Origin: an uncultured Candidatus Rokubacteria bacterium
GTDB lineage: Bacteria > Methylomirabilota > Methylomirabilia > Rokubacteriales > DASRDR01
DNA: 64,000 nucleotides
Reading direction: 5' to 3'
Assembly: GCA_963805625.1 (NCBI GenBank)
Contig: CAWDVE010000016.1
Span: 64,001-128,000, forward strand
How positions within the stretch are numbered: position 1 is the stretch's first letter; each line of letters opens with the position of its first letter. The translations under genes and the position numbers were made by a program. Shown piece after piece: positions 1 to 64,000 of the stretch. The notes beneath the pieces were generated by a model. It did not search any database and was not told the origin of the DNA. It saw nothing but the letters and a program-made list of their open reading frames with translations.

Positions 1-202
1 CCGGGAGGAGGCCGAGGCGATGGCGACCCGGCTGGCGGAGTTCGCCCCGCTGGCGATCCGGGCGGACAAGGCGTGGGCCCGGCGGCTCACCGAGGAGCAC
101 TTCCGGGCGACGGCCCGCTTCTGCGTCGAGGCCCAGCACGCCTCGTTCGCGGCCGGCGATGCCCGGCGAGGGATGGAGGCGTTCCTCCAGAAGGCCCGCT
201 GA
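1..202 (+). CDS. Enoyl-CoA hydratase/isomerase family protein, C-terminal part (truncated by window edge)
   Basis: Crotonase C-terminal pattern APLAIRADK...DARRGMEAFLQK, directly upstream of a second crotonase. Confidence 0.75.
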   Translation, partial: REEAEAMATRLAEFAPLAIRADKAWARRLTEEHFRATARFCVEAQHASFAAGDARRGMEAFLQKAR

Positions 203-204
203 CC

Positions 205-1020
205 GTGAGCTACGAGACGATCCTGTACGAGCGCCGCGGGCCGGTGGCGAAGATCACGCTGAACCGCCCGGAGGTGCTGAACGCGCTCAGCGTCGGGCTG
301 ATCCGCGAGGTGCACCTGGCCTTCGACCGCCTCGAAGCCGACGACGAGGTCCGTGCGGTGGTGCTGATGGGCGCCGGCCGCGCCTTCTCGGCCGGCTACG
401 ACCTCAAGGAAAGCGGCCGGCAGCCGGTCCAGGGGGTGGTGGCGTGGCGCCAGCGGCTCGAGCGCGACGTCCGCTTCACGCTGCGCGTGTGGGACTGTCC
501 CAAGCCCGTCATCGCCGCGGTGCACGGCTACTGCCTGGCCGGCGCTTGCGACCTCGCCATGATGTGCGACCTCACCATCGCCGCCGCCGGCACGTTCTTC
601 GGGGAGCCCGAGATCCGCTTCGGGAGCGGCGTGGTCACCCTCATCATGCCCTGGGTCATCGGCATGAAGAAGACGCGCGAGCTCCTCTACACGGGCTTCG
701 ACCGCCTGACTGCCGAGGAGGCGCTGGCGCTGGGTCTGGTCAATCGCGTGGTCCCGCCCGAGCGGCTCGAGACCGAAGCGCTCGCGCTCGGCGAGGAGAT
801 CGCCCGCAACGACCCGGAGGCCATCAAGCTGACGAAGATCGCGGTGAACCGCACCTACGAGCGGATGGGGATCAAGGACGCCCTTGCCATGAACCTGGAG
901 CTGGACACCATCATGGAGGCCGCCGAAACGCCCATGCGCCGGGAGTTCAACCGGATCCGGGACGAGCAGGGGCTCCGGGCCGCCATCGCCTGGCGCGACG
1001 CTCGCTTCCGCCAGGCGTGA
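205..1020 (+). CDS. Enoyl-CoA hydratase/isomerase family protein
   Basis: GTG start. Motifs ITLNRPEVLNAL, AFSAGYDL, KPVIAAVHGYCLAG, FGEPEIRFG. Confidence 0.92.
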   Translation: MSYETILYERRGPVAKITLNRPEVLNALSVGLIREVHLAFDRLEADDEVRAVVLMGAGRAFSAGYDLKESGRQPVQGVVAWRQRLERDVRFTLRVWDCPKPVIAAVHGYCLAGACDLAMMCDLTIAAAGTFFGEPEIRFGSGVVTLIMPWVIGMKKTRELLYTGFDRLTAEEALALGLVNRVVPPERLETEALALGEEIARNDPEAIKLTKIAVNRTYERMGIKDALAMNLELDTIMEAAETPMRREFNRIRDEQGLRAAIAWRDARFRQA

Positions 1021-1081
1021 CGTCGCCGTCCGCGGCCGGGGTCCACGCCTTCCGCGAGCCGACTGATGGTGACCGCCGGGC

Positions 1082-2266
1082 TCACCAGAGACGAGAGCGG
1101 AAGCGGCCCAGGAAGCGCGCCCCGGCCTCCTCGATGACGATCTCGCGCTCGACGCGGACGAAGGCCTTGCCCGGGACCACGAAGCCGGACTCGAGGCAGA
1201 GGACCATGCCGGGCGCGAGGGGCATCCGCACCTCGCGCTCGAACCACGGGTTCTCCACCACCTCGAGGCCAACGCCGTGTCCCACAATGCTAAGCGCGGC
1301 GCCGAACCGCCGCGGCCGGAAGTGGTCGACGGTCTCGCCGACCCAGTCGCCGATCGGCAGCCCGGGCCTGGCGGTCTCGCGCATTCGATCGGTCAGGACT
1401 GCGCCCTCCTCGAGCAGGGCGCGCTGCCAGGCGTTCGGTTTGGGCACCGCCCAGCAGCGGGCCTCGTCCCAGACGTAGTTCCTGTACCAGCCGACGAAGT
1501 CGATGTAGATCATGTCCCCCGCGCGGACTCGGTTCGACGTGGAGAGGGGCCAGCGTCCCCACGCCACCATCTCCTTGCCGGCCCGGACGCGCACGCGGTC
1601 CACGCGGTCGGCGCCCGCCCGCATGCTCGCGGAATACGCCGCGTTGGCGATCTCCACCTCGCTGGCTCCCACCCGGCCCGCGCGCCACGCCGCCTCCAGG
1701 CCGGTGTCACACACGTGGGCGGCCTCCTCCAGGATGCGGACCTCGAACGGACTCTTCACGATGCGGAGCCCCTCGACGAGGTCGTCGGCCGGCTCCACCC
1801 GCAGATCGGGGAGTTCCCGCGCGAGCCGCGCGCCGTAGTACACTGGCATGACGTCGCTGCCGGCCAGCGCGATCCGGCCCCGGGCGAGCCCGGCGTCTCG
1901 CAGGGCCTCGCAGAGAAGCCGCGCCAGGTCGAATCCGGGACGCACGTCACGCACGACGGGCGCGATCGCCTGGCGATCGAACCGCGTTCCTGGGAGCAGG
2001 ATGGGTGGGCCGCCAACGGGCAGGACCACCGCGGCGAAGCCGAATCCGTTGTTGCGCTCGTTGAACGACCAGGGCGCGTTGGTGATCTTGTGGTTGGTGA
2101 GATAGCAGACGTGCCCGTCCTTGGCGAGGAAGCTCGCGAACGCGAGCAGGCCGTCGAATCCGGCTTCGCGCAGCGCGGCATGCGTGCGGTCGAGCCGGCC
2201 CTGGATCTCGCGCGGCGGCGGGCGGAAGCGACGGAACCTGGCTGCAGGCCCCGGTCGCGCCCTCAC
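1082..2266 (-). CDS. M24 (Xaa-Pro peptidase/creatinase) family protein
   Basis: Motifs LRIVKSPFEV, DMIYID, GHGVGLEVVE, GMVLCLE, VRVE. GTG start overlaps the upstream stop (GTGA). Confidence 0.85.
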   Translation of the reverse strand: MRARPGPAARFRRFRPPPREIQGRLDRTHAALREAGFDGLLAFASFLAKDGHVCYLTNHKITNAPWSFNERNNGFGFAAVVLPVGGPPILLPGTRFDRQAIAPVVRDVRPGFDLARLLCEALRDAGLARGRIALAGSDVMPVYYGARLARELPDLRVEPADDLVEGLRIVKSPFEVRILEEAAHVCDTGLEAAWRAGRVGASEVEIANAAYSASMRAGADRVDRVRVRAGKEMVAWGRWPLSTSNRVRAGDMIYIDFVGWYRNYVWDEARCWAVPKPNAWQRALLEEGAVLTDRMRETARPGLPIGDWVGETVDHFRPRRFGAALSIVGHGVGLEVVENPWFEREVRMPLAPGMVLCLESGFVVPGKAFVRVEREIVIEEAGARFLGRFRSRLW

Positions 2267-3513
2267 GAGCGGGGGTCCCTGCCGAGGAACTCGAGGGCGC
2301 TCAGCGCGTGGACGCGGACCGTGTCGAGGAAGTCGACCACGGTGACGTGCTCGTCGGCCTGGCCCATCCCGTACGGCGTCGGCCCGAAGACCGCCACCGG
2401 GATGCCGACCCGCCGGAAGACGCGGGAGTCGGTGCCGGGGCTGGAGATGTTGAAGAACGGCGCCTCGCCGCGCACCCGCGTGACCGCCTGCCGGACGACC
2501 TGCATGAACGGCAGGTCGGGCGAGGTCCAGTTCGGCTCGCTCAGGTGGAGGATCTCGTACCGCATGCCGTGATGCTGCCGCACGACGCGGCCGACGTGGC
2601 GGAGGACGTCGCCGCTCGTCGCGCCGGGGGGCAGCCGGATGTCCACCTCGGCCTCGCAGTGGTCGGCGACCAGGTTCACCTTCGTCCCGCCCCGGATCAC
2701 GCCGACGTTGACGGTCAGGGAGGCGAGGGTGTCGCTGGCGCCGGGTCCGAGGAGGGCGTCGGTGGCCGCCCGCGCCTCGTCGATGCGCTGGGTGACCTCC
2801 CGCGGCACCGGCCACGCCACCGCCTCCAGCTCCCGGAGGTCCTGGAGGGCGGCCGCGATCGCCGCGATGGCGTTCCAGCCCGCGTGGGGATACGCGCCGT
2901 GCGCGCTCTGGCCGCGGCCGACCAGGCGCACCCACACCATGCCGCGCTCGCCGAAGCGCACCGTGCGCGGGGTGCTCGGCTCGCCGATGAGCGCCGCGTC
3001 CCCTCGGAGTCGCGGGTGCTGGTCGACGAGATAGTTCGCGCCCCACGGCCCCATGGTCTCCTCATCGGCCACGGCCGCCAGGGTGACGCGCCCGCTCCAC
3101 GCTGAGCGCCGCTCGCCCAGCAGGCAGAAGGCGGCGATCGAGGCCACCACGCCCGCCTTCATGTCGGAGACGCCCCGGCCGAAGATCCTGCCGTCGCTGA
3201 TCTCCCCTCCGTAGGGGTCGCGCGTCCACTCGGCGGCGCCGGTGACCGGGAAGGTGTCGAGGTGACCGTTCAGAATCAGGTGGCGGCCGGGACCGTTGTC
3301 GAGCGTCGCTAGGACGTTCGGCATGGTCTCCTGGCCCGAGATCACCTCGGCTCGATGTCCGCGGCGGCGGAGCTGCCCGGCGACGTAGTCGGCGGCCTCG
3401 CGGGTGTCGCCCGGCGGGTTTGGGCTGGGCTGCCGGACGAGTTCCGTGACAAGCTCGAGCCACTCGTCCTGCCGCGCGTCCACCGCCTTTAGGATTTCCT
3501 CGCCCGTCTCCAT
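2263..3513 (-). CDS. M20 family metallopeptidase (ArgE/DapE-like deacylase)
   Basis: Motifs LNGHLDT, GRGVSDMKAG, ADEE, IGEP, AHGAYP. GGAGG RBS before METGEE. Confidence 0.9.
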   Translation of the reverse strand: METGEEILKAVDARQDEWLELVTELVRQPSPNPPGDTREAADYVAGQLRRRGHRAEVISGQETMPNVLATLDNGPGRHLILNGHLDTFPVTGAAEWTRDPYGGEISDGRIFGRGVSDMKAGVVASIAAFCLLGERRSAWSGRVTLAAVADEETMGPWGANYLVDQHPRLRGDAALIGEPSTPRTVRFGERGMVWVRLVGRGQSAHGAYPHAGWNAIAAIAAALQDLRELEAVAWPVPREVTQRIDEARAATDALLGPGASDTLASLTVNVGVIRGGTKVNLVADHCEAEVDIRLPPGATSGDVLRHVGRVVRQHHGMRYEILHLSEPNWTSPDLPFMQVVRQAVTRVRGEAPFFNISSPGTDSRVFRRVGIPVAVFGPTPYGMGQADEHVTVVDFLDTVRVHALSALEFLGRDPRS

Positions 3514-3599
3514 GCGCCTCCTCCTTGGTGAATGGGTCTGCCAACGGGCCATTCGAGCCAGGCCACCACAGTAGGGCAGTCCCGGAGCCGCGATCAACG

Positions 3600-3930
3600 T
3601 CCCGAGTTGATGCCGCCGGCTCGGCGCTCAGCCGATGGGGGGTGGCAGATCGTGGCGCCACCGTCCACCACGAGGGTGGTCCCGGTGATCCAGTAAGCCT
3701 CGTCGGAGGCGAGGAAGGACGGACGCGGCGCCGAGAACGCCTACCCGGAAGATGCGCGTGGACTGTTGTGCATCGGCTTCGGCGCGGGCAACGCCCAGAG
3801 CATGGTCCAAAAGAAAGCCCGGCGACCAATCACTGATGATCTCGTGCGCCCGCGCGAGGACCGCCGGCGGGATGGTAAGGCCAAGGGCTTTGGCGGTCTT
3901 GAGGTTCAACACGAGCTGGTACTAGGTGAG
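3600..3930 (-). pseudogene. Mosaic of gene remnants: ABC substrate-binding (PF04392-like) C-terminus, an N-terminal piece of the same family, and an SDR C-terminus
   Basis: T*YQLVLNLKTAKALGLTIPPAVLARAHEII, then EADAQQSTRIFRVGVLG, then FLASDEAYWITGTTLVVDGG. No intact frame joins them. Confidence 0.7.
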
Positions 3931-4317
3931 CCTCAGCCGCCGCCTCACCGCCGTGTGGTCTCGCTTCCCAAGCGTAAGCCGGCTGCCCGGGTCAGTGCCG
4001 ACTGGGTGCCAAGCTTCTCCTCATCATGGTCCGGCCCTCGCCTATGCCCTATGCGTCTGCGCGGTGGGCGAACCGCGCCTGCCACGTGGACGTGCGGCCG
4101 ATCGTGGCGACGCATCGCGACGTGCGTGCGTGCGGCTATGGGCGAGGGCCGCTTCCAGGAGGACCATTACTGCCGGCTGTGGCGTGACGTGCTAACACCG
4201 TCCCGCCGCTCCGGCCGGGCTCGACGACTTGACCCTCCTCGTGGAGCGCGTGCGCCGCAGGTGCCGAGCAGCGGTGACTGAAGATCATTGGCCACAAAGG
4301 CCAGCGCTCATCCGCGC

Positions 4318-4346
4318 TTGACCCATGCGTGCTAAGTAGTTAATCT
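4318..4346 (+). promoter_or_regulatory. Sigma70-type promoter for the tRNA-Asp 5'-half
   Basis: TTGACC-17 nt-TAATCT, ending 9 nt before the tRNA-like sequence. Confidence 0.75.
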
Positions 4347-4354
4347 ACAAAGCG

Positions 4355-4397
4355 CGGGGTCGTGGTGCAGCCTGGTTAGCACACTGGCCTGTCAAGC
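4355..4397 (+). repeat. 43-bp direct repeat equal to the 5' half of tRNA-Asp(GTC). Putative att site or truncated tRNA
   Basis: Identical to 13970-14012. Identity stops 2 nt after the anticodon loop. Confidence 0.95.
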
Positions 4398-4412
4398 AGG
4401 CGAGCGAAATAG

Positions 4413-4454
4413 AACCCCTCGGTAAGTCGCGGACTTGCCGAGGGGTTTTTCTTT
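4413..4454 (+). terminator. Intrinsic terminator
   Basis: AACCCCTCGGTAAGTC-gcg-GACTTGCCGAGGGGTT followed by TTTCTTT. Confidence 0.85.
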
Positions 4455-4751
4455 GGGTGCTTGGTTGGCGGGGGGTGGTTCTGGGCCTGGCGAGGACGGT
4501 CGCGGGCATAGTTTCGGGCATGGCGATCGGGCAGCCGGAACTCGGTGTACACGGCGCCGCGGAGCCTCTGGGGTCGGCCGCTCGCGACCTACTCACCGTG
4601 ATCGAGAGCGCCGACACCTGAGCGCTTCCAGGCCTGGGGTGGCGCCCTACCGCCGTCAGCATGTCGCCCCCGGCGGCCGACGGCGCGATCATGTCGCTCG
4701 ACTGTTGGCGACGCTGGCAGGTTCAGCGGGCACAGGGGTTCGATCAGCCGG

Positions 4752-5288
4752 CTATTGGAAGTACGCCTCCAGCCAGAGCGCGAAGGTCTGGTCGTGGCGG
4801 GCGAGGTCCCCGATGATGATCGGTCGCAGTTCCGTCTCGTAGCGCTCGCGCAGGAGGGCCGGGTCGAGCGGAACGGCGCGGGCCAGGCGGGCGACATCCT
4901 CGCGGTCGATCGGGCTGTCGCGGGCGAGCTTCGAAAGCGCCAAGTCGTGCGCCTCGAGGGTCCAGAGTGCGAGACGTGGGAACCGGCCGGGCCAGAGGGG
5001 GGTGAGCCGCTCCTCGTACCGATCAGGCAGACTCGCGACGGTCACGTGCTGGAGATGGAGCCCGTGGGCGCGGGCCAACGCGCTGTCCGGGCCGGCGAGC
5101 TCCTGGAGGCGCGCGCCGTGCCTCGCGGGGATCACCTCAAGGTAGTCGAGATCGGCCGTCGGGCGCGGGAGGCCGTAGCGCATCGCGACGACGAACCCAC
5201 CAAGACAGTGGAGCGCCACAGCCTCCGGCAGGGCGGTGTCGAGCGCGGCCAGGAATTCGCCCCACGGGGACGGCGGCTCAGCCGCGAT
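4752..5288 (-). CDS. Nucleotidyltransferase (DUF6036/AbiEii-like), putative toxin
   Basis: LGGF...RPTADLD NTase motif and DLALSKLAR...DREDV. The frame stays open upstream of the GTG at 5219 (PWGEFLAALD). True start uncertain, possibly ATC at 5288. Confidence 0.75.
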   Translation of the reverse strand: MAAEPPSPWGEFLAALDTALPEAVALHCLGGFVVAMRYGLPRPTADLDYLEVIPARHGARLQELAGPDSALARAHGLHLQHVTVASLPDRYEERLTPLWPGRFPRLALWTLEAHDLALSKLARDSPIDREDVARLARAVPLDPALLRERYETELRPIIIGDLARHDQTFALWLEAYFQ

Positions 5289-5955
5289 GGCGCAGCGCCT
5301 CCGCCGTCCAGTGGGTCAGGAGATTCCAGTGGCGCGCGGCGGCCGACCGGTGCGTACCGAGCCAGCGCCGCTCGGCCTCCGGGAGCGCGGCGCGGCCCAA
5401 GGTGTCCTCGTACACCAGCCGGCTCCGGTCGAGGGCGGCCTCGAGCGCGCGGAGGGCCGCGAGGCGTGGCCCGTCGCCCTCCCGCTCGGCCACCTCGCGG
5501 GCGAGGCTTGCGACGAAGCCGAGGCGGTTCTGGAGGTCGTGCACCTTGGCCTCGCGCACGAGCCACGCCGGGTCGAGGTGCCAGTAGCGCAGGAGCAGCC
5601 AGGGCAGGGCCTCGACCGTGCGCGCCTCGAGCTCGGGCTGGGCGAGGGCGGTGAGCAGCACCGCGCCGGGATGCTTCGCCGCGGTGCGCCGCGCGAGGTG
5701 AGCGAACCCCGGGTAGTCGAGGGCCGCGAGATCCTGGGCGAGCGTGTCGGCGGTGACCCGCGGTGTCACCCCGGCCGCGGGTAGGACCGTCGGCGGTAGA
5801 CCGTAGACGCGCATCGCCCGCCGCGCCAGGGCGGGCGTGAGGGGCCGCTGCCCCGCCTCGAGCATCGCGAGGTAGGGCTGGGACACGCCGAGCCGGGCGG
5901 CGGCGCGGGCCTGGGTCCAACCCCGGGACTGACGGGCGGTTCGCAATGGGTGCAT
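5278..5955 (-). CDS. XRE-family HTH protein, putative antitoxin/regulator
   Basis: LRTARQSRGWTQARAAARLGVSQPYLAMLEAG HTH. Overlaps the NTase gene. Confidence 0.85.
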   Translation of the reverse strand: MHPLRTARQSRGWTQARAAARLGVSQPYLAMLEAGQRPLTPALARRAMRVYGLPPTVLPAAGVTPRVTADTLAQDLAALDYPGFAHLARRTAAKHPGAVLLTALAQPELEARTVEALPWLLLRYWHLDPAWLVREAKVHDLQNRLGFVASLAREVAEREGDGPRLAALRALEAALDRSRLVYEDTLGRAALPEAERRWLGTHRSAAARHWNLLTHWTAEALRHRG

Positions 5956-5964
5956 TGCGGCTCT

Positions 5965-5987
5965 TAGCTTATCACAGACTCTGTAAT
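5965..5987 (-). promoter_or_regulatory. Extended -10 promoter overlapped by a palindromic operator
   Basis: Minus strand TGaTAAGCT 10 nt before the ATG, with an adjacent ACAGA-n-TCTGT palindrome. Confidence 0.55.
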
Positions 5988-6045
5988 GCTCATGCGAGCG
6001 ACCCTGCCATGAGCCTGCCTGGTTCGGGGACACGGACCCTGCAGC

Positions 6046-6320
6046 CTAGCAGCGCCCGGGCGGCCGTCAGGTCCGGCGTCTCGAATCCCTCGGTGAACCA
6101 GCCGTACACGCCGGCCACCAGGTCGCGCGCTTCCCCGGTACGCTCCTGAGCCTGCCAGCGGCGGGCGAGGCTCAGCGCGACGCGCAGCTCGAACGACTTC
6201 GCGCGCTGCTCGCGGGCGATCTCGAGCCCGCGGCGCATGCTGGCCTCCGCCGCCTGCACGTCGCAGCCAAGCGCGGCGAGCAGCTCGCCGCGCAGGCAGT
6301 GCAGGAGGGCGTCGACCTCA
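6046..6320 (-). pseudogene. C-terminal TPR remnant of an adenylate cyclase/AAA-ATPase type protein
   Basis: AREQRAKSFELRVALSLARRW...YGWFTEGFETPDLTAARALL. Rest of the gene absent. Confidence 0.8.
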
Positions 6321-6382
6321 AGGGCAATACGTTGGAACTCCGCGGGAGCGATGAGGATGCACTGCGGCACACCCCGGCGAGG

Positions 6383-6606
6383 TGCACTGTTTTCTGTGCA
6401 CCCTGCCCTGATTTGTGTGCACTCCCCCCACGGTCGCCGCTCCGCGCATCGGCGCGCCGATGATCTCGGCGGATTCAGGCCCGAGGAATGTCGTCGTGCC
6501 GCGATCTTGGCGCGCGCCGTCCTCCTCAGGGCGGTCCGTGGAACCCAGGGTGCCCACGTCCGCGATCCGCGCCAGCTCGCGCACGAGGTGCACTGATTTG
6601 TGTGCA
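6383..6606. promoter_or_regulatory. Three palindromic enhancer-like sites TGCAC-N8-GTGCA
   Basis: Sites at 6383-6400, 6404-6421 (one mismatch) and 6589-6606. The first two are 21 bp apart. Resemble NtrC-type bEBP sites. Confidence 0.65.
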
Positions 6607-6670
6607 GTCACATCGCCGCGGCGACTGACTCCACGCGGCAAGTGCCCGTCACGACATGCGTGGGCCGATT

Positions 6671-6685
6671 TGGCGTGCCGCTTGC
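6671..6685 (+). promoter_or_regulatory. Sigma54 (-24/-12) promoter
   Basis: TGGCGTG-CCGC-TTGC with correct GG-N10-GC spacing, upstream of the three-gene operon. Confidence 0.7.
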
Positions 6686-6836
6686 GAGTCATCGCAGGCC
6701 GATTCCGGGAACTGGGGCCGCCCCTCAACGCTCCGGGGGGCCGAGACGAGGTGTCTCGGTCTCCCGTCCGCCGCGAAGGGAAGCCGGCCCCGTCGGCCGG
6801 GACCACCGTCCACACGACCGTCTGGGAGGGATCGCG

Positions 6837-8171
6837 ATGTCCGAGGCCGACAGACCAACTGCCGCTGTGGCGCGTCGACGGCCGGTCAGCCGCGAGGGCA
6901 AGGGGTGGGCGATGTCTGCACGGGCTCTCCGGTGCGCCGCGATAGCCGGCGGCCTGTCCGTCTTCGGAAGTTCCTGGGCACAAGGCTTTGACGTGCTGAT
7001 CTCCCGGAACTATGTTCGTGCGAAGGGAGAGCCCGTGGCGGTCACGGACTCGTTCACCGTCTGCGACACGGCCGGTCAATTCACGCTGGCCGTCGAGAAC
7101 GGCCCGGGCGGCGAGCCGCGCGTGAGCAGTGGCACGGTCCTGGTCAACGGTCTCGAGGTCATCCGCGACGCGGACCTCGGCCAGCAAGTCGGACGCCTCG
7201 AGCGGCCGCTCTCCGGACTGTCGGCGACCAACCGGCTCGACGTGCGGTTGGGGAGCCAGCCGGGAGGCACGCTCATCATCTCGATCCTTGGCCTTCAGTC
7301 CTGCGGCGGCGTCCGAATCACCGCGCCAGCCCCGGGGAGCACCGTTCGCGAGCCGGCGATCGTGGTTGAGGGGGAGCTGTCCCCGAGCTTCGCAACGGCA
7401 CTCAGCCTGACCGTCGGCGTGACCCTCGAGGGCCGCCTGATCGAGGTGCCGGTGCCGGTCCACGTCAACGACCGGCGGTTCGCCGGCTGGGTGCCCCTGG
7501 CCCCGGGGGAGGTCCGGCTGGTCGCTCGTGCGACCGAAAGGACCGGCCGAATCACCGAGGACTCGGTCACCTTCACGGTCGTCCTCGACTCGCCGGACGA
7601 ACGGGCCAGTCCACCCGAGGTGTCGCCGACGGTCGGGTTTGCCCCGCTGACCGTCACGTTCCGGGGTTCGGCCGCGGCGGATCCGTCGGTGACGGCCCTC
7701 GACCTCGATGCGGACAGCGACGGCCGGCCCGACTTCACGTTGACCGACTTCATGCCGCCCCCCCATGAAGTACCCTATGCCTACCAGACGGAGGGTCTCT
7801 ACGTCGCGACGGCGGTCGTCCAGGATCGAGCCGGCCAGTCTCGCACCTCGCGCGTCCCGATCAACGTCATCCCCGTGCCGGACCTGCCCGGTCTCTGGGA
7901 CGCCTTCCGCGCGAGCCTCTCGCAGGGAGACGTGGACGCCGCCCTCGGATTCGTCGCGCTCGAGGCCCGGGAGCGCTACCGACGGGTCCTGGAGGACCTC
8001 CGGGCGGATCTGGCCGCCATCGCCGCCGCACTCGGCGGCGTCACGCTCCACGTCGTCACGCCGGAGTACGCGACTGCCTCGATCACCCGCGTCCGCGACG
8101 GAGTCTCCGAGGGCTTTCTCGTCCACTTCGTCCGCGACGGTGATGGCGTCTGGCGCGTCGCGAGCATGTGA
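6837..8171 (+). CDS. Secreted protein with Ig-like and PKD domains and a C-terminal NTF2-like domain
   Basis: GGGAGG RBS (alternative ATG at 6912). Signal peptide ending SSWA-Q. PKD pattern SPTVGFAPLTVTF...YQTEGLYVATAVVQD. C-terminus FVRDGDGVWRVASM. Confidence 0.8.
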   Translation: MSEADRPTAAVARRRPVSREGKGWAMSARALRCAAIAGGLSVFGSSWAQGFDVLISRNYVRAKGEPVAVTDSFTVCDTAGQFTLAVENGPGGEPRVSSGTVLVNGLEVIRDADLGQQVGRLERPLSGLSATNRLDVRLGSQPGGTLIISILGLQSCGGVRITAPAPGSTVREPAIVVEGELSPSFATALSLTVGVTLEGRLIEVPVPVHVNDRRFAGWVPLAPGEVRLVARATERTGRITEDSVTFTVVLDSPDERASPPEVSPTVGFAPLTVTFRGSAAADPSVTALDLDADSDGRPDFTLTDFMPPPHEVPYAYQTEGLYVATAVVQDRAGQSRTSRVPINVIPVPDLPGLWDAFRASLSQGDVDAALGFVALEARERYRRVLEDLRADLAAIAAALGGVTLHVVTPEYATASITRVRDGVSEGFLVHFVRDGDGVWRVASM

Positions 8172-8181
8172 GGGAGCGACC

Positions 8182-8931
8182 ATGTCGATCCACAGGGACC
8201 CGCCGCGCCGGGGGGCCCGGCCGCCGGTCCGCCTGGCGCTGTCCGTCCTCCTCGTCTTGCTTTTGCTTCTCGCGCTGAGGGGGCCGCTGGGGGCCCAGCC
8301 CGCCGAGTACTCGGCCGCCGAGATCCGCGGCCGGGTCGCCGACGCCGAGACCAAGCAGCCGCTCGACGGCGTCCACGTCGTGGCCCAGTGGATCCTCAAC
8401 ACGGGCCTCTTCATGTACAGCCGCCGAGTCACGCGGCTGCAGATCCTTGAGACGCGGACGAACGCGCAGGGTGAGTACCACCTCCCGGCGTGGGGGCCGA
8501 AGCCGCGGCCGCCCCTGTCGACGCTCGATTGGGGGTCGGACCCCATCCTGACGTTCTTCAAGCCGGGCTACCGCCCGCTCGATCGGAACAACTACAGCCC
8601 GCCGCCCGAGGACGAGGCCTCGCTTTCCCTGCGCTTCTCCCGCTGGAGCGGTCGGACGGTCGACCTCGAGCCTTTCCGCGGGAGCCCGGACGACTGGATC
8701 ACCGCATTGTCCGGGCTGCAGACACGCCTGGGATGGGCCGAACCCACCGACCATCCCGTGCCGACCATCAACGACAACTGGAAACACATGCCCGAGATGG
8801 TCGTGGCGGTCCACGAGGCGCGCCGTCTCGTGCCAGAGCGCCTCCGGCACTCCGTCCGAACCCTGGACGCATGGCGGACGTCCGAGGCCGAGCTCCACGC
8901 GCTCGTGCGGCAGAAGGGATCTTCCCCATGA
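8182..8931 (+). CDS. Exported protein with a carboxypeptidase-regulatory-like (Cna-B type) domain
   Basis: Hydrophobic signal, IRGRVADAETKQPLDGVHVVAQW, TNAQGEYHLPAW, FFKPGY. GGAG RBS. Confidence 0.8.
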   Translation: MSIHRDPPRRGARPPVRLALSVLLVLLLLLALRGPLGAQPAEYSAAEIRGRVADAETKQPLDGVHVVAQWILNTGLFMYSRRVTRLQILETRTNAQGEYHLPAWGPKPRPPLSTLDWGSDPILTFFKPGYRPLDRNNYSPPPEDEASLSLRFSRWSGRTVDLEPFRGSPDDWITALSGLQTRLGWAEPTDHPVPTINDNWKHMPEMVVAVHEARRLVPERLRHSVRTLDAWRTSEAELHALVRQKGSSP

Positions 8932-10919
8932 GACTGAAGGAAGACGGCCTGACGTGCCTGGCCGTGATCTCCCTGGTGATCCTGCTGCGAACCGCCTCGA
9001 CCGGGTATGAGCTGCAGACCGACAGGGAGCTCTCGAGTGCCGCATTCCGGATTAGTGGCATCTCATCGACCCTCGAGACCCTCTACGGAATTCGGCCGAC
9101 GGACACGTTCGTTGGTCAGCGCTCACTCCTCCGTTCGGAGCGAATGACGCCGGAGGACTGGATCGCGGAGGGCGGCCGCGACGAGGATGAACCGCTCTGG
9201 CGCGTCCTCAACCACTTCTACGACCCGTACCACGACGAGCCCCTCGGGGTCCTGGGCGGCGCCCGCGCGCCGGACTGGGCGCTCGAGGATCGCGGCGACT
9301 TCCTGACGCAGCGCCACTCGTACAAGGACGCGCGCGTCGCCTTCTACCAGGGTCTCACCGCGTCAGCCCCGGGCAGTCGCGAGCACGCATGGGCCCACAC
9401 GTTCTACGCGCTGGGGCACGTCATCCACCTGGTCCAGGACATGGCCCAGCCCCAGCACGTGCGGAACGACGCCCACTTCTTCGTCGCGCCGGCCAAGAGC
9501 TGGATGGAGGCCTATGTCGACGACAACAGACTCCGGTTCGTCCTCACGGGTGCGGCGCTCCCGGCGGTGACTCGCGTCCGGGACCTCTGGGCGAGCGGCG
9601 GCGGCGCCGGGCTCGCGGAGCTCGCCAACGCCCACTTCGTGTCGGCCGGGACCAACTTCACGGCCCTCCGGACGGGGGCGACGGCCGAGCGCTTCCCCAG
9701 CCCGATCCTGGATCTGGCCGACACCAGCGCCCCCGGACCGGCCGACACCTGCAAGGACGGGACGCCCGCCCCCGGGGACGCCCAGCAGCCGCTGACGTTC
9801 TACGGCAACACCTTCGCCGATCCCGCCAGTGGCGCAACGCTGCGGAACGCGCGGATGACGACCCATTCGATCTTCGACCAGTACCTCCACGCGCGCGGGC
9901 TGGCCCCCATCTTCGCGCTGAACTGCTTCAACCTGGACGCCGCTGCGGACCTCCTCTTGCCGCGCGCCGTCGCCTACTCGGCCGCGCTCTTGCGCCACTT
10001 CTTCCGCGGCGATCTGGAGGTACGCACCGAGGCCGGTTCCGAGGGGTACGTCCTGCGCGTCACGAATCGCACGCCGGGCGAGGCGCTGAGCGGCGCCCTT
10101 ACCCTCCACTACGAGTCGTCCGACGGGACCCGCAAGCTCTGGCACCGCTGGGAGGCGCTGACCCTCGTGCCCGACCAGACGAGCGACCCCCTGCTCCTGC
10201 CCACCCCGCCACCGGATCAGGCCGAGCCGGGCCGCTACCTCCTCGTCTTCCGCGGCCAGCTCGGCGAGGAGCCCGGTGCGGTCGTGGCGCGCTGGATCGG
10301 CGTCGGCGTCTACTTCGTCGAGCTCTGGTACGACGACTACTATCGCCAGTACGACACCTCCTATCCGGCCGAGGGCGGCATCGTGGATTTCGTCCCCGTC
10401 CCGCTCCTGCCCTGGTGGGACAACGCGCTCTCCGTCACCGCGTACGCCTCCCACACCATGTGGCGCTTCTACTGCTGCGACGACGCGTATCACGGCGGCG
10501 GGGGCGAATCGCACGCCGCCGACGTAACCGACGTGCTCACGCCTCCCGGTCTCCTTCCCGGGAGCGCGGCCACCCTCCGCTTCCACGGCCGCTGCTACGG
10601 CGGCGGCGGGATCGAGCCGGTCGTGGCCGACCTGGTCGCGCTCGAGCTCCCGCGCGACCTCGCCGCGCTCGAGGCGCTCACCTGGTCCACGCAGCCTGCG
10701 GTGGCGAGGGTGCTCCACCGGGTCAGCAGCCTCGCCTGGGACTGGTCCGGCGCCGAGACGGCGACCGTCGACCTCGGCGGCGCGACCTTCCTCGGGCTCC
10801 GGTTGGTCAGCGTGCCGGTGGCGACCCCGCCCCCACCACCCACTCCGTTTCCGCCCTTCACGACCAGCTCCGCCGAGTGCCGGATGGACATGCGCATTCA
10901 GCCCCAGCCCCCGTCCTGA
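8928..10919 (+). CDS. Secreted Zn-dependent phospholipase C/S1-P1 nuclease-like protein with a C-terminal extension
   Basis: ATGA overlap, signal peptide, and metal-ligand patterns NHFYDP, LGHVIHLVQDMAQPQHVRNDAH, MEAY. Confidence 0.7.
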   Translation: MRLKEDGLTCLAVISLVILLRTASTGYELQTDRELSSAAFRISGISSTLETLYGIRPTDTFVGQRSLLRSERMTPEDWIAEGGRDEDEPLWRVLNHFYDPYHDEPLGVLGGARAPDWALEDRGDFLTQRHSYKDARVAFYQGLTASAPGSREHAWAHTFYALGHVIHLVQDMAQPQHVRNDAHFFVAPAKSWMEAYVDDNRLRFVLTGAALPAVTRVRDLWASGGGAGLAELANAHFVSAGTNFTALRTGATAERFPSPILDLADTSAPGPADTCKDGTPAPGDAQQPLTFYGNTFADPASGATLRNARMTTHSIFDQYLHARGLAPIFALNCFNLDAAADLLLPRAVAYSAALLRHFFRGDLEVRTEAGSEGYVLRVTNRTPGEALSGALTLHYESSDGTRKLWHRWEALTLVPDQTSDPLLLPTPPPDQAEPGRYLLVFRGQLGEEPGAVVARWIGVGVYFVELWYDDYYRQYDTSYPAEGGIVDFVPVPLLPWWDNALSVTAYASHTMWRFYCCDDAYHGGGGESHAADVTDVLTPPGLLPGSAATLRFHGRCYGGGGIEPVVADLVALELPRDLAALEALTWSTQPAVARVLHRVSSLAWDWSGAETATVDLGGATFLGLRLVSVPVATPPPPPTPFPPFTTSSAECRMDMRIQPQPPS

Positions 10920-10986
10920 CATCACGGCGGCGGGGTTCGGCTGCCAGCGCACCGAGGCCGGCGCCGTTCGCGCACATGTCCAGCCC

Positions 10987-11350
10987 TCAGCCGCGTTCTT
11001 TTGGCGACTCCATCGTGCGATCGAGGAGGCGGTGCCAGAACGTCGGGACGTCGACGCCGGGGGCGCCCTCCACCGTGCCCAGGCTCAGGAGATCGTGGTC
11101 GGCGGTGACGAGCCATTCCGCCGCCCCGGCGACGGCGCACTCCAGGAACTTGTCGTCGTCGGGGTCTCGGCTCCCCCGGATTCGCCTGGATGGCGTCACG
11201 AGCGTCGCTCGCCGGCGGAGCAGGGCCATCAGGGCGCGTGCCTCAAGGACGGTGATCTGAAGCTTGCGGAGCACCTCCGGCCGCCGCAGGACGGCGTCGA
11301 CCTCGGCGAGGATCGGTTCCGACGCAAGCAGAGTGAACCGGCCGTCGACG
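10987..11350 (-). pseudogene. PIN-domain toxin (TIGR00305-like), N-terminally truncated
   Basis: SEPILAEV...RDPDDDKFLECAVAGAAEWLVTADHDLL. The N-terminal DTN motif is missing. Confidence 0.8.
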
Positions 11351-11501
11351 GTGCCCACGAAGCCCGTCCCGGCGAGCAGGCAGCCCGTCCGGCTCTCGAC
11401 GTTCGGCCGGGGCAACTCGCTGGCTGGCTCGACGATGTGCGCTCTGTCAACGGGTGCTGATGCCCGCGCCGGTGAAGCTCCTCTTCGTGGAGGGCTAAAT
11501 T

Positions 11502-13803
11502 CAGGGCTCCTGACATGAGCCTCGCATGAGGTCAATTTTCCTGGGCTCCCGTGAGACGATGCGTAATAATACGTGCATCCTCTCAATGGGAGGTGACCGA
11601 TGCCGACCCAGTTGCACCTGCCGGTCCAACCCGCTGGGGCTCGGGAGATCAATGCTGTGGTCGCGATGGTCGAGCGGGACGAGCAGGTCGCGTACTTCGC
11701 CTCGGGCGTGCCGCTGTTCATCCATCGGGCCGATGACCCCGTCGGGCGCCGCGTGGCGGCCGGCCAGATGATCGCGTTGGGCCTGGCGCGGCAAGACGAA
11801 CTCAGTGCGGTGCTGCACGTCAATCGCACCACGCTCTACCGGCAGCAGCGCCGGCTCCAGGCCCACGGGGTGCTGGGCGTGGTCGACGGCCAGCGCGGGC
11901 CGCGCGGCCCGCATCGGTTCACCGCCGAGAAGCGCCAGCGCGTGGCGGCGTTGCTCGAGGCCGGGCGGTCGATCCGGCGCGCCGCGGAACAGGTCGGCGT
12001 GACCGAAGGCACGATTCGCCATGCGTTGCGCCGGGGCGAGCTGCGAGGGGCGCCGCCACCCGCCGCGCCCTGTACTGGGACCGCGGACGCGGAGCGAGCG
12101 GGCTGTGCGGGCCGCTGGCGGCGTGGCCGTCCAGCGCCACACCGAGCGCGCCCTGGCCCGGCTGGGCCAGTTGACGGAAGCGGCACCGCGCTTCGTCGCG
12201 GCCGAGGCGGTGCGCTCTGGCGGGGTCATGCTGGCCCTGCCGGCCGTGCTCACGCTCGGGCTGCTGGACGCGGGGCAGCAGGTCTACGGGGCCTTGAAGC
12301 ACGGCTTCTATGGGCTGCAGGCCACGCTGCTGTGCTTGACCTTCATGGCGCTGCTGCGGATTCGGACCCCCGAGCAACTGCAGGGGCAGCCCCCCGGGGA
12401 ATTGGGCGATCCTGCTCGGCCTCGACCGGGCGCCCGAGGTCAAGACCTTGCGGCGCAAGCTCGGGGAGTTGGCGGCCCGCCGGCAGGCCACGCCGTTCAG
12501 TCAGCGGCTGGCCGAGCGCTGGGTCCGCGACCAGGCGGACGCTGTCGGGCTCCTCTACGTCGACGGCCATGTGCGGCCCTATCACGGGACCACCCATACG
12601 CTGCCGGAGACATACGTGACGCGTCGCCGCCTTTGCATGCCGGCGACGACCGACCTCTGGGTTCAGCAGCAGGATGCCCAGCCGCTGTTCGTGGTGACGG
12701 CGCCGGCCAACGACGATCTCCTGGCGATGCTGCGCACGCAGATCCTGCCCGAGGTCCGCCGCCTGGTGGGCGAGCGCCGCGTGACCGTCTGCTTCGATCG
12801 CGAGGGCTGGAGTCCGAAGTTCTTCCGCGAGTGCCACCCGCAAGGCTTTGACGTCCTCACCTATCGGAAAGGCCCCTACGCCGCCTGGCGCCGCGCGCGC
12901 CTTCCGGCCGATCACGGCGACCGTGGACGGGCGCGAGATCCGCTACACCCTGGCCGAGCGGAGCGTGGAGGTGCTGCCGGACTTCCGGATGCGCGAGGTG
13001 CGCCGCCTGTGCGACAACGGGCACCAGACGGCGATCCTGACCACGCGGCAGGATCTGCCCATCGCGGTCGTGGCCTATCGGATGTTCGAGCGGTGGACGC
13101 AGGAGAACTTCTTCCGGTACATGCGGCAGCACTTCGCGCTGGACGCCCTGGTGACGTACGCGGTGGAGCCGGCAGACCCCGACCGCACGATCCCGAACCC
13201 CGAGCGCAAGGCGCTGCGGAAGCAGCTGACCGAGGGCCGGACGACCCTCAAGGCTCTGGAACAGGCGCTAGGGGCACGCGGCCCGGACGAATCCCGAGGG
13301 CCGGCGGCCGACCATGCGCGGCTTCAAGATCGCGCACGGCGCCCTCGGCCAGCAGATCCGCGCCCAGGCGCACGCGTGCCGAGCGCTCCAGGCCCGGATC
13401 GCGGCGCTGCCGGAACGCGTGCCGGTCAAGGCGGTGCGTGGAGGAGGCCGAGATCGTCACGCTCGCGCCGGAGGCCAAGCACCTGACCGACACCATCAAG
13501 ATGGTCGCGTACCGGGCGGAGACGGCTCTGGTGCGATGTCTCGCGCCGCACTACGCCAAGACCGAGGATGAGGGCCGGGCGCTCATCCGTGAACTGCTGT
13601 CGTCGAGCGCGGACATCGTCCCGGAAGCTCAGCGCCTGCGGATCCGACTGCATTCCCTGGCCAACCCTCGCAGCAACCAGGCTCTGGCTCACGTCTGTGC
13701 GACACTCAACGCCCTGGAGCTTCAGTACCCAGGAACGACGCTGACCCTGGTATATGAGGCCCCAGGCGTTGCATAGATTCCTACGCCCATGTCAGGAGCC
13801 CTG
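11502..13803 (+). mobile_element. Insertion sequence, 2302 bp, DDE type (IS4/IS1634-like, family uncertain)
   Basis: 19-bp terminal IRs CAGGGCTCCTGACATG(A/G)GC at 11502-11520 and 13785-13803. 5-bp target duplication AAATT at 11497-11501 and 13804-13808. Confidence 0.92.
11600..13776 (+). pseudogene. Transposase with N-terminal HTHs, interrupted by about 5 frameshifts
   Basis: Pieces in alternating frames: HTH, LYVDGH, FDREGWS, ERWTQENFFRY. Stop lies just inside the right IR. Confidence 0.85.
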
Positions 13804-13970
13804 AAATTAGTAGGAAGAGGAGGGTCTAGCCGGGCCGACAGATGGGCGAGGCGGCGCCGCGACTTCTAGCGCACGGCCGTCCGGAATCTGGTAGAGTCGG
13901 GTGTCCCGCACGGCAGGCTTGCGTGGCGGATGGCGCGTGGGACGAGCGTAAGCGCTCGAAAAACCGCATC

Positions 13971-14048
13971 GGGGTCGTGGTGCAGCCTGGTTAGCACACT
14001 GGCCTGTCAAGCCAGAGGCCGCGGGTTCAAGTCCCGTCGACCCCGCCA
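13971..14048 (+). tRNA. tRNA-Asp (anticodon GTC)
   Basis: Full cloverleaf: acceptor GGGGTCG/CGACCCC, anticodon arm CTGGC-CTGTCAA-GCCAG, T loop TTCAAGT, encoded CCA. Confidence 0.98.
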
Positions 14049-14050
14049 TT

Positions 14051-14089
14051 TGAAACCGCCGGGTTAGCGGTCCCGGCGGTTTCATCTTT
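14051..14089 (+). terminator. Intrinsic terminator after tRNA-Asp
   Basis: TGAAACCGCCGGG-8 nt-CCCGGCGGTTTCA followed by TCTTT. Confidence 0.85.
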
Positions 14090-14925
14090 CTAGCCGGTGC
14101 CCAAATGGTGCCCATCGCGCAGGGCGAGAATAGCCCCGTGATGCCGATCATGACCCCTCCCCAAAGGAGCCGGACCCCTCGAAGGGCCCGCCAGGCCCCA
14201 TCGGTCCCTCTAATTACGTTCTGCAACCGGCGTCGGGGGTGCTACAGATATCTCCGAGCTATGTCAACCTGACAACGTCGACCGGCCCGCTAGCCAGCAT
14301 TCCCGAACAGTACCAACCAGCCAAGTCGGCTCCTCAGAAGCCGGGCCTCACCGCAGAGGAACAGCGCCTGGTTAGCTTTCTTCAGCCTACAGTGGCGGCG
14401 AACGCCGGAGTTGCACTCGCCCGATCGGGAAACTCCGAGCCCCCTTTCGTGCCGACACATGCGAAACATTCATTCTGGCGGCAGACTTGCGGCGCTCAAC
14501 GGACTTGATGCTCAAGGCTACCTCTCCGAATGCGTTCGGCACATTCATAGCGGACATAGCGGAGCTCATGGAGGGTTTGCGCAAGGTCATCGTCGGAAAT
14601 CATGGTGTGCTGGACAAATTGCTGGCACCGGGGACAGTGCACCCTGAGCGTCTCGCGATTCCGGATTAGGTCTGGCCGGCCAGGATCGGCGTCCCGGCAC
14701 CCTGGGGCCGCCGCCGGAGCTGGGCATCCCGACGTCCTCCGGGGAACCCGGCCATCCTGACCCTAGCAGGAAGGCGGTCACGCGCGCCAGACGGGTCCTG
14801 GGTTCGCTGATACACTGAAGGCGCCCGATGTTCATTCTCCCAATGCTCAGCACCACCGTCGGCGACCCATCCCGCCCCGAGCTCCGACCCCCTTGGGCCG
14901 GCGGGTTTGAGACGTGGCGAGGCTT

Positions 14926-15678
14926 ATGACCCATCGGACTCGCTGGCTCGTGGGGGGAATCGCGCTCACCCTCGGGGTCGCCATGGTCGGCCTCACCCTC
15001 TGGGTCCGTCTCGCCGACAGCCCAAGCGTCCGCATGCTTCTGCGGCTCTGTCGGAATCCCGAGACCTTGCGAGCGGCCCTCCAAGGCTGGGGCGTCTTCG
15101 CCCCGCTGGTCTTCATCGGGATTCAGGCGCTGCAGGTCCTGATCTCGCCCATTCCCGGGGAGTTCACCGGATTCCTCGGCGGGTTCGTCTTCGGTGAGTG
15201 GCTCGGCCTCGGCTACTCCATGCTCGGTCTCACGGCGGGCTCGCTTCTCGCGTTTGGCGTGGGCCGGTGGCTCGGGGCGGCCTTTGTCCAGCGCCTGGTG
15301 AGCCCGGCGGCCTGGGTGCGCCTGGGGTTCGTTGTCGAGGCGGAAGGCGCCATCCTGTGCTTTCTCCTCTACCTGATCCCAGGACTTCCCAAGGACCTCC
15401 TGTGTTACCTCTTCGGCCTCAGTCCGATGCCGTTCTGGCTGTTTGCCGTGACCTCCACCCTCGGACGTTTGCCTGGGACCTGGGTTCTCTCGGCCGAGGG
15501 CGCGACGACCGCGACCGGGCACTATGTGGAGATGGCGTTCGTCATGGGGATCGTCGTGGCGATGGGTGTGCCGCTCTACGCGGCCCGGCATCGCATCCTG
15601 GCCCGATGCAGCCGTCGCCTGGCTCCGTCCACCGCCCGCGGAGACCGGTCAATGACGGGCGCCGAGACAAAACACTAG
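14926..15678 (+). CDS. TVP38/TMEM64 (VTT/DedA) family membrane protein
   Basis: QALQVLISPIPGE, LIPGLPKDLLCY, GRLPG, with multiple TM segments. Confidence 0.9.
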   Translation: MTHRTRWLVGGIALTLGVAMVGLTLWVRLADSPSVRMLLRLCRNPETLRAALQGWGVFAPLVFIGIQALQVLISPIPGEFTGFLGGFVFGEWLGLGYSMLGLTAGSLLAFGVGRWLGAAFVQRLVSPAAWVRLGFVVEAEGAILCFLLYLIPGLPKDLLCYLFGLSPMPFWLFAVTSTLGRLPGTWVLSAEGATTATGHYVEMAFVMGIVVAMGVPLYAARHRILARCSRRLAPSTARGDRSMTGAETKH

Positions 15679-16043
15679 GGCTCCCGCCCGCCGCGCGTCC
15701 TTAGACCGCTGAAGTCGCTCTGTACGTGGGGTCTGAGGGTTTCTGGAGGTGGGCTGCGGACCCGGCCGGACGCCGGCGCCGAGCCCCCATAAGCGCCGCC
15801 ACCGCCCAGAGCCTCCGGCGAGGATAGGGCCGCATTTCGCGCGCGCCCGTCTGCCATTGCCGGACCCCCGGCACCGCCCAGAGCCGGGCGAACAGGCGGG
15901 AGTGGTCCGTATAGACCGCGGGCATGGCGCCGTCGTGCCACTCGCCAATACCGGCCCGGGATGATCGGCCAGCCTTCGGCGTCGAGGCGGACCCGGTAGC
16001 GATGCGGGGACGCGAGCGCCGTCAGGGCCTGGCGGGGGGACAT
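15675..16043 (-). pseudogene. Frameshifted mobile-element-associated hypothetical gene
   Basis: RYRVRLDAEGWPIIPGRY continues in another frame as AVYTDHSRLFARLWAVPGVRQWQTG. Adjacent to the integrase remnant. Confidence 0.45.
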
Positions 16044-16296
16044 GGCGCGGACCGGTTAAGACCGCGAATGAAGGCTCCGGGGTGCACGATGGGTCCTGCG
16101 CGCGAACGATGCCCCGGGGGCGGGGTGTCCACGTCCCCGGGGGTCTCCAGGGGCCGGTGATCCTCGGGCGGCGCCCCGGGGTAGGGGTGGAGAGCCCCAT
16201 CCGAGGCGTTCGGTGCCGGGTGAACCGGCAGCCGCACAGTTGGCGCACACGCGGAGGACTCCGCCTCTAGTCACTGGTACTTGCGCCGGCCCACTG

Positions 16297-16454
16297 GATT
16301 CCCACGCCAGCGACCCTCGACGCCAGCCGGTCAGGTAGGCGAAGTCGAGCAAGTCCTGATAGTCAGGACGGAGATGCGCGCGGACGGCCAGATAGTCGCA
16401 GTGCTCGAAGAAACCCTGACGAGGTGGCGCCTCTTCAAGCTTCGCGATGTGCGG
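16297..16454 (-). pseudogene. Tyrosine integrase fragment
   Basis: PHIAKLEEAPPRQGFFEHCDYLAVRAHLRPDYQDLLDFAYLTGWRRG, including the catalytic Arg box I. Confidence 0.85.
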
Positions 16455-16503
16455 TTGCCAGATGCCTAATGGAATCGGGGAGACGGCGACTTCGCGAGAA
16501 GGG

Positions 16504-17034
16504 TCAGGGTCGGCTGAGGTGCATCTCGAGGAGATTGCCGATGATCTCCGAGAGGCCGTAGACGAGCGTGAGTCGGTTCTGGACGTTCCCCGACTGAATG
16601 TCCAGGGCCGCGCGCTCTAGGGAAGTGAGCTCCTGCAAGGCCTCGTCGCCCGTAACCTTCCCCGAGACGGAGAGCTTCACGACCTGAGGCCCGGCCGCAG
16701 TGGTGATCTGGGTGGCGAACTTCGGATTGTTGACCGTGATCGCGCGGTTACCGTCGATCCGGGCGGGTAGGATGACGCCCAGGACCTGGAGCGATCCTTG
16801 GGGGGCGCGCAATACTTCCTGGTGCATCCTGAGCCACCCGGCCGTGTCGTAAATCTCCGCCACGAGGATGATGTCGACGTCGGGCAGATCAGACTTGGCG
16901 TACGCGGCTGACGCTCCGGCGAGAGATACGGCCATCACCGCCAGGAGGAGCGTGACGCGTCCTCGTCCCGTCAGTAGCGCGGCTGCCTTGCCGAAGTCGA
17001 GCCGGAGCGCGGGGGCCATGAAACGCAGGTTCAC
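16504..17034 (-). CDS. Hypothetical exported protein
   Basis: GAGGAGG RBS, signal-like LLLAVMAVSLAGASAAYA, globular composition. Start uncertain. Confidence 0.6.
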   Translation of the reverse strand: MNLRFMAPALRLDFGKAAALLTGRGRVTLLLAVMAVSLAGASAAYAKSDLPDVDIILVAEIYDTAGWLRMHQEVLRAPQGSLQVLGVILPARIDGNRAITVNNPKFATQITTAAGPQVVKLSVSGKVTGDEALQELTSLERAALDIQSGNVQNRLTLVYGLSEIIGNLLEMHLSRP

Positions 17035-17706
17035 TCACCTCCTCTCGGCACGCATGCAAGAGGAAGGCCTGCGTGGGAACGATTCGGAACCTACTGTCTG
17101 ACGCGGCCTGAGCCTGCCCTCCCGGCGATCGCCCCTCCGCGCGGCGCCCGATCGCTGACAATTTGCGGCACTCGTGTCACGCTAGCGTCACACGTCGGGC
17201 GTGGCCAGACAGGCGAGTCCTACGGCTGTTCAAGCGGCTGGGATCATCCCTTGGAACTGTCGGGTAAAGCGTCCCGGACCCGTCGGGGACACCAGCATCG
17301 GCGCGGGCCGCTGACTTCCGACGACCGGGGGCGGCAGCTCCAAGCGACGTCAAAGCAAGGGCGCCGATGCGGGCCGCCGGACCGGCCTGCAAGCTCTGCT
17401 TCTGACCGGAGCGGTGGTCGTCTCGTACCCGGGCCGGCTGCGGGCAGCCCCAGGCCGGCGCGTCCCGAGAAGTGTGACGTCCTGGTGGCAGGGCCCAAGA
17501 GTGTGGAGAGCGGTGCTGCTGAAGATCAGGACCTTGTGGGGAGCGGTCTAGGCTAATAGGTTGATTCCAAGACAGGAAGGGAGGTTCAAGACAGCCGCTC
17601 CAGGGCCCTCCAGCCTGCAACGGGCTATTTCCATCGAGGTCGGGCCGCTGCTCGTGCTGGCGGAGCGCCCCGCGTGGCCCGGGGGCTGGGGTCGGAGGGC
17701 TGTTGG

Positions 17707-18600
17707 CTACAGGCGCGAGCGAGCCATCGGGTCAAGCAGGTCGCGCAACCCGTCCCCGAGCATGTTGAAGCCCAACACGGCCAGGAAGATCATCGTCGCA
17801 GGTGCCAGCACGAACCACGGTGCGATCTCAAGATACTGAAAGCCGATCTGCACCATCGAACCCCAGGCGGGCGTGGGTGGCTGCGCCCCCAGGCCGATGA
17901 AGCTGAGACTCGATTCGATGATGATGGCGAAGCCGACGCCCAGCGACGCCTGCACGATCACCGGATCGACGACGTTGGGCAGAACGTGCCGCGCCAGGAT
18001 CAGCCGAGTCGGTACGCCCAGAGCGTGTGCGGCTTGGACATACTCGGTGTGCTTGACCGACAGCACCTGGCCGCGCACCAGGCGCGTGAAGATGGGCACC
18101 AGCACGATCGCGATGGCGATCATGCCGTTGATCAGGCCCAGGCGCAGCACGGCGGCGATGGTCAGTGCTAGCACCAGGGCGGGCAGGGCCATGACGCTGT
18201 CGAGCAAGCGCATCAGCGCCTCGTCCACCGTCGCGCCCAGATAGCCCGTGATCAGCCCCAATGGTACGCCGGCGGCCAGGGCGAGCAGCACGGACGTGAC
18301 GCCGATGCCCAGCGATACCCGTGCTCCGTGGAGCAGCCGGCTGAGAAGGTCGCGTCCGAGATCGTCGGTGCCGAGGGGATGCGCGGCGCTGGGACCGGCT
18401 AGCATCGCGCGGTAGTCGATGGCGTTGGGGTCGAACGGTGCCAGCCAGGGCGCGAACAAGGCCATCGCCAGTTCCACGATCACGAGGATCAACCCAGTGA
18501 GGGCCAGCCGATGACGCGCCATGCGACGCATCGCCCCGGCCGGAGGTAGTAGCCGGGTGGTCGTGCGCCTGGCTGGCCCGTCGGCAGCGATCCGCACCAC
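17707..18600 (-). CDS. Peptide/nickel ABC permease (DppC-like)
   Basis: HPLGTDDLGRD, EYVQAAHALG, ILARHVLPN, PTPAWG. Confidence 0.92.
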   Translation of the reverse strand: MVRIAADGPARRTTTRLLPPAGAMRRMARHRLALTGLILVIVELAMALFAPWLAPFDPNAIDYRAMLAGPSAAHPLGTDDLGRDLLSRLLHGARVSLGIGVTSVLLALAAGVPLGLITGYLGATVDEALMRLLDSVMALPALVLALTIAAVLRLGLINGMIAIAIVLVPIFTRLVRGQVLSVKHTEYVQAAHALGVPTRLILARHVLPNVVDPVIVQASLGVGFAIIIESSLSFIGLGAQPPTPAWGSMVQIGFQYLEIAPWFVLAPATMIFLAVLGFNMLGDGLRDLLDPMARSRL

Positions 18601-18608
18601 GCTCCGCC

Positions 18609-19562
18609 TCACGCTTTGCGGATGCGCGGGTCGAGCACGCCATAGGTGAGGTCGACCAAGAGGTTGGCCAGTGTGACGGCCGCCGTAATGAACAGTACGA
18701 CCGCCTGCACCAAGGGATAGTCTCGGCTCAGGATCGAATCGACCATCAACCGACCCACGCCCGGCACGGCGAAAATCGTCTCGGTAATGACGGCGCCGCT
18801 GAACAGGGCGCCGAGCTGGATACCGAGGATCGTCACCACCGGCAGCATCGCGTTCTTGAACGCGTGCGACCGGATCACCCCGCCTTCGCTCAGGCCCTTG
18901 GCGCGGGCGGTCCTGATATAGGCGTGCTGCAGCACATCGATGAAACTGGCGCGGGTCTGGCGTGTGATCGTCGAGGCCAGCCAGAGCGCGAGCGTCAGCG
19001 CCGGCAGGATCGTGGTCTTGACGCTGTGCACCGGATCGATGAAGGGCGAGACGTACCCCGACGCCGGGAGCATGCGCCAGCGCATGGCGACGAAATAGAT
19101 CAACACCCCACCGGTCAGGAAATACGGCATCGCCGCGCCGACCAGGGATCCGATCGTCCCGAGCCAGTCCTTCCACGTACTCTGCTCGGCGGCGCTCACG
19201 ATGCCCACGGGCACCGCGACCAGGATCGCCAACGCCCAGGCGGTCAGCCCGATCTGAGCGGTCGGCAGGATGCGAGGCCGCAGCACGTCCCAGGCCGGCT
19301 GGCGGCTGATGATCGAGCGGCCCAGGTCGCCCGATAGAAGCTTGCCGATCCAGGCGAGGTATTGGAGGTGGATCGGCTGGTCGAGGCCATATTGCCGCCG
19401 CATCTGCTGGACCGCCTCGTTGCTCACGTCCGCGCTGGCCTGGTACACGATCATCAGCACCGGATCACCCGGCAGGAGACGCATCAGCAGGAAAACGATG
19501 ATGCTCGTGAGGAGGATGACGGGAATCGTGGCGAACAGCCGCTGGACGATGTATGTCGCCAC
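18609..19562 (-). CDS. Peptide/nickel ABC permease (DppB-like)
   Basis: LPGDP, GDLGRS, YIRTARAKGL, RDYPLVQ. Confidence 0.93.
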   Translation of the reverse strand: MATYIVQRLFATIPVILLTSIIVFLLMRLLPGDPVLMIVYQASADVSNEAVQQMRRQYGLDQPIHLQYLAWIGKLLSGDLGRSIISRQPAWDVLRPRILPTAQIGLTAWALAILVAVPVGIVSAAEQSTWKDWLGTIGSLVGAAMPYFLTGGVLIYFVAMRWRMLPASGYVSPFIDPVHSVKTTILPALTLALWLASTITRQTRASFIDVLQHAYIRTARAKGLSEGGVIRSHAFKNAMLPVVTILGIQLGALFSGAVITETIFAVPGVGRLMVDSILSRDYPLVQAVVLFITAAVTLANLLVDLTYGVLDPRIRKA

Positions 19563-19581
19563 GCCGAGTTCCGCGCCGTGG

Positions 19582-19932
19582 TTATGGCACGGGCACTGGT
19601 TCGCAGCGGTCGCTGTCCGTGCGGGTGAACAGGAGAACCCGTCCCTGCGGAGTCTTCAGGTATACGCGCGTTTCCTCGCCCTCGTACTCCAGCGGCGGGC
19701 GGTCGGAGCTCCTGAGGAACCGATCCATATCGGCTTCCGACTTCCACGTCGTGATGCTGTACCCCTTCGACCGATCCTTCTTCGAGAACAGGATGGCCCT
19801 CGAGACGAATCCCTTCGCTTTGCGCGCCAGTTCAGTGTTCCTCTTGAGCAGCCACAGCGCCTGCTCGCGGTTGGCCTCGTTGACGATGTGCAGGGTGACC
19901 AGCGTGATCATCGGCTCTTCCCCGGCTGACAT
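19582..19932 (-). CDS. Antibiotic biosynthesis monooxygenase (ABM)-like protein
   Basis: Small ferredoxin-like pattern KAKGFVS...SITTWKSEAD. RBS GAGGAG. Lies inside the ABC operon. Confidence 0.7.
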   Translation of the reverse strand: MSAGEEPMITLVTLHIVNEANREQALWLLKRNTELARKAKGFVSRAILFSKKDRSKGYSITTWKSEADMDRFLRSSDRPPLEYEGEETRVYLKTPQGRVLLFTRTDSDRCEPVPVP

Positions 19933-20080
19933 CTCCTCATGAAGTGGTCCCGTCTCCGCTATCGCGGCGATGCGACGGCCCGCGATGCAATACCCCGGAG
20001 GGCGGCGCTACGAGCTGGAAGCGTGCAGTACCCGGCTGGCCGCCCTGGCCCGGGCTGTAGAGGTCTCCGGCGTGAGGCGC

Positions 20081-21637
20081 TCAGCTCTCCAGCCAGATCT
20101 CATCGAAGTGGGTGATGGCGTCCTGCGCGTGGACAAAGCCCTTCACGTTCGAATGCAGCCCCTTGAAGTCGGAGCTGTAGTGCCAGGGCACGTACACGGC
20201 GTCCTCGTTCATCAGCTCCGAGATCTGCCGGAACACCTTGCGACGCTCCGCCTCGGTGCGCGCCGCGCGTTCCGCGAGGATCAACTCGTCCATCTTCGGG
20301 TTGCTGTAGGAGTGGTACTTGGCGTAGGAGCCCGAAGAGTGGAGTAGGATGCCCAGGTACTGGTCCGGGTCTGGCCGATATCCCCACCAGCCGAACAAGT
20401 CGATGGCCATCTTTCCGGCGCGCAACTGGTCGCGATAGCCGGCGGAGTCGATCTGCTCGATGTTCACCTTGACGCCAAGCTCCGCGGCGGTGGCCTGGAA
20501 CAGCTGCCCCGCACGCTGTTTGACCGGGTCGGGCTGCAGGGGGGCCTGGATGGTGACGGGGGCGCCGATTCCCGACTCCGCGATCAGCTTCTTAGCCATG
20601 TTCAGGTCGCGCTTGAACGGCGTGTAGTTCGGGTCGTGGAACGGGCTGCCTGGCATGATGCCGTCGTAGCCGATCGAGCCCGTGCCGAAATACGCCACCT
20701 GGTGCAGCGCCTCGCGGTCGATCGCCCACTGGAACGCCTGTCGGAACTTCTTGGACCGACCAGGGTAGGCCTCGGCGAGATTGAAACCGAAGTACTCCCA
20801 GCGGAAACCGATCTTCTCGGAGACGACGATCTCCTTGGACTGGCGCAGGCGCTGCACATCCTGCAGCGGCAGCGCCTCGGCAAGTTGCACGCCACCCGCG
20901 CGCAGCTCGGCGAGCCGCGTGCTGTCGGTCGGGATCGGGCGCAGCACTACCCGGTCGAGATACGGCTTGCCCTTGTCCCAATAGTCGCCGTTCTTCTCGA
21001 GCACGGTCCGGTTGTCCTTGGCGTACTCCGCCATCCTGAACGGCCCGGCGCCTACCGGATGCAGACTGTAATCCGCGCCCCATCTCTGGAGCGCGGCCGG
21101 GGAGCCGACGCAGCCCGTCACGTCGGTGAACGGGAACAGGAACGCCGCGAACGGCGACTTCAGCGTCAACTTGACCGTGCGCGTGTCTACTACCTCAACG
21201 GTGTCGAGGGTGCTGATCTCGCCGGCGCGGATGCCACCGGCGGCGGTGGTCTTGGGGTCGCGGATGCGGTCGATGTTGAACTTGACCGCCGCAGCGTCGA
21301 GCGGCGTGCCGTCTTGGAACTTCAGGTTGGCCCTCAGCCTCAGCACGAAGGTCCTGTCGTCGGGCTGCTCCCAGGACTCGACCAGGCCGGGCGCGAGGCG
21401 ACCTTGGGCGTTCACGCGGAACAGCGTGTCGTGGATCGCACGCGTGGCAGCGCGGCCCTGGAGGTTGCCCGTGAAATGCGGGTCAAAGGTCAACGGATCG
21501 GCAAAGATTGCGGCCGTCAGTGTGCCGCCCCGCTTGACCGCCCCGGGGGCGACCTGCGCGAGACCGGCACGCGGAACCCACAAGGCGCTCGCAGCGCTGG
21601 CCGTCATGGCCTTGAGAAAGCCTCTCCTGGTTAGCAT
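20081..21637 (-). CDS. ABC substrate-binding protein, family 5, Tat-exported
   Basis: TRRGFLK twin-arginine signal, FQDGTPLDA, PVGAGPF. Confidence 0.93.
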   Translation of the reverse strand: MLTRRGFLKAMTASAASALWVPRAGLAQVAPGAVKRGGTLTAAIFADPLTFDPHFTGNLQGRAATRAIHDTLFRVNAQGRLAPGLVESWEQPDDRTFVLRLRANLKFQDGTPLDAAAVKFNIDRIRDPKTTAAGGIRAGEISTLDTVEVVDTRTVKLTLKSPFAAFLFPFTDVTGCVGSPAALQRWGADYSLHPVGAGPFRMAEYAKDNRTVLEKNGDYWDKGKPYLDRVVLRPIPTDSTRLAELRAGGVQLAEALPLQDVQRLRQSKEIVVSEKIGFRWEYFGFNLAEAYPGRSKKFRQAFQWAIDREALHQVAYFGTGSIGYDGIMPGSPFHDPNYTPFKRDLNMAKKLIAESGIGAPVTIQAPLQPDPVKQRAGQLFQATAAELGVKVNIEQIDSAGYRDQLRAGKMAIDLFGWWGYRPDPDQYLGILLHSSGSYAKYHSYSNPKMDELILAERAARTEAERRKVFRQISELMNEDAVYVPWHYSSDFKGLHSNVKGFVHAQDAITHFDEIWLES

Positions 21638-21962
21638 GGTCGAGGACCTCCCGGGGGTGATGGGTCTTCGTTCAGGCGTCTCTCGCCATCGAACGCCACG
21701 CGGGCTGGCCCGCCGTGGCCGAGGCCGCGGATTCCGGTCGATTATATCAAGAGGCAGACTCGGGCGGCGGCCTTTCAACGATGGTTCTGCGACGCAGTTG
21801 ACCGAGCGGCGCTTTGCGAGATGCTAGACCGCGCGACTGAGATGTCTCGCTTCCGGCGGCCACCGCGGCGGTCTTACGACGGTCAGCCGGCGGTTCGGGG
21901 GGGGTTGCACGAAGCAAGCCGCTCTGACATGGGCCTGTCACACCGCTGCAGGTGGCGCGGGC

Positions 21963-21977
21963 GCAGGCGTCGTGCCA
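21963..21977 (-). promoter_or_regulatory. Sigma54 promoter for the peptide ABC operon
   Basis: Minus strand TGGCACG-ACGC-CTGC. Confidence 0.55.
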
Positions 21978-22130
21978 GGCGCCGCGACGCGCCGACCGAC
22001 ATGAGGGCAGAATCAGAGTAGTCCGTGGTCTCGGCACGCTATATCTTGGAGGCGGCGGTTTCCGGGATCTAACCCTTTTTCGCAGCACCTTGCGGCATGC
22101 GCTGCAGGGACCAGATGAAAGGATTACGCC

Positions 22131-22349
22131 ATGCCGGTCGTTCGTGTCGCCTTCTATCAGGGGCGTTCGGTCGAGAAGAAGCGAGCCATCGCCGAAGCTA
22201 TCACCGATGCGCTCGTCCGCATCGGCGGATCGCAGCGCAGCGGTGTACACGTGATCTTCGAGAACATCGCCAGAGAGGACTGGGTGATCGGCGGTGCGCC
22301 TGAATTCGGGAGCCCCGCGATGAAGTCCGAGCAGCCGACGACTGGGTAG
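22131..22349 (+). CDS. 4-oxalocrotonate tautomerase family protein
   Basis: N-terminal Pro, GRSVEKKR, DWVIGG, 72 aa. Confidence 0.92.
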   Translation: MPVVRVAFYQGRSVEKKRAIAEAITDALVRIGGSQRSGVHVIFENIAREDWVIGGAPEFGSPAMKSEQPTTG

Positions 22350-22375
22350 TTCAACGCCCGTTGCGCGGGGAGGAA

Positions 22376-23425
22376 ATGCCGGTGCGCCCGGTTCTCAGCG
22401 TCTTACTGAATGCCGAGTACTCCACCTCCAGGCTCGTCGATCTAGGGCGGGTCAGCGAAGACGTCGGGTATCACGGCCTGTGGTACACCGATCTCCGCTT
22501 CGCTCACGACTGCTTCATCGGGCTGGCGGCAATCGCGCCCAAGACCCGCAGGATCCTGTTGGGGCCGGGCGTTGTCGATCCCTACTCGCGCCATCCCTCC
22601 GCGATCGCGAGTGCCATCGCCACGTTGGACGAGATGACTGGCGGCCGCGCGATCCTGGGGCTCGGCGTCGGAGGTCAGGGCCTCCGGCAACTGGGCATCG
22701 AGCACAAGCTGCCTGTGGCGGCGATGCGCGAGGCGGTCGAGATGATCCGCGGCCTGCTCGGCGGCGCGGAGTACTCGGCGCAGGGCAAGGTGATCTCGCT
22801 GAGTCCGGCAAAGCTGTCGGTCGAGCCAGTGCAGAAGCGCGTGCCGATCTATTTCGCCACGCACGGAGCCCAGGTCACCAAGCTGGCCGGGGAGGTGGCC
22901 GACGGCGTGCTGATCGCTAACACGCTGAACCTGACGGCCTTCGACTTCTACGTGAAGCAGCTCGAGGCGGGAATGGCCAAGGCAAATCGCCCCGCCGGCT
23001 CGGTAGATGTGGGCTTACGGGTCGAGGCCTGCATCGCGGACGAAGACGAAGCTGCCTTTGCCATCATGCGTCGGCGCGTGGCCTCGCGCGTGCTGGCGCA
23101 GTATCCGCACTGGGAGTATCTCGACTCGATCGGCATCCGGCTGCCCGAAGCGTTCGTCGAGATCGCCAAGCGGCCCGATCGGGCCAAGGCGGATGCTGAA
23201 GCGGCGCCGCTGATGCCACGGGAGGTTGTGGAGTCAATGGTGCTGGCGGGCAATCCGGAACGGTGCGCCGAGCAGCTCGCCCGAGGGCTAGGCCCCAAGG
23301 TCACGCACCTGACCGTGCGCCCGCACGCCGTGCCCGGCCAGGACGTGGCCGACGTCATCCGCGCTTTCGCACAGGACGTTGTGCCGCGCGTCCTTCGGAT
23401 GAAGAGGACGGGTACCGGCTCCTGA
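22376..23425 (+). CDS. LLM class flavin/F420-dependent oxidoreductase
   Basis: LGPGVVDPYSRHP, ATLDEMTGGRAILGLG, LAGEVADGV. Confidence 0.92.
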   Translation: MPVRPVLSVLLNAEYSTSRLVDLGRVSEDVGYHGLWYTDLRFAHDCFIGLAAIAPKTRRILLGPGVVDPYSRHPSAIASAIATLDEMTGGRAILGLGVGGQGLRQLGIEHKLPVAAMREAVEMIRGLLGGAEYSAQGKVISLSPAKLSVEPVQKRVPIYFATHGAQVTKLAGEVADGVLIANTLNLTAFDFYVKQLEAGMAKANRPAGSVDVGLRVEACIADEDEAAFAIMRRRVASRVLAQYPHWEYLDSIGIRLPEAFVEIAKRPDRAKADAEAAPLMPREVVESMVLAGNPERCAEQLARGLGPKVTHLTVRPHAVPGQDVADVIRAFAQDVVPRVLRMKRTGTGS

Positions 23426-23533
23426 CCGGAACTCTGGTAGTGCGCGACGTCAGATCCTTCCGGGGGGTGGACGGACAACCCGCGGACGGTAAGGGATGAG
23501 TGTGTCACGCGCGGCGCGACCACCGGGAGCCAG

Positions 23534-25879
23534 TCAGGGATAGAGCAGGTACGGCGCCCGGCGCGCCTCGAACGCGACCTCGTCGGATTCGAGCCAGCGC
23601 CATACGCTGGCCATCGGGTCCCCGCGCAGGAAGGCCCAGATGGTGGTGCGGTTGACGAGGAGGTCCTGGATCGCCGCGGACCGGTAAGCCGAGTAGCGAG
23701 CCGCAAGCGTACGCCCGAGCACCAGGCCGAGCCGGACGGGCCGGAGCGTCTCCCGGTCCATGACGACGACGCGGACGCCGCCGATTCGCTGGCCCGCGTA
23801 CTCACTCGTCGTCGGCGTGAACCAGACGGGCTCGAACCGGACCCCGGGGAGACCGGCGGCCGACATAGCATCCGCAAGCGCCGGAGGATCCGTGATCCAG
23901 GGCGCCCCCACGAGCTCGAAGGGAGTCGCCGTCCCGCGGCCCACGGACACGTTGCTCGCCTCCAGGAGGCCGAGGCCCGCATAGAGGAGCGCCTCCCCGG
24001 GCGAGCGGATGTTCGGCGAGGGGTTCACCCACGGCAGTCCCGTCTGGTCGAACCACTGCTGGCGCCGCCAGCCTTCCAGGGCGACCACAGTCAGGGAAAC
24101 CGGCAGGTGGCGTTCGCCCGCGACGAGTCGCGCAAACTCGCCCATCGTCAGTCCCGTGCGGACCGGCACCGGGTGGGCTGCGGTGAATGAGCGCAGGTCG
24201 GGGTCCATCAGCGGCCCCTCGATGTACCGGCCGGTGATGGGATTCGGCCGGTCCAGGACCACGACCCTCACCCCCCGGCGACTGGCCTCCTCGAGGAGGT
24301 ACACGAGCGTCGTCAGGTACGTGTAGTAACGAACGCCGATGTCCTGAAGATCCACGACGACGGTGTCGACACCGGCCAGCATCGCCGGAGTGGGCCGCCG
24401 GTCGGAGCCATACAGGCTCCAGACAGGCAGTCCCGTGAGCGGGTCACGTCCATGCGGGATCGCGCGGTCCGCCGCCCCGTCGAGCCCATGCTCGGGGACC
24501 AGGATCGCCCGGAGCCGCACGCCCGGAGCGGCCGAAACGAGGTCGATCCCTCGCCGCCCGCTGGCATCGAGCCCGCTCTGGTTCGTGAGGAGCGCCACCG
24601 TCCGTCCGTTGAGAGAGCGGAAGCCGTCTGCGACGAGACGGTCCAGGCCTGTCCGGACCGCCTCCGGCTCGCCGACGGGGGCGGCGGTGGGCTCGGGACC
24701 TCCCGACCCGCGCGTGAGCGTCGCAGGAGGCGCGCTGCCGAACAGCGCGGCGCCGATTGCGCTGCTCGTCGCCCGCCGGAGCTCGGCGATCCGCCCCTGA
24801 CCGGCCGGATGGACGCGGCTCGTCAGCAGCACGAGATAGGTGCGGCTCGCGGGATCCAGCCAGAGCGCCGTGCCCGTGTAGCCGGTGTGCCCGATCGAAC
24901 CGGAAGGGAAGAATAGACCGAGCGTCCGAGCGTACGGCGAGGCCATGTCCCATCCGAGGGTCCGCGTCACCTCTCCGACGCTGTGTGGCTCGAACATGAG
25001 GCGCACCGTGCCCTCTTGCAGGACCCGGCGCCCGTCCAGGACCCCCCCGGCCAGGAGCATCCGGCAGAACCGTGCAAGATCATCCGCGGTGGCGAAGAGC
25101 CCGGCATGCCCCGCCACGCCTCCCAGCATGCGTGCGTGGGGGTCGTGCACCTCGCCGCGCAGGGACAGGCCGCGTACGCGCTCCGTCGGCGCGATCCGGC
25201 TGCGCCAGGCCGCCGGCGGCCGGAACGCCGTCGACCGCATCCCGAGGGGCTCGTATAGCCGACGGCGGGCGAACTCGTCGAGCCCGATCCCGCTGACCCG
25301 GCGCACGAGCTCTCCCAGTACGATGAACCCGGAATCGACGTACTGGAAGGTCTCGCCGGGTGGGGCCGTGGGAGCGAGGCGGGCAAGGGTCCGGAGGTAG
25401 CCGGCCAGGGTGAGCGGCGATTCGAGGCGCCCTGCCAGCTCGGGTAGGCCGGAAGTGTGGAGGAGCAAGCGTCGTGGCGTCACCCCCTTCCAGCCCGCCT
25501 CCGCGAGCTCTGGCACGTATCGACCGACCGGGGCGTCCAGGTCGAGTCGGCCCTCTTCCCAGAGAGCGAGCACGGCCGGGGTCGTCGCGACGACCTTGGT
25601 CAGCGAGGCCAGGTCGAACACAGAGTCCGGTGAGATCGGCTCGCGGGTGGGCTCGATCGCCCGCCAGCCTAGCGAGGCTCGATAGAGCACCCGGTCGTCC
25701 CGACCCACGACGAAGACGGCGCCGGGAATGTCACCCGCGACGAGGGCATCGCGGATCGCCGTATCCAGGGTCGCTGCGGGAAGGGCGGTGCTGTCCCGAC
25801 CGTCGTCGGCTCGCGCCGAGCCCACGACCCCGAGGCAGCCGGCCAGCACCCAGACAGGCCAGCGCGGGAAACCCGCCAT
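23534..25879 (-). CDS. Serine hydrolase (beta-lactamase family) fused to NamZ/DUF1343 exo-beta-N-acetylmuramidase
   Basis: FDLASLTK (SxxK), GHTGYTG, then PEHG, DLQDIGVRYYTY, VLDRPNP, PSPN. Confidence 0.9.
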   Translation of the reverse strand: MAGFPRWPVWVLAGCLGVVGSARADDGRDSTALPAATLDTAIRDALVAGDIPGAVFVVGRDDRVLYRASLGWRAIEPTREPISPDSVFDLASLTKVVATTPAVLALWEEGRLDLDAPVGRYVPELAEAGWKGVTPRRLLLHTSGLPELAGRLESPLTLAGYLRTLARLAPTAPPGETFQYVDSGFIVLGELVRRVSGIGLDEFARRRLYEPLGMRSTAFRPPAAWRSRIAPTERVRGLSLRGEVHDPHARMLGGVAGHAGLFATADDLARFCRMLLAGGVLDGRRVLQEGTVRLMFEPHSVGEVTRTLGWDMASPYARTLGLFFPSGSIGHTGYTGTALWLDPASRTYLVLLTSRVHPAGQGRIAELRRATSSAIGAALFGSAPPATLTRGSGGPEPTAAPVGEPEAVRTGLDRLVADGFRSLNGRTVALLTNQSGLDASGRRGIDLVSAAPGVRLRAILVPEHGLDGAADRAIPHGRDPLTGLPVWSLYGSDRRPTPAMLAGVDTVVVDLQDIGVRYYTYLTTLVYLLEEASRRGVRVVVLDRPNPITGRYIEGPLMDPDLRSFTAAHPVPVRTGLTMGEFARLVAGERHLPVSLTVVALEGWRRQQWFDQTGLPWVNPSPNIRSPGEALLYAGLGLLEASNVSVGRGTATPFELVGAPWITDPPALADAMSAAGLPGVRFEPVWFTPTTSEYAGQRIGGVRVVVMDRETLRPVRLGLVLGRTLAARYSAYRSAAIQDLLVNRTTIWAFLRGDPMASVWRWLESDEVAFEARRAPYLLYP

Positions 25880-26033
25880 ACGCAGGATGCTACACTCCGG
25901 GCCCGATGGGGCCAAATCGAAGGTCCATACCCTGACCATCCTGCCGGGGGAATGTGATCACCCACGCCGTCGTGGCGACACCGCGCTGGTCTTCGACGTG
26001 TTGCGCTATCCCCCGCCGCCAGGGACTAGCAGA

Positions 26034-26055
26034 AGTCCAAGTCTAGTCCAAGTCT
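26034..26055. repeat. Tandem 11-bp repeat AGTCCAAGTCT, resembling an integrase arm site
   Basis: Two perfect copies about 140 bp from the tRNA-Leu fragment. Confidence 0.6.
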
Positions 26056-26192
26056 GTAGCACGCTGAGTGAGACGCCGTGTCACTCAGGCCCGTAGTGCT
26101 GTCCCAGTCAACGAGCCCGAAGCGAGCATGGACACGTGCGATTCGTGACAGGAAGCGAGTAAGAGTGAGACGAAGTGAGAGGCACAGAACGC

Positions 26193-26233
26193 GATTCTGA
26201 ATCCGGCGCGTCCGCCAGTTCCGCCCATCCCGC
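26193..26233 (-). pseudogene. Degenerate tRNA-Leu 5' half
   Basis: GCGGGATGGGCGGAACTGGCGGACGCG-CCGGA-TTCAGAA-TC: Leu-type D arm and anticodon loop. No variable arm, T arm or 3' acceptor strand. Confidence 0.75.
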
Positions 26234-26376
26234 CTCGCTGGTCCCTCTCCCGATGGTCCCCTGGTCCTTCTCGCCCCAGGGGCTGCTGGCGCCCCGCAGG
26301 CCACGATTTTTCACGCGCCCTCGGGAGCGTCCATCGGAGCGAGTGGCGCGCGGCGTGATCAGGACGGCCTACCACC

Positions 26377-26574
26377 TTATCTCTTCGGCCCCTGCTGGGC
26401 GCGGTACGCTTCGCCCTGCGCTCGGTCAGTCTCGTCGACATATTGCTCGGGGTGCGCGTCGAACCTTCGCTTGCACTCGGTCGAGCAGAAGTAGAAGGTC
26501 TGTCCCTCGTACTCGGATTGGGCTTCCGCCGAAGCGGGATTCACTTCCATCTTGCAGACCGGATCGAGCCCCAT
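26377..26574 (-). CDS. YHS domain protein
   Basis: DPVCKM...YEGQTFYFCSTEC. GGAGG RBS. Confidence 0.92.
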   Translation of the reverse strand: MGLDPVCKMEVNPASAEAQSEYEGQTFYFCSTECKRRFDAHPEQYVDETDRAQGEAYRAQQGPKR

Positions 26575-26663
26575 GGTGTTCCTCCCTCGGGGATGGCCGT
26601 GGTAAACGGGGGCGCGGGCACCCGCGACGCCGCAGCGTCCGCGCCCCCTACAGGCAAGCGGAA

Positions 26664-27449
26664 TCAGCGTCGCGGTCGCTCCTCATCCCAGTACGTTGGA
26701 CGGCGGTAGTGGGCATAGAGGCGCGACTCCAGAACCCGCTCCAGCGGCGCGTTCGGGTCGTACTCCGGCGCCGTCTCCACCGCCTTGCGAAGCAGGTCGA
26801 CGTACACGCGGGAGTCGTCCCAGCTGACGGTCTTGATCCATCCTGGCGAGATCACGACCTTGCGCCCTGGGAGCCAGTTCCGCGTGTCGACCACGAGGTA
26901 TCGGATGGCCCACGTCCTGTCGTCGACTAGGAAGTCTTCCACGTGACCGACGTCATCGTCCGCAGCCTGCACGTAGTAGCCGATCACGTCCCGGGCACTG
27001 TGGAGATGGATGTCGGCGCTCTCCCGCTCTCGCGCGACGATCTCCTCCTCGACAGGGTCCGGACGTGGGACGGGCGGCGCCCCGATCAATGGATCCCAGC
27101 CTATTCCCCAGCGGGCCGGACCCGTCCAGTAGTAGGGGTAGTCGTAGTATCGCGAGTACGCAATCTCGTGCTGGCGAGACACCGGCTTGTCAGTGTCCCA
27201 GCTCGGCGCTTGCTCGATCTGTGCCTTGCTGAGACCCACGTTCAACCGATCGCCGACCACGTCGGCGGAGTTGTGCAGGGACATCGGCGAGACGAGCACC
27301 CGGCGACCGGACAGCCATGTGCCCGTATCGACGACGAAGTAGCGGACGGTCCAGTGCTTGGCATCGAAGTACACGTCGTGGACGCTCCCAATCTCACCGT
27401 CGATTGCGCCCACGGTCAGGCCCTTCAGGGTCGAGATCCCTCGCAGCAT
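26664..27449 (-). CDS. PRC-barrel domain protein (two barrels)
   Basis: Repeated DGEIG..D..FD...W..RY.VVDT..WL.GR.V pattern. GGAGG RBS. Confidence 0.92.
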   Translation of the reverse strand: MLRGISTLKGLTVGAIDGEIGSVHDVYFDAKHWTVRYFVVDTGTWLSGRRVLVSPMSLHNSADVVGDRLNVGLSKAQIEQAPSWDTDKPVSRQHEIAYSRYYDYPYYWTGPARWGIGWDPLIGAPPVPRPDPVEEEIVARERESADIHLHSARDVIGYYVQAADDDVGHVEDFLVDDRTWAIRYLVVDTRNWLPGRKVVISPGWIKTVSWDDSRVYVDLLRKAVETAPEYDPNAPLERVLESRLYAHYRRPTYWDEERPRR

Positions 27450-27539
27450 AGCGTCCTCCATCATGGCGTCGGAGACACCCAGGCCCACGGGACGATCAGA
27501 CCTGCGCGGAGACCGTCGCCAGCCTCCACATGTCGCGCC

Positions 27540-27554
27540 GCAACTGTCGTGCCA
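27540..27554 (-). promoter_or_regulatory. Sigma54 promoter for the PRC-barrel gene
   Basis: Minus strand TGGCACG-ACAG-TTGC consensus. Palindrome CGACAccgTGTCG about 100 bp upstream. Confidence 0.8.
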
Positions 27555-27965
27555 CGAGATCCAGCCAGATCCCAGAGACCTGGGGCACACGCAGCCTAGC
27601 GGCCCCGAAGGTAAACCCTCAGTTTCGCGCGCCGTGTTGTGCCTGACAGAACCGACACCGTGTCGTGAGAACGTCATCCTGGCGAGCGAAACTCCCTGTG
27701 GCGTCGGCGCACGAGTGCGCCCGGATCACGTGCGGCGCTGCATGCGCGAGGGCCGCGCTAACGGTGGGCTGGGAATCCGCCGCACGGGCTGCGCCCGACA
27801 CGCACGGCCCTTGCGCGACGATGCTGATGCCGCCGCAGATCAGACGGACATGGCGTCGGATCCAGGGTGGCCTAGCGTGGCGCACTCGCCCTCCTGGTCC
27901 TCGGGAGCACTGTTGGTCTGCCCCTCGAGCGCGGCTCGCCCGTCAAGGCCGTGCGGTGGATGCAG

Positions 27966-27995
27966 GTCCCGTCGACCCCCCCTGAAACCCTCGGG
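27966..27995 (+). repeat. Degenerate copy of the tRNA-Asp 3' end (attR-like)
   Basis: GTCCCGTCGACCCC identical to 14031-14044, followed by TGAAACC..CGGG as in 14051-14063. Confidence 0.7.
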
Positions 27996-28070
27996 ACATA
28001 GAAGGTCGACGGCACCCCGCAGTCGCAGGGAAACCGCCGTCAAACCGGTGGCCGCCGGGGATTCCGACCG

Positions 28071-28811
28071 CTATCGTCGGGCGACCAACCGTCGGAACAC
28101 CGCTCCGTAGGTGAACCCGTAGCCCGCCGCTAGTTCGGCGGCCTGGCGCTTCACGCGCTCGCCGAGGGTGTCGCCGTCCGGCACGTTGAAGCCGGGTACC
28201 TGGCTCTCGTGACGGACGAGCGCCGCGATCTGCCGGTCGATCGAGTCTGAGACGTCCACGATCACGTCGGGCTGGTCCATGCCCCAGTACCACAGCTCGC
28301 AGACCTTGTGCGGCTCGAGGCCTTCCTCATCCACGTGCTCGGGGAAATGGAGGTGATCGCGGGCGAACGGGTAGATGGCGTCGGTCGTCACGATCCCCGC
28401 CTTCCGGTGATCGCGGTGCTGAAAGCTCTTCATGCGGTACGGATCGTGGACGAAGACGGTGTGCGGGCGGTAGCGCCGGATAGCCCGCACGACATCTCCG
28501 AGGAACTCACGGGTGTCCTCCAGACCGCCGTCCGGGTAGCCCAGCATGACGACGTGGCGGACCCCCATGAAGTCCGCGGCGGCCTGCTGCTCGTCGGCCC
28601 GGCGGGCCGCCAGCTCGGCGGGCGTCAGCGAGCGGTCTGCGGTGCCAGCTCCCCCGTTGGTGCAGAGCACGTAGGTGACCTCGCAGCCCGCGGCCACCCA
28701 CTTGGCCACCACGCCGCCCGAGCCGATCTCGGCGTCGTCCGGGTGAGCGAAGATCACCATGGCCCGGTCGGGCACCGCGGTCACGACCTCGAGCTTTTCG
28801 TCGCCGGACAC
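28071..28811 (-). CDS. PIG-L family deacetylase
   Basis: AHPDDAE, HRDH, HESQ. Confidence 0.93.
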   Translation of the reverse strand: MSGDEKLEVVTAVPDRAMVIFAHPDDAEIGSGGVVAKWVAAGCEVTYVLCTNGGAGTADRSLTPAELAARRADEQQAAADFMGVRHVVMLGYPDGGLEDTREFLGDVVRAIRRYRPHTVFVHDPYRMKSFQHRDHRKAGIVTTDAIYPFARDHLHFPEHVDEEGLEPHKVCELWYWGMDQPDVIVDVSDSIDRQIAALVRHESQVPGFNVPDGDTLGERVKRQAAELAAGYGFTYGAVFRRLVARR

Positions 28812-29069
28812 CGTTCCTCCTGGCCTGGACTCTGGAGCGCTCCGAAGACCTGATTCTCCCGACGAGCGGTGCCAACGCTACTGACCGGCCCCAGCCGCGG
28901 CCGGCCGCCCGTCGATGGGCGACGGGCGAGCGAGAATCGACCGCTAGTGTAACGCGGGCCGGGACCGGACAAGGATGCCGGGGGCTCGGCCCCGTCCCTT
29001 CTCTTGCGAAGATCTTCGAAGAATGATGGATTGCCGGGTCGAGAGATCACGGCACGGCGCGCCGCCTGA

Positions 29070-29149
29070 GTGGATCACCTCGTCGGTACGGGCGAGCAGC
29101 GGCGCGGCAGATCGAGGCCGAGCACCTTGGCGACCTTGAGATTGATCAT
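29070..29149 (-). pseudogene. ABC substrate-binding (PF04392-like) C-terminal remnant
   Basis: MINLKVAKVLGLDLP, frameshift, LLARTDEVIH. Confidence 0.7.
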
Positions 29150-29356
29150 CTGCCGGAAGAATCCAGGCACGGCAGAGCCGTCCCTGAACCCGGCATCGGC
29201 CGAGTCCCCCGCGAGCCGATTCCCGGGGATGGCCGGAGCGGAAGAAGCGTCAGGCGCACGGCTTGACGCACCGCGGCAAACAGGCTAGCGTACGGGCACC
29301 GACCCGCCCCGGCCATCGGGACGACGGTCGAGACGCTCTGCGACGGGAGACCAGCC

Positions 29357-30568
29357 ATGCACACACGGCGCCCCCTCCTCATCGGGCTCCTCGCCCTCAT
29401 CGCGGTCACGGCCCTTGGCCCCGGTCTGAGCCACGCCCAGGGCCCCATCAAGATCGGCTTGGTCCAGGGGCTGACCGGACCCTTCGAGGTCTACGCCAAG
29501 CAGGCGGTGACCGGCTTCAAGCTGGGCCTCGAGTACGCCACGGGCGGCAAGCTGGAGGCGCTCGGGCGCAAGATCGAGGTGCTGGTCGAGGACGATCAGC
29601 TCAAGCCCGACGTCGCCAAGCGGCTGGTTACCAAGCTCTACGGCGACGACAAGGTCGACCTCGTGGTGGGCACGACCAGCAGCGCCGCCGCCCTGGCCAT
29701 CCTCCCCGTCGCCGAGGAGTTCAAGAAGGTCCTGGTGGTCGAGCCGGCGGTAGCCGACAGCATCACCGGCGAGTCCTGGAACCGCTACGTCTTCCGGACC
29801 GGCCGGAACTCCGGACAGGACGCGATCTCCAACGCCCTCGCGGTGGCGAAGCCCGGGGTGCTGATCGCCACGATCGCCCAGGACTACGCCTTCGGCCGGG
29901 ATGGCGTGGCGGCGTACAAGGCGGCGGTCGAGAAGCTCGGTGCCAAGGTGGTCCAGGAAGAGTACACGCCGCGGGATGCGACGGACTTCACGGCGCCCAT
30001 CCAGAAGATCGTCGGCGCGCTGAAGGACAAGCCGGGTCCCAAGTACGTCTTCGTGATCTGGGCGGGCAAGGGTGGCCCCTTCGCCCAGCTCGTCGCGAGC
30101 CGCCTCGACAAGTTCGGCATCACGCTCACGACCGGCGGCAACGTGCTGGACGTGCTCAAGGCGATGAAGGCCCAGAACCTCGAGGGCCTGGTGGGCGGCG
30201 CCTACTACTACTACGAGATCCCCAAGAACCCCGTAAACGATTGGCTGGTTCGCGAGCACCGGAAGCGCATGAACGACGAGCCGCCGGACTTCTTCACGGC
30301 GGGGGGCTTCGCCGCGGCCATGGCCGTCGTCACCGCCGTCCAGAAGGCCGGGGGCACGGACACCGAGAAGCTGATCCAGGCGATGGAGGGCATGGACTTC
30401 GACACGCCCAAGGGGAAGATGACGTTCCGGAAGGAGGACCACCAGGCCCTCCAGGCTATGTACGCCTTCCGGCTGACCGCGCGCCCTGACGTCCCATGGC
30501 TCATCCCCCAGCTCGTCCGCGAGCTGTCGCCCCAGGAGACGGCCCCGCCGATCCTGAACAAGCGGTAG
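29357..30568 (+). CDS. Branched-chain amino acid type ABC substrate-binding protein
   Basis: Signal peptide, IKIGL..GLTGP, EDDQLKPD, QDYAFG. Confidence 0.93.
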   Translation: MHTRRPLLIGLLALIAVTALGPGLSHAQGPIKIGLVQGLTGPFEVYAKQAVTGFKLGLEYATGGKLEALGRKIEVLVEDDQLKPDVAKRLVTKLYGDDKVDLVVGTTSSAAALAILPVAEEFKKVLVVEPAVADSITGESWNRYVFRTGRNSGQDAISNALAVAKPGVLIATIAQDYAFGRDGVAAYKAAVEKLGAKVVQEEYTPRDATDFTAPIQKIVGALKDKPGPKYVFVIWAGKGGPFAQLVASRLDKFGITLTTGGNVLDVLKAMKAQNLEGLVGGAYYYYEIPKNPVNDWLVREHRKRMNDEPPDFFTAGGFAAAMAVVTAVQKAGGTDTEKLIQAMEGMDFDTPKGKMTFRKEDHQALQAMYAFRLTARPDVPWLIPQLVRELSPQETAPPILNKR

Positions 30569-30573
30569 CCCGC

Positions 30574-31392
30574 GTGCGGCCGGCGGAGCCCCAGCCACCC
30601 GGCGGCGACGCCGGCGCGGCGGCGGCGCCCGACCGGCCCCTCCTCCGGACCGCCGGGCTCACGCGGCGCTTCGGCGGCCACGTCGCGCTCGACCGCGTCG
30701 ATCTCGCCGTGCCCCGGGGTGCGCTCAAGTCGATCATCGGGCCCAACGGCGCCGGCAAGACCACGCTCTTCAACCTGCTCAGCGGGCAGCTCCGGCCGAC
30801 CGCGGGCCGAGTGGTCTTCGACGGGCGCGACGTCACCGCGCTCGGCCCGGCGGCGCGGACGCGTCTCGGGATCGGGCGCTCGTTCCAGCTGACCCACGTC
30901 TTCCCGACGCTGACCGTGATCGAGAACGTGCGCCTCGCTGTCCAGGCGCGCGCGGGCCGCGGCCTGGTGGCGTGGCGCGACGCCCATGCCTATCCGGAGC
31001 TAGAGAACGAGGCGCGCGCGATCCTCGGCACGGTTCGCCTCGACACTCGCGCCGCCGCGCCGGCTGGCACCCTGCCCCATGGGGACAAGCGGAAGCTGGA
31101 CGTAGGCATCCTCCTCGGGCTCGATCCGCGGCTCCTGCTTCTCGACGAGCCCACCGCCGGGATGGCGTTGGAGGAAGTGCCGGCCATCGTCGCGCTGATC
31201 GAGCAGATCCGGCGCGAGGGAACGCGGACGATCCTGCTCGTCGAGCACAAGATCGACATGGTGATGGCGCTCTCGGACTCGATCGCCGTCCTCCAGGACG
31301 GGCGCCTCATCGCCGACGACACCCCGGCGCGCGTGAGCCGGGACCCGGCCGTTCAGGCCGCCTACTTCGGCGGCGCCCGCCGGGCGGGGTGA
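30574..31392 (+). CDS. ABC ATP-binding protein (LivG-like)
   Basis: GPNGAGKTT, LLLDEPTAG, VEH. Start approximate. Confidence 0.92.
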   Translation: MRPAEPQPPGGDAGAAAAPDRPLLRTAGLTRRFGGHVALDRVDLAVPRGALKSIIGPNGAGKTTLFNLLSGQLRPTAGRVVFDGRDVTALGPAARTRLGIGRSFQLTHVFPTLTVIENVRLAVQARAGRGLVAWRDAHAYPELENEARAILGTVRLDTRAAAPAGTLPHGDKRKLDVGILLGLDPRLLLLDEPTAGMALEEVPAIVALIEQIRREGTRTILLVEHKIDMVMALSDSIAVLQDGRLIADDTPARVSRDPAVQAAYFGGARRAG

Positions 31393-31396
31393 GCCC

Positions 31397-32125
31397 GTGA
31401 CGGCGAGGTCCCACGCGGAGGACACGCCGCTCCTCGAGCTCCGGGACGTCCACGCCGACATCGGGCAGCACCACATCCTCCAGGGCGTGTCGCTGCGCGC
31501 GCGGCGCGATGCCGTCACCGTGCTCCTCGGGCGTAACGGCGCCGGCAAGACGACGACGCTCCGGACCGTGATGGGCTTGATCGCCGCGCGGCGCGGGGAG
31601 GTGCGGTTCGACGGCGAGCCCATCGCCGGGCGCGCGCCCCACCTGGTGGCGAGACTCGGGATCGGCTACGTGCCCGAGGGCCAGGGCATCTTCGGAACGC
31701 TCACGGTGGACGAGAACCTCCGGGTCGCCCAGCGGACGTTCGACGCCGCGGCGCCCGACCGCCTCCGGCGCGTCTTCGAGCTGTTCCCCGACCTCGGTCG
31801 GTTCCGGCACGCCCGGGCGGCAACGCTCTCGGGCGGCCAGAAGCAGATGCTGGCAATCGCGCGGGCCCTGGTCAATCCGAACCGGCTGCTCCTGATCGAC
31901 GAGCCGTCCAAGGGCCTGGCCCCGATAGTGGTCGAGCACCTCGTCGAGGCGCTCCGCGCCATGAAGCGGGACCTGACCGTCGTCCTCGTCGAGCAGAACC
32001 TAGCCATGGCGGAGGCGCTTGGCGACGACTTCTGCCTGCTCGACGACGGGCGCACCGTCCACGCCGGCCCGATGGCCGCGCTGGCCGCCGACACCGCGCT
32101 CAAACAGCGCTACCTCGGGGTCTGA
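31397..32125 (+). CDS. ABC ATP-binding protein (LivF-like)
   Basis: GRNGAGKTT, LSGGQKQM, IDEPSKGLAP. Confidence 0.93.
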   Translation: MTARSHAEDTPLLELRDVHADIGQHHILQGVSLRARRDAVTVLLGRNGAGKTTTLRTVMGLIAARRGEVRFDGEPIAGRAPHLVARLGIGYVPEGQGIFGTLTVDENLRVAQRTFDAAAPDRLRRVFELFPDLGRFRHARAATLSGGQKQMLAIARALVNPNRLLLIDEPSKGLAPIVVEHLVEALRAMKRDLTVVLVEQNLAMAEALGDDFCLLDDGRTVHAGPMAALAADTALKQRYLGV

Positions 32126-32128
32126 CCC

Positions 32129-33103
32129 GTGCGCCGCGCCGTGCCCACGCTCGCTGCCCTCGCGCTCCTGCTCCTGCCGCTCCTCTGGATCGAGCCGCGC
32201 ACCTACGTGACGCTCACGGTGGCGGGGCTGGCGATGGGCATGCTCCTCTTCCTGGTGGCCTCCGGCCTCTCGCTCATCTTCGGGCTAATGGACGTGCTCA
32301 ACTTCGCCCACGGCGCTCTTTTCTCCTGGGGGGCCTTCGCCGGCTTCAGCGCGGTCGTCCTGCTCGATCGACGGCTCGGTTGGGCGAGCGCGCCCTCGCC
32401 CATCGCGAGCCTGGGCCTCCTGGTCGCCGCGGTCCTGGCGGCCGCCCTGGTGGCGGCGGTGCTCGGCGTGCTGCTGGAGCGCGTGGTCGTCCGCCCGGTC
32501 TACGGCCAGCACCTCTTCCAGATCCTGATCACCCTCGGCGCCACCATCGTGCTGGAGGAGCTCATCCGCATCGCCTGGGGGCCGAATGACCAGGTGGTGC
32601 CGCTGCCCGTGGCGTTCCAGGGCTCGTGGGACCTGGCCGACGTCATCGTGTTGCGCTTTCCGGTGGCGGCGATCGGGCTCGGCCTCCTCGTCTACGCGGG
32701 CCTCCAGCTCGTCCTCACCCGGACCCGCGTCGGTCTCATCGTGCGCGCCGGCGTCGAGAACGGCGAGATGGTCCAGGCGATGGGTCACGACCTGCGGCGC
32801 TACTTCACCGCCGTGTTCGCCGCCGGCTCCGCGCTCGCGGGGGTGGGCGGCGTCATGTGGGCCTTCTTCGGCCAATCGGTGCGCCCCGCGATGGGGGGCG
32901 AGCAGCTGATCTTCGCGTTCATCGTCGTCATCATCGGCGGGCTCGGCAGCGTCACCGGCTCCTTGGTCGGCGCCCTCCTGGTGGGCCTGTCGTACAACTA
33001 CGTGGCGTTCCTGGTCCCGAAGGCTGCCCTCGGCGTGAACATGGCGCTCATGGTGCTGGTCCTGCTCCTGCGGCCGACCGGCCTCTTCGGTGCCTCCCGA
33101 TGA
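32129..33103 (+). CDS. ABC permease (LivH-like)
   Basis: GLSLIFGLMDVLNFAHG, IIGGLGS, RPTGLFG. Confidence 0.92.
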   Translation: MRRAVPTLAALALLLLPLLWIEPRTYVTLTVAGLAMGMLLFLVASGLSLIFGLMDVLNFAHGALFSWGAFAGFSAVVLLDRRLGWASAPSPIASLGLLVAAVLAAALVAAVLGVLLERVVVRPVYGQHLFQILITLGATIVLEELIRIAWGPNDQVVPLPVAFQGSWDLADVIVLRFPVAAIGLGLLVYAGLQLVLTRTRVGLIVRAGVENGEMVQAMGHDLRRYFTAVFAAGSALAGVGGVMWAFFGQSVRPAMGGEQLIFAFIVVIIGGLGSVTGSLVGALLVGLSYNYVAFLVPKAALGVNMALMVLVLLLRPTGLFGASR

Positions 33104-34173
33104 GCCGGGGTCCGATGAGACCGGGCCCGTGGCTTGGGCTTGGGCTGATGGCCCTGTTCACCTTGGTGCCGCTCACCGCCGGCTCGTTCCGCACCATCGA
33201 CCTCGCCCTCAAGATCGCGCTGTTCGGCACCCTGGCCGCGAGCTACGACATCCTCCTCGGCTACACCGGCATCGTGTCGTTCGGGCACGCCATGTTCTTC
33301 GGGCTCGGCGCCTACGCGGTGGCACTCGCGCTGGGCAAGCTCGGCGCGGTGACGTACGGGCACCTCGCCCTCGGCCTCGTCGCAGGCCCCGTGACCGCTG
33401 CGGGCATCTCCCTCCTCGTCGGGCTCTTCTCCCTCCGGGTCCAGGCCATCTTCTTCGCGATGGTCACCCTCGCCTTCGCCGAGTTCGCCGTCATCCTGGC
33501 CGTCCAGCTGTCCCCGCTCACCGGGGGCGAGGACGGCCTGAACCTCCGCCTGCCGGGCGTCTTCGCCTCGGGCTGGACGGGCGCCCCCACGCTGGGAGTC
33601 CCGCTGACCAGCCGCGGGATCACGTACTACGGCGTGCTGCTCGTGTGTCTGGCCCTCCTGCTCCTGATGCGCCGCTTCGTCGGCTCACCGCTCGGACACA
33701 CGCTCCAGGCGATCCGCGACAACGCCCTGCGCGCGGAAGCGCTCGGGTACCGGACGTTCGTCTTCCAGCTCGCGGCCACCGCGTTCGCGAGCGGGATCGC
33801 GGGGCTCCTTGGCGGCCTCTACGCGATGTGGGTGCGGTACGTCAATCCGGAGTCGGCCCTCGGCATCTCGATCATGCTCGACGTACTGCTGATGGTCGTG
33901 ATCGGCGGCATCGGGACGCTCTACGGCGGCCTGGTCGGGGCGGCGGTGCTGCTGTCGGCGCGGACGCTCCTGCCCGACCTGCGGGGCCTCGGCGCCACGC
34001 TGGCGCCGGGCTCCGAGATCCTCCAGCGGCTTGCCGACCGGTGGCTGCTCGTCCTCGGGCTCCTGTTCGTGCTGGTCGTTCTCTTCTTCCCGCGCGGGAT
34101 CCTCGGAACGGTGCGGGAGCGCGCGGAGCGGCGCGAGGCCCGGCAGCGTGCGGGTAGCTTGGCCCGCGACTGA
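33100..34173 (+). CDS. ABC permease (LivM-like)
   Basis: GYTGIVSFGHA, TGGEDG, AIRDN. ATGA overlap. Confidence 0.92.
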   Translation: MSRGPMRPGPWLGLGLMALFTLVPLTAGSFRTIDLALKIALFGTLAASYDILLGYTGIVSFGHAMFFGLGAYAVALALGKLGAVTYGHLALGLVAGPVTAAGISLLVGLFSLRVQAIFFAMVTLAFAEFAVILAVQLSPLTGGEDGLNLRLPGVFASGWTGAPTLGVPLTSRGITYYGVLLVCLALLLLMRRFVGSPLGHTLQAIRDNALRAEALGYRTFVFQLAATAFASGIAGLLGGLYAMWVRYVNPESALGISIMLDVLLMVVIGGIGTLYGGLVGAAVLLSARTLLPDLRGLGATLAPGSEILQRLADRWLLVLGLLFVLVVLFFPRGILGTVRERAERREARQRAGSLARD

Positions 34174-34304
34174 TGCGCCATGATGATGAGGGGAAGAACC
34201 TGGGCGAGACCTGGCCACGGAGTTGGTGCCGGTAGCTAGCCCGCCGGCGTTCACGGGCAGGCGCGCTACAGATGCCCCTTCACTCTCGACTCGAGGAGAC
34301 GCTC

Positions 34305-35084
34305 ATGCGCGGCAAGCGGATCAAGGCCAAGCTCCGGGTTGGCCAGCCCGTGTTCACGACGGTGCTCAAGTTTCACGCCCCCCGTCTGGTCGAGATGCTG
34401 GCGCGGAGCGGCGCCGATCAGATCTTCCTCGATGCCGAGCACGGCCCGCTAAGCGAGGCGGAGTGCGAGGAGATGGTGCGAGCCGCCGACCTCTACGATG
34501 CGCCCGTGGCCATCCGGGTCCCGGTGAACGCGCCCCACGTGATCCTCCGCTACCTCGACATCGGGACCTCGGCCATCATGGTGCCCCACGTCGTCACCGT
34601 CGCAGATGCCGAGCGCGCGGTGCAGGCCGTGAAGTACCCGCCCGAGGGGACGCGGAGCTTCGCGCCGGGCCGGGGCGCCGAGCTCCTCGGCCTGACGCCC
34701 GCCGAATACGTGCGGCGCTCGAACGAGGAAACCGTCGTCTACGCGCTCTTCGAGGATGTGGCGGGCGTGGACGAGGTCGAGGCCATCTGCCGGGTTCCGG
34801 GCCTCGACGGCGTGGCCGTCGGCGCCTACGACCTTGCGGCCTCCATGGGCCATCCGGGCGAGCCGTGGCGGGAGGACGTCCAGGCGGTCGTCGAGCGTGT
34901 CCTCCAGACGTGCCGCCGGCATCGCATGCCGTTCGGGACGGTTCCCCGGGACCGGGCCGACCTCGCGCGCCAGATCGAGCGGGGGTGCCAGCTGATCACT
35001 GTCTCGACCCTCGACTGGGGGATCCAGGCGACCCGCGACGCCGTCGCCGAGCTGTCGCGGCTAGCCCCGAGGGCGAAGGCCTAG
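34305..35084 (+). CDS. HpcH/HpaI aldolase family protein
   Basis: LDAEHG, IMVPHV, KYPPEG.R, GAYDL. GAGGAG RBS. Confidence 0.9.
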   Translation: MRGKRIKAKLRVGQPVFTTVLKFHAPRLVEMLARSGADQIFLDAEHGPLSEAECEEMVRAADLYDAPVAIRVPVNAPHVILRYLDIGTSAIMVPHVVTVADAERAVQAVKYPPEGTRSFAPGRGAELLGLTPAEYVRRSNEETVVYALFEDVAGVDEVEAICRVPGLDGVAVGAYDLAASMGHPGEPWREDVQAVVERVLQTCRRHRMPFGTVPRDRADLARQIERGCQLITVSTLDWGIQATRDAVAELSRLAPRAKA

Positions 35085-35089
35085 TCCGA

Positions 35090-35340
35090 CTCTCGAGGAA
35101 GGGGGCGGCCTTCCAGACCAGCCAACCCATCAGGTAGGCGTTCTGGACCCGCCAGTCGTCGCACTGGTCGGAGACGATGTCGGCCCGCTCGTCGGTGCCC
35201 TTGGGCAACCGCTCCTTGATCGTCGTGTCCCCGGCGGCGGCGAGCAGTGTCGGGAACCAATCGAGGCCGGAGAAGATCCCATTGGAGACCACTCCAGCCT
35301 TGATCTTGCCCGGCCAGCGGATCATCGCCGGGACGACGGG
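35090..35340 (-). pseudogene. Arylsulfatase remnant with internal deletion
   Basis: MIRWPGKIKAG..SNGIFSGLDWFPTLLAAAG joined directly to the distal ERADIVSDQ.DDW segment. Confidence 0.75.
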
Positions 35341-35406
35341 ACGCCCTCTCCGGGCGAGCGCCCGGTGCCCGTGCCATCATTACGCGGACCGTTGCTTCCA
35401 CGCGTC

Positions 35407-36405
35407 CTACTTCTGGAACGGGTAGATGACCTTCCACTCCTGCTTCATGTCGACGACCGTCCAGCCCTTCTGGGTCGCCTCGTCGAGCGCCTTGTCGAGG
35501 CGGCCGATCGGGGACTGCCGGTCGTAGGCCCACTCCCGCTCGCCGTCGGTGTGGCGGACGATACCCATGAACCGAAGCCCGTCGCCGGCGGCGGTCCACT
35601 GGAGCATCTGGTGGTCGCCGTCGGAGTTCCCGAAGGCGAGAAGTGGCCGGCGGCCGATGAAGCGGTTGATGCCGACGGGCTTGCCCGCCTTGTCGTCGAC
35701 GAGGTTGATCTTCGGCAGCTTGACCAGCACCGGCTTGCCGTTCCGCATCTCGAGCTTCGTCTCGCCGACGCTGCCGACGACCTGCTCGGGTGGGATACCG
35801 TAGACCTGTTCGGTGAAGACACGCATGAATTCGACGCCGCCCCCCGAGACGATGAAGGTCTTGAAGCCGTTGGCGCGGAGGTAGGCGAGGAGCTCAAGCA
35901 TCGGCTGGAAGACCAGGTCGGTGTACGGCCGCTGGAAACGCGGGTGCTTCGCTTGCGCCACCCAGTCCTTCACGGTCTGCGCGAACTCGTCGGTCGTCAT
36001 GCCCGTATGGGTCGCGGCGACGACCTCAAAGAGCCCCTTCTCCCCGGCGGCGGCGACGGCCTTCATGTCGTTCTCGAGGATGCCCTGGAAGGGCTGCGTG
36101 GTCTTCCACTCCGAGTGCTTCGGAGCGAGGGCCTTCACCCGGTCGAAGGCGAATAACCCCTGGAAGTACATAGGCTGCTCACTCCAGAGCGTGCCGTCGT
36201 TGTCGAACGTCGCGATGCGCGCCTCTGGCGGGACGTACTGGGCGTTGGCGCGATCGGTCACTGCCTGGACGAACTGCACGATGCTCTGTTTGCTCGGGCC
36301 GTCGTTCCAGGACGGCAGGGGATCCGTCTGGGCGCTGGCAGCCCGCGCGCCCGTCACCACGAGAATCAGTCCCAGGAGCCACAGGCCCAGCGTGCGTCGC
36401 ATCAT
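35407..36405 (-). CDS. Secreted HAD family hydrolase (acid phosphatase-like)
   Basis: DPLPSWNDG, FDNDGTLW, IVSGGG, FGNSDGD, signal peptide. Confidence 0.93.
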   Translation of the reverse strand: MMRRTLGLWLLGLILVVTGARAASAQTDPLPSWNDGPSKQSIVQFVQAVTDRANAQYVPPEARIATFDNDGTLWSEQPMYFQGLFAFDRVKALAPKHSEWKTTQPFQGILENDMKAVAAAGEKGLFEVVAATHTGMTTDEFAQTVKDWVAQAKHPRFQRPYTDLVFQPMLELLAYLRANGFKTFIVSGGGVEFMRVFTEQVYGIPPEQVVGSVGETKLEMRNGKPVLVKLPKINLVDDKAGKPVGINRFIGRRPLLAFGNSDGDHQMLQWTAAGDGLRFMGIVRHTDGEREWAYDRQSPIGRLDKALDEATQKGWTVVDMKQEWKVIYPFQK

Positions 36406-36599
36406 CGTTCCGAGTCCTCCTAGAATTGGTATGCTGCGGTCCGGGCGAAGTGCTGGCCCGAGAAGCGGTCCTCGGCGCAGTGCTGGTCGAGGTGCTCGGC
36501 CGTCACGAGAGTTGCCCACCAGCCGCGGTCTCAGCGGCAGGAGCGGGCTCACGCCGTGGTTCAGGGAGCAGCGCGGCCCAGGCTGACGTCCACGCCCGG

Positions 36600-37061
36600 C
36601 TAGCTGCGCTTGACCGTGGACTCGACGATCACCCAGCGGCCGCCCCGCTTCTCGAGCTTGTACACGAAGGCGCCCCGGCTGTCGCCAAGCTGGCCCTGCC
36701 CGCGGGCCGTCGCGTGCGTGGGGTCGGCGAACTCGACGGTCCACCGGGCGTGCTCGAAGAGTGTCCGGTCCCCCCGCGCCATCAGGGCCGCCATGTCTTC
36801 CCGGTACTGGATCTTCGACACCTGCCCGTCGCCGCTGCCGCGCCCGGTCCCGAAGGCCGGTAGCGAGACGACCTTGGCGTCATCCGCGATCGATAGCAGC
36901 AGCGCGTCGACATCGCGCGCGTTGAATGCAACCCGGTGCGATTCGACCACCTGATTCACCGCGTCCACGTCTGCCTGGGGCATCGGAATCCCCCCCGTCG
37001 TCGCACACCCCGCCGCCAGCATTCCGAGTCCCAGCGCCACCATCCCGATGATGCGTCTCAT
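36600..37061 (-). CDS. Lipoprotein with SnoaL/NTF2-like fold
   Basis: Lipobox LAAGC, AFNARDVDALL, LEKRGGRWVIV. Confidence 0.75.
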   Translation of the reverse strand: MRRIIGMVALGLGMLAAGCATTGGIPMPQADVDAVNQVVESHRVAFNARDVDALLLSIADDAKVVSLPAFGTGRGSGDGQVSKIQYREDMAALMARGDRTLFEHARWTVEFADPTHATARGQGQLGDSRGAFVYKLEKRGGRWVIVESTVKRS

Positions 37062-37455
37062 GTCCTGATCCTCTCGTTCCTGGAGTTCTGGAATGTTCGT
37101 TGGGCTCCGTGGCCTGCCGCCGTGATCGGCCATGGCTCCCGCGGTCGACCGGGTGAGCCCGCATCGACCTGTGGCCTGACGTCACCGGCGACGGAAGCCC
37201 GGCGCCGCGAAAACCGGCCGAAGGGGGCGCCCGAGGCGCGGAAATCGTTGACACGCGGCCTGGCCCTCCGACCGGATCTGCGACTTCTTCGTCTCGGTCG
37301 ATTCTCGCTAGCGTTTTCGCAGCGACGTGATTCTAGCCGCAGGTTCTCGTCCGGGGTATGGGACCTTGGTCCAATGACGCGCCGGCGGCTCCGCCCGTGG
37401 TCCGAGGGCGGGCGCCCTCGGAGGCAGTCCCTGACGGCTCCAGCGTGAAGGGACG

Positions 37456-37830
37456 TCAGCCGCGACGGACGCGACGCTGCATCATGTCGAGGTAGGCGTC
37501 GAGCTCGGTTGAGCTTCCGAAGACCTGGCTGGACGGCAGCGCCTTGACGATGTCGAACACCTTCTGCACCGGGGGCTGCAGGTTCAGGAGCACCAGGCCC
37601 GCCCCGCGGCCTTCCAAGACTTTCCGGGCCTTGACGACCGAGCGGATGCCGGCGCTGCTGATGTACTCGAGCGCCGCCAAGTCGAAGACCACCGCCGTGG
37701 CGGCGGGATCGGCCAGGACGGTAGCGAGCCGAGCGTCGAGCTCCGGCGCGGTCACCGTGTCGAGCCGTCCGGTGAGCCGCACCCGGCGCCGGCCGCTACC
37801 CTCGTCCGCAAGCTGGATGTCGAGCGCCAC
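37456..37830 (-). CDS. STAS domain anti-sigma factor antagonist
   Basis: GRLDTVTA, DLAALEYISSAGIR. Confidence 0.92.
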   Translation of the reverse strand: MALDIQLADEGSGRRRVRLTGRLDTVTAPELDARLATVLADPAATAVVFDLAALEYISSAGIRSVVKARKVLEGRGAGLVLLNLQPPVQKVFDIVKALPSSQVFGSSTELDAYLDMMQRRVRRG

Positions 37831-37875
37831 GTCACGTTCTCCTTTCAGCCGATTCCGTGCCCGAACCCGTTGCCG

Positions 37876-38838
37876 TCACGCCAGCCCCAGGTTCCGGCGG
37901 ATCCGGGGGAGTGGCTCCTCGGTGTCGGCGACGAACGCGCGCCCGGTCACGGTCTCGTAGGCCTCGATGTAGCGTCGCGCCGCCTCGACCCGCACGTCGT
38001 CGGGGATCGGCGGTGGGGGCCCCTCGCCGGTGTAGCCGATCGCGGCGAAGTAGCGTCGCACGTATTCCTTGTCGAGGGAGCGCGGCTCTTCGCCGCGCGC
38101 GATCCTCCGCTCGTAGTCCTCCGCATACCAGTAGCGCGACGAGTCTGGCGTGTGGATCTCGTCGATGAACAGAATCCGGCCGTCGGGGGCACGCCCGAGC
38201 TCGTACTTCGTGTCGACGAGGATCAGGCCTCGTGCGCGCGCCCGGTCCTGGCCGAACGCGAACATGCGGAGGCACATCGTCTCGAGCTCGTTGAAGGTCC
38301 TCGGGTCGACCAGGCCTCGCTCGACGAGCTGCTCACGCGAGACGGTCTCGTCGTGCGCCCCCTTCTCGGCCTTGGTCGACGGCGTGACCAGCGGCCGCGG
38401 CAGCGGCTCGTTCTTGCGCATCCCGTCGGGCAGGGCGTGGCCCGCAAAGCGCCGCGAGCCCGCCTCGTAGTGCTTCCAGATCGAGGTGGTGGTGACCCCG
38501 GTGAGGTAGGCACGTACGACCATCTCGACCGGCAGCGGCCGGCATTCGATGGCGCGCGTCACGTTCGGATCGGGCACGTCGATCACGTGGTTGGGCGCCA
38601 CGTGCGTCGTCTCCTCGAACCAGTAGGCCGCGAGCTGGTTCAGCACCTGACCCTTGAACGGGATCGTGCCCAGGACCACGTCGAACGCGCTCAGCCGATC
38701 CGACACTACGAGGATCCGCTGGCCGCCTCGGGTGTAGCTCTCCCGCACCTTGCCGTGATGGTGCTCGCCGAGCCCCCGGAGATCGATGCGGTCGAGTGTC
38801 TTCCGGAGCTGCGCCCGCAGGACGCCGTCAGGAACCAA
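37876..38838 (-). CDS. purC: Phosphoribosylaminoimidazolesuccinocarboxamide synthase
   Basis: [39 protein letters not shown]. Confidence 0.96.
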
Positions 38839-38881
38839 GGCTGTCTCCCTCAGCGGCCGCTACGCCCGCGGGCTCCCTGCG

Positions 38882-38920
38882 TCACTCGACCATCTCGTCA
38901 GCACGCAGGAGCACCGTCGC
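38882..38920 (-). pseudogene. ABC substrate-binding (PF04392-like) extreme C-terminal remnant
   Basis: ATVLLRADEMVE*. Confidence 0.5.
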
Positions 38921-39030
38921 GGAGCGGCGCCGTGCGGGGGGACCAGTTCTCCCCGCCGTAGGCCGCCGCCCTGGTGAGGTCGGGCATGGGCGTCACGCTA
39001 GCAGAGGGTCGCGCCTGGCGCCAGCCGAGG

Positions 39031-39735
39031 TCAGGCGTCGAGCTGGCGGGCGAGGTCGAGGAAGTCGGTTGCGACGACGTCCCAGTCGGCTTCGGGCGCG
39101 AGGTCCGACGTCTGCTCCGGGCCGTGCTCGGCCGGGCGCGGGACGAACGCCGTGCGGAGCCCGCACGCGCGTGCTGCGCCGAGATCGTAGTTGTGGGCCG
39201 CGACCATCATGACCTCGTCCGGGCGGAGGCCGAGGAGCGCGGCCGCCGTGCGGTAGACCTCAGGTCGCGGCTTGTAGCAGCGGGCGTTCTCAGCGGTGAT
39301 GATGCAGTCCCACGGGAGCCCCGCGAACCGTGCCAGGTGCACCATCCCGGCGAAGCTCCCGTTCGAGAGCGGGGAGAGGATGAACCGCGTGCGGAGGCGG
39401 CCGAGCCCCGGGACGGCGTCGGGCCAGGGATGGAGTCGCCACCACGCGCGGGTGAGGCGGGTGAGGTCAGTCTCGCTGACGCCCTCGATGCCGTGGCGCG
39501 GGAGGAGCTCCTCGAGCCGCCGCCGGTAGATCGTCTCGACCGTGGTCCACGGCCACTCGCCCGAGTTGACACGGTCCATGCCCGGCCGATACCCGGCCTT
39601 CCACTCCGTGAGGAACCGCATCCAGTTGACGTCGAGGCCGCGCGCGGAGCCGAACTCGACGAGCTGGGCGAGGACGCTATCCCGCCAGTCGACGACGGTG
39701 CCGTAGGTGTCGAAGGTCAGCGCCTGGACGGCCAT
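39031..39735 (-). CDS. Haloacid dehalogenase, type II
   Basis: FDTYGTVVDWR, LSNG, YKP, MVAAHNYDL. Confidence 0.93.
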   Translation of the reverse strand: MAVQALTFDTYGTVVDWRDSVLAQLVEFGSARGLDVNWMRFLTEWKAGYRPGMDRVNSGEWPWTTVETIYRRRLEELLPRHGIEGVSETDLTRLTRAWWRLHPWPDAVPGLGRLRTRFILSPLSNGSFAGMVHLARFAGLPWDCIITAENARCYKPRPEVYRTAAALLGLRPDEVMMVAAHNYDLGAARACGLRTAFVPRPAEHGPEQTSDLAPEADWDVVATDFLDLARQLDA

Positions 39736-39782
39736 CACGCGTGTGGCCGGGCCGGCCCCCCGCGGGCCCCCCGGACCGTCGC

Positions 39783-41018
39783 CTACCGCTGGAGCCGCGT
39801 GCGGATCCGCTCGACCGCCTCCTCCGTCTGGTCGCGGCGGCCGAAGGCGGTGAACCGGAAGTACCCCTCGCCGCTCGGCCCGAAGCCGACGCCCGGGGTC
39901 CCGACGACGTGGGCCTCCGTGAGCAGCCTGTCGAAGAGGTCCCAGGAGCCGAGGCCGGGCGGTGTCTTGACCCAGATGTAGGGAGCGTTCTCCCCCCCGT
40001 AGACCTGGAACCCCGCCGCGCGCAGCCCGTCGCGGATGATCCGCGCGTTTTCCATGTAGAAGTCGACGGCGGCCCGCACCTCTTTCCGCCCCTCGTCGGT
40101 GTAGCTGGCGGCGGCACCGCGCTGGACGACGTACGGGACGCCGTTGAACTTGGTGGACTGCCGCCGGAACCAGAGCGCGTGAAGACTCGATGGCTGTCCG
40201 CTGGCGGTGCGCCCCTGGAGCTCCTTGGGGACGACGGTGAACGCACAGCGCGTGCCCGTGAACCCGGCGGTCTTCGAGAAGCTCCGGAACTCGATGGCGC
40301 ATTCCCGGGCGCCCTCGATCTCGTAGATCGAGTGCGGCACGTCCGGGTCGCGGATGTACGCCTCGTAGGCGGCGTCGTAGAGGATGACGGCGCCGTGCCG
40401 CCGCGCGTAGTCCACCCAGGTGCGCAGCACGTCGCGCGGCATCACCGCCCCGGTGGGGTTGTTCGGGTAGCAGAGGTAGAGGAGGTCCACCGGGCGATCG
40501 GGGAGGGAGGGCCGGAAGCCGTTCTCGGCAGTGGCAGGCAGGTAGAGGAGCCGGGAGTACCGCCCATCGGGACCCGCCGTGCCGGCCCGCCCGGCCATCG
40601 CGTTCGTGTCCACGTACGCGGGGTACACGGGGTCCACGAGCGCCACCTGCACATCGACGGCGAAGATCTCCTGGATGTTGCCGGTGTCGCTCTTGGCCCC
40701 GTCGCTCACGAAGATCTCGTCGGTCGCGACGCGGACGCCGCGCGCCCCGTAGTCGTGGGCCGCGATGAGCTCGGTCAGGAACTCGTACCCCGTCTCTGGC
40801 CCGTAGCCGCGAAACGTGTCGGCCCGCGCCATCTCGTCGACGGCCTCGTGCATGGCGCGGACGACCGCCGGCGCCAGCGGCAGCGTGACGTCGCCGATTC
40901 CCAGCCGGATGAGCCGGGCGTCCGGATGGGCCGCCGCGAACGCCTTCACCCGCCGCGCGATCTCGGAGAAGAGGTATGTCGGCTTCAGCGTGAGGTAGTG
41001 CTCGTTGATCCTGACCAC
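39783..41018 (-). CDS. dapL: LL-diaminopimelate aminotransferase
   Basis: [39 protein letters not shown]. Confidence 0.95.
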
Positions 41019-41144
41019 GATCGTCTCCCCGGGGTGTGAGGTGGTTGACGGGGATTCTAGCACTGGTTGACGCGCCGGCGGGTCTCGCCCACGATGCGGG
41101 CAAGAGGCCCTCCCCGCCGGAGGAGCCATCCCAGAGGAGGCGGC

Positions 41145-42431
41145 ATGGAAGCGCGGACGCGGAGCGCCCACGAGATGGAGCTGGTGGCAAAGGCCGGCCG
41201 GTACCTGGCCGGGGGCACCCTCGGCAACCTCGTCGAGGAAGTCGTCCTCGCGCGGGGGCGGGGCAGCCGAGTGTGGGACGTGAGCGGCCACGATTACATC
41301 GACTATCTCCTGGGCTCGGGGCCGATGCTGGTCGGGCACGCTCACCCGGAGGTGGTGGCCGCCGTGCGCGAGCAGCTCGAGCTCGGCTCGACGTTCTTCG
41401 CGAACAACGAGCCCGCCATCCTCCTCGCCGAGGAGATCTCGAAAGCGATGCCATGCGCGGAGAAGGTGCGCTTCTGCAGCTCGGGGACGGAGGCGACGCT
41501 CTACGCCATGCGACTCGCCCGCGCCGTCCGGCGCCGCGATCGCATCCTGAAGTTCGAGGGCGGCTACCACGGTATGCACGACTACGCCGTGATGAGCATG
41601 AGCCCGTCGGTGCCGGGCCAGTTCCCGACGCCGGTCGCGGACTCGGCGGGCATTCCCCAGGCCGTCGCGTCGACCATGCTCGTGGCGCCGTTCAACGACC
41701 TCGAGACGACCGCCGCCATCGTCGATCGGCACCACGACGAGCTGGCCGGCGTCATCGTCGAGCCCTTCCAGCGCGTGCTCGCCCCCCGGCCCGGGTTCCT
41801 GTCTGGGCTCCGCGAGCTTACCGCCCGCCACGGCATCCCGCTGATCTTCGACGAGGTCGTCACGTCGTTTCGGTTCGCCTACGGCGGAGCCCAGGAGTTC
41901 TACGGGATCACGCCCGATCTCTGCGCCCTCGGAAAGGCGGTCGGCGGCGGCTTCCCGCTGACCGCCGTCGCCGGCCGCGAGGAGCTGATGGCGCACTTCG
42001 ACCAGACCCGCGTTAGCCGGGACCAGTTCATCCCGCAGGTGGGCACGCTCAGCGGCAATCCGATTGCCACCGCCGCGGGGCTGGCCACCGTCCGGATCCT
42101 GAAGCGCCCCGGCACCTACGAGCGGATGCACGCCCTGGGCCGCCAGCTGAAGGGGGCTCTCCAGCGCATCTGCGACTCGGCGGGCATCCCGGCCCGCGTC
42201 GTCGGCGAGGGGGTGCTGTTCGAGGTCTACTTCACGGACGCGGAGATCAGCGACTACCGCTCGACCCTCAAGGCGGACCGGACTCGGCTGGCGCGCTTCG
42301 TGCAGCTCCTCCGGGAGCGCGGGGTCTTCCGCGGCGCCTCGAAGTTCTACCTGTCCATCGTGCACGACGAGGCCGATATCGCGGAGACGATCAGGGCATT
42401 CGAGTCGGCGGTCGCCGTCCTGGCCGACTGA
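41145..42431 (+). CDS. Class III aminotransferase (glutamate-1-semialdehyde aminomutase-like)
   Basis: [40 protein letters not shown]. Confidence 0.9.
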
Positions 42432-42502
42432 TCAGCCGGCCTGGCGGGGTGGGGCGCCGCTCGGCCGACGCCCGGGCGGGTCCGTTGCGGGGCGCAATCC
42501 TG

Positions 42503-44914
42503 CTAGCGGGCTCCCCCGGCCGGCGCCGCGTCGAGGACTTCCCGGACCTTATGCGCCAGGGCCGAGGCCGTGAAGGGCTTCGGAAGGAAGGCCATGCCCG
42601 TCTCCGAGACACCCTGGTGGAGGATGGCGTCGTCCGTATAGCCGGACACGTAGAGCACCTTGGTCTCGTGTCGCCCCGCTCTCAGGTGGTCGGCGAGCTC
42701 ACGGCCCCCCATCTGCGGCATCACGACGTCGGTGACCAGAAGGTGAATCGGGCCGCCGTGCCCCCGACCGATCCGGAGGGCCTCGTCACCGTCGGCCGCC
42801 TCGAGCACCGTGTAGCCCTGCTGCTGGAGGATGTCACGGGCTAGCCCCCGGACCTCGGGCTCGTCCTCCACGAGGAGCACCGTCTCGGAGCCGTGGGGGG
42901 CGGCCTCCGGGATCCCGGGGTCCCTCGGGAGGTCCGCCGGCGCATCGACGCGCGGGAAGTCGATCGTGAAGACGGCGCCCTGCCCGGGCTCGCTGTCGAC
43001 GCGGATCGCGCCCCCGCTCTGCGTCACGATCCCATAGACGGTCGCCAGGCCGAGCCCCGTTCCCTTGCCCGGACCCTTGGTCGTGAAGAAGGGCTCGAAC
43101 AGATGCGCCTTGATGAGCCCGTCCATCCCGACGCCGGTGTCACGGACGACCAGCCGCACGTGGGGACCCGCCCGAAGGCCCACGTGCTGCCGAGCGAACC
43201 CCTCGTCGAGCCGGACGAAGCCGGTCTCGAGCGTCAGTCGCCCGCCGAGGGGCATCGCGTCGCGGGCGTTGACTGCCAGGTTGACGATCATCTGCTCGAG
43301 CTGGGCAGGATCGGCCCGGACGCAACCCGCTGTCGGGTCGAGGCGGGTGGCCAGGGTGATGTCCTCGCCGATGAGGCGGCTCAGCATCGTCTCCATGCCG
43401 CGGACGACCTCGTTCAGGTCGACGACGCGCGCCTGCACCATCTGCTTCCGGCTGAAGGCGAGGAGCTGCCGGGTGAGGGCGGAGGCCCGGTGCGCCGTCT
43501 CCTCCACCAGCTCGACGTCGCGGCGGAGCGGGCTCTCGGGCGGGAGCTTGAGCAGGAGGAGCTGGCTTCGCCCCGTGATCACGGTCAGGAGGTTGTTGAA
43601 GTCGTGGGCGACGCCCCCGGCGAGCCGCCCGACCGCCTCCATCTTCTGGGCGTGGCGGAGCTGTGCCTCGAGCGCCCTCACGGCGGTGAGATCGCGCACG
43701 ACGACGATGACCCCGAGGTCCTGCTCCTCGCCGCCCTTGAGCGTGGCCGTCGTGATCTCGACGGGCGTGCCCCCTCCCGTCCGGCTAGGCAGGGTCACCG
43801 TGGCCGTACGGCCCGTGCGCCACTGGAGGGCCGCTTGCAGGATGGCCACGAGCTCGGGGGTGTGGTCCAGGACCTCCGTCACGTGACGGCCCCGGGCGAC
43901 GGTCACGGCTGGGCATCCCAGCAGGGATTCGGCGGCGCCGTTGAGGGTGACCACGCGGCCATCGAGGTCGAGGGTGACGATTCCGTTGACCAGGGAGTCG
44001 AGAATGTGGTCGGTGTAGCTCTTCAGGTCGGACAGCTCGGCGAACCGGCGCCGGAGCTCGCCGTGGGCGGCCTCCAGGGCGGTCCGCTGCTCGAGGAGCG
44101 CGGAGCGCTGCTCGTGGAGCTGCCGCGCCATGTCGTTGAAGGCGGTTGCGAGCTGCCCGATCTCGTCGGAGGTCGTCGGCTCGACACGCTGGACCAGCTC
44201 ACCCCGCGAGATCGCGACCGCGCCCGCCGCGAGCTGCCGGACGGGCCGCGCGATCCGGCGGGCGACCAGGGCGGAGGCCAGTCCCGCCCCGGCCAGGACG
44301 AGGACGGCCAGCAGGATCAGCTGGCGCCGTGTGGCGGCGATCTCCGCGTCCATCCGGCGGCGCGAAAGCCCCACCCGGGCCGTACCCCACCGCTGGGCGT
44401 CGACCCGCATCGGCACCGCGAAGTCGTACAGCGCCTCCCCGTCCGGCCCGTCGAGCTCCTGGGCCAGGGTGGCGTCCGTGGAGAGGATGCGGTCGAGGGT
44501 GCCGCCCGAGAGGAGCGTCCCCACGATCTCGGGCTGGTCGTTGTGGGCTGCGACTCGCCCGTCGCGGTCTAGGATCATCGCGTAGGCGACGTCGGTCTCG
44601 GTGGCCAGACGCGCCACGTTCTGCTCGAGCTGCGTGTAGTTGTAGAGGACCAGCGGTCCGGTGGACCCGGCGGCCAGGTCGCGCGCCAGGGCGTCTCCCC
44701 GTCTTTGCACCTCGCGGATGATGGCCTCCCGCTGCCGGTGCTCGACGATGATGACCAGGGCGCTCATGACCGAGGCAACGACGAGGAGGGTACCGACCAG
44801 GAACTTCGTCTGGAGCGAGACGAAGCGGCCGCCTCGCCGGGTTGGCTCTGACAACAATCGGCTTGCGGGCGAGGGAGGGGTGGATCGAGAAGGGTCGGGT
44901 CGCTCGGTCGTCAC
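42503..44914 (-). CDS. Hybrid sensor histidine kinase (HAMP, PAS, HisKA, HATPase, receiver)
   Basis: QKMEAVGRLAGGVAHDFNN, FEPFFTTK, GTGLGL, LLVEDE, TDVVMP. Start approximate. Confidence 0.93.
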   Translation of the reverse strand: MTTERPDPSRSTPPSPASRLLSEPTRRGGRFVSLQTKFLVGTLLVVASVMSALVIIVEHRQREAIIREVQRRGDALARDLAAGSTGPLVLYNYTQLEQNVARLATETDVAYAMILDRDGRVAAHNDQPEIVGTLLSGGTLDRILSTDATLAQELDGPDGEALYDFAVPMRVDAQRWGTARVGLSRRRMDAEIAATRRQLILLAVLVLAGAGLASALVARRIARPVRQLAAGAVAISRGELVQRVEPTTSDEIGQLATAFNDMARQLHEQRSALLEQRTALEAAHGELRRRFAELSDLKSYTDHILDSLVNGIVTLDLDGRVVTLNGAAESLLGCPAVTVARGRHVTEVLDHTPELVAILQAALQWRTGRTATVTLPSRTGGGTPVEITTATLKGGEEQDLGVIVVVRDLTAVRALEAQLRHAQKMEAVGRLAGGVAHDFNNLLTVITGRSQLLLLKLPPESPLRRDVELVEETAHRASALTRQLLAFSRKQMVQARVVDLNEVVRGMETMLSRLIGEDITLATRLDPTAGCVRADPAQLEQMIVNLAVNARDAMPLGGRLTLETGFVRLDEGFARQHVGLRAGPHVRLVVRDTGVGMDGLIKAHLFEPFFTTKGPGKGTGLGLATVYGIVTQSGGAIRVDSEPGQGAVFTIDFPRVDAPADLPRDPGIPEAAPHGSETVLLVEDEPEVRGLARDILQQQGYTVLEAADGDEALRIGRGHGGPIHLLVTDVVMPQMGGRELADHLRAGRHETKVLYVSGYTDDAILHQGVSETGMAFLPKPFTASALAHKVREVLDAAPAGGAR

Positions 44915-45155
44915 GCTCTCCCTCTGCCGCAGCCCCTGGGACCGCGAGGCCCAAATAGGCTTGAAATCTAGGCCAACGGGTGGTCCCCGGTCAAGGAATA
45001 CCTCCTCGTGAACATCGGGACTCGGTCCGGGGTCAAACCGGTGCGCCGGAGGAGGGTGACGGGCCCCCGGGTGGGGGGCGCCTTCGTGGACAGCCCCCGA
45101 CCCGGGCAGTAGACTGACGGGAGCGCCGCCCTCGGCGCTTCCAGGGAGGTGCGGC

Positions 45156-45812
45156 GTGCGGATCCGAGTCGCGCACCGAGTGGTGTCCGCTGGGCTACTG
45201 GCTCTGCTCTTGGCGGGGTGCGCAGCCGGCAACGAAGGCGCCGCGAAGGGGGCCATCATCGGGGCCGCCGGCGGCGGCCTGATCGGCGCGGCGACCTCCG
45301 GGTCCCACGTGGGACGCAACATGGGCCTCGGCGCCCTCATCGGCGGCCTGATCGGCGCGCTGGCGGGCGAGGTCATCCAGCAGCGCACGGCGGCGGCCTC
45401 ACCGCCGCCGATGCCACCGCCACCCCCCCCGGCCGGCGGGCCACCGCCGCCCCCGCCGCCCGGACAGTGGTCCGTAGTGACGGCGCCCCAGCCGCCGCCA
45501 CCCGTGGGGCCGCCGCCTCCGGCCGAAGGCCCCGGTCGCCCCCCCGATCCGACGATGGGCGTGATTACCAACGGGACCCAGTGGGAGATCCAGGTCTTCA
45601 TCGACAATCCGCCGGGATCTCCGAGTCCTCTCGTCTTGAGCCCGGGGATGCAGGTGCCCGTCGTGCTGGACATCGGTCAGCACCGGGTCGTGGCTCAGGC
45701 ATTCGTGGACACGCAGCTCGGCCGCCGCCTCGTCGGGACGTTCGACCGCACGTTGACGGTCGATCCGCGGGCGCCGGGCTGGACGATCCACTTTTTCCCC
45801 GCCAACTTCTGA
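45156..45812 (+). CDS. Glycine-zipper, proline-rich lipoprotein
   Basis: Lipobox LAGC, GAIIGAAGGGLIG zipper, poly-Pro linker. Confidence 0.8.
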   Translation: MRIRVAHRVVSAGLLALLLAGCAAGNEGAAKGAIIGAAGGGLIGAATSGSHVGRNMGLGALIGGLIGALAGEVIQQRTAAASPPPMPPPPPPAGGPPPPPPPGQWSVVTAPQPPPPVGPPPPAEGPGRPPDPTMGVITNGTQWEIQVFIDNPPGSPSPLVLSPGMQVPVVLDIGQHRVVAQAFVDTQLGRRLVGTFDRTLTVDPRAPGWTIHFFPANF

Positions 45813-45848
45813 GGCCAAATGCGACCAAGCGCAGGAGGAAGTCGAACC

Positions 45849-47330
45849 ATGAGTGGCAACAAGCTGTGGCCCTTGGCTGTCAGCCTCGGGCTCCTGGTGT
45901 CTCTGATCGCCTTCACACTACCCGCCGGTGCGGCCGGCGGTGGCATTCCCCCGACCACGGTGGCGCAGTCAGCGCCGCGTGCGACCGACCCCGCGTTCGC
46001 CGGCGCGCTGCCGGAGTCCTATCCGTGGGTACGGCTTGCCGAAACGCTCACACCGGCGGTCGTCAACGTCCGCACCACGAGCGAGGCGCGCCGGACGCGG
46101 GTGCCGCAGGTGCCCGAGCCGTTCCGGCGGTTCTTCCCGCAGCCGCCGGAGGGCGGAGGGGAGCGTGAGGTCCGCCCGCGGGGCATCGGCTCCGGGTTCA
46201 TCATCGACGCCGACGGCTACATCGTCACGAACCATCACGTCGTGGACGGATCGAGATCGATCGAGGTCCAGCTCTCCGATGGGCGGACCTTCCAGCCGAA
46301 GGTCATCGGCAGCGACGCCGAGACCGATCTGGCCCTCCTGAAGATCGAGGCCACCGGCCTTCCGATGATCCCGCTGGGGAGCTCGAGCACGCTCAAGGTG
46401 GCCGAGCCGGTCATGGCCATCGGGAACCCGTTCGGGTTCGACCACACGGTGACCGTCGGCATCGTGAGCGGCACGGGCCGGTTCATCGGCCAGGGGCGCT
46501 TCGACGACTTCATCCAGACCGACGCCGCCATCAATCCCGGCAACTCTGGGGGGCCCCTCATCAACACCCGGGGCGAGGCCGTCGGCATCAACTCGGCGAT
46601 CCGGAGCAGTTCGGGCGGCTTCCAGGGCATCGGGTTCGCCATCCCGGTCGACTTGGCGAAGCCGATCCTCGGACAGCTCCGGGCCACCGGCAAGGTCACC
46701 CGGGGGTGGCTGGGCGTGGCGATCCAGCCCCTGACCGACGAGCTCGCCAAGTCCTTCGGGATCACGGGCACGCAGGGCGCGCTCGTCGCTTCGGTCAGCG
46801 AGGACTCACCCGCCGCCCGGGCCGGCTTCAAGCCGGGCGACGTCATCGTCACCTTCGATGGGAAGACCGTGGAGGGACCGCGCGTGCTGCCCACGATCGT
46901 GGCCAACACGCCGGTCGGGCGCGCGGTGCCGGTCGTGGTCCTGCGTGACGGCAAGCGGCAGACCGTCACGGTCACGGTCGGGAGTCTCGCCGAGTCGCGG
47001 GAGGCGCGCGCCGCGACGGGCGAGAAGCTGCCGGAGAGCCGGGCGACCGAGAAGCTCGGGCTCTCGCTCCAGGAGCTGACGCCCGAGCTCGCGAAGCAGC
47101 TCGGCGTGCAGAGCGACAAGGGTGTCGTCGTGACCGAGGTGAAGCCCGACTCACCCGCCGCCCAGGCGGGTCTCGCACCGGGCGACGTGATCCGCGAGGT
47201 GAACCGGATGCCGGTGCAGGGTCTCCAGGATGTCGAGCGCGGCCTGACTCGCGGGCAAGATCCCGCCCACGTCCTGCTCCGTGTCGAGCGCGAGGGCTCG
47301 CAGCGCTACGTGGTCGTCGGCGCCGGGTAG
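45849..47330 (+). CDS. DegP/DegQ (HtrA) serine endoprotease
   Basis: TNHHV, DLAL, INPGNSGGPL, two PDZ domains. Confidence 0.95.
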   Translation: MSGNKLWPLAVSLGLLVSLIAFTLPAGAAGGGIPPTTVAQSAPRATDPAFAGALPESYPWVRLAETLTPAVVNVRTTSEARRTRVPQVPEPFRRFFPQPPEGGGEREVRPRGIGSGFIIDADGYIVTNHHVVDGSRSIEVQLSDGRTFQPKVIGSDAETDLALLKIEATGLPMIPLGSSSTLKVAEPVMAIGNPFGFDHTVTVGIVSGTGRFIGQGRFDDFIQTDAAINPGNSGGPLINTRGEAVGINSAIRSSSGGFQGIGFAIPVDLAKPILGQLRATGKVTRGWLGVAIQPLTDELAKSFGITGTQGALVASVSEDSPAARAGFKPGDVIVTFDGKTVEGPRVLPTIVANTPVGRAVPVVVLRDGKRQTVTVTVGSLAESREARAATGEKLPESRATEKLGLSLQELTPELAKQLGVQSDKGVVVTEVKPDSPAAQAGLAPGDVIREVNRMPVQGLQDVERGLTRGQDPAHVLLRVEREGSQRYVVVGAG

Positions 47331-47478
47331 GCCGGATCCACCCACCGCTTTCCGCCGCGGCGCTGGACTTCCCGTCCGGTGCCGCGGCGCCTTGTTCGAC
47401 GTCTGCGTCGCGTGCTAGAGTCCCGCCCGTCTTGATGGTCCAGCCTCGCGTGTCCGCGAATACAGCCTGGGAGAAGCC

Positions 47479-49209
47479 ATGGCACCACTGACCGACGTCG
47501 CCCGCCCGCTCCATCACGTACGCACGCTTCTCGGCATCGGGGTACCGATGCGGGATGGGGTGAAGCTCTCGACCGACGTGTACCTACCCGACGGGGCCGG
47601 CCCGTTCCCCGTCATCCTGATCCGCACTCCGTATAGCAACAACGTCGAGGCTGGGGTGCAGGATGGTGTCTACTTCGCTCAGCGCGGCTACGCCGTCGCA
47701 ATCCAGGACGTGCGCGGGCGCTTCGACTCCGAGGGGGAATGGGCGCCGTTCGTCCACGAGGCGGAGGATGGCTACGATGCGCAGGAATGGTGCGGGACGC
47801 AGCCGTGGTCGACCGGGAAGGTCGGCACCAGCGGCGCCTCGTACCTCGCGCTCACGCAGTGGCTGGCTGCGCCCCTCCGCAACCGTCACCTGGCGGCCAT
47901 GGCGCCCCGGGTCGGGTTCTCGAACCTCTACCACAACTGGGTCTACACTGGGGGCGCCTTCCAGCTGGGCTTCAACCTCCGCTGGGGCGCCGTCCAGATG
48001 CACACCCGCACCAACCAGACCCAGTACCTCTGGATGCCGCCCGAGCAGCATTACTCGACGCTCTTCGGGCACCTGCCGCTCCTCACGGGTGACGAGCGCG
48101 CCGGTCGCGTTTGCGAGTTCTACCGGGAGTGGATTCGACATCCGGACTACGGCCCGTACTGGGAGCGCCTCGGCAACGTCGAGAAGGACTACGCGCGGAT
48201 CGACGTGCCGGCCTACGGGTTCGGCGGGTGGTACGACGTGTTCCTCCAGGGCACCCTGAACAACTTCATGGGCATTCGGGCCAAGGGCGTGTCCGAGCGC
48301 GCGCGGCGCCAGAAGGTCCTGATCGGACCCTGGATCCACTCGTTGGGGGAGCGCGGGACCCAGAGCCGGACGGGCGACATCGACTTCGGGCCCGCGAGCC
48401 TCGTCGATCTCCGGCGGGAGGAGCTGCGCTGGTTCGACCACTGGCTCCGGGGTGTCGACGACGGGATCATGGGCGAGCCGCCCGTGAAGGTCTTCGTCAT
48501 GGGTCGGAACGACTGGCGCATGGCGACGGACTGGCCCATTCCCGGCACGCGCTTCATTCCCCACTACTTCCACTCGGGGGGCCACGCCAGCACGCTCTGG
48601 GGCGACGGCACGCTCGACCGGCGGGTACCGGGCGTGGAGCCGGCGGACCGATACGTCTACGACCCGGCCGACCCGGTGCCGACCCTCGGCGGGAGCACGT
48701 GCTGCGGCGAGGACATCACGCCGATCTCGATGGGGCCTCGCGACCAGCGACCCGCGGAGTGGCGGCCCGACGTCCTCGTCTACTCGACGCCCGCGCTCGA
48801 GGCGGACGTCGAGGTCACTGGTCCCATCAAGGTCGTCCTCTGGGCGGCGTCGTCGGCGCCGGACACGGACTTCACCGCGAAGCTCGTCGATGTCTTCCCG
48901 TCGGGGTACACGATGAACGTCGCGCAGGGGATCCTCCGCGCCCGCTACCGCGACTCCTTCGAGCAGCCGAGCCCGCTCGAGCCCGGCCGGCCCTACCGCC
49001 TCGAGATCGACTGCTGGTCGTCGTCGAACCTATTCCGACGGGGCCACCGGATCCGGATCGAGATCGCCTCGTCGAACTTTCCCCAGTTCGACCGGCACCC
49101 CAACACGGGCCGGCCGTTCGGGACGGACGCGGATCTCGTCCGCGCGACCCAGACCGTGTACCACGACGCGCAGCACCCGAGCCATATCGTGCTGCCCATC
49201 GTGGACTGA
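47479..49209 (+). CDS. CocE/NonD family hydrolase
   Basis: MRDGVKL, RTPY, QDVRGR, GASY, GWYD, GPWIH. Confidence 0.95.
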   Translation: MAPLTDVARPLHHVRTLLGIGVPMRDGVKLSTDVYLPDGAGPFPVILIRTPYSNNVEAGVQDGVYFAQRGYAVAIQDVRGRFDSEGEWAPFVHEAEDGYDAQEWCGTQPWSTGKVGTSGASYLALTQWLAAPLRNRHLAAMAPRVGFSNLYHNWVYTGGAFQLGFNLRWGAVQMHTRTNQTQYLWMPPEQHYSTLFGHLPLLTGDERAGRVCEFYREWIRHPDYGPYWERLGNVEKDYARIDVPAYGFGGWYDVFLQGTLNNFMGIRAKGVSERARRQKVLIGPWIHSLGERGTQSRTGDIDFGPASLVDLRREELRWFDHWLRGVDDGIMGEPPVKVFVMGRNDWRMATDWPIPGTRFIPHYFHSGGHASTLWGDGTLDRRVPGVEPADRYVYDPADPVPTLGGSTCCGEDITPISMGPRDQRPAEWRPDVLVYSTPALEADVEVTGPIKVVLWAASSAPDTDFTAKLVDVFPSGYTMNVAQGILRARYRDSFEQPSPLEPGRPYRLEIDCWSSSNLFRRGHRIRIEIASSNFPQFDRHPNTGRPFGTDADLVRATQTVYHDAQHPSHIVLPIVD

Positions 49210-49239
49210 CCACAGCCAGGCGTTCACGCCCGCATCCTG

Positions 49240-49550
49240 ACCCTGACGTCCGGGCGGCGGTCCAGGCTGCGCCCACGGTCGAGCTGCACCTCCACCTTGG
49301 CCCCTTCGCCGAGGTTTACACGGAGGCGGCCCGGCGCGGATTCTATCGCACGGCCCATGCCGGCGAGGTGGCCGGGCCCGACTCCGTCCGCGAGGCGCTC
49401 GACCGCCCCGACGCCGAGCGGGTGGATCATGGGATCCGCGCGGTCGAGAATCCGGCCCTGGTCGCGCGCCTGACCGAGCACGCGGCCCACGCGGCGTTCC
49501 TCGACGGGGCCGTGCGGGAACAGCTTCGGGCGCGCGTCCGGTCCGGCTAG
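49240..49550 (+). pseudogene. Adenosine deaminase remnant with two in-frame internal deletions
   Basis: PTVELHLHL joined to TAHAGE...ERVDHG, joined to C-terminal AAFLD. No start codon seen. Confidence 0.8.
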
Positions 49551-49591
49551 GCCGCCCTCGCCGGATGGGGGGGACCGTCGTGGGGATGCCG

Positions 49592-50995
49592 CTACGCGAG
49601 CGGCGGGCGCCGCTGCCACCAGCCCGCTGCTTGCTCGTACGCATGTCCGGCGCGGAGCAGTGTCGCCTCGTCGAAGGGACGGCCGATCAGCTGAAGGCCC
49701 ACGGGCCGTCCGTCGGTCGCGAAGCCGCAGGGAAGGCTGAGCGCCGGCAGTCCGAGCGCGTTCCAGGGCCGCGTCAGGCGCGAGAAGCGGCCCATGCGGC
49801 TGACGATGTCGTCGGGAGACCCCGCCTTCACGGCCGCCAGGGCGGGCGCTGGCTCGGGGATGGTGGGCGCGACCAGCACGTCGACCCGCGCAAACACGTC
49901 GTCCACGAAGGTTCGCGTGGCGCGGGCGCGGAGCCGCGTCGCCTGGAGATAGTCGTGAGCGCTCACGTGGAACCCCACCTCGAGACGCGCGCGGACGGCC
50001 GGCTGGAGCGCGTGGGGGGATTCGCGGACGATGCGGGCATGGATCGCGGCGCTCTCGCAGCGGGCGATCACGTTGGCGAGATCGTTGAGGGGCGTCGGAT
50101 CCGGCAGGGGACACTCGATCACCCGGGCCCCGAGCCCGCGGAGCGTCTCGGTCGCCGCCTGGACCGCCAGCCGCACAACGTCGTCGATGCCTTCCCCGTA
50201 GTAGCGATCGGGCACGCCGATCCGGAGCCCGGCGATCGGCCGGTCGAGGCCCATCACGTAGTCCGGGACGGGGCGGCGACTCGCGGTCGCATCCCGGGCG
50301 TCGGCACCCGCGATCACGGCCAGGAGGACGGCCGCGTCGCGCACCGTCCGGGCGAGCGGTCCGATGTGGTCGAGGGACCACGAGAGCGGCATCGCGCCCG
50401 CCCGGCTCACGCGCCCGTAGGTGGGCTTGAGCCCCACGATGCCGCAGCAGGCGGCGGGCAGCCGAATCGAGCCCCCGGTGTCCGTGCCGAGGGCACCGTA
50501 GGCGAGGCCGGCCGCCACGGCCGCCCCGGACCCGCTCGACGATCCGCCGGCACAGTGGCCGGGACGCCAGGGGGTCTCCACGTCGCCGTGGTGGGCGTTG
50601 TCGCCGAAGGGCCCGAGCGCCAGCTCGGAGAGGTTCAGGCGGCCGAGCGAGATGGCGCCGGCCGCCTCCAGGCGGGCGATGGCGGTCGCGTCCTGATCGG
50701 CGCGGAAGTACTCGGGGACGGCCGTGCCGCAGGACGCCGCCCGGCCGCCCCAGACGAAGAGGTCCTTGTGAGCGAGGGGCACTCCGTGAAGGGGGCCGCG
50801 GGCGCGGCCTGCCTTCACCTCGGCCTCACGGATGCGCGCCGTCCGGAGTGCGGCCTCGGCGTCGACGTGGACGAAGGCGTGAAGTCGAGGCCCGAGCGTC
50901 TCGATGCGGGCGACGCATGCTTCGGTGACCTCGACTGGGGAGATCTCGCGGGCGCGGATCCTCGCGGCGAGCGCGGCGAGCGTCTCGTCAGCCAC
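49592..50995 (-). CDS. Amidase (amidase signature family)
   Basis: GPLHGVPLAHKD, GGSSSGS, GTDTGGSIRLPA. Confidence 0.95.
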   Translation of the reverse strand: MADETLAALAARIRAREISPVEVTEACVARIETLGPRLHAFVHVDAEAALRTARIREAEVKAGRARGPLHGVPLAHKDLFVWGGRAASCGTAVPEYFRADQDATAIARLEAAGAISLGRLNLSELALGPFGDNAHHGDVETPWRPGHCAGGSSSGSGAAVAAGLAYGALGTDTGGSIRLPAACCGIVGLKPTYGRVSRAGAMPLSWSLDHIGPLARTVRDAAVLLAVIAGADARDATASRRPVPDYVMGLDRPIAGLRIGVPDRYYGEGIDDVVRLAVQAATETLRGLGARVIECPLPDPTPLNDLANVIARCESAAIHARIVRESPHALQPAVRARLEVGFHVSAHDYLQATRLRARATRTFVDDVFARVDVLVAPTIPEPAPALAAVKAGSPDDIVSRMGRFSRLTRPWNALGLPALSLPCGFATDGRPVGLQLIGRPFDEATLLRAGHAYEQAAGWWQRRPPLA

Positions 50996-51206
50996 GCGGT
51001 GGCTCGGCCGGCGCAGGCGCCGGCTCGGCCGGCGGCGCCCCCGCTTCGAGGGCCGCTCCGAAGCCCGAGGGTTCCTCGGTGAGTCCGAGGTCGACGGCCG
51101 CCCGCTCGATCGCGGCGGCCAGATCGGCGAGCGCCCCCTGGCGGGCGCGCTCAGCTTCCGTCGTCAACGTGGGGCCGGGGGCGGCAGCTGCGGGGGCCGG
51201 GGTCAT
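50988..51206 (-). CDS. Small protein overlapping the amidase start (GatC/AtzG-like partner?)
   Basis: 8-bp overlap with the amidase. Helical stretch followed by LTEEPSGF. Confidence 0.55.
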   Translation of the reverse strand: MTPAPAAAAPGPTLTTEAERARQGALADLAAAIERAAVDLGLTEEPSGFGAALEAGAPPAEPAPAPAEPPRG

Positions 51207-51220
51207 GGTCGACGGGGGCG

Positions 51221-51230
51221 ATGCTATCAT
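51221..51230. promoter_or_regulatory. Possible bidirectional extended -10 element
   Basis: ATGCTATCAT reads TGcTATCAT on + and TGaTAGCAT on -, between divergent genes. Confidence 0.5.
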
Positions 51231-51307
51231 GGCGATGCCGCCCGATGCCCACCGCGTTCCCGAGTCGGCATGCCGCCAGGCCGCCCGGGGGGAGGCCAAT
51301 CCCGGCC

Positions 51308-52330
51308 GTGCACGCGTTTCTCGCCGCTTGCCGCCGCCGCCCAACGGCGTACACGCCCGTGTGGCTCATGCGCCAGGCCGGGCGTTTCCTGCCGGAGTAC
51401 CGCGCGATCCGGGAGCGGATCGGGTTCCTCGAGCTCTGCCGGACGCCGGACGTGGCGGCCGAGGTGACGGTGCTGCCGGTGGAGAAGCTCGGCGTGGACG
51501 CGGCCATCCTCTTCGCCGATATCCTGCTCCTGGTCGAGCCGTTGGGGGTGGGTCTCGAGTTCTCCCGCGGGGAGGGGCCGGTCATCCGCCGCCCGGTGCG
51601 CGCGGCGGCCGACGTCGAGCGACTGGTCGAGCGCGATCCGGCGGAGACGGTGCCCTTCGTCTTCGAGACCGTGCGGCGGGCGCGCGCGGCCCTGGGGGAG
51701 CGCGTGCCGCTCATCGGCTTCGCCGGGGCGCCGTTCACTGTCGCGTCCTACCTCGTGGAGGGTGGGGCCTCGCGCGACTACCTCGAGACGAAGCGGCTCA
51801 TGTACGGCGATCCGAGGGCCTGGCACGCGCTGCTCACCCTCCTCGCGCGAACCACCGCGCGCTATCTGAACGGGCAGATTGCCGCGGGGGCCCAGGCCGT
51901 CCAGCTCTTCGACTCCTGGGTGGGCACGCTCGGGCCGGACGACTATCGCGCCTTCGCCCTCCCGTACACCCGCGCCATCCTGCAGTCGCTCACGCCGGGC
52001 GTGCCCGTGATCCACTTCGGGACCGGGACGGCGGGACTGCTCGAAGCCCTCCGCGAGGCGGGTGGCGACGTCATCGGGCTCGACTGGCGCCTCGAGCTGG
52101 GCGAGGGCTGGCGGCGGGTTGGCCACGACGTCGCGATCCAGGGGAACCTCGACCCTGCCGCGCTGTTCGCCCCGCCGGCCGAGATCCGGCGGCGGGCGGC
52201 GGCGATCCTCGCGCAGGCCGACGGCCGGTCGGGCCACATTTTCAACCTCGGCCACGGCGTGCTTCCCGGAACCCCGGTGGACCATGTCCGGGCGCTCGTC
52301 GACGCGGTCCATGAGCTCTCGCAGCGGTAG
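51308..52330 (+). CDS. hemE: Uroporphyrinogen decarboxylase
   Basis: PVWLMRQAGR, DAAILFADIL, GFAGAPFT, QLFDSW, FNLGHG. Start may be 51245. Confidence 0.96.
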   Translation: MHAFLAACRRRPTAYTPVWLMRQAGRFLPEYRAIRERIGFLELCRTPDVAAEVTVLPVEKLGVDAAILFADILLLVEPLGVGLEFSRGEGPVIRRPVRAAADVERLVERDPAETVPFVFETVRRARAALGERVPLIGFAGAPFTVASYLVEGGASRDYLETKRLMYGDPRAWHALLTLLARTTARYLNGQIAAGAQAVQLFDSWVGTLGPDDYRAFALPYTRAILQSLTPGVPVIHFGTGTAGLLEALREAGGDVIGLDWRLELGEGWRRVGHDVAIQGNLDPAALFAPPAEIRRRAAAILAQADGRSGHIFNLGHGVLPGTPVDHVRALVDAVHELSQR

Positions 52331-52363
52331 GCTGTTGGGTCCGCCCGCGCAGGCGAGTGGCGG

Positions 52364-53782
52364 GTGACGCCGCTCCGGATCGTCGTCGTCGGAGGCGGGA
52401 TCGCCGGGCTCGCGGCGGCGCACCGCCTGATCGAGCTGGCCCGGGACGAGGGGCGGGCGCTCGACCTCGTCCTCCTCGAGGCGGCCGATCGGCTGGGCGG
52501 GACGATCCGCACCGAGCGGGTCGACGGCTTCCTGCTCGAGGCCGGCCCGGACTCGTTCATCTCGGAGAAGCCGTGGGCGCTTGCCCTCGCGGAGCGGATC
52601 GGGCTCGGGACCCGGCTCCGGCGGACGGACGATCGCTTCCGGCGCACCTACGTCGTGCGCGGGGGACGGCTCCGCCCGCTGCCGGAGGGCTTCCTCCTCC
52701 TGGCGCCAACCCGGGCGTGGCCGGTGCTGGCGTCGGGCGTCTTTTCCTGGCGCGGGAAGCTCCGGCTGAGCCTCGATCTGGTCCTGCCGCGCCGGCCGTC
52801 CGCCGGGGACGAGAGTCTGGGGAGCTTCGTTCGGCGCCGGCTGGGACGCGAGGCGCTCGAGCGGGTCGCCCAGCCGCTCGTCGGGGGCATCTACTCGGCG
52901 GATCCCGACCGCCTGTCGCTCGCAGCGACCATGCCGCGCTTCCTCGCGCTCGAACGGGAGCACCGGAGCTTGATCCTCGGCCTCCGCCGGACGGCCCGGG
53001 GCGGTGAGACCGCCGGGGCGAGCGGGGCGCGGTGGAGTCTCTTCGTCACGCTGGCCGGGGGCATGGAGGAGCTGGTCGACGCCCTCGCCGCGCGCCTTCC
53101 GGCCGGTGCGACTCGGCTCTCCACGCCGGTGGCGGCCCTCGCGCCCGCGCCGAACGGCTGGCGGGTCGAGCTGCGCGACGGATCGCCGCTCCACGCGGAC
53201 GGCGTCGTCCTCGCCGGGCCGGCCCCCGCGATGGCGGCCCTCGTGAGCCGAGCGGACCGCCCGCTGGCCGGACTGCTCGGCGGGATCGCGTGCGCGTCGT
53301 CGGCGACGGTTGCCTTGGCCTACCCGCGGGCGGCGATCCGGCATCCCCTCGATGGCTTCGGCTTCGTGGTTCCACGGGTGGAGGGGCGCGCGATCCTCGC
53401 CTGCACGTTCTCGAGCGTGAAGTACCCGGGCCGGGCGCCGGACGGATTCGCCCTCCTCCGCGTGTTCGTTGGGGGGGCGATGCAGGCGGGGCTCCTCGCG
53501 CGCGAGGACCGCGCCCTCCTCCAGCTCGCGCACGACGACGTGGCGTCGCTCCTGGGGATCACGGGAGACCCGGTCGTCTCCCGCGTGTGGCGGCACCCCG
53601 GCACCATGCCCCAGTACGATGTCGGCCATCTCGACCGGGTCGCGGCCATCGAGTCCCGTCTGGAGACCCTCCCTGGCCTGGCCCTGGCAGGCGGCGCCTA
53701 CCGGGGCGTGGGGATCGCGGACTGCGTGCGCTCCGGTGAGGCCGCCGCCGAGCGGTTCAACTCAAGCCTCAAAGGACGGTAG
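52364..53782 (+). CDS. hemG: Protoporphyrinogen/coproporphyrinogen oxidase (HemY type)
   Basis: GGGIAGL, EAGPDSF, GFGFVVP, MPQY.VGH, GVGIADC. Follows hemE. Confidence 0.94.
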   Translation: MTPLRIVVVGGGIAGLAAAHRLIELARDEGRALDLVLLEAADRLGGTIRTERVDGFLLEAGPDSFISEKPWALALAERIGLGTRLRRTDDRFRRTYVVRGGRLRPLPEGFLLLAPTRAWPVLASGVFSWRGKLRLSLDLVLPRRPSAGDESLGSFVRRRLGREALERVAQPLVGGIYSADPDRLSLAATMPRFLALEREHRSLILGLRRTARGGETAGASGARWSLFVTLAGGMEELVDALAARLPAGATRLSTPVAALAPAPNGWRVELRDGSPLHADGVVLAGPAPAMAALVSRADRPLAGLLGGIACASSATVALAYPRAAIRHPLDGFGFVVPRVEGRAILACTFSSVKYPGRAPDGFALLRVFVGGAMQAGLLAREDRALLQLAHDDVASLLGITGDPVVSRVWRHPGTMPQYDVGHLDRVAAIESRLETLPGLALAGGAYRGVGIADCVRSGEAAAERFNSSLKGR

Positions 53783-53784
53783 CA

Positions 53785-54219
53785 ATGGGCAAAATCGGTC
53801 GAATCGGGATCCTCGTGCTGGCATTGGAGCTCGGGCTTTCCGGGGGGCCAGGCCCGTCCTGGGCGGCGGACGTCCCCAGCCGGACCTTCGACGCCCCGGT
53901 TGACCGGGTCTGGGTGGTAACCGAGTCGGTCCTCAAGAGCCTCGGTTGGGAGATCGACACGTTCGATCGGGCCGTGGGCTGGATCCTGACCGACTCCCGA
54001 GGGGTGGAATTCAAGGATTACGCCGTCTACGGCAAGGGATTGCGCCACAAGCTCCGGCTCGTTCTCAAGGCCGCCGGGGAGGGCCGGACGATCGTCTCGG
54101 TGGAGCGGGAACTCTACACCGAGGAGCGCATCCTCTGGATGACCGAGCGGAAGCCCGTGGCCGCGACGGAGCAGACCGTGGAAACGGGGGTCCTGGACGC
54201 GATCCAGAAGGGCCTATGA
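53785..54219 (+). CDS. Hypothetical exported protein
   Basis: Signal peptide ending SWA, 2 nt after the hemG stop. Confidence 0.7.
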   Translation: MGKIGRIGILVLALELGLSGGPGPSWAADVPSRTFDAPVDRVWVVTESVLKSLGWEIDTFDRAVGWILTDSRGVEFKDYAVYGKGLRHKLRLVLKAAGEGRTIVSVERELYTEERILWMTERKPVAATEQTVETGVLDAIQKGL

Positions 54220-54437
54220 GGGGGAGGCCGTCGGTCCCCCCGGGCCGACCCGCTTGCTTTTGAGCCGCGTCATGCCGACAATAGCGGGCACCATACGCCC
54301 GGACCGGCTGACGCGCGTCAGGGCCGCGTAGACACGAACGACCGAGGGAGGTGGTGGGCGACCCTCGAACGCGAGGGTCCGGCGCTCATATCCGCGGATC
54401 TATCCGAACCCCGATGCTCTCACCTGGAGGTCAGAAG

Positions 54438-55646
54438 ATGATGCGACGTGGCTTCATTGGAGCGCTGGCCGTGCTGCTGGCGGTGGGCCTGGTCGTGGTC
54501 CTGCCCGGCGGCGGCATGGCGCAGCAGAAGGTCGTCAAGATCGGCATGTCGCTCCCCGTTACGGGCGCTGATGCCGACGGTGCCGACGCCATCAAGAAGG
54601 GCGCCGAGCTCGCGATCCAGGAGATCAACGCCAAGGGCGGCGTGGCCGGCTACAAGCTCGAGGCCGTCAACTACGACAGCGCCACACCGGCGGCGGGCCA
54701 GTACGACCCTGCCCAGGCCGCGACCAACTACAAGAAGTTCATCGCGGACCCCCTGGTCCTGGCGGCAGTGGGTCCGGAGATGAGCGGTGAGGGGAAGGCG
54801 ATCTCCCCGATCCTCTCCGAGGCCGACATGGCCACGATCACCCCCGCCTCAACCAACCCGGACATCACCGACCCGAAGTTCAAGAGCCAGTACCGGCCCA
54901 AGGGCAAGGCGGTCTATTTCCGTAACGTGACGACCGACGCCTACCAGGGTCCGAACATGGCCAACTACCTCTTCCACCAGGTGAAGATGAAGAGCGTCTA
55001 CGTCCTGGACGACAGCGGCGCATTCGGGGTCGGCATCGCCGATAGCTTCGAGCGGCGGGCCAAGGAGCTCGGGGTCAAGGTGCTCGGCCGCGACCGGCTT
55101 GACCCGAAGGAGGCCGACTACAAGACGATCCTGACCAAGATCAAGGGCATGAACCCGGACACCCTCTACTACGGCGGGGTCCTACAGGCGGCCACAAAGC
55201 TGGCGCCCCAGGCCCTCGAGATCATACCGCAGGTCGTCAAGGCCGGTTCCGACGGCGTCTACGACCTCTCCTGGCCCAAGCAGTCCGGCAAGGAGGCGGT
55301 CGAGGGCTGGTACCTCTCGCAGGCGTCGCCCGAGCTGGTGACCGACCCGAAGGTCGAGGCCTGGGTGACGAAGTTCAAGACCACACAGAAGCGCGATCCA
55401 ACCAACTATTCGATCACCGCGTACACCGCGGTGTACGTCATCGCCGATGCGGTGGAGCGGACGGTGAAGGCCAACAAGCCGCTCAACCGGTCCAACCTCC
55501 GCGCCGCGATCCAGGCGACGAAGCTCGACTCGATCCAGGGCTCCATCGCCTACGACGAGAACGGCGACATCACCAACCGGACTGTCTCCATCTACCAGTG
55601 GCGAGACGGCGAGATCAAGTACATCGGGGTAGCGCCGCAGAAGTAG
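54438..55646 (+). CDS. Branched-chain amino acid ABC substrate-binding protein
   Basis: VKIGMSLP.TG, ASTNPDIT, TDAYQG. GGAGG RBS. Confidence 0.93.
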   Translation: MMRRGFIGALAVLLAVGLVVVLPGGGMAQQKVVKIGMSLPVTGADADGADAIKKGAELAIQEINAKGGVAGYKLEAVNYDSATPAAGQYDPAQAATNYKKFIADPLVLAAVGPEMSGEGKAISPILSEADMATITPASTNPDITDPKFKSQYRPKGKAVYFRNVTTDAYQGPNMANYLFHQVKMKSVYVLDDSGAFGVGIADSFERRAKELGVKVLGRDRLDPKEADYKTILTKIKGMNPDTLYYGGVLQAATKLAPQALEIIPQVVKAGSDGVYDLSWPKQSGKEAVEGWYLSQASPELVTDPKVEAWVTKFKTTQKRDPTNYSITAYTAVYVIADAVERTVKANKPLNRSNLRAAIQATKLDSIQGSIAYDENGDITNRTVSIYQWRDGEIKYIGVAPQK

Positions 55647-55699
55647 GCGGATCCGAGGCTCCGGGCAGGCGCCAGGCGCCTGCCCGGAGCCCACTCCCG

Positions 55700-56629
55700 A
55701 TGAGCCTCTTCGACGTCCTCCTCCAGCAGATCGTCAACGGGCTCGCGCTGGGCATGATGTACGCCCTGCTCGCGCTCGGCTTCACGATGGTCTACGGCAT
55801 CATCGAGCTGATCAACTTCTCCCATTTCAGCGTCTTCATGACCGGGACGTTCATCGGCATCCTCGTGCTGGACCTGGTGGGAATCACCGCCGTGTCGAAG
55901 TCCGTGACGGGGCTCCCGCTGGTCGGCACGCTGGTCTTCCTGTTCGCGGCGACCATGGTAGTGACTGGTCTCCTCGGCGTGCTCATCGAACGACTCTGTC
56001 TTCGCCCGGTCCGTCACGTCTCGGGAACGGCCCCGATGATCACCACCATCGGAGTCGCGTTCATCCTGATCAACATCATGCTGCTCTGGTGGGGACCGCA
56101 GGCCCAGCGGTTCCCGCAACTCCTGCCGAACTGGCGGTGGCAGGTCGGCCAGGCCGAGATCACGTTCAAGCTCGTCGTGCTCTGCGTCACCGGACTGATC
56201 CTGATGCTGGCGCTGAACTATCTCGTGAAGAGGACGGCGCTCGGGAAGGCCATGCGCGCGACCGCCCAGGATGCCGACGCCGCGAGGATGATGGGGGTCG
56301 ACGTCGATCGCGTCGTCGTCCTGACGTTCTTTCTCGGCTCGGCCCTGGCGGGCGCGGGCAGCCTGTTCTTCGGCCTCTACTACGGCTTCACCGGGTACTA
56401 CATTGGCTACACCACCGGCCTGCGCGCCTTCACCTCGGCCGTGCTGGGTGGGATCGGCAACATTCCGGGCGCGGTGATGGGCGGCCTGATCATCGGGCTG
56501 GTGCAGTCGCTCGGCGGCCAGCTCTTGGGGGTCAGGTGGACCGACGTCATTATCTTCTCCATCCTCATCGTCGTGATGGTGCTCCGTCCGGCCGGCCTGT
56601 TCGGCACGCAGACCCCCCAGAAGGTGTGA
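55700..56629 (+). CDS. ABC permease (LivH-like)
   Basis: QQIVNGL, GFTMVYGIIELINF, VLGGIGNIPG. Confidence 0.93.
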   Translation: MSLFDVLLQQIVNGLALGMMYALLALGFTMVYGIIELINFSHFSVFMTGTFIGILVLDLVGITAVSKSVTGLPLVGTLVFLFAATMVVTGLLGVLIERLCLRPVRHVSGTAPMITTIGVAFILINIMLLWWGPQAQRFPQLLPNWRWQVGQAEITFKLVVLCVTGLILMLALNYLVKRTALGKAMRATAQDADAARMMGVDVDRVVVLTFFLGSALAGAGSLFFGLYYGFTGYYIGYTTGLRAFTSAVLGGIGNIPGAVMGGLIIGLVQSLGGQLLGVRWTDVIIFSILIVVMVLRPAGLFGTQTPQKV

Positions 56630-56642
56630 GCCGACGCGGCTG

Positions 56643-58661
56643 ATGCGAGCCCTCGCCGCGCGGCTGGCCGGGTCTTCCTGGGTCGTGCGTTGGCGCGAGC
56701 TCTCGCTGGCGCGTCGCCGCCAGGCCATGACGGTCGTGTGCCTCGCGGTCGGGCTGGCGTTCCCGCTCATGGTGTCGAACGCGGGGAACGTGGACGCAGC
56801 AGCCAACGCCTTCACCTACGTCCTCCTCGCGCTTGGCCTCAACATCGTCGTGGGGTTCGCGGGCCTCCTCGACCTCGGCTACGCGGCGTTCTTCGCGGTC
56901 GGGGCGTACGGCTACGGGGTCATGGCGTCCGGGCAGCTCAAGCCGGCGTGGTCGGAACTCTGGGCACCGCTCGCCTGGCTCGGCCAGGTGAGCCGCGTCG
57001 CGGTCCCCGATCAGCCGGACATCGTCCAGCTCCACTTTTCCTTCTGGCCGATGCTGGCGATCGCGGCGATCATCTGCGCGGTTTTCGGGCTGGTCTTCGG
57101 CGCGCCGACGCTTCGGCTCCGTGGCGATTATCTCGCGATCGTGACCCTCGGCTTCGGCGAGATCGTGCCGGTGGTCGCGCGCAACTGGGATGGGCTGACG
57201 AACGGCGCCCAGGGGCTCGGAGGCATCCAGACGCCGAAGCTGTTCGGCTACGACTTCGGATTCTCGCCCTACCCCTATTACTTCCTCGGCCTCGGATTGG
57301 TTGCGGCGGCGGTCTTCGTCTCGATCCGCCTCCAGGAGTCGCGGGTGGGGCGCGCGTGGATGGCAATCCGCGAGGACGAGCTCGCGGCGGGGGCGATGGG
57401 GGTCAGCCATGTGCACTATAAGCTCCTAGCCTTCGCCATGGGCGCCGCCGTGGGCGGGCTGGCCGGCGTGTTCTACGTCGCCAAGCTCACCATCGCCACC
57501 CCGGAGATGTTCATGTTCCCGGTGTCGGTCATGGTGCTGGTCATGGTCGTGCTCGGCGGCATGGGCTCGATCCGTGGCGTCGTCATCGCTGCGCTCCTTC
57601 TCGCGTTCCTCCAGTCCGTCATCCTCCAGGAGCTGACCGAGTACGTCCATGCCGTCGGCCGGGCGCTCGGGAGTGGATTCCTCCAGAGGCTGGAGCTGAT
57701 CACCGCGTTGGAGCTGATCTTCGGGCTGATCCTGGTCCTGATGATGCTCTTCCGGCGCGAGGGGCTCTGGCCGGCGGTGCGGCGCGTGGCCGCGCTCACC
57801 CAGGAGCAGCAGGCGGCCGTGCCGTCCCGCGGGGCGGCGGTCGAGCTCTCCTGGGCCACCCCGAAGTTGGGCACCGTACCGGCGCGGGCACTGCTGGAGA
57901 TCGAGGGGCTCACGAAGCGATTCGGTGGCGTGGCTGCTGCCGACAACATCGCGCTCAGTGTCCACGCGGGCGAGCTCGTGAGCGTCATCGGGCCGAACGG
58001 CTCCGGGAAGACCACCCTCTTCAACCTCATCACAGGGCTCGTTTCGCGGGACAGCGGGGTGATCCGTCTCGAGGGCGCGGAGATCAGCGGCCTACCGCCC
58101 CATGAGATCGTCCAGCGCGGGGTGGCCCGCACGTTCCAGAACGTCCGGCTGTTCAACAACCTGAGCGTGTTGGAGAACCTCCTGGTGGGCGAGCACGCGC
58201 GGCTTCGGGCGGGCGCCCTGGGGGCGATCTTCCGGCCGCCGCGGGTCCGCGAGGAGGAGCGGCAGGCCCTCGAGAGCGCGCTCGAGGTGCTGGGCCTCTT
58301 CGGCAACCGCCTGATCCCCCGGCTCGATCATCCTGCCTACGGGCTCTCCTACGCGAACCGCCGTCGCACCGAAATCGCCCGGGCGATCATGACGCGCCCG
58401 AAGCTCCTGCTCCTCGACGAGCCGGCGGCAGGCATGAACCCCGCGGAGACGCTCGAGCTGATGGACCTGGTGAAGGCGCTCCGGGGGCTCGGGATCACGA
58501 TCATCCTGATCGAGCACAAGCTGGACGTCGTCATGGACGTCTCGGACCGGGTGATCGTGCTCGACCACGGCGTCAAGATCGCCGAGGGCAAGCCCGTTCA
58601 GGTCCGGAACGACGAAAAGGTGATCGAGGCCTACCTCGGGCGCAGGCGGCGCGTGGCGTGA
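56643..58661 (+). CDS. Fused ABC permease/ATPase (LivM-LivG)
   Basis: GLLDLGY and RGDYLAIVTLGFGE, then GPNGSGKTT and LLLDEPAAG in one frame. Confidence 0.92.
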   Translation: MRALAARLAGSSWVVRWRELSLARRRQAMTVVCLAVGLAFPLMVSNAGNVDAAANAFTYVLLALGLNIVVGFAGLLDLGYAAFFAVGAYGYGVMASGQLKPAWSELWAPLAWLGQVSRVAVPDQPDIVQLHFSFWPMLAIAAIICAVFGLVFGAPTLRLRGDYLAIVTLGFGEIVPVVARNWDGLTNGAQGLGGIQTPKLFGYDFGFSPYPYYFLGLGLVAAAVFVSIRLQESRVGRAWMAIREDELAAGAMGVSHVHYKLLAFAMGAAVGGLAGVFYVAKLTIATPEMFMFPVSVMVLVMVVLGGMGSIRGVVIAALLLAFLQSVILQELTEYVHAVGRALGSGFLQRLELITALELIFGLILVLMMLFRREGLWPAVRRVAALTQEQQAAVPSRGAAVELSWATPKLGTVPARALLEIEGLTKRFGGVAAADNIALSVHAGELVSVIGPNGSGKTTLFNLITGLVSRDSGVIRLEGAEISGLPPHEIVQRGVARTFQNVRLFNNLSVLENLLVGEHARLRAGALGAIFRPPRVREEERQALESALEVLGLFGNRLIPRLDHPAYGLSYANRRRTEIARAIMTRPKLLLLDEPAAGMNPAETLELMDLVKALRGLGITIILIEHKLDVVMDVSDRVIVLDHGVKIAEGKPVQVRNDEKVIEAYLGRRRRVA

Positions 58662-58815
58662 GCCTGCCCGGGGCGATCCGCGTCGCATCCCGTCGTCCTC
58701 GGGCCTCGGCCAGCCTCAACGTATGCGGCATACGCCTCGGCCGGCCTCGGCCCTGCGTCCTAGGACTGCTCGCGTCTTACCCCGGGCGCCGAACAAGCGG
58801 AGCAGGGGTAGCCCA

Positions 58816-59568
58816 GTGAGCCCACAGGCCGAAGGCCGTCCGACCGCTGCCGCTGAGCCCATCCTCCGGTTCACGGACGTCCATACCTACTACGGGCCGC
58901 TCCACGTTCTCAAGGGCGTGAGCTACGAGATCCACGAGGGCGAGATCGTCTCGCTCCTGGGCGGGAACGCGTCCGGGAAGTCGACCACGATGAAGACCGT
59001 GCTCGGCCTCGTGCGTCCGGCCGAGGGCACCGTGACTTTCCGGGGCGAGGCGATCCACACGCTGCGCACGAGCGAGATCGTCCGCCGCGGCATCGCCCCG
59101 GTGCCCGAGGCCCGCCGCGTCTTCCCCCGCATGACGGTTCTCGAGAACCTGGAGATGGGCCGCTACACGCGCCGCCGCGAGCCGGGCTGGGAGGCGGAGC
59201 TGGACCGGGTCTTCGGGCTGTTTCCGATCCTCAAGGAACGGCGGAGCCAGCTCGGCGGCACGATGTCGGGCGGTGAGCAGCAGATGCTCGCGATCGGCCG
59301 GGCGCTCATGACGAATCCGAAGCTGCTCTGCATGGACGAGCCGTCGATGGGGCTGTCGCCGGGGTACGTCGAGCAGGTGTTCGACATCATCAAGACGATC
59401 AACCAGCAGGGGACGACCGTCTTCGTGGTCGAGCAGAACGTCAACATGGCCCTGTCCATCGCGAATCGCGGCTATGTGCTCCAGATGGGCGAGGTTGTGC
59501 TCGCCGGCACCGCGAAGGAGCTGCTGGAGAGCCCGCTCATCCAGAAGGCGTATCTGGGGACGGCCTGA
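58816..59568 (+). CDS. ABC ATP-binding protein (LivF-like)
   Basis: GGNASGKST, MSGGEQQM, MDEPSMGLSP. Confidence 0.93.
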   Translation: MSPQAEGRPTAAAEPILRFTDVHTYYGPLHVLKGVSYEIHEGEIVSLLGGNASGKSTTMKTVLGLVRPAEGTVTFRGEAIHTLRTSEIVRRGIAPVPEARRVFPRMTVLENLEMGRYTRRREPGWEAELDRVFGLFPILKERRSQLGGTMSGGEQQMLAIGRALMTNPKLLCMDEPSMGLSPGYVEQVFDIIKTINQQGTTVFVVEQNVNMALSIANRGYVLQMGEVVLAGTAKELLESPLIQKAYLGTA

Positions 59569-59605
59569 CGGCCCGCGGGACAGGCCTGCTGTCGAAGGTC
59601 GGGCT

Positions 59606-60010
59606 GTGACTCCAGGGCATTCGCCGCCAGGGCCGTCCGCCCGACGTCTCGGTCGCCTGCTGCTCCCCGCCGTTCCATGGGTTGCGGGACTCTTGATCGC
59701 GGAAGCGCCAGCCTCAGCGGTGGCGTGGCCAGCGATCCAGGACGGCGTCGGGACCGTGTACCTCTGCGACAGCCGGCCGAGCCAGCTGCCCGACGGCCGA
59801 TGGAGCTGTCGCGGCGGGGCCGGCACTTACGTGGGTGCTCTGGTGGAGGTTGCCCGACCCGGCACGCCGCCCGGCGTGCGCCCGTGGGACACGCCCCGGG
59901 GCGTGCCGTACCGGTACGTCCCGTACCCCTGGGGTCCACCGCCCCGCGAGCCGAGCGGCTACGACGCGCTCGATCCCTGGCTGGGGCGGCCGGGCGCGTC
60001 GGAGCGCTGA
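59606..60010 (+). CDS. Hypothetical protein
   Basis: Signal-like hydrophobic segment, a Cys pair, operonic position. Confidence 0.45.
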   Translation: MTPGHSPPGPSARRLGRLLLPAVPWVAGLLIAEAPASAVAWPAIQDGVGTVYLCDSRPSQLPDGRWSCRGGAGTYVGALVEVARPGTPPGVRPWDTPRGVPYRYVPYPWGPPPREPSGYDALDPWLGRPGASER

Positions 60011-60264
60011 CGACGGACCGAGAGCGGCCCGCGCGCGCGCCCGCGTCGCCGGCGGGCGGCCCCACCGGCGACGACCGGGCGCGGGCGGGGCTCTGCGCGG
60101 ACTGCCGCTGGGCGCGGCGCGTGCCGAGCGCGCGCGGCTCCGTGTTCTTCCTGTGCCGGCGCGCCGAGACGGATCCGGAGTATCCGCGCTACCCACGCCT
60201 GCCCCGCCTCGCCTGCCCGGGCTACGAACCGTCCACGCGGGCCGACCCGCCGGCGTCCGGGTAG
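60007..60264 (+). CDS. Small Cys-rich (Zn-binding-like) hypothetical protein
   Basis: GLCADC...FFLC...YPRLP..ACPGY. Start uncertain, possibly CTG in a CTGA overlap. Confidence 0.6.
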   Translation: MTTDRERPARAPASPAGGPTGDDRARAGLCADCRWARRVPSARGSVFFLCRRAETDPEYPRYPRLPRLACPGYEPSTRADPPASG

Positions 60265-60339
60265 GCGCCAGAGATGGCGCAGGCGACGGCCGTCCTGGCC
60301 CGTCGCCCGCGTGCTGCGTTCCTCTTCAGGCTGCCGGAA

Positions 60340-61677
60340 TCAGCGGCCGGGGAACACCACCTTCAGGCAGTCGGCCAGCACACCGAGCACCGTCTCGACC
60401 TCGCCCTCGTCGATGATGAGCGGAGGCTTGATCTTGATCACGTTCGGCAGCGCCGACGCCGTCGCCAGGATCACGCCGCGCTGCCACGCCTCTGCGACCA
60501 GGCGCTTGGCCTCCGCGGCCGCCGGCGCCCGGCTCTCCGGATCCGTGACCAGCTCGACGCCGATGAAGAGCCCCGGCCCGCGGATGTCGCCGATCTGCGG
60601 ATATTCGGCCTGGAGGGCCTTGAGACCGCGGGTGAAGAGCGCGCCCATCCTGGCAGCGTGCTCCGGGATACGGTCGCGCTCGAGAATCTCGATGACCTTG
60701 AGCGCCGCGGCCTGGGCGATGGGATTCGACCCGAACGTGTAGACGTCCTCGCCCGTCGCCTCGAACTGCTTCAGCCGGTCGTCCGCGACGACGGCGGCCA
60801 TCGGGAAGCCGCCCCCGATCGCCTTGGACAGCACCATGATGTCCGGCGTCACGCCGAGCCCCTCGGCGGCGAACATCCGGCCCGTCCGCCCGAACGCCGT
60901 CTGGATCTCGTCGAAGATCAGGAGCGCGCCGAACTCGTCGGCGATGCGGCGCACCTCGCGGGTGAACGCGGCCGGGAAGGGGATGCCACCACCGTTGCCC
61001 TGGATCGGCTCCATCATGATCGCGGCCACCGGGCCGTCCACACCGCGCTGGAGCGTGTCCCGGATCGGCGCCGCGCAACCGGCGTCGCACTGGCCGTCGG
61101 GCCCGTGCTGGGCGCGCCGCCAGCAGCGGTACGCATACGGGTTCGGCACCCGGACGAAGTTCTGCATGAACGGCATGAACTTCACCCCGGGCCCGTAGTG
61201 ACCTGCCGTGCGGGTGGGGCTCCACGACGCCGCCATCGTCGCCAGCGTGTTGCCGTGGTAGGCATGGTAGAACGTCACGAACCGGTGCGCGGCGGGCCGG
61301 TTGATCATCGCGAGCTTCATCGCGGACTCGATTCCGAGGGAGCCGGTCGGCGCGTACGTCACGATGTTGAGATGGCCGGGGCAGAGGTCGGCCAGGCGCT
61401 TGGCGAGGTGGAGCCGCGGGAGCGTCGGGAAGCCCGCGCGCACGTGGGGCATGGTTCGCATCTGGGCGAGCGCGGCCTCCGTCACCTCGGGATGGTTGTA
61501 CCCGAGGGCGAGCGTCCAGGCCTGGGCGGTGCAATCGATGTACGACCTCCCGTCGATGTCCGTGACGCGGGAGCCCTGTCCGCCGACGAGGACGGGACCG
61601 AGCCACGTGGCGCCGTAGCCCACGTGGCGCTGGAGCTCCGCGATCTGCTGGGGCGTGAGCGATCCTTGTTGCGGCAC
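60340..61677 (-). CDS. Class III aminotransferase
   Basis: AYHGNT, MEPIQG, IFDEIQT.FGRTG, SKAIGGG. Confidence 0.93.
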   Translation of the reverse strand: MPQQGSLTPQQIAELQRHVGYGATWLGPVLVGGQGSRVTDIDGRSYIDCTAQAWTLALGYNHPEVTEAALAQMRTMPHVRAGFPTLPRLHLAKRLADLCPGHLNIVTYAPTGSLGIESAMKLAMINRPAAHRFVTFYHAYHGNTLATMAASWSPTRTAGHYGPGVKFMPFMQNFVRVPNPYAYRCWRRAQHGPDGQCDAGCAAPIRDTLQRGVDGPVAAIMMEPIQGNGGGIPFPAAFTREVRRIADEFGALLIFDEIQTAFGRTGRMFAAEGLGVTPDIMVLSKAIGGGFPMAAVVADDRLKQFEATGEDVYTFGSNPIAQAAALKVIEILERDRIPEHAARMGALFTRGLKALQAEYPQIGDIRGPGLFIGVELVTDPESRAPAAAEAKRLVAEAWQRGVILATASALPNVIKIKPPLIIDEGEVETVLGVLADCLKVVFPGR

Positions 61678-61706
61678 GAGCGACTCCTCCTGTGTGGGGG
61701 GCCGGC

Positions 61707-62501
61707 TCAGACGTACTCCATCCGGCCGCCGTTGATGTCGAGGACGGCGCCGTTCACGAACGCGGCGCCGTCGGAGGCGAGGAAGACCACGGCCGCGGCG
61801 ATCTCCGCGGGCTTTCCGATGCGGCCGACCGGGATCTGCTTCGCGAGCGTGTCGAGACGCTCCCGGGGGAGCGAGCTTCCCAGGCGCTCGGTGTCCACGT
61901 AGCCCGGGGAGACGGCGTTGACCGTGACACCGTGCGGCCCGAGCTCCCGTGCGGCGGTGCGGGTGAGCGCGATGACGCCCGCCTTCGCGGCGCCGTAGTG
62001 CCCGAGCGTGGGCCGCCCGCCGATGCGGCCGTGGATGGACGAGGTGTTGACGACCCGGCCCCAGCGCTGCCGCACCATGTGGGGCGCCGCGTGCTTCAGG
62101 CAGAGGAACGTCCCGGTGAGGTGGGAGTCCATCATGAGGTGCCAGGTGGCCTCGTCGAGATCGAGGAGGGACACGTTGAGCTGGGCGCCGAGGGCGCCCG
62201 CGTTGTTGACGAGGACGTCGAGCCGCCCGAGGGTCCGGACCACCGCGTCGACGGCCAGACGGACCTCATCCGACCGGCGGACGTCCGCCTGGACGACCAG
62301 CGTGCGCCGGCCGGCGGCCTGGCACCGTCGCGCCGTCTCCGCGGCGCCGGCAAGGTCCGTGTGGGCGAGGATCGCCACGTCGGCCCCGGCCTCGGCGAGG
62401 GCGACCGCCTCCGCGCGCCCGATCCCCGCCGCCCCGCCCGTGACCAGCGCCACGCGCGGCTCGCTCCACGTCCCGTGGGCCCCGTGCCGCTCGTCGCTCA
62501 C
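61707..62501 (-). CDS. SDR family oxidoreductase (FabG-like)
   Basis: TGGAAGIG, NNAG, YGAAK, NAVSPG. Confidence 0.95.
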   Translation of the reverse strand: MSDERHGAHGTWSEPRVALVTGGAAGIGRAEAVALAEAGADVAILAHTDLAGAAETARRCQAAGRRTLVVQADVRRSDEVRLAVDAVVRTLGRLDVLVNNAGALGAQLNVSLLDLDEATWHLMMDSHLTGTFLCLKHAAPHMVRQRWGRVVNTSSIHGRIGGRPTLGHYGAAKAGVIALTRTAARELGPHGVTVNAVSPGYVDTERLGSSLPRERLDTLAKQIPVGRIGKPAEIAAAVVFLASDGAAFVNGAVLDINGGRMEYV

Positions 62502-62650
62502 TTGGCTCCTCGTGTCCCCGGGCAGTTGATCTGACGGCCTTCGGCCTGTGGGCTCACCCGGTCCTCCCGCGTCCCCGGCGGGAGCCGCTGGCCGGCAGGC
62601 CCGGACGGACGCCGTCGTCGATCATATCCTGTCCTGCCGCCATCCGCCCG

Positions 62651-63487
62651 TCAGCCCTTGAGACCGGTCATCGCGATGCCGCGAATCATGAACTTCTGGG
62701 AGACGGCGTAGGCGAGCAGCATTGGCCCGGTCGAGATCACGGCCGCGGCCATCAGCGGCCCGTAGTTGATGTTCCCGTACGGGTCCTTGAAGAGCGCCAT
62801 CCCCACCGGGAGCGTGCGGAGGTCCGCCGAGTTGATGACGATGACTGGCCACAGGAAGTCGTTCCAGGACCCGAGGAAGAGGATCATGGCGACGGTCGCG
62901 AGCATGGTGCGGACGAGCGGGGAGATGAGGGTGAGGACGATCCGGATCTCGCCGGCGCCGTCGATCCGCGCCGCCTCGATGAGCTCGGTCGGAACCTGTC
63001 GAATGGCCTGGCGCAGGAGGAAGACGCCGAAGGCACTCGCGAAGTTGGGCGCCAGGATTCCGGCGTACGTGTCGACCCAGCCGATCCGCGAGAGAAGGAC
63101 GTAGAGCGCGACGGAGGTCACCTGGACGGGCACCATCAGCGTGCTCAGGATCAGGAGGAAGAGCACGTTCTGGAGCGGGAACCGGTAGACGGCGAAGGCG
63201 TAGCCGGCGAAGAGCCCGAAGACGAGCGAGCCGCCCACCGAGACGACGGCGACCACGAGGCTGTTCCAATAGTAGAGGAGCCAGGGCGCCTTCTGGAGCG
63301 CGTACTGAAAGTGCTCGAACGTCACTCGACTCGGCCACCACATTGGGGGAAACGCCATGACGTCGGGGGCCGGGCTCAGCGCGGTGACGAGCATCCAGTA
63401 GAAGGGTAGGATCATGAGGACGGCCACGCCGGCGACGAGGACCAGCAGCACGAGCGTCCCGAGCGCGCGGAGCGGCGACCCCCACAT
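62651..63487 (-). CDS. Carbohydrate ABC permease
   Basis: ELIEAARIDGA, WNDFLWP. Confidence 0.93.
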   Translation of the reverse strand: MWGSPLRALGTLVLLVLVAGVAVLMILPFYWMLVTALSPAPDVMAFPPMWWPSRVTFEHFQYALQKAPWLLYYWNSLVVAVVSVGGSLVFGLFAGYAFAVYRFPLQNVLFLLILSTLMVPVQVTSVALYVLLSRIGWVDTYAGILAPNFASAFGVFLLRQAIRQVPTELIEAARIDGAGEIRIVLTLISPLVRTMLATVAMILFLGSWNDFLWPVIVINSADLRTLPVGMALFKDPYGNINYGPLMAAAVISTGPMLLAYAVSQKFMIRGIAMTGLKG

Positions 63488-63489
63488 GA

Positions 63490-64000
63490 TCAGTAGCTGA
63501 CCTCGAAGCGCTTGCTGTAGACGTACTGGACCACGGTCACCCCGAGGATCAGCACGAAGAGCACGGTCGCCTCGGCTGCCGCGTAGCCAAAGTTGTAGCG
63601 CTCGAAGGCCTGGCGGTAGAGGTCGAGGACGACGACGTTGGTCGAGCCGGCCGGTCCTCCGCTCGTGAGCACGAAGACCTGGTCGAACACCTGGAAGGCC
63701 TGGATCGAGTTGTAGATGAGGAGGAACGCGGTCGTCGGCGCGAGCAGCGGAAACGTGATACGTCGGAATCGCTGAAAGGCCCCGGCCCCGTCGATCCGCG
63801 CTGCCTCGAGGAAGCTCTCGGGGATCGCCTGGAGCCCGGCCAGGTAGATGACCATGTTGTAGCCGAGCCCTTTCCAGATGCTGAACAGGATGATGGACAG
63901 CAGCGCGGTCCGGCTCGACATGAGCCACGGCTGGATCGGCAGGCCGACCAGGCGGAGGAGCACGTTGAAGAGGCCGAACTGCGGGTTGTACAGCCACCAC
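63490..64000 (-). CDS. Carbohydrate ABC permease (5' part outside the window)
   Basis: YLAGLQAIP, EAARIDGA, TSGGP. Confidence 0.92.
   Translation of the reverse strand, partial: WWLYNPQFGLFNVLLRLVGLPIQPWLMSSRTALLSIILFSIWKGLGYNMVIYLAGLQAIPESFLEAARIDGAGAFQRFRRITFPLLAPTTAFLLIYNSIQAFQVFDQVFVLTSGGPAGSTNVVVLDLYRQAFERYNFGYAAAEATVLFVLILGVTVVQYVYSKRFEVSY

What the first reader, a model, noticed from the sequence alone, without database searches (positions are those of the whole stretch)
4318..4454. Stand-alone transcription unit for a tRNA-Asp 5' half
Seen: a near-consensus promoter (TTGACC-17-TAATCT), 42 nt identical to tRNA-Asp from base 1 to just past the anticodon loop, about 15 unrelated nt, then a strong terminator. 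This predicts an RNA of about 100 nt. The copy has no mismatch although nearby relics are decayed. Its 5' GGGGT could pair weakly with the ACCCC of the terminator arm. Inference: either a recent att scar or a maintained tRNA-mimic sRNA. It lies convergent to an NTase toxin-like gene, and a PIN remnant is in the same segment. MenT-type NTases and VapC/PIN toxins are known to act on tRNA, so a decoy role is conceivable but speculative.
Basis: partly seen in the sequence, partly recalled or inferred. Interest (0 to 1): 0.72.

Follow-up and report, generated by a model that had tools for sequence, protein, structure and literature searches.

The report
Upstream island junction strands half tRNA
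The promoter, half tRNA-Asp and hairpin are real but recur six times in this soil bacterium's genome and behind halves of other tRNAs in relatives, and are most likely the end-marks of mobile DNA islands that insert into the tRNA gene from upstream and bring it a new promoter and front half, a known but uncommon arrangement rather than a purpose-built small RNA.

Summary
Six copies lie in this genome, four in tandem upstream of its only intact tRNA-Asp (window 13971), each followed by the same hairpin, T-run and short direct repeat. Searching the order with the hairpin and repeat alone, 24 of 30 loci read were preceded by a 5' half of Asp, Val, Met, Lys or Arg tRNA ending just past the anticodon loop. 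Five relatives show the whole island on one contig: half plus arm, cargo, tyrosine integrase, intact tRNA. So this is the displaced end of a reversed-orientation (5'-fragment) tRNA island; Islander lists 159 of 3919 such islands. The 9.6-kb segment here has lost its integrase. The toxin-decoy idea lacks support: the NTase pair follows 3 of 21 units, and the linker does not pair specifically with its own tRNA head. Expression could not be tested. One loose end: a compensatory D-stem swap seen only in halves and broken genes, never in 126 other tRNA-Asp genes; this copy lacks it.

The parts
4289..4303 (+). small hairpin upstream of the promoter, conserved in type-A left ends; role unknown
   Evidence: sequence; present upstream of most type-A copies
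4318..4346 (+). type-A promoter (-35 TTGACC, 17 nt, -10 TAATCT); inferred to have been brought by the previous island and to have driven the intact tRNA before the next insertion
   Evidence: same promoter type precedes intact tRNA-Asp in G003, G012, G004:C4, G005; -10 positions 88/92/81/81/54/92% conserved against 42-77% in the first seven spacer positions among 26 variants picked by their -35 box
4356..4397 (+). displaced 5' half of tRNA-Asp(GTC), bases 1-42; inferred crossover in the anticodon loop 4389-4395
   Evidence: identical to 13971-14012; halves of six tRNA species end at the same place
4398..4414 (+). linker of the island's arm; variable in sequence, constant in length
   Evidence: 69.5% mean pairwise identity in 20 units; 19-20 nt from loop to hairpin at most sites
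4415..4454 (+). terminator-like hairpin and T-run of the island's arm; the stem also carries a partial match to the recalled IHF consensus
   Evidence: 98.7% of cells paired, 4 of 12 pairs with changes on both sides in 13 sequences, 0 of 500 shuffles; IHF-like match >=6 of 9 in 17 of 30 hairpins against 12% of shuffles
4504..4520 (+). direct repeat GGGCATAGTTTCGGGCA, inferred integrase arm-type site
   Evidence: follows all 6 own copies; the same repeat lies in the 3' end of the integrase gene in G004 and G008; 58 nt from the hairpin at 20 of 30 sites
4752..5219 (-). DUF6036 nucleotidyltransferase-like gene, cargo
   Evidence: PF19502 E 2.5e-10
5278..5955 (-). HTH protein paired with the NTase, cargo (toxin-antitoxin-like pair, function untested)
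   Evidence: HTH_3 E 3e-13; pair 87-89% identical in G003, G008, G013 and a second own copy
10987..11415 (-). PIN-domain gene remnant, cut by the insertion sequence
   Evidence: PF13470, TIGR00305
11495..13810 (+). insertion sequence with 26-nt terminal inverted repeats and a frameshifted transposase
   Evidence: inverted repeat I10; PF21804 in three frames
13858..13970 (+). present upstream region of the intact tRNA (type D, extended -10-like box at 13889-13897); its last 22 nt match the end of the integrase-bearing island of G004 and G008
   Evidence: 81% match to the upstream side of half-plus-hairpin units in G003 and G004:C21; 13949-14049 97-98% to G004:C30 and G008:C78
13971..14048 (+). 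intact tRNA-Asp(GTC), the only one found in the assembly; other end of the 9.6-kb segment
   Evidence: ARAGORN, Rfam RF00005

Best explanation
The unit is most likely the outer recombination junction of a mobile island that entered tRNA-Asp at the anticodon loop from the upstream side: the promoter and half tRNA are what previously stood in front of the gene's 3' half, and the hairpin and direct repeat are the arm of the island that likely displaced them. Shown: the layout, its repetition, its occurrence with halves of other tRNAs, and whole islands with an integrase in five relatives. Inferred mechanism: a circular element carries integrase, arm repeats, a promoter, a tRNA 5' half, then hairpin and arm repeats; a tyrosine integrase crosses over in the 7-nt anticodon loop; the element's promoter and half rebuild the gene at the downstream end, and the old promoter and half are left upstream facing the element's terminator, which would stop transcription into the cargo. 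Each new arrival repeats this next to the gene, so junctions pile up in tandem, newest nearest the tRNA. Most segments, including this 9.6-kb one, have since lost their integrase and could move only with an enzyme supplied in trans. A roughly 100-nt half-tRNA RNA is predicted as a by-product.
For: (1) Six own copies; four on one strand upstream of the only tRNA-Asp (C16 7879, 43349, 48171, 68356, gene at 77971); same polarity in G003 (3 units then the gene), G009, G004:C30, G008:C78, G022. (2) Upstream sequence types A, B, C, D each occur before both intact genes and half units, while the downstream side is either the 3' half or the one arm. The same cargo follows the arm under different promoters (PAP2 cluster in G003, G008, G009; a 97% identical gene in G000 and G011). 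(3) Query without any tRNA sequence: 35 of 183 genomes of the order match, control pattern 0; of 30 loci read, 24 have a 5' half (Val-TAC 8, Asp 5, Lys 3, Val-CAC 3, Met 3, Arg 2), 1 the reverse-complement 3' half, 3 only an anticodon arm, 2 nothing. (4) Whole islands on one contig: G004:C30 (33.9 kb), G008:C78 (9.25 kb), G245:C163 (Met, 9.2 kb), G196:C21 (Leu, 11.6 kb), G143:C37 (Val, 6.9 kb); the integrase is PF00589 and ends 20 nt before the tRNA in G004. (5) G036 has integrase, repeats, promoter, Val half, hairpin and repeats in a row, the predicted attP layout. (6) Of 31 related integrase loci, 16 have an intact tRNA directly downstream on the same strand. (7) G014 has the flanking host genes and an intact gene with no unit in the 13.5 kb read upstream.
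Against: No PF00589 match lies in or near the array in this genome (24 matches elsewhere), so the enzyme for this segment is inferred from relatives. No excised circle or empty site of this strain was seen; IMG/VR gave no match for the junction or the integrase. Only 3 of 11 further same-strand integrase loci showed the displaced half within the 7-20 kb read. The type-D end at 13858-13970 has no clear arm repeat, and which promoter type is the host's own was not resolved. Two own copies (C22:52785, C16:579709 on the minus strand) are not in line with the gene and need rearrangement or contamination (6.3%) to explain. The D-stem swap confined to halves is not predicted by the model.
Confidence: 0.9

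Rival explanations
1. The junctions arose as above but the half-tRNA-plus-hairpin RNA has acquired a role of its own and is kept by selection (for example binding a tRNA-recognising protein through its D-arm and anticodon arm).
For: A both-sides change of D-stem pair 13:22 (C:G to G:C) occurs in 7 of 20 genome units and in 21 of 23 metagenome matches it sits in a unit; the other 2 (identical) and one genome copy are broken genes; none of the 126 other listed tRNA-Asp genes that run on into the 3' half has it. Promoter boxes and terminator stem are conserved.
Against: The swap may be one inherited event; among type-A sites 0 of 4 intact against 7 of 13 units gives p = 0.088; assemblies may hide minority alleles of intact genes. 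Other copies carry damaging changes (lone D-stem mismatch in C22, changes of the conserved A before the stem in G011, D-arm deletion in G004:C5). Promoter and terminator conservation is expected from the island's own needs. The window copy has the normal allele. No RNA evidence.
Confidence: 0.08
2. The RNA is a decoy or antitoxin for the neighbouring DUF6036 nucleotidyltransferase or PIN toxin.
For: The NTase pair directly follows a unit in 3 places and an arm remnant in a fourth; other toxin-antitoxin pairs (HicAB, PIN pair, BrnTA) also sit at unit edges.
Against: 18 of 21 Asp units have another first downstream gene; in G003 the pair has no unit or arm directly before it; the NTase has its own HTH partner; the module caps six tRNA species; no acceptor-stem mimic and no T-arm or CCA end, which tRNA-3'-end NTases of the MenT type act on (recalled). 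Whether DUF6036 is a toxin was not tested.
Confidence: 0.02
3. A misassembled or strain-specifically deleted second tRNA-Asp gene.
For: The genome is a metagenome assembly with 6.3% contamination; no long reads could be laid.
Against: The same junction occurs in 8 of 21 genomes of the family (22 sites) and in 21 independent-contig matches; copies differ from each other by 9-16%.
Confidence: 0.01

Closest known systems
[quoted passage not shown]
   Same: Intact tRNA gene at one end, 5' fragment upstream at the other, same strand, anticodon-centred site, tyrosine integrase.
   Different: Islander requires an integrase on board, so this integrase-less segment and most of the array would be missed; here the polarity is common in one integrase group (16 of 31 loci same-strand) and runs in tandem series of up to four junctions.
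CIMEs and tandem site-specific accretion (review PMC5704250, passages read)
   Same: Decayed elements that keep attL and attR but lost their integration genes, stacked by later arrivals at the site that holds the working gene end.
   Different: The reviewed cases use 3' ends of tRNA genes; here each arrival replaces promoter and 5' half. No relaxase or transfer origin was looked for.
dusA-associated islands (PMC4482086, passages read)
   Same: The island replaces the target's 5' end, putative promoter boxes are present after integration, and the old 5' end marks the outer boundary.
   Different: Target is a protein gene; no terminator-capped RNA fragment.
ncRv12659 of the PhiRv2 prophage (PMC3861185, passages read)
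   Same: A small RNA that exists because a promoter faces a tRNA fragment at an att junction.
   Different: There the fragment is 28 nt of the 3' end and the transcript was shown; here it is the 5' half and unshown.

Membership tests
5'-fragment tDNA island (Islander criteria) | Intact tDNA and an end fragment of it in the same replicon, same orientation, 5' fragment upstream | tested here: met
   4356-4397 and 13971-14048, both +
5'-fragment tDNA island (Islander criteria) | Length 2-200 kb, fragment not inside a coding domain | tested here: met
   9615 nt; the ORF over the unit has no Pfam match
5'-fragment tDNA island (Islander criteria) | Tyrosine integrase gene within the island | tested here: not met
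   none in this segment or the array; met in G004, G008, G245, G196, G143, which share the arm. So this segment is filed as a decayed, integrase-less member, not as an Islander-type island
5'-fragment tDNA island (Islander criteria) | Crossover in the anticodon loop | tested here: met
   identity ends 0-5 nt past the loop at 24 sites of six tRNA species; inferred from sequence, not mapped
CIME (cis-mobilizable element) | Both att ends kept, integration genes lost | tested here: inconclusive
   upstream end has hairpin and repeat intact; the tRNA end lacks a clear repeat
CIME (cis-mobilizable element) | Excision with a helper integrase | not testable with these tools
   no raw reads of this strain
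Integron cassette array | Integron integrase and attC sites | tested here: not met
   the related integrase scores 25.6 bits against a cut-off of 265 for TIGR02249; the sites have double-stranded arm repeats at fixed spacing
tRNA-mimic small RNA / RNA antitoxin | Discrete transcript | not testable with these tools
   only assembled contigs of RNA runs were offered
tRNA-mimic small RNA / RNA antitoxin | Acceptor-like pairing that follows the tRNA identity | tested here: not met
   own head -5.32 against permuted -5.79 kcal/mol, fraction 0.79
tRNA-mimic small RNA / RNA antitoxin | Fixed linkage to one toxin gene | tested here: not met
   3 of 21 units
Rfam RNA families | Match to a curated model | tested here: not met
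   no match at 4318-4454 up to E = 1

The most novel reading that the evidence does not exclude
In these Rokubacteria the att junctions of reversed tRNA islands are a renewable source of promoter-driven, terminator-capped tRNA 5'-half RNAs, and a lineage of them (the D-stem 13:22 swap) has left the tRNA-restoring cycle, inserts only at existing junctions and is kept for the RNA it makes.
Probability: 0.1. Interest if true: 0.65.

Novelty: new member of a known kind. Interest (0 to 1): 0.3.

Why it matters
As it stands it is a clear, well-populated example of an uncommon polarity: an essential single-copy tRNA whose promoter is repeatedly swapped by mobile DNA, and a hotspot that integrase-requiring island finders would under-call. 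The related integrases hit the same tRNA in both orientations (six tRNA species), and in G171 the same arm flanks a reversed 3' half, so the group is a ready system for testing how target polarity flips. If the swapped halves proved to be selected RNAs, that would be a new origin for bacterial tRNA halves (transcription, not cleavage).

Tried and rejected
Consensus promoter/terminator scan found nothing in 3000-6000. Rfam: only the intact tRNA passed. IMG/VR: no junction match, no integrase relative. Public runs: none held half of the words; all were contigs. In RNA run X19 two contigs cover 4383-4521/4526, but with only 15 nt before the junction, 12-20 differences, and they run on past the hairpin, so they may be DNA or read-through of relatives; no evidence either way; the second lay at the intact gene added nothing on expression. 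Idea that the linker is a relic or mimic of the acceptor 3' strand: some copies fold that way (3 of 6 own copies) but the swap test was negative. Idea that C22 simply continues into C16: C22 holds the host genes that flank tRNA-Asp in G014, but ends in another gene, so adjacency is not shown. Idea that type D or type B is the host's promoter: upstream genes vary, not resolved. The integrase tree is the quick one; the careful search did not finish. First pair count used a misplaced structure and was redone. Literature: Williams 2002, Mantri and Williams 2004, Zhao and Williams 2002 and one further NAR paper were not held; searches returned nothing; none of the 15 listed papers mentioned Rokubacteria. 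These searches do not show that the Rokubacteria case is unpublished. No supplements were read. Look-ups of earlier scan findings by sequence and by place were empty.

Full report
Observation. The window holds TTGACC (4318), a 17-nt spacer, TAATCT (4341), bases 1-42 of tRNA-Asp(GTC) at 4356-4397, a 17-nt linker, a 14-pair hairpin (4415-4445) and a T-run to 4454. The half is identical to the start of the intact gene at 13971-14048, the only tRNA-Asp that ARAGORN finds in the 28 contigs. The RNA folds at -48.2 kcal/mol, z -4.6. The consensus scanner reported no promoter or terminator in 3000-6000; the -10 box matches 3 of 6. Named kin place the organism in Candidatus Rokubacteria.

Not stand-alone. 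BLAST of the own genome gives six copies, 84-91% alike over about 200 nt: C16 7879, 43349, 48171, 68356 (this one), all + and upstream of the gene at 77971; C16 579709 (-); C22 52785 (+). Each runs on to a direct repeat, here 4504-4520. The junction pattern occurs at 22 sites in 8 of 21 genomes of the family, control 0. Where gene and units share a contig (G003, G009, G004:C30, G008:C78, G022) the units lie upstream on the same strand. G014 has the flanking host genes, a promoter and the intact gene with no unit in the 13.5 kb read.

The two sides shuffle at the anticodon loop. Upstream sequences fall into types (A, this copy; B; C, an integrase end; D) and each is seen before both intact genes and half units, while downstream is either the 3' half or one uniform arm. 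In 20 genome units mean identity is 95-99% in the half, 69.5% in the linker, 97% in the hairpin, 76% in the next stretch, 96% in the repeat and 46% beyond. The same cargo follows the arm under different promoters. The upstream side of this genome's intact gene (13858-13970) stands before half-plus-hairpin units in G003 and G004:C21 at 81% identity, which is the join that excision of the 9.6-kb segment would give; type A before an intact gene, the other product, is seen in G003, G012, G004:C4 and G005.

The enzyme. No PF00589 match lies near the array here. In G004:C30 a 361-aa tyrosine integrase ends 20 nt before the intact tRNA on the same strand, with the same direct repeat in its last codons, and a unit lies 33.9 kb upstream; G008:C78 has a 94% identical enzyme with a half and the start of the arm 9.25 kb upstream. 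Relatives were found in 47 of 183 genomes of the order at E <= 1e-60. Of 31 loci read (30 of the 63 listed matches plus L057), 16 have an intact tRNA directly downstream on the same strand, one (G036) has promoter, Val half, hairpin and repeats, 7 have a convergent intact tRNA, 2 have 3' pieces and 5 none. Of 11 same-strand loci read further upstream, 3 showed the displaced half (G245 Met, G196 Leu, G143 Val). Six tRNA species are hit in both orientations; the quick tree groups a convergent and a same-strand Arg-CCT integrase at support 99.

Unbiased test. A pattern of hairpin, T-run and repeat, with no tRNA letters, matched 35 of 183 genomes (51 rows), control 0. Of the 30 loci returned, 24 are preceded by a tRNA 5' half ending just past the anticodon loop, one by a reversed 3' half, three by an anticodon arm only and two by nothing recognisable. 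The stem covaries (4 of 12 pairs changed on both sides, 13 sequences, 0 of 500 shuffles, all slid versions lower). The repeat lies 56-59 nt behind the hairpin at 25 of 30 sites, and the hairpin matches the recalled IHF consensus more often than shuffles: spacing typical of a DNA site for bound proteins (inference from lambda-type att sites, recalled).

Mechanism. Inferred: crossover in the anticodon loop between the gene and a circle that carries promoter and 5' half; the gene is rebuilt downstream under the element's promoter; the old promoter and half are left facing the element's terminator. Repeats of this give the tandem series, and loss of integrase leaves segments like 4398-13970, whose cargo is an HTH/DUF6036 pair, three unknown genes, a PIN remnant and an insertion sequence. 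Open points: which promoter is native, how two copies came to lie elsewhere, and whether this segment can still excise.

The RNA readings. The NTase is the first downstream gene at 3 of 21 Asp units (in two of these it is a broken or contig-edge copy). Pairing of the tRNA head with the linker is no better for the own tRNA than for others (30 sites), although 3 of 6 own copies fold that way. RNA data were contigs only and decide nothing. One result points the other way: a both-sides change of D-stem pair 13:22 is in 7 of 20 genome units and, in a metagenome scan for that allele, 21 of 23 matches are units and 2 are broken genes; of 150 listed phylum matches, 23 are halves, 1 is a decayed gene with the swap, and none of the other 126 has it (2 matches unlisted). 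It may be a single event, the within-type test is not significant (p = 0.088), other copies are decaying, and this copy has the normal allele.

Known context. Islander (PMC4383910; parts 1 and 2 of 3 read) accepts 5' fragments upstream of the gene and counts 159 of 3919 islands; it needs an integrase on board. PMC6563490 (passages)' recombination considerably less frequent and cites Zhao and Williams 2002, whose title alone I saw. PMC5704250 (passages) describes accretion onto decayed CIMEs; PMC4482086 (passages) 5'-end replacement at dusA; PMC3861185 (passages) a junction-born small RNA. Two earlier scan notes (e1-1147278, e1-7247976) describe the same polarity in other genomes; they are unchecked and not counted as support.

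Verdict. Real, ordinary in kind, uncommon in polarity: a junction of a reversed tRNA island, new member of a known kind, confidence 0.9, interest 0.3. The boldest reading left, that a swapped lineage of halves is kept for its RNA, has probability about 0.1.

Noticed in passing
L102-L131, L057, L171: Related integrases target the same tRNA in both orientations (Val-CAC, Arg-TCT, Met, Arg-CCT, Asp, Leu-TAG): of 31 loci, 16 same-strand intact tRNA, 1 half, 7 convergent intact, 2 with 3' pieces, 5 none. In G171 the same hairpin and repeat follow a reversed Val 3' half.
   Followed up: partly
G000:C16 7879 and 579709; G003, G004, G008, G013; L079-L101: Compensatory swap of D-stem pair 13:22 found only in halves and broken genes; it would lose the 13-22-46 triple (recalled tRNA structure).
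   Followed up: partly
L153:11366-12047, L154:9041-9498, L043:12824-13328, L074:14510-15141: Small toxin-antitoxin pairs (PIN pair, HicAB, BrnTA) sit directly against many units, PIN pair and BrnTA on the promoter side, HicAB and HTH-NTase on the arm side.
   Followed up: partly
window 14098-14113 (minus strand) and about 16056-16616: A related direct repeat just downstream of the intact tRNA and a weak integrase remnant: likely relic of a classical 3'-side island; G003, G019 and G040 have convergent integrase genes or fragments there.
   Followed up: partly
window 6993-10919: Three-gene cargo (392, 249, 663 aa) with no Pfam or NCBIfam family except a weak carboxypeptidase-regulatory domain; a 65% identical DNA copy lies at C10:2010548-2013911, beside an integrase match at C10:2009012.
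   Followed up: no
L070:365-620 (G015:C16): Integrase tail, repeats and promoter followed by three decayed tandem tRNA 5'-half-like copies, the last clearly Lys.
   Followed up: no
G000:C22 28959-29200 and 47399; G003:C8 3917366; G008:C104 11240: Arm repeats left without half or hairpin: deleted units.
   Followed up: partly
G004:C4 and G004:C30: Two intact tRNA-Asp genes in one assembly with different upstream ends; duplicate or strain mixture.
   Followed up: no
window 23552-23622: ARAGORN's tRNA-Ser(CGA) call looks like a false positive in high-GC coding DNA.
   Followed up: no

Follow-up and report, generated by a model that had tools for sequence, protein, structure and literature searches.

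In polymorphic toxins, unrelated domains replace one another as the C-terminal toxin part (PMC3482391); Tox-HET-C, which has the same fold as the enzyme described below, is listed there without an immunity family (PMC3482391). Periplasmic Tli immunity lipoproteins are known for T6SS lipases, according to the part of the source available to us (10.1101/2023.03.28.534661). In the case of Listeria PC-PLC, the accessible portion of the account states that the propeptide keeps the enzyme off and also inhibits it in trans, and that the active site is lined by the N-terminal loop and the D55 loop (PMC10576769). Finally, the Umbrella particles of Streptomyces are presented, in the section of the report at hand, as a secreted antibacterial complex (PMC11062931).

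Here we analyse a three-gene module in a 64,000-nt stretch (the window) of a contig from an uncultured Candidatus Rokubacteria bacterium. All three genes are intact and lie on the plus strand: g1 (6912-8171, 419 aa) codes for a predicted exported adhesin-like protein, g2 (8182-8931, 249 aa) for a predicted exported partner protein, and g3 (8928-10919, 663 aa) for a predicted exported enzyme of the Zn-phospholipase C (Zn-PLC) fold. The tight coupling reported in the initial annotation, a 10-nt gap followed by an ATGA overlap, was found again, and so were the predicted N-terminal export signals; judged by the best 11-mer hydropathy, the leaders reach 1.96 (g1, a weak leader), 3.69 (g2) and 3.28 (g3). 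Translation of g1 may in truth begin further upstream, at an in-frame ATG at 6837 that has a GGAGG site; a relative that is 94% identical has 444 aa. The decay ascribed to the neighbouring genes holds only in part: the transposase is split over three frames, 5990-6370 is a gene fragment, and the PIN match beside the module lacks the first 30 model positions, whereas the XRE-HTH and DUF6036 genes are apparently whole. A second copy of the module, with the full ligand set in its g3, is located elsewhere in the same genome. Contigs from RNA runs map to all three genes, which is no proof of transcription. In comparisons with phages and plasmids, phages gave no match and plasmids a single partial one. 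We also considered an integrase island marked by a 43-nt tRNA-Asp repeat. This idea was dropped, as an integrase is absent nearby and six copies of the repeat have conserved flanks of their own.

Upstream of g1, the three 18-nt palindromes noted earlier were recovered at 6383, 6404 and 6589. The first (6383-6400, TGCAC-N8-GTGCA) is a likely enhancer site for a sigma54 activator; the second (6404-6421) has one mismatch and lies 21 nt past the first, a spacing also seen in other clusters, and the third (6589-6606) is placed 82 nt ahead of the -24 box. The predicted sigma54 -24/-12 promoter (6671-6685, plus strand) agrees at 9/11 positions with a sigma54 consensus. A GG-N10-GC core with upstream inverted repeats is present, as expected of a sigma54 promoter with enhancer sites, and the genome encodes rpoN as well as many activators. 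Genome-wide there are 32 occurrences of TGCAC-N8-GTGCA, compared with 1-13 for the remaining spacers from 3 to 15. The sigma54-like site alone is at chance level (44 genomic matches versus 46 expected). A sigma54 core is found 55-125 nt from 9/13 palindrome clusters as compared with 12% of random positions, a distance window that was picked post hoc with the data already seen. It is the position relative to the palindromes, together with its retention in relatives, that makes the site credible, and the sequence data indicate that palindromes and promoter are part of a genuine, lineage-limited regulon, which the sigma54 motif would define in the lineage of the window. The sigma54 control proposed before stands as a prediction for this lineage, not as a feature of the system, as it applies to 3/73 loci only. 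This promoter motif also stands ahead of other exported proteins encoded in the genome of the window.

When related loci with room upstream of g3 were inspected, all three genes were present in 88/103, and in no case was g3 accompanied by neither partner (0/103). The expected co-occurrence of the three genes is therefore borne out. The module is found in 25/40 relatives and in 10/14 members of the same genus, frequently in several copies. Carriers are many soil and water bacteria of diderm lineages, with Ramlibacter sp. WS9, Steroidobacter flavus and Peristeroidobacter soli as cultured representatives; the three protein searches for relatives took in proteins of similar length only. PADLOC defence and NCBIfam named-family profiles matched 0/8 and 0/3 proteins, and one of 79 members gave a weak, unrelated match. 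As the initial annotation had supposed, our literature searches gave no characterised system of such composition and no description of the three-gene module.

According to an AF2 model (pLDDT 91.7), g3 consists of a signal sequence (residues 1-26), a Zn-PLC-fold domain (27-360), an Ig domain (361-460) and a variable beta-sandwich resembling carbohydrate-binding modules (CBM; 461-663). The modelled Zn-PLC-fold domain (9006-10007, plus strand) superimposes on 1ah7 with Z 16.6 and rmsd 3.8 over 214 aligned residues, and the top structural matches are PC-PLC (Z 16.6), Clostridium alpha-toxin (16.5) and Listeria PC-PLC (15.3). S1 nuclease (5fb9) and SmNuc1 follow with Z 12.2, and the next row has 9.2. 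These values support the Zn-PLC/S1-P1 fold that had been suggested for g3, and the motifs on which that suggestion was based (NHFYDP, HLVQD..QPQH and E194) are all present. Foldseek retrieved 2fgn for g3 with E 7e-4. PC-PLC is also the sole solved family matched by the g3 sequence profile, no S1/P1 chain being among the PDB matches; on the model, the g3 fold is nearer to PC-PLC than to S1/P1 nuclease. PF00882 does not match the g3 of the window and detects 3/79 members at E<=0.01 (best 5.6e-4), the Het-C Pfam models match none of the 79, and 18/19 g3 proteins scanned whole had no match at all, variable tails matching propeller or unnamed families. An Atlas search with the PLC domain returned 30 unnamed clusters, the closest named clusters being below 0.9.

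From the sequence we predict Y27, D87, H96, H167, D171, H177, H183 and E194, and tentatively D32, as metal ligands of g3. Eight ligand positions are invariant in 132/132 g3 domains, five of them lying outside the search patterns, and mature position 1 is Tyr or Phe in all 132. Could g3 then be an S1/P1-type nuclease that cuts extracellular DNA or is directed against bacteria? Apart from the structural score to S1 nuclease and SmNuc1, the His at mature position 6 and R92, which follows the first Asp and is conserved in 120/132 domains, may correspond to residues of S1/P1. But the score to PC-PLC is higher and is backed by the profile, PF02265 (S1/P1) matches 0/79 members, and membrane-bound or periplasmic partners are better suited to a lipid target. 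We therefore regard a nuclease as very improbable. An S1/P1 gene was sought in 61 genomes, and none was found.

The g3 of the window departs from the family ligand set at one position only. The Asp32 codon (9021-9023, plus strand) falls on a metal-ligand position that is His in 132/132 relatives, and the substitution may weaken the enzyme of the window. It was absent from the initial annotation. A sequencing error is unlikely, because a contig of run X1 that spans 8880-9183 has the same letters, though this run may itself be the source sample of the window. In four further runs the Asp32 codon lacked coverage, which is neutral evidence.

A hydrophobic leader is present in 76/78 g3 sequences and mostly stops 4-7 residues ahead of Tyr/Phe1, and the residue at -1 is A, G or S in 75/78. 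The enzyme thus appears to be made without a propeptide. In the sequence alignment, the PC-PLC His of His-Ser-x-Tyr-Glu coincides with a variable g3 position, and F66 and residue 56 of PC-PLC with non-aromatic consensus letters. At the other end of g3, the variable C-terminal domain (10308-10916, plus strand), on the model a possible binding module, gives middling scores with two carbohydrate-binding modules (Z 7.8 and 7.5). In accordance with the variable C-termini anticipated for this gene, 56 g3 tails fall into 29 unrelated groups. Together with the fold match to alpha-toxin and PC-PLC, such variable binding tails would suit an alpha-toxin-like enzyme directed against eukaryotes (protist grazers, fungi), with g2 as a safety catch during export; the loss of g2 in some lineages (see below) would be expected if the producer's lipids were poor substrates. 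However, at the positions of the aromatics that form the choline pocket in B. cereus PC-PLC (Y56, F66), the family profile has non-aromatic residues, and retained old g2 alleles imply exposure to the enzymes of other bacteria. We judge this option improbable.

For g1, the AF2 model (pLDDT 90.6) and fold comparison reveal a beta-sandwich (27-128), an Ig domain (134-223), a PKD domain (241-320) and an NTF2-like domain (321-419). PKD and glucodextranase Ig families were matched in a profile search. The NTF2-like C-terminal domain (7872-8168, plus strand) aligns with 3gzr (Z 10.0, rmsd 2.6, 96 residues) and gives many further NTF2-like rows. It forms the end of the protein throughout the family, with M, F or L as the last residue in 113/115 relatives. 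The N-termini of relatives are variable adhesins with stalks, propellers or ice-binding-like domains, so that g1 is predicted to be an adhesin-like protein with a fixed Ig-PKD-NTF2 end.

The g2 protein combines a CarboxypepD_reg-like N-terminal part with a hypervariable C-terminal part. PF13620 gives E=4e-4 with the g2 of the window, which is under the cut-off; the profile search revealed no convincing solved relative, and Atlas gave unnamed clusters. A hydrophobic leader is present in 70/71 g2 relatives, and a pattern count found a lipobox-like motif in 23/71, at least one of which is false. We count this motif in favour of a toxin-immunity system, as the same is described for periplasmic Tli immunity lipoproteins in the available part of the source (10.1101/2023.03.28.534661). 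We take g2 to be likely an inhibitor or immunity protein.

A comparison of loci indicates that the tail of g2 and the front of g3 are exchanged as a single cassette. L040 and L126 share flanks of 97-100% identity, but are only 58-86% identical over about 1.1 kb across the g2 tail and the g3 front. In most close pairs, the g2 C-terminal part and g3 residues 27-84 are the two least identical regions, and in the tandem locus L020 a block of 47-67% identity is enclosed by identical runs of 175 and 206 nt. With bounds taken over from other loci, the approximate core of the swappable cassette in the window is 8677-9179 (plus strand; g2 residues 166-249 and g3 residues 1-84). This cassette, the strongest signal of the analysis, had not been noted before.

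Tandem paralogs of the middle gene, another earlier expectation, do exist: at least two g2 copies occur in 15/159 loci, two full g3 in one, and two g1 ends in none. The extra g2 is often located ahead of a truncated g3 stub, and g2-g3stub-g2-g3 arrays are found in L005, L011, L020, L055, L085, L099 and L133. Recombining cassettes and orphan toxin fragments, both typical of polymorphic toxins, are therefore present. Elsewhere the g2 slot is filled by unrelated membrane proteins with 3-4 helices, of which there are three kinds (L047/L066/L137, L050/L151/L154 and L091). The middle gene may also be absent, with g1 abutting an intact g3 (L016, L044, L046, L107/L108, L146) or separated from it by a gap of merely 199 nt (L125); a search of five of these genomes, which are drafts, found no true g2 elsewhere. 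L017, a relative of L016, has a g2 shortened to 138 aa and an intact g3, and in L109 one g2 is followed by two full g3.

How well do these patterns fit other functions? In surface-tethered scavenging, g3 would release head groups or phosphate from phospholipids or nucleic acids in the environment, g1 would anchor it to particles or biofilm, g2 would be a folding or export chaperone, and the variability would reflect substrate tuning or phage pressure. Particle attachment is in keeping with the stalks, propellers and ice-binding-like domains of g1 and the CBM-like tail of g3; the promoter motif is common to other exported proteins of the genome, and some loci do without g2. What this scenario leaves unexplained are the old g2 genes kept ahead of dead g3 stubs, the unrelated membrane proteins found in place of g2 and the sharp allele swaps between near-identical loci. 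Moreover, neither transporter nor phosphatase genes recur beside the module. We consider scavenging unlikely, although worth bearing in mind. Alternatively, g2 and g3 alleles might be a matching kinship pair in self/non-self recognition or surface variation, the PLC-fold domain processing or anchoring a surface component without killing. Cassette exchange with one constant enzyme family indeed resembles allorecognition loci, VARTIG, a hypervariable Ig-domain module, is discussed in such terms in the portion of the paper available (PMC8416519), and loci lacking g2 would be viable. Yet the fully conserved three-metal site fits protection from an enzyme better, as do the orphan copies of g2 and the membrane proteins that take its place, and we think recognition without killing rather improbable.

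The initial annotation had left a choice between an exported effector with immunity and scaffold proteins and a scavenging complex. The evidence leans to the effector, short of proof: cassette exchange, extra g2 copies, slot replacement and conserved ligands all favour a toxin with its immunity protein, and the patchy spread is counted on the same side. Covariation is in line with this to some extent. Of the 100 highest-ranking g2-g3 column pairs, 20 lie in the block of the g2 C-terminal part and g3 27-95, as compared with 5-17 when the data were shuffled (40 times) and 6-18 when neighbours were swapped (40 times). However, the top single pair (z 5.5) is barely above the shuffles (4.5-5.15), and the partial correlation of the g2 C-terminal part with g3 27-84 (0.16) is matched by that with g3 85-200 (0.18). 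Linkage alone predicts such a signal. Loci without the middle gene yet with an intact active site, as well as L017 and L109, count against a toxin-immunity function, and so does an enzyme family that is constant and N-terminal, unlike described polymorphic toxins. On balance, we hold it evenly poised that the module is a Sec-exported toxin-immunity system of inverted layout that has an adhesin as partner, in which substrate, target and binding are inferred.

In such a system, g3, a predicted zinc phosphodiesterase of the phospholipase C fold, would attack envelope lipids of neighbouring bacteria. It would leave by Sec, and signal cleavage would directly expose Tyr1 in place of the zinc-binding Trp1 of PC-PLC. 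With no propeptide to be removed, g3 would presumably be competent already in the producer's periplasm, where g2, as a periplasmic protein or lipoprotein, would block it allele-specifically. The variable C-terminal part of g2 could cap the active-site rim built by the first ~60 mature residues of g3, so that g2 would work as a propeptide in trans. The fixed Ig-PKD-NTF2 end of g1 would hold g3 and tether it to targets, the surface being chosen by the variable adhesin stalk of g1 and the variable tail of g3. New specificities would arise when the g2-tail/g3-front cassette is replaced via homologous recombination in the conserved flanks, and tandem events would strand an old g2 as orphan immunity ahead of a dead g3 stub. 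Against this reading, neither dedicated delivery genes beside the module nor a T6SS sheath gene in the genome of the window turned up to account for a route to the target membrane.

Should this be correct, the module would represent a toxin-immunity architecture missed by screens built on C-terminal toxin swaps, a zinc phospholipase C deployed between bacteria, a source of natural allele-specific protein inhibitors for the Zn-PLC fold, and, for uncultured lineages that are abundant, a conflict trait open to test. More tentatively, and with somewhat more doubt than belief, we propose a new, widespread class of inverted polymorphic toxins, in which a fixed N-terminal zinc phospholipase is combined with a swappable rim/inhibitor-tail kin cassette and two variable binding ends that choose the victim, and which would serve Rokubacteria, together with many further uncultured bacteria of soil and groundwater, as a main weapon for kin discrimination. 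Even if the toxin interpretation fails, the module is a real, conserved and unannotated system with an unusual recombination pattern.

Compared with Zn-PLCs (B. cereus PC-PLC, Listeria PlcB, clostridial alpha-toxin; PF00882), g3 shares the helical fold (Z 15-17), HFYDP, H-x3-D-x2-QPxH, the late Glu and a free N-terminal aromatic residue, and on the model it has a C-terminal binding domain like alpha-toxin. Unlike these enzymes, it apparently lacks a propeptide and choline-pocket aromatics, carries His at mature position 6 and core insertions, has an invariant His in RNDxH instead of a conserved His before S-x-Y-E, adds an Ig domain and a variable tail, and comes with two obligate-looking partner genes. 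The plcB-PA0027-PA0028 operon of P. aeruginosa, which comprises a secreted Zn-PLC, a folding helper and a lipoprotein, is alike in having three genes with a secreted Zn-PLC, whereas its partners differ by description.

Like polymorphic toxin systems (Zhang et al. 2012, PMC3482391), the module has signal peptides, recombining cassettes, putative immunity genes alongside, orphan pairs and a patchy spread. It differs in its constant N-terminal enzyme family, its upstream partner gene and a swap limited to the enzyme front and the partner tail; interchangeable C-terminal toxin domains on a constant carrier were not found. As in T6SS Tle/Tli pairs, so far as the source at hand describes them, a predicted lipid-attacking enzyme lies beside a periplasmic or lipoprotein partner, the lipobox being frequent in g2. 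Here, though, g3 has a Sec-type leader and another fold, VgrG/PAAR neighbours are absent, and the genome yielded no T6SS sheath gene. Like Umbrella particles, as portrayed in the accessible text (PMC11062931), the module may form a secreted multi-protein complex with diversified binding domains, but its proteins are unrelated, without a repeat scaffold, and belong to diderm lineages rather than to Actinobacteria. S8-PTS (PMC9424270) and VARTIG (PMC8416519) are likewise three-component or Ig-rich hypervariable secreted modules in the sections of these papers available; there, the former combines a peptidase with C-terminal toxin domains in Gram-positives, and the latter is archaeal, with no enzyme named for it.

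Three genes of the window lie on the forward strand and are predicted to encode an adhesin-like protein (g1, 6912-8171), a small exported partner (g2, 8182-8931) and an enzyme of the Zn-PLC fold (g3, 8928-10919). Their tight coupling, as described in the initial annotation, is borne out: 10 nt separate g1 from g2, and g2 and g3 share an ATGA overlap. None of the products matches a Pfam or NCBIfam profile at the curated cut-off; CarboxypepD_reg matches g2, and Ig/PKD profiles match g1, only weakly. The closest named homologs come from Rokubacteria/Methylomirabilota, which makes this lineage the probable source of the DNA. Contig C10 of this genome carries a second copy of the module (identities of 48/51/53% for g1/g2/g3). 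This copy (L001) adjoins a tyrosine integrase gene and an ISAzo13-type transposase (L001:6449-7465 and 3050-4306). As assembled, the surroundings of the window's module hold a transposase (PF21804) split over three frames (11600-13776), a PIN gene without its start (10987-11400) and a fragment of 126 aa (5990-6370) for which the genome has two paralogs.

We compared 159 loci, among which are a few near-duplicates, comprising the best 80 of at least 469 genome matches, the second own copy, and 78 distinct loci out of the best 80 of at least 426 metagenome matches. When 56 loci with less than 1,500 nt upstream of g3 were set aside, both g1 and g2 were present in 88 of the remaining 103, confirming the supposed co-occurrence of the triad; 12 loci had g1 only, 3 had g2 only and none had neither. 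The carriers among the genome matches listed are Beta- and Gammaproteobacteria, Nitrospirae, Rokubacteria/Methylomirabilis, Acidobacteriota, Binatia, Deltaproteobacteria, Hyalangium and Gemmatimonadaceae, and 25 of 40 relatives possess the g3 family. No other neighbour family recurred in more than a few of the first 81 loci. Type II secretion or pilus assembly genes, recognised by eye, are located near the module in L007, L022, L054 and L065.

The palindrome TGCAC-N8-GTGCA is enriched throughout the window's own genome, where it forms 13 clusters (contigs C4, C10, C13, C16 and C17), usually with two sites 21-22 nt apart and one further site. Using a sigma54 consensus and a post hoc window of 55-125 nt, a sigma54 core of at least 7 of 11 positions accompanies 9 of the 13 clusters (background 12%), and one of at least 9 of 11 accompanies 7 (background for at least 8, 4%). 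The genome encodes rpoN and yields 48 matches to the sigma54 activator domain. Palindromes and sigma54 cores probably define a regulon here. Two clusters adjoin sigma54-activator genes, and several lie upstream of exported proteins. Among 15 regions from relatives, palindrome and core face g1 in four (L195, L198, L201, L205) and precede a decayed module in L202, while L200 has palindromes only. Since the motif is limited to 3 of 73 wider loci, this putative control of the module is lineage-specific. In L195, L198, L200, L201 and L202 a ferredoxin-kinase-regulator-activator operon lies next to the module and diverges from it. Contig C4 (189023-189140) has the same divergent promoter without a module behind it, which suggests that the module has moved.

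Upstream of the module, a ~215-nt element (4313-4530, forward strand) is one of six copies that are 84-91% alike, the others being at C16:7841, 43307, 48131 and 579533 and at C22:52785. It consists of a sigma70-like promoter, a 43-nt tRNA-Asp part, a hairpin and a T-run, in this order; the 43 nt exactly match the 5′ half (13970-14012) of the single tRNA-Asp gene in the genome. Its product would be a tRNA-half-like small RNA, and Rfam gave no convincing match. Two copies adjoin a pair of XRE-HTH and DUF6036 nucleotidyltransferase genes (4752-6033 in the window).

The AlphaFold2 model of g3 (pLDDT 91.7, 101 sequences) has three parts. Residues 27-360 are predicted to adopt the PLC/P1 fold that had been proposed from motifs, with B. 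cereus PC-PLC (Z 16.6, rmsd 3.8, 214 aligned), C. absonum alpha-toxin (Z 16.5) and Listeria PC-PLC (Z 15.3) as matches to the model; S1-type nucleases score Z 12.2, 12.2 and 11.7. PC-PLC chains were the only PDB chains matched by the g3 family profile (best E 1.6e-5), and we regard it as very improbable that g3 is a nuclease. In the model, residues 361-460 appear Ig-like, and residues 460-662 show a middling likeness to carbohydrate-binding sandwiches (Z 7.5-7.8). The C-termini vary as anticipated: homologs share residues 27 to ~457 and diverge beyond, the 56 tails of at least 30 aa falling into 29 groups. Atlas clusters resembling residues 27-360 measure 288-373 aa, one being commonest in Minisyncoccota; as leads, they suggest that stand-alone versions of the enzyme domain exist.

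All 132 full g3 domains of the fetched loci retain H32, D87, H96, H167, D171, H177, H183 and E194 (window g3 numbering), although the conservation of H167, D171 and H177 is partly selected because these residues belonged to the search patterns. A pattern-free protein-search set agrees, with His32 in 104 of 120 sequences, 14 gaps and 2 other residues. Among the 132 domains and the window's g3, Asp32 occurs in the window's copy alone; it is probably real rather than a sequence error, because a contig of sequencing run X1, which may be the source sample, carries identical letters at this site. The g3 leader stops immediately ahead of Tyr/Phe1 of the mature enzyme (residue 27). According to the accessible parts of PMC10576769, the N-terminal residue of Listeria PC-PLC binds metal, and a propeptide, which also inhibits in trans, holds the enzyme inactive; its active site is bordered by the N-terminal loop and the D55 loop. 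By sequence alignment, the g3 family lacks the choline-pocket aromatics of PC-PLC.

For g1, the model (pLDDT 90.6) predicts a beta-sandwich followed by Ig and PKD domains, with an NTF2-like fold at the C-terminal end. Its relatives keep a constant C-terminal stretch of ~290 residues, and their N-terminal part carries up to ~1,800 extra residues with Ig/PKD stalks, beta-propellers or ice-binding-like adhesive domains. A hydrophobic leader is present in 70 of 71 g2 proteins, and a lipobox-like motif in 23 of 71 by pattern count, at least one of them false.

Close locus pairs are least conserved at g2 166-249 and g3 27-84, that is, in a cassette of g2 tail and g3 front that is exchanged as a unit. 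Along the module, L040 and L126 share 99, 99, 96, 49, 39, 69, 92 and 99% identity, and at the DNA level ~1.1 kb at 58-86% is flanked by sequence 97-100% identical. The same dip recurs in L004/L086 and L051/L058; L039/L110 are identical throughout. The suspected tandem paralogs of g2 were also found, 15 of 159 loci having at least two, as against two full g3 genes in one locus and two g1 ends in none. Tandem loci are arranged g2-g3stub-g2-g3, the stub stopping ahead of the QD..QP.H ligands in L005, L011, L020, L055 and L099 and being longer in L085 and L133. Within them the conserved blocks are near-identical and the cassette is not; in L020 a block of 47-67% identity lies between perfect matches of 175 and 206 nt, a pattern weaker in L005. 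Recent recombination would be the simplest cause, because selection on the protein would not hold a dead stub identical. The block of g2 C-terminus and g3 front contains 20 of the top 100 covarying pairs, versus maxima of 17 and 18 in two control sets of 40 each, an enrichment also expected from g2-g3 linkage. As an account of the module, recognition without killing seems unlikely to us. Pairs such as L005/L085 and L115/L140 point to an outer level of exchange: likeness is 70-90% in the g2 N-terminus and g3 core but drops to ~30% in g1 and the g3 Ig domain. Variation in the g1 Ig-PKD part follows that of the g3 Ig domain (partial correlation 0.38).

Fifteen loci have g1 but no g2 (the 12 and 3 with short upstream room). 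In seven, the middle slot holds a 116-144 aa protein of three kinds with 3-4 hydrophobic segments; in six it is empty (L016, L044, L046, L107, L108, L146), a gap of 199 nt is found there in L125, and the assembly has a gap in L030. The full-length enzymes of g2-less loci keep all ligands, and no true g2 was found elsewhere in the five genomes searched. Replacement of g2 by unrelated membrane proteins fits immunity; the loci with an empty slot argue most strongly against g2 being obligatory immunity. In L032 (5537-7186), L042 (6113-7225) and L078 (1063-1899), an additional exported protein sits between g1 and g2; by eye their C-termini look related, one has ankyrin repeats, and they possibly constitute a further immunity family.

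The module, its fold and ligands, the cassette exchange, the g2 surplus and the slot exchange are established. Together, the sequences clearly bear the marks of an arms race of the conflict type, with a likely mechanism. In this mechanism, g3 would become competent once its signal is cleaved, g2, allele-matched to the g3 front, would guard the producer's periplasm, and g1 would bind g3 and, with the g3 tail, choose the target surface. The target would be an envelope phosphodiester, most likely a phospholipid; a toxin aimed at eukaryotes is quite unlikely. Candidate secretion genes in the genome are two secretins and a weak GspK-like match, and a T6SS sheath gene was not found there. We give the overall reading, an exported toxin-immunity working of g1-g2-g3, about an even chance; that the same genes form a scavenging enzyme module is doubtful.

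Although g3 is in the Zn-PLC/S1-P1 superfamily, it falls outside all Pfam families tested. Comparison extended to the accessible parts of reports on Tle/Tli (10.1101/2023.03.28.534661), S8-PTS (PMC9424270), VARTIG (PMC8416519) and umbrella toxins (PMC11062931). As the initial annotation had surmised, no described match emerged from the literature searched, which lacks most subscription papers; the supplement of PMC3482391, with its many neighbourhoods, could include the module. This is a real, conserved three-gene system that is apparently undescribed. The trait that defines polymorphic toxins in the accessible parts of PMC3482391, interchangeable C-terminal toxin domains, is absent, and because this C-terminal swap is missing we do not file the module as a member. 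In its working, however, it would resemble the polymorphic toxin-immunity locus portrayed there.
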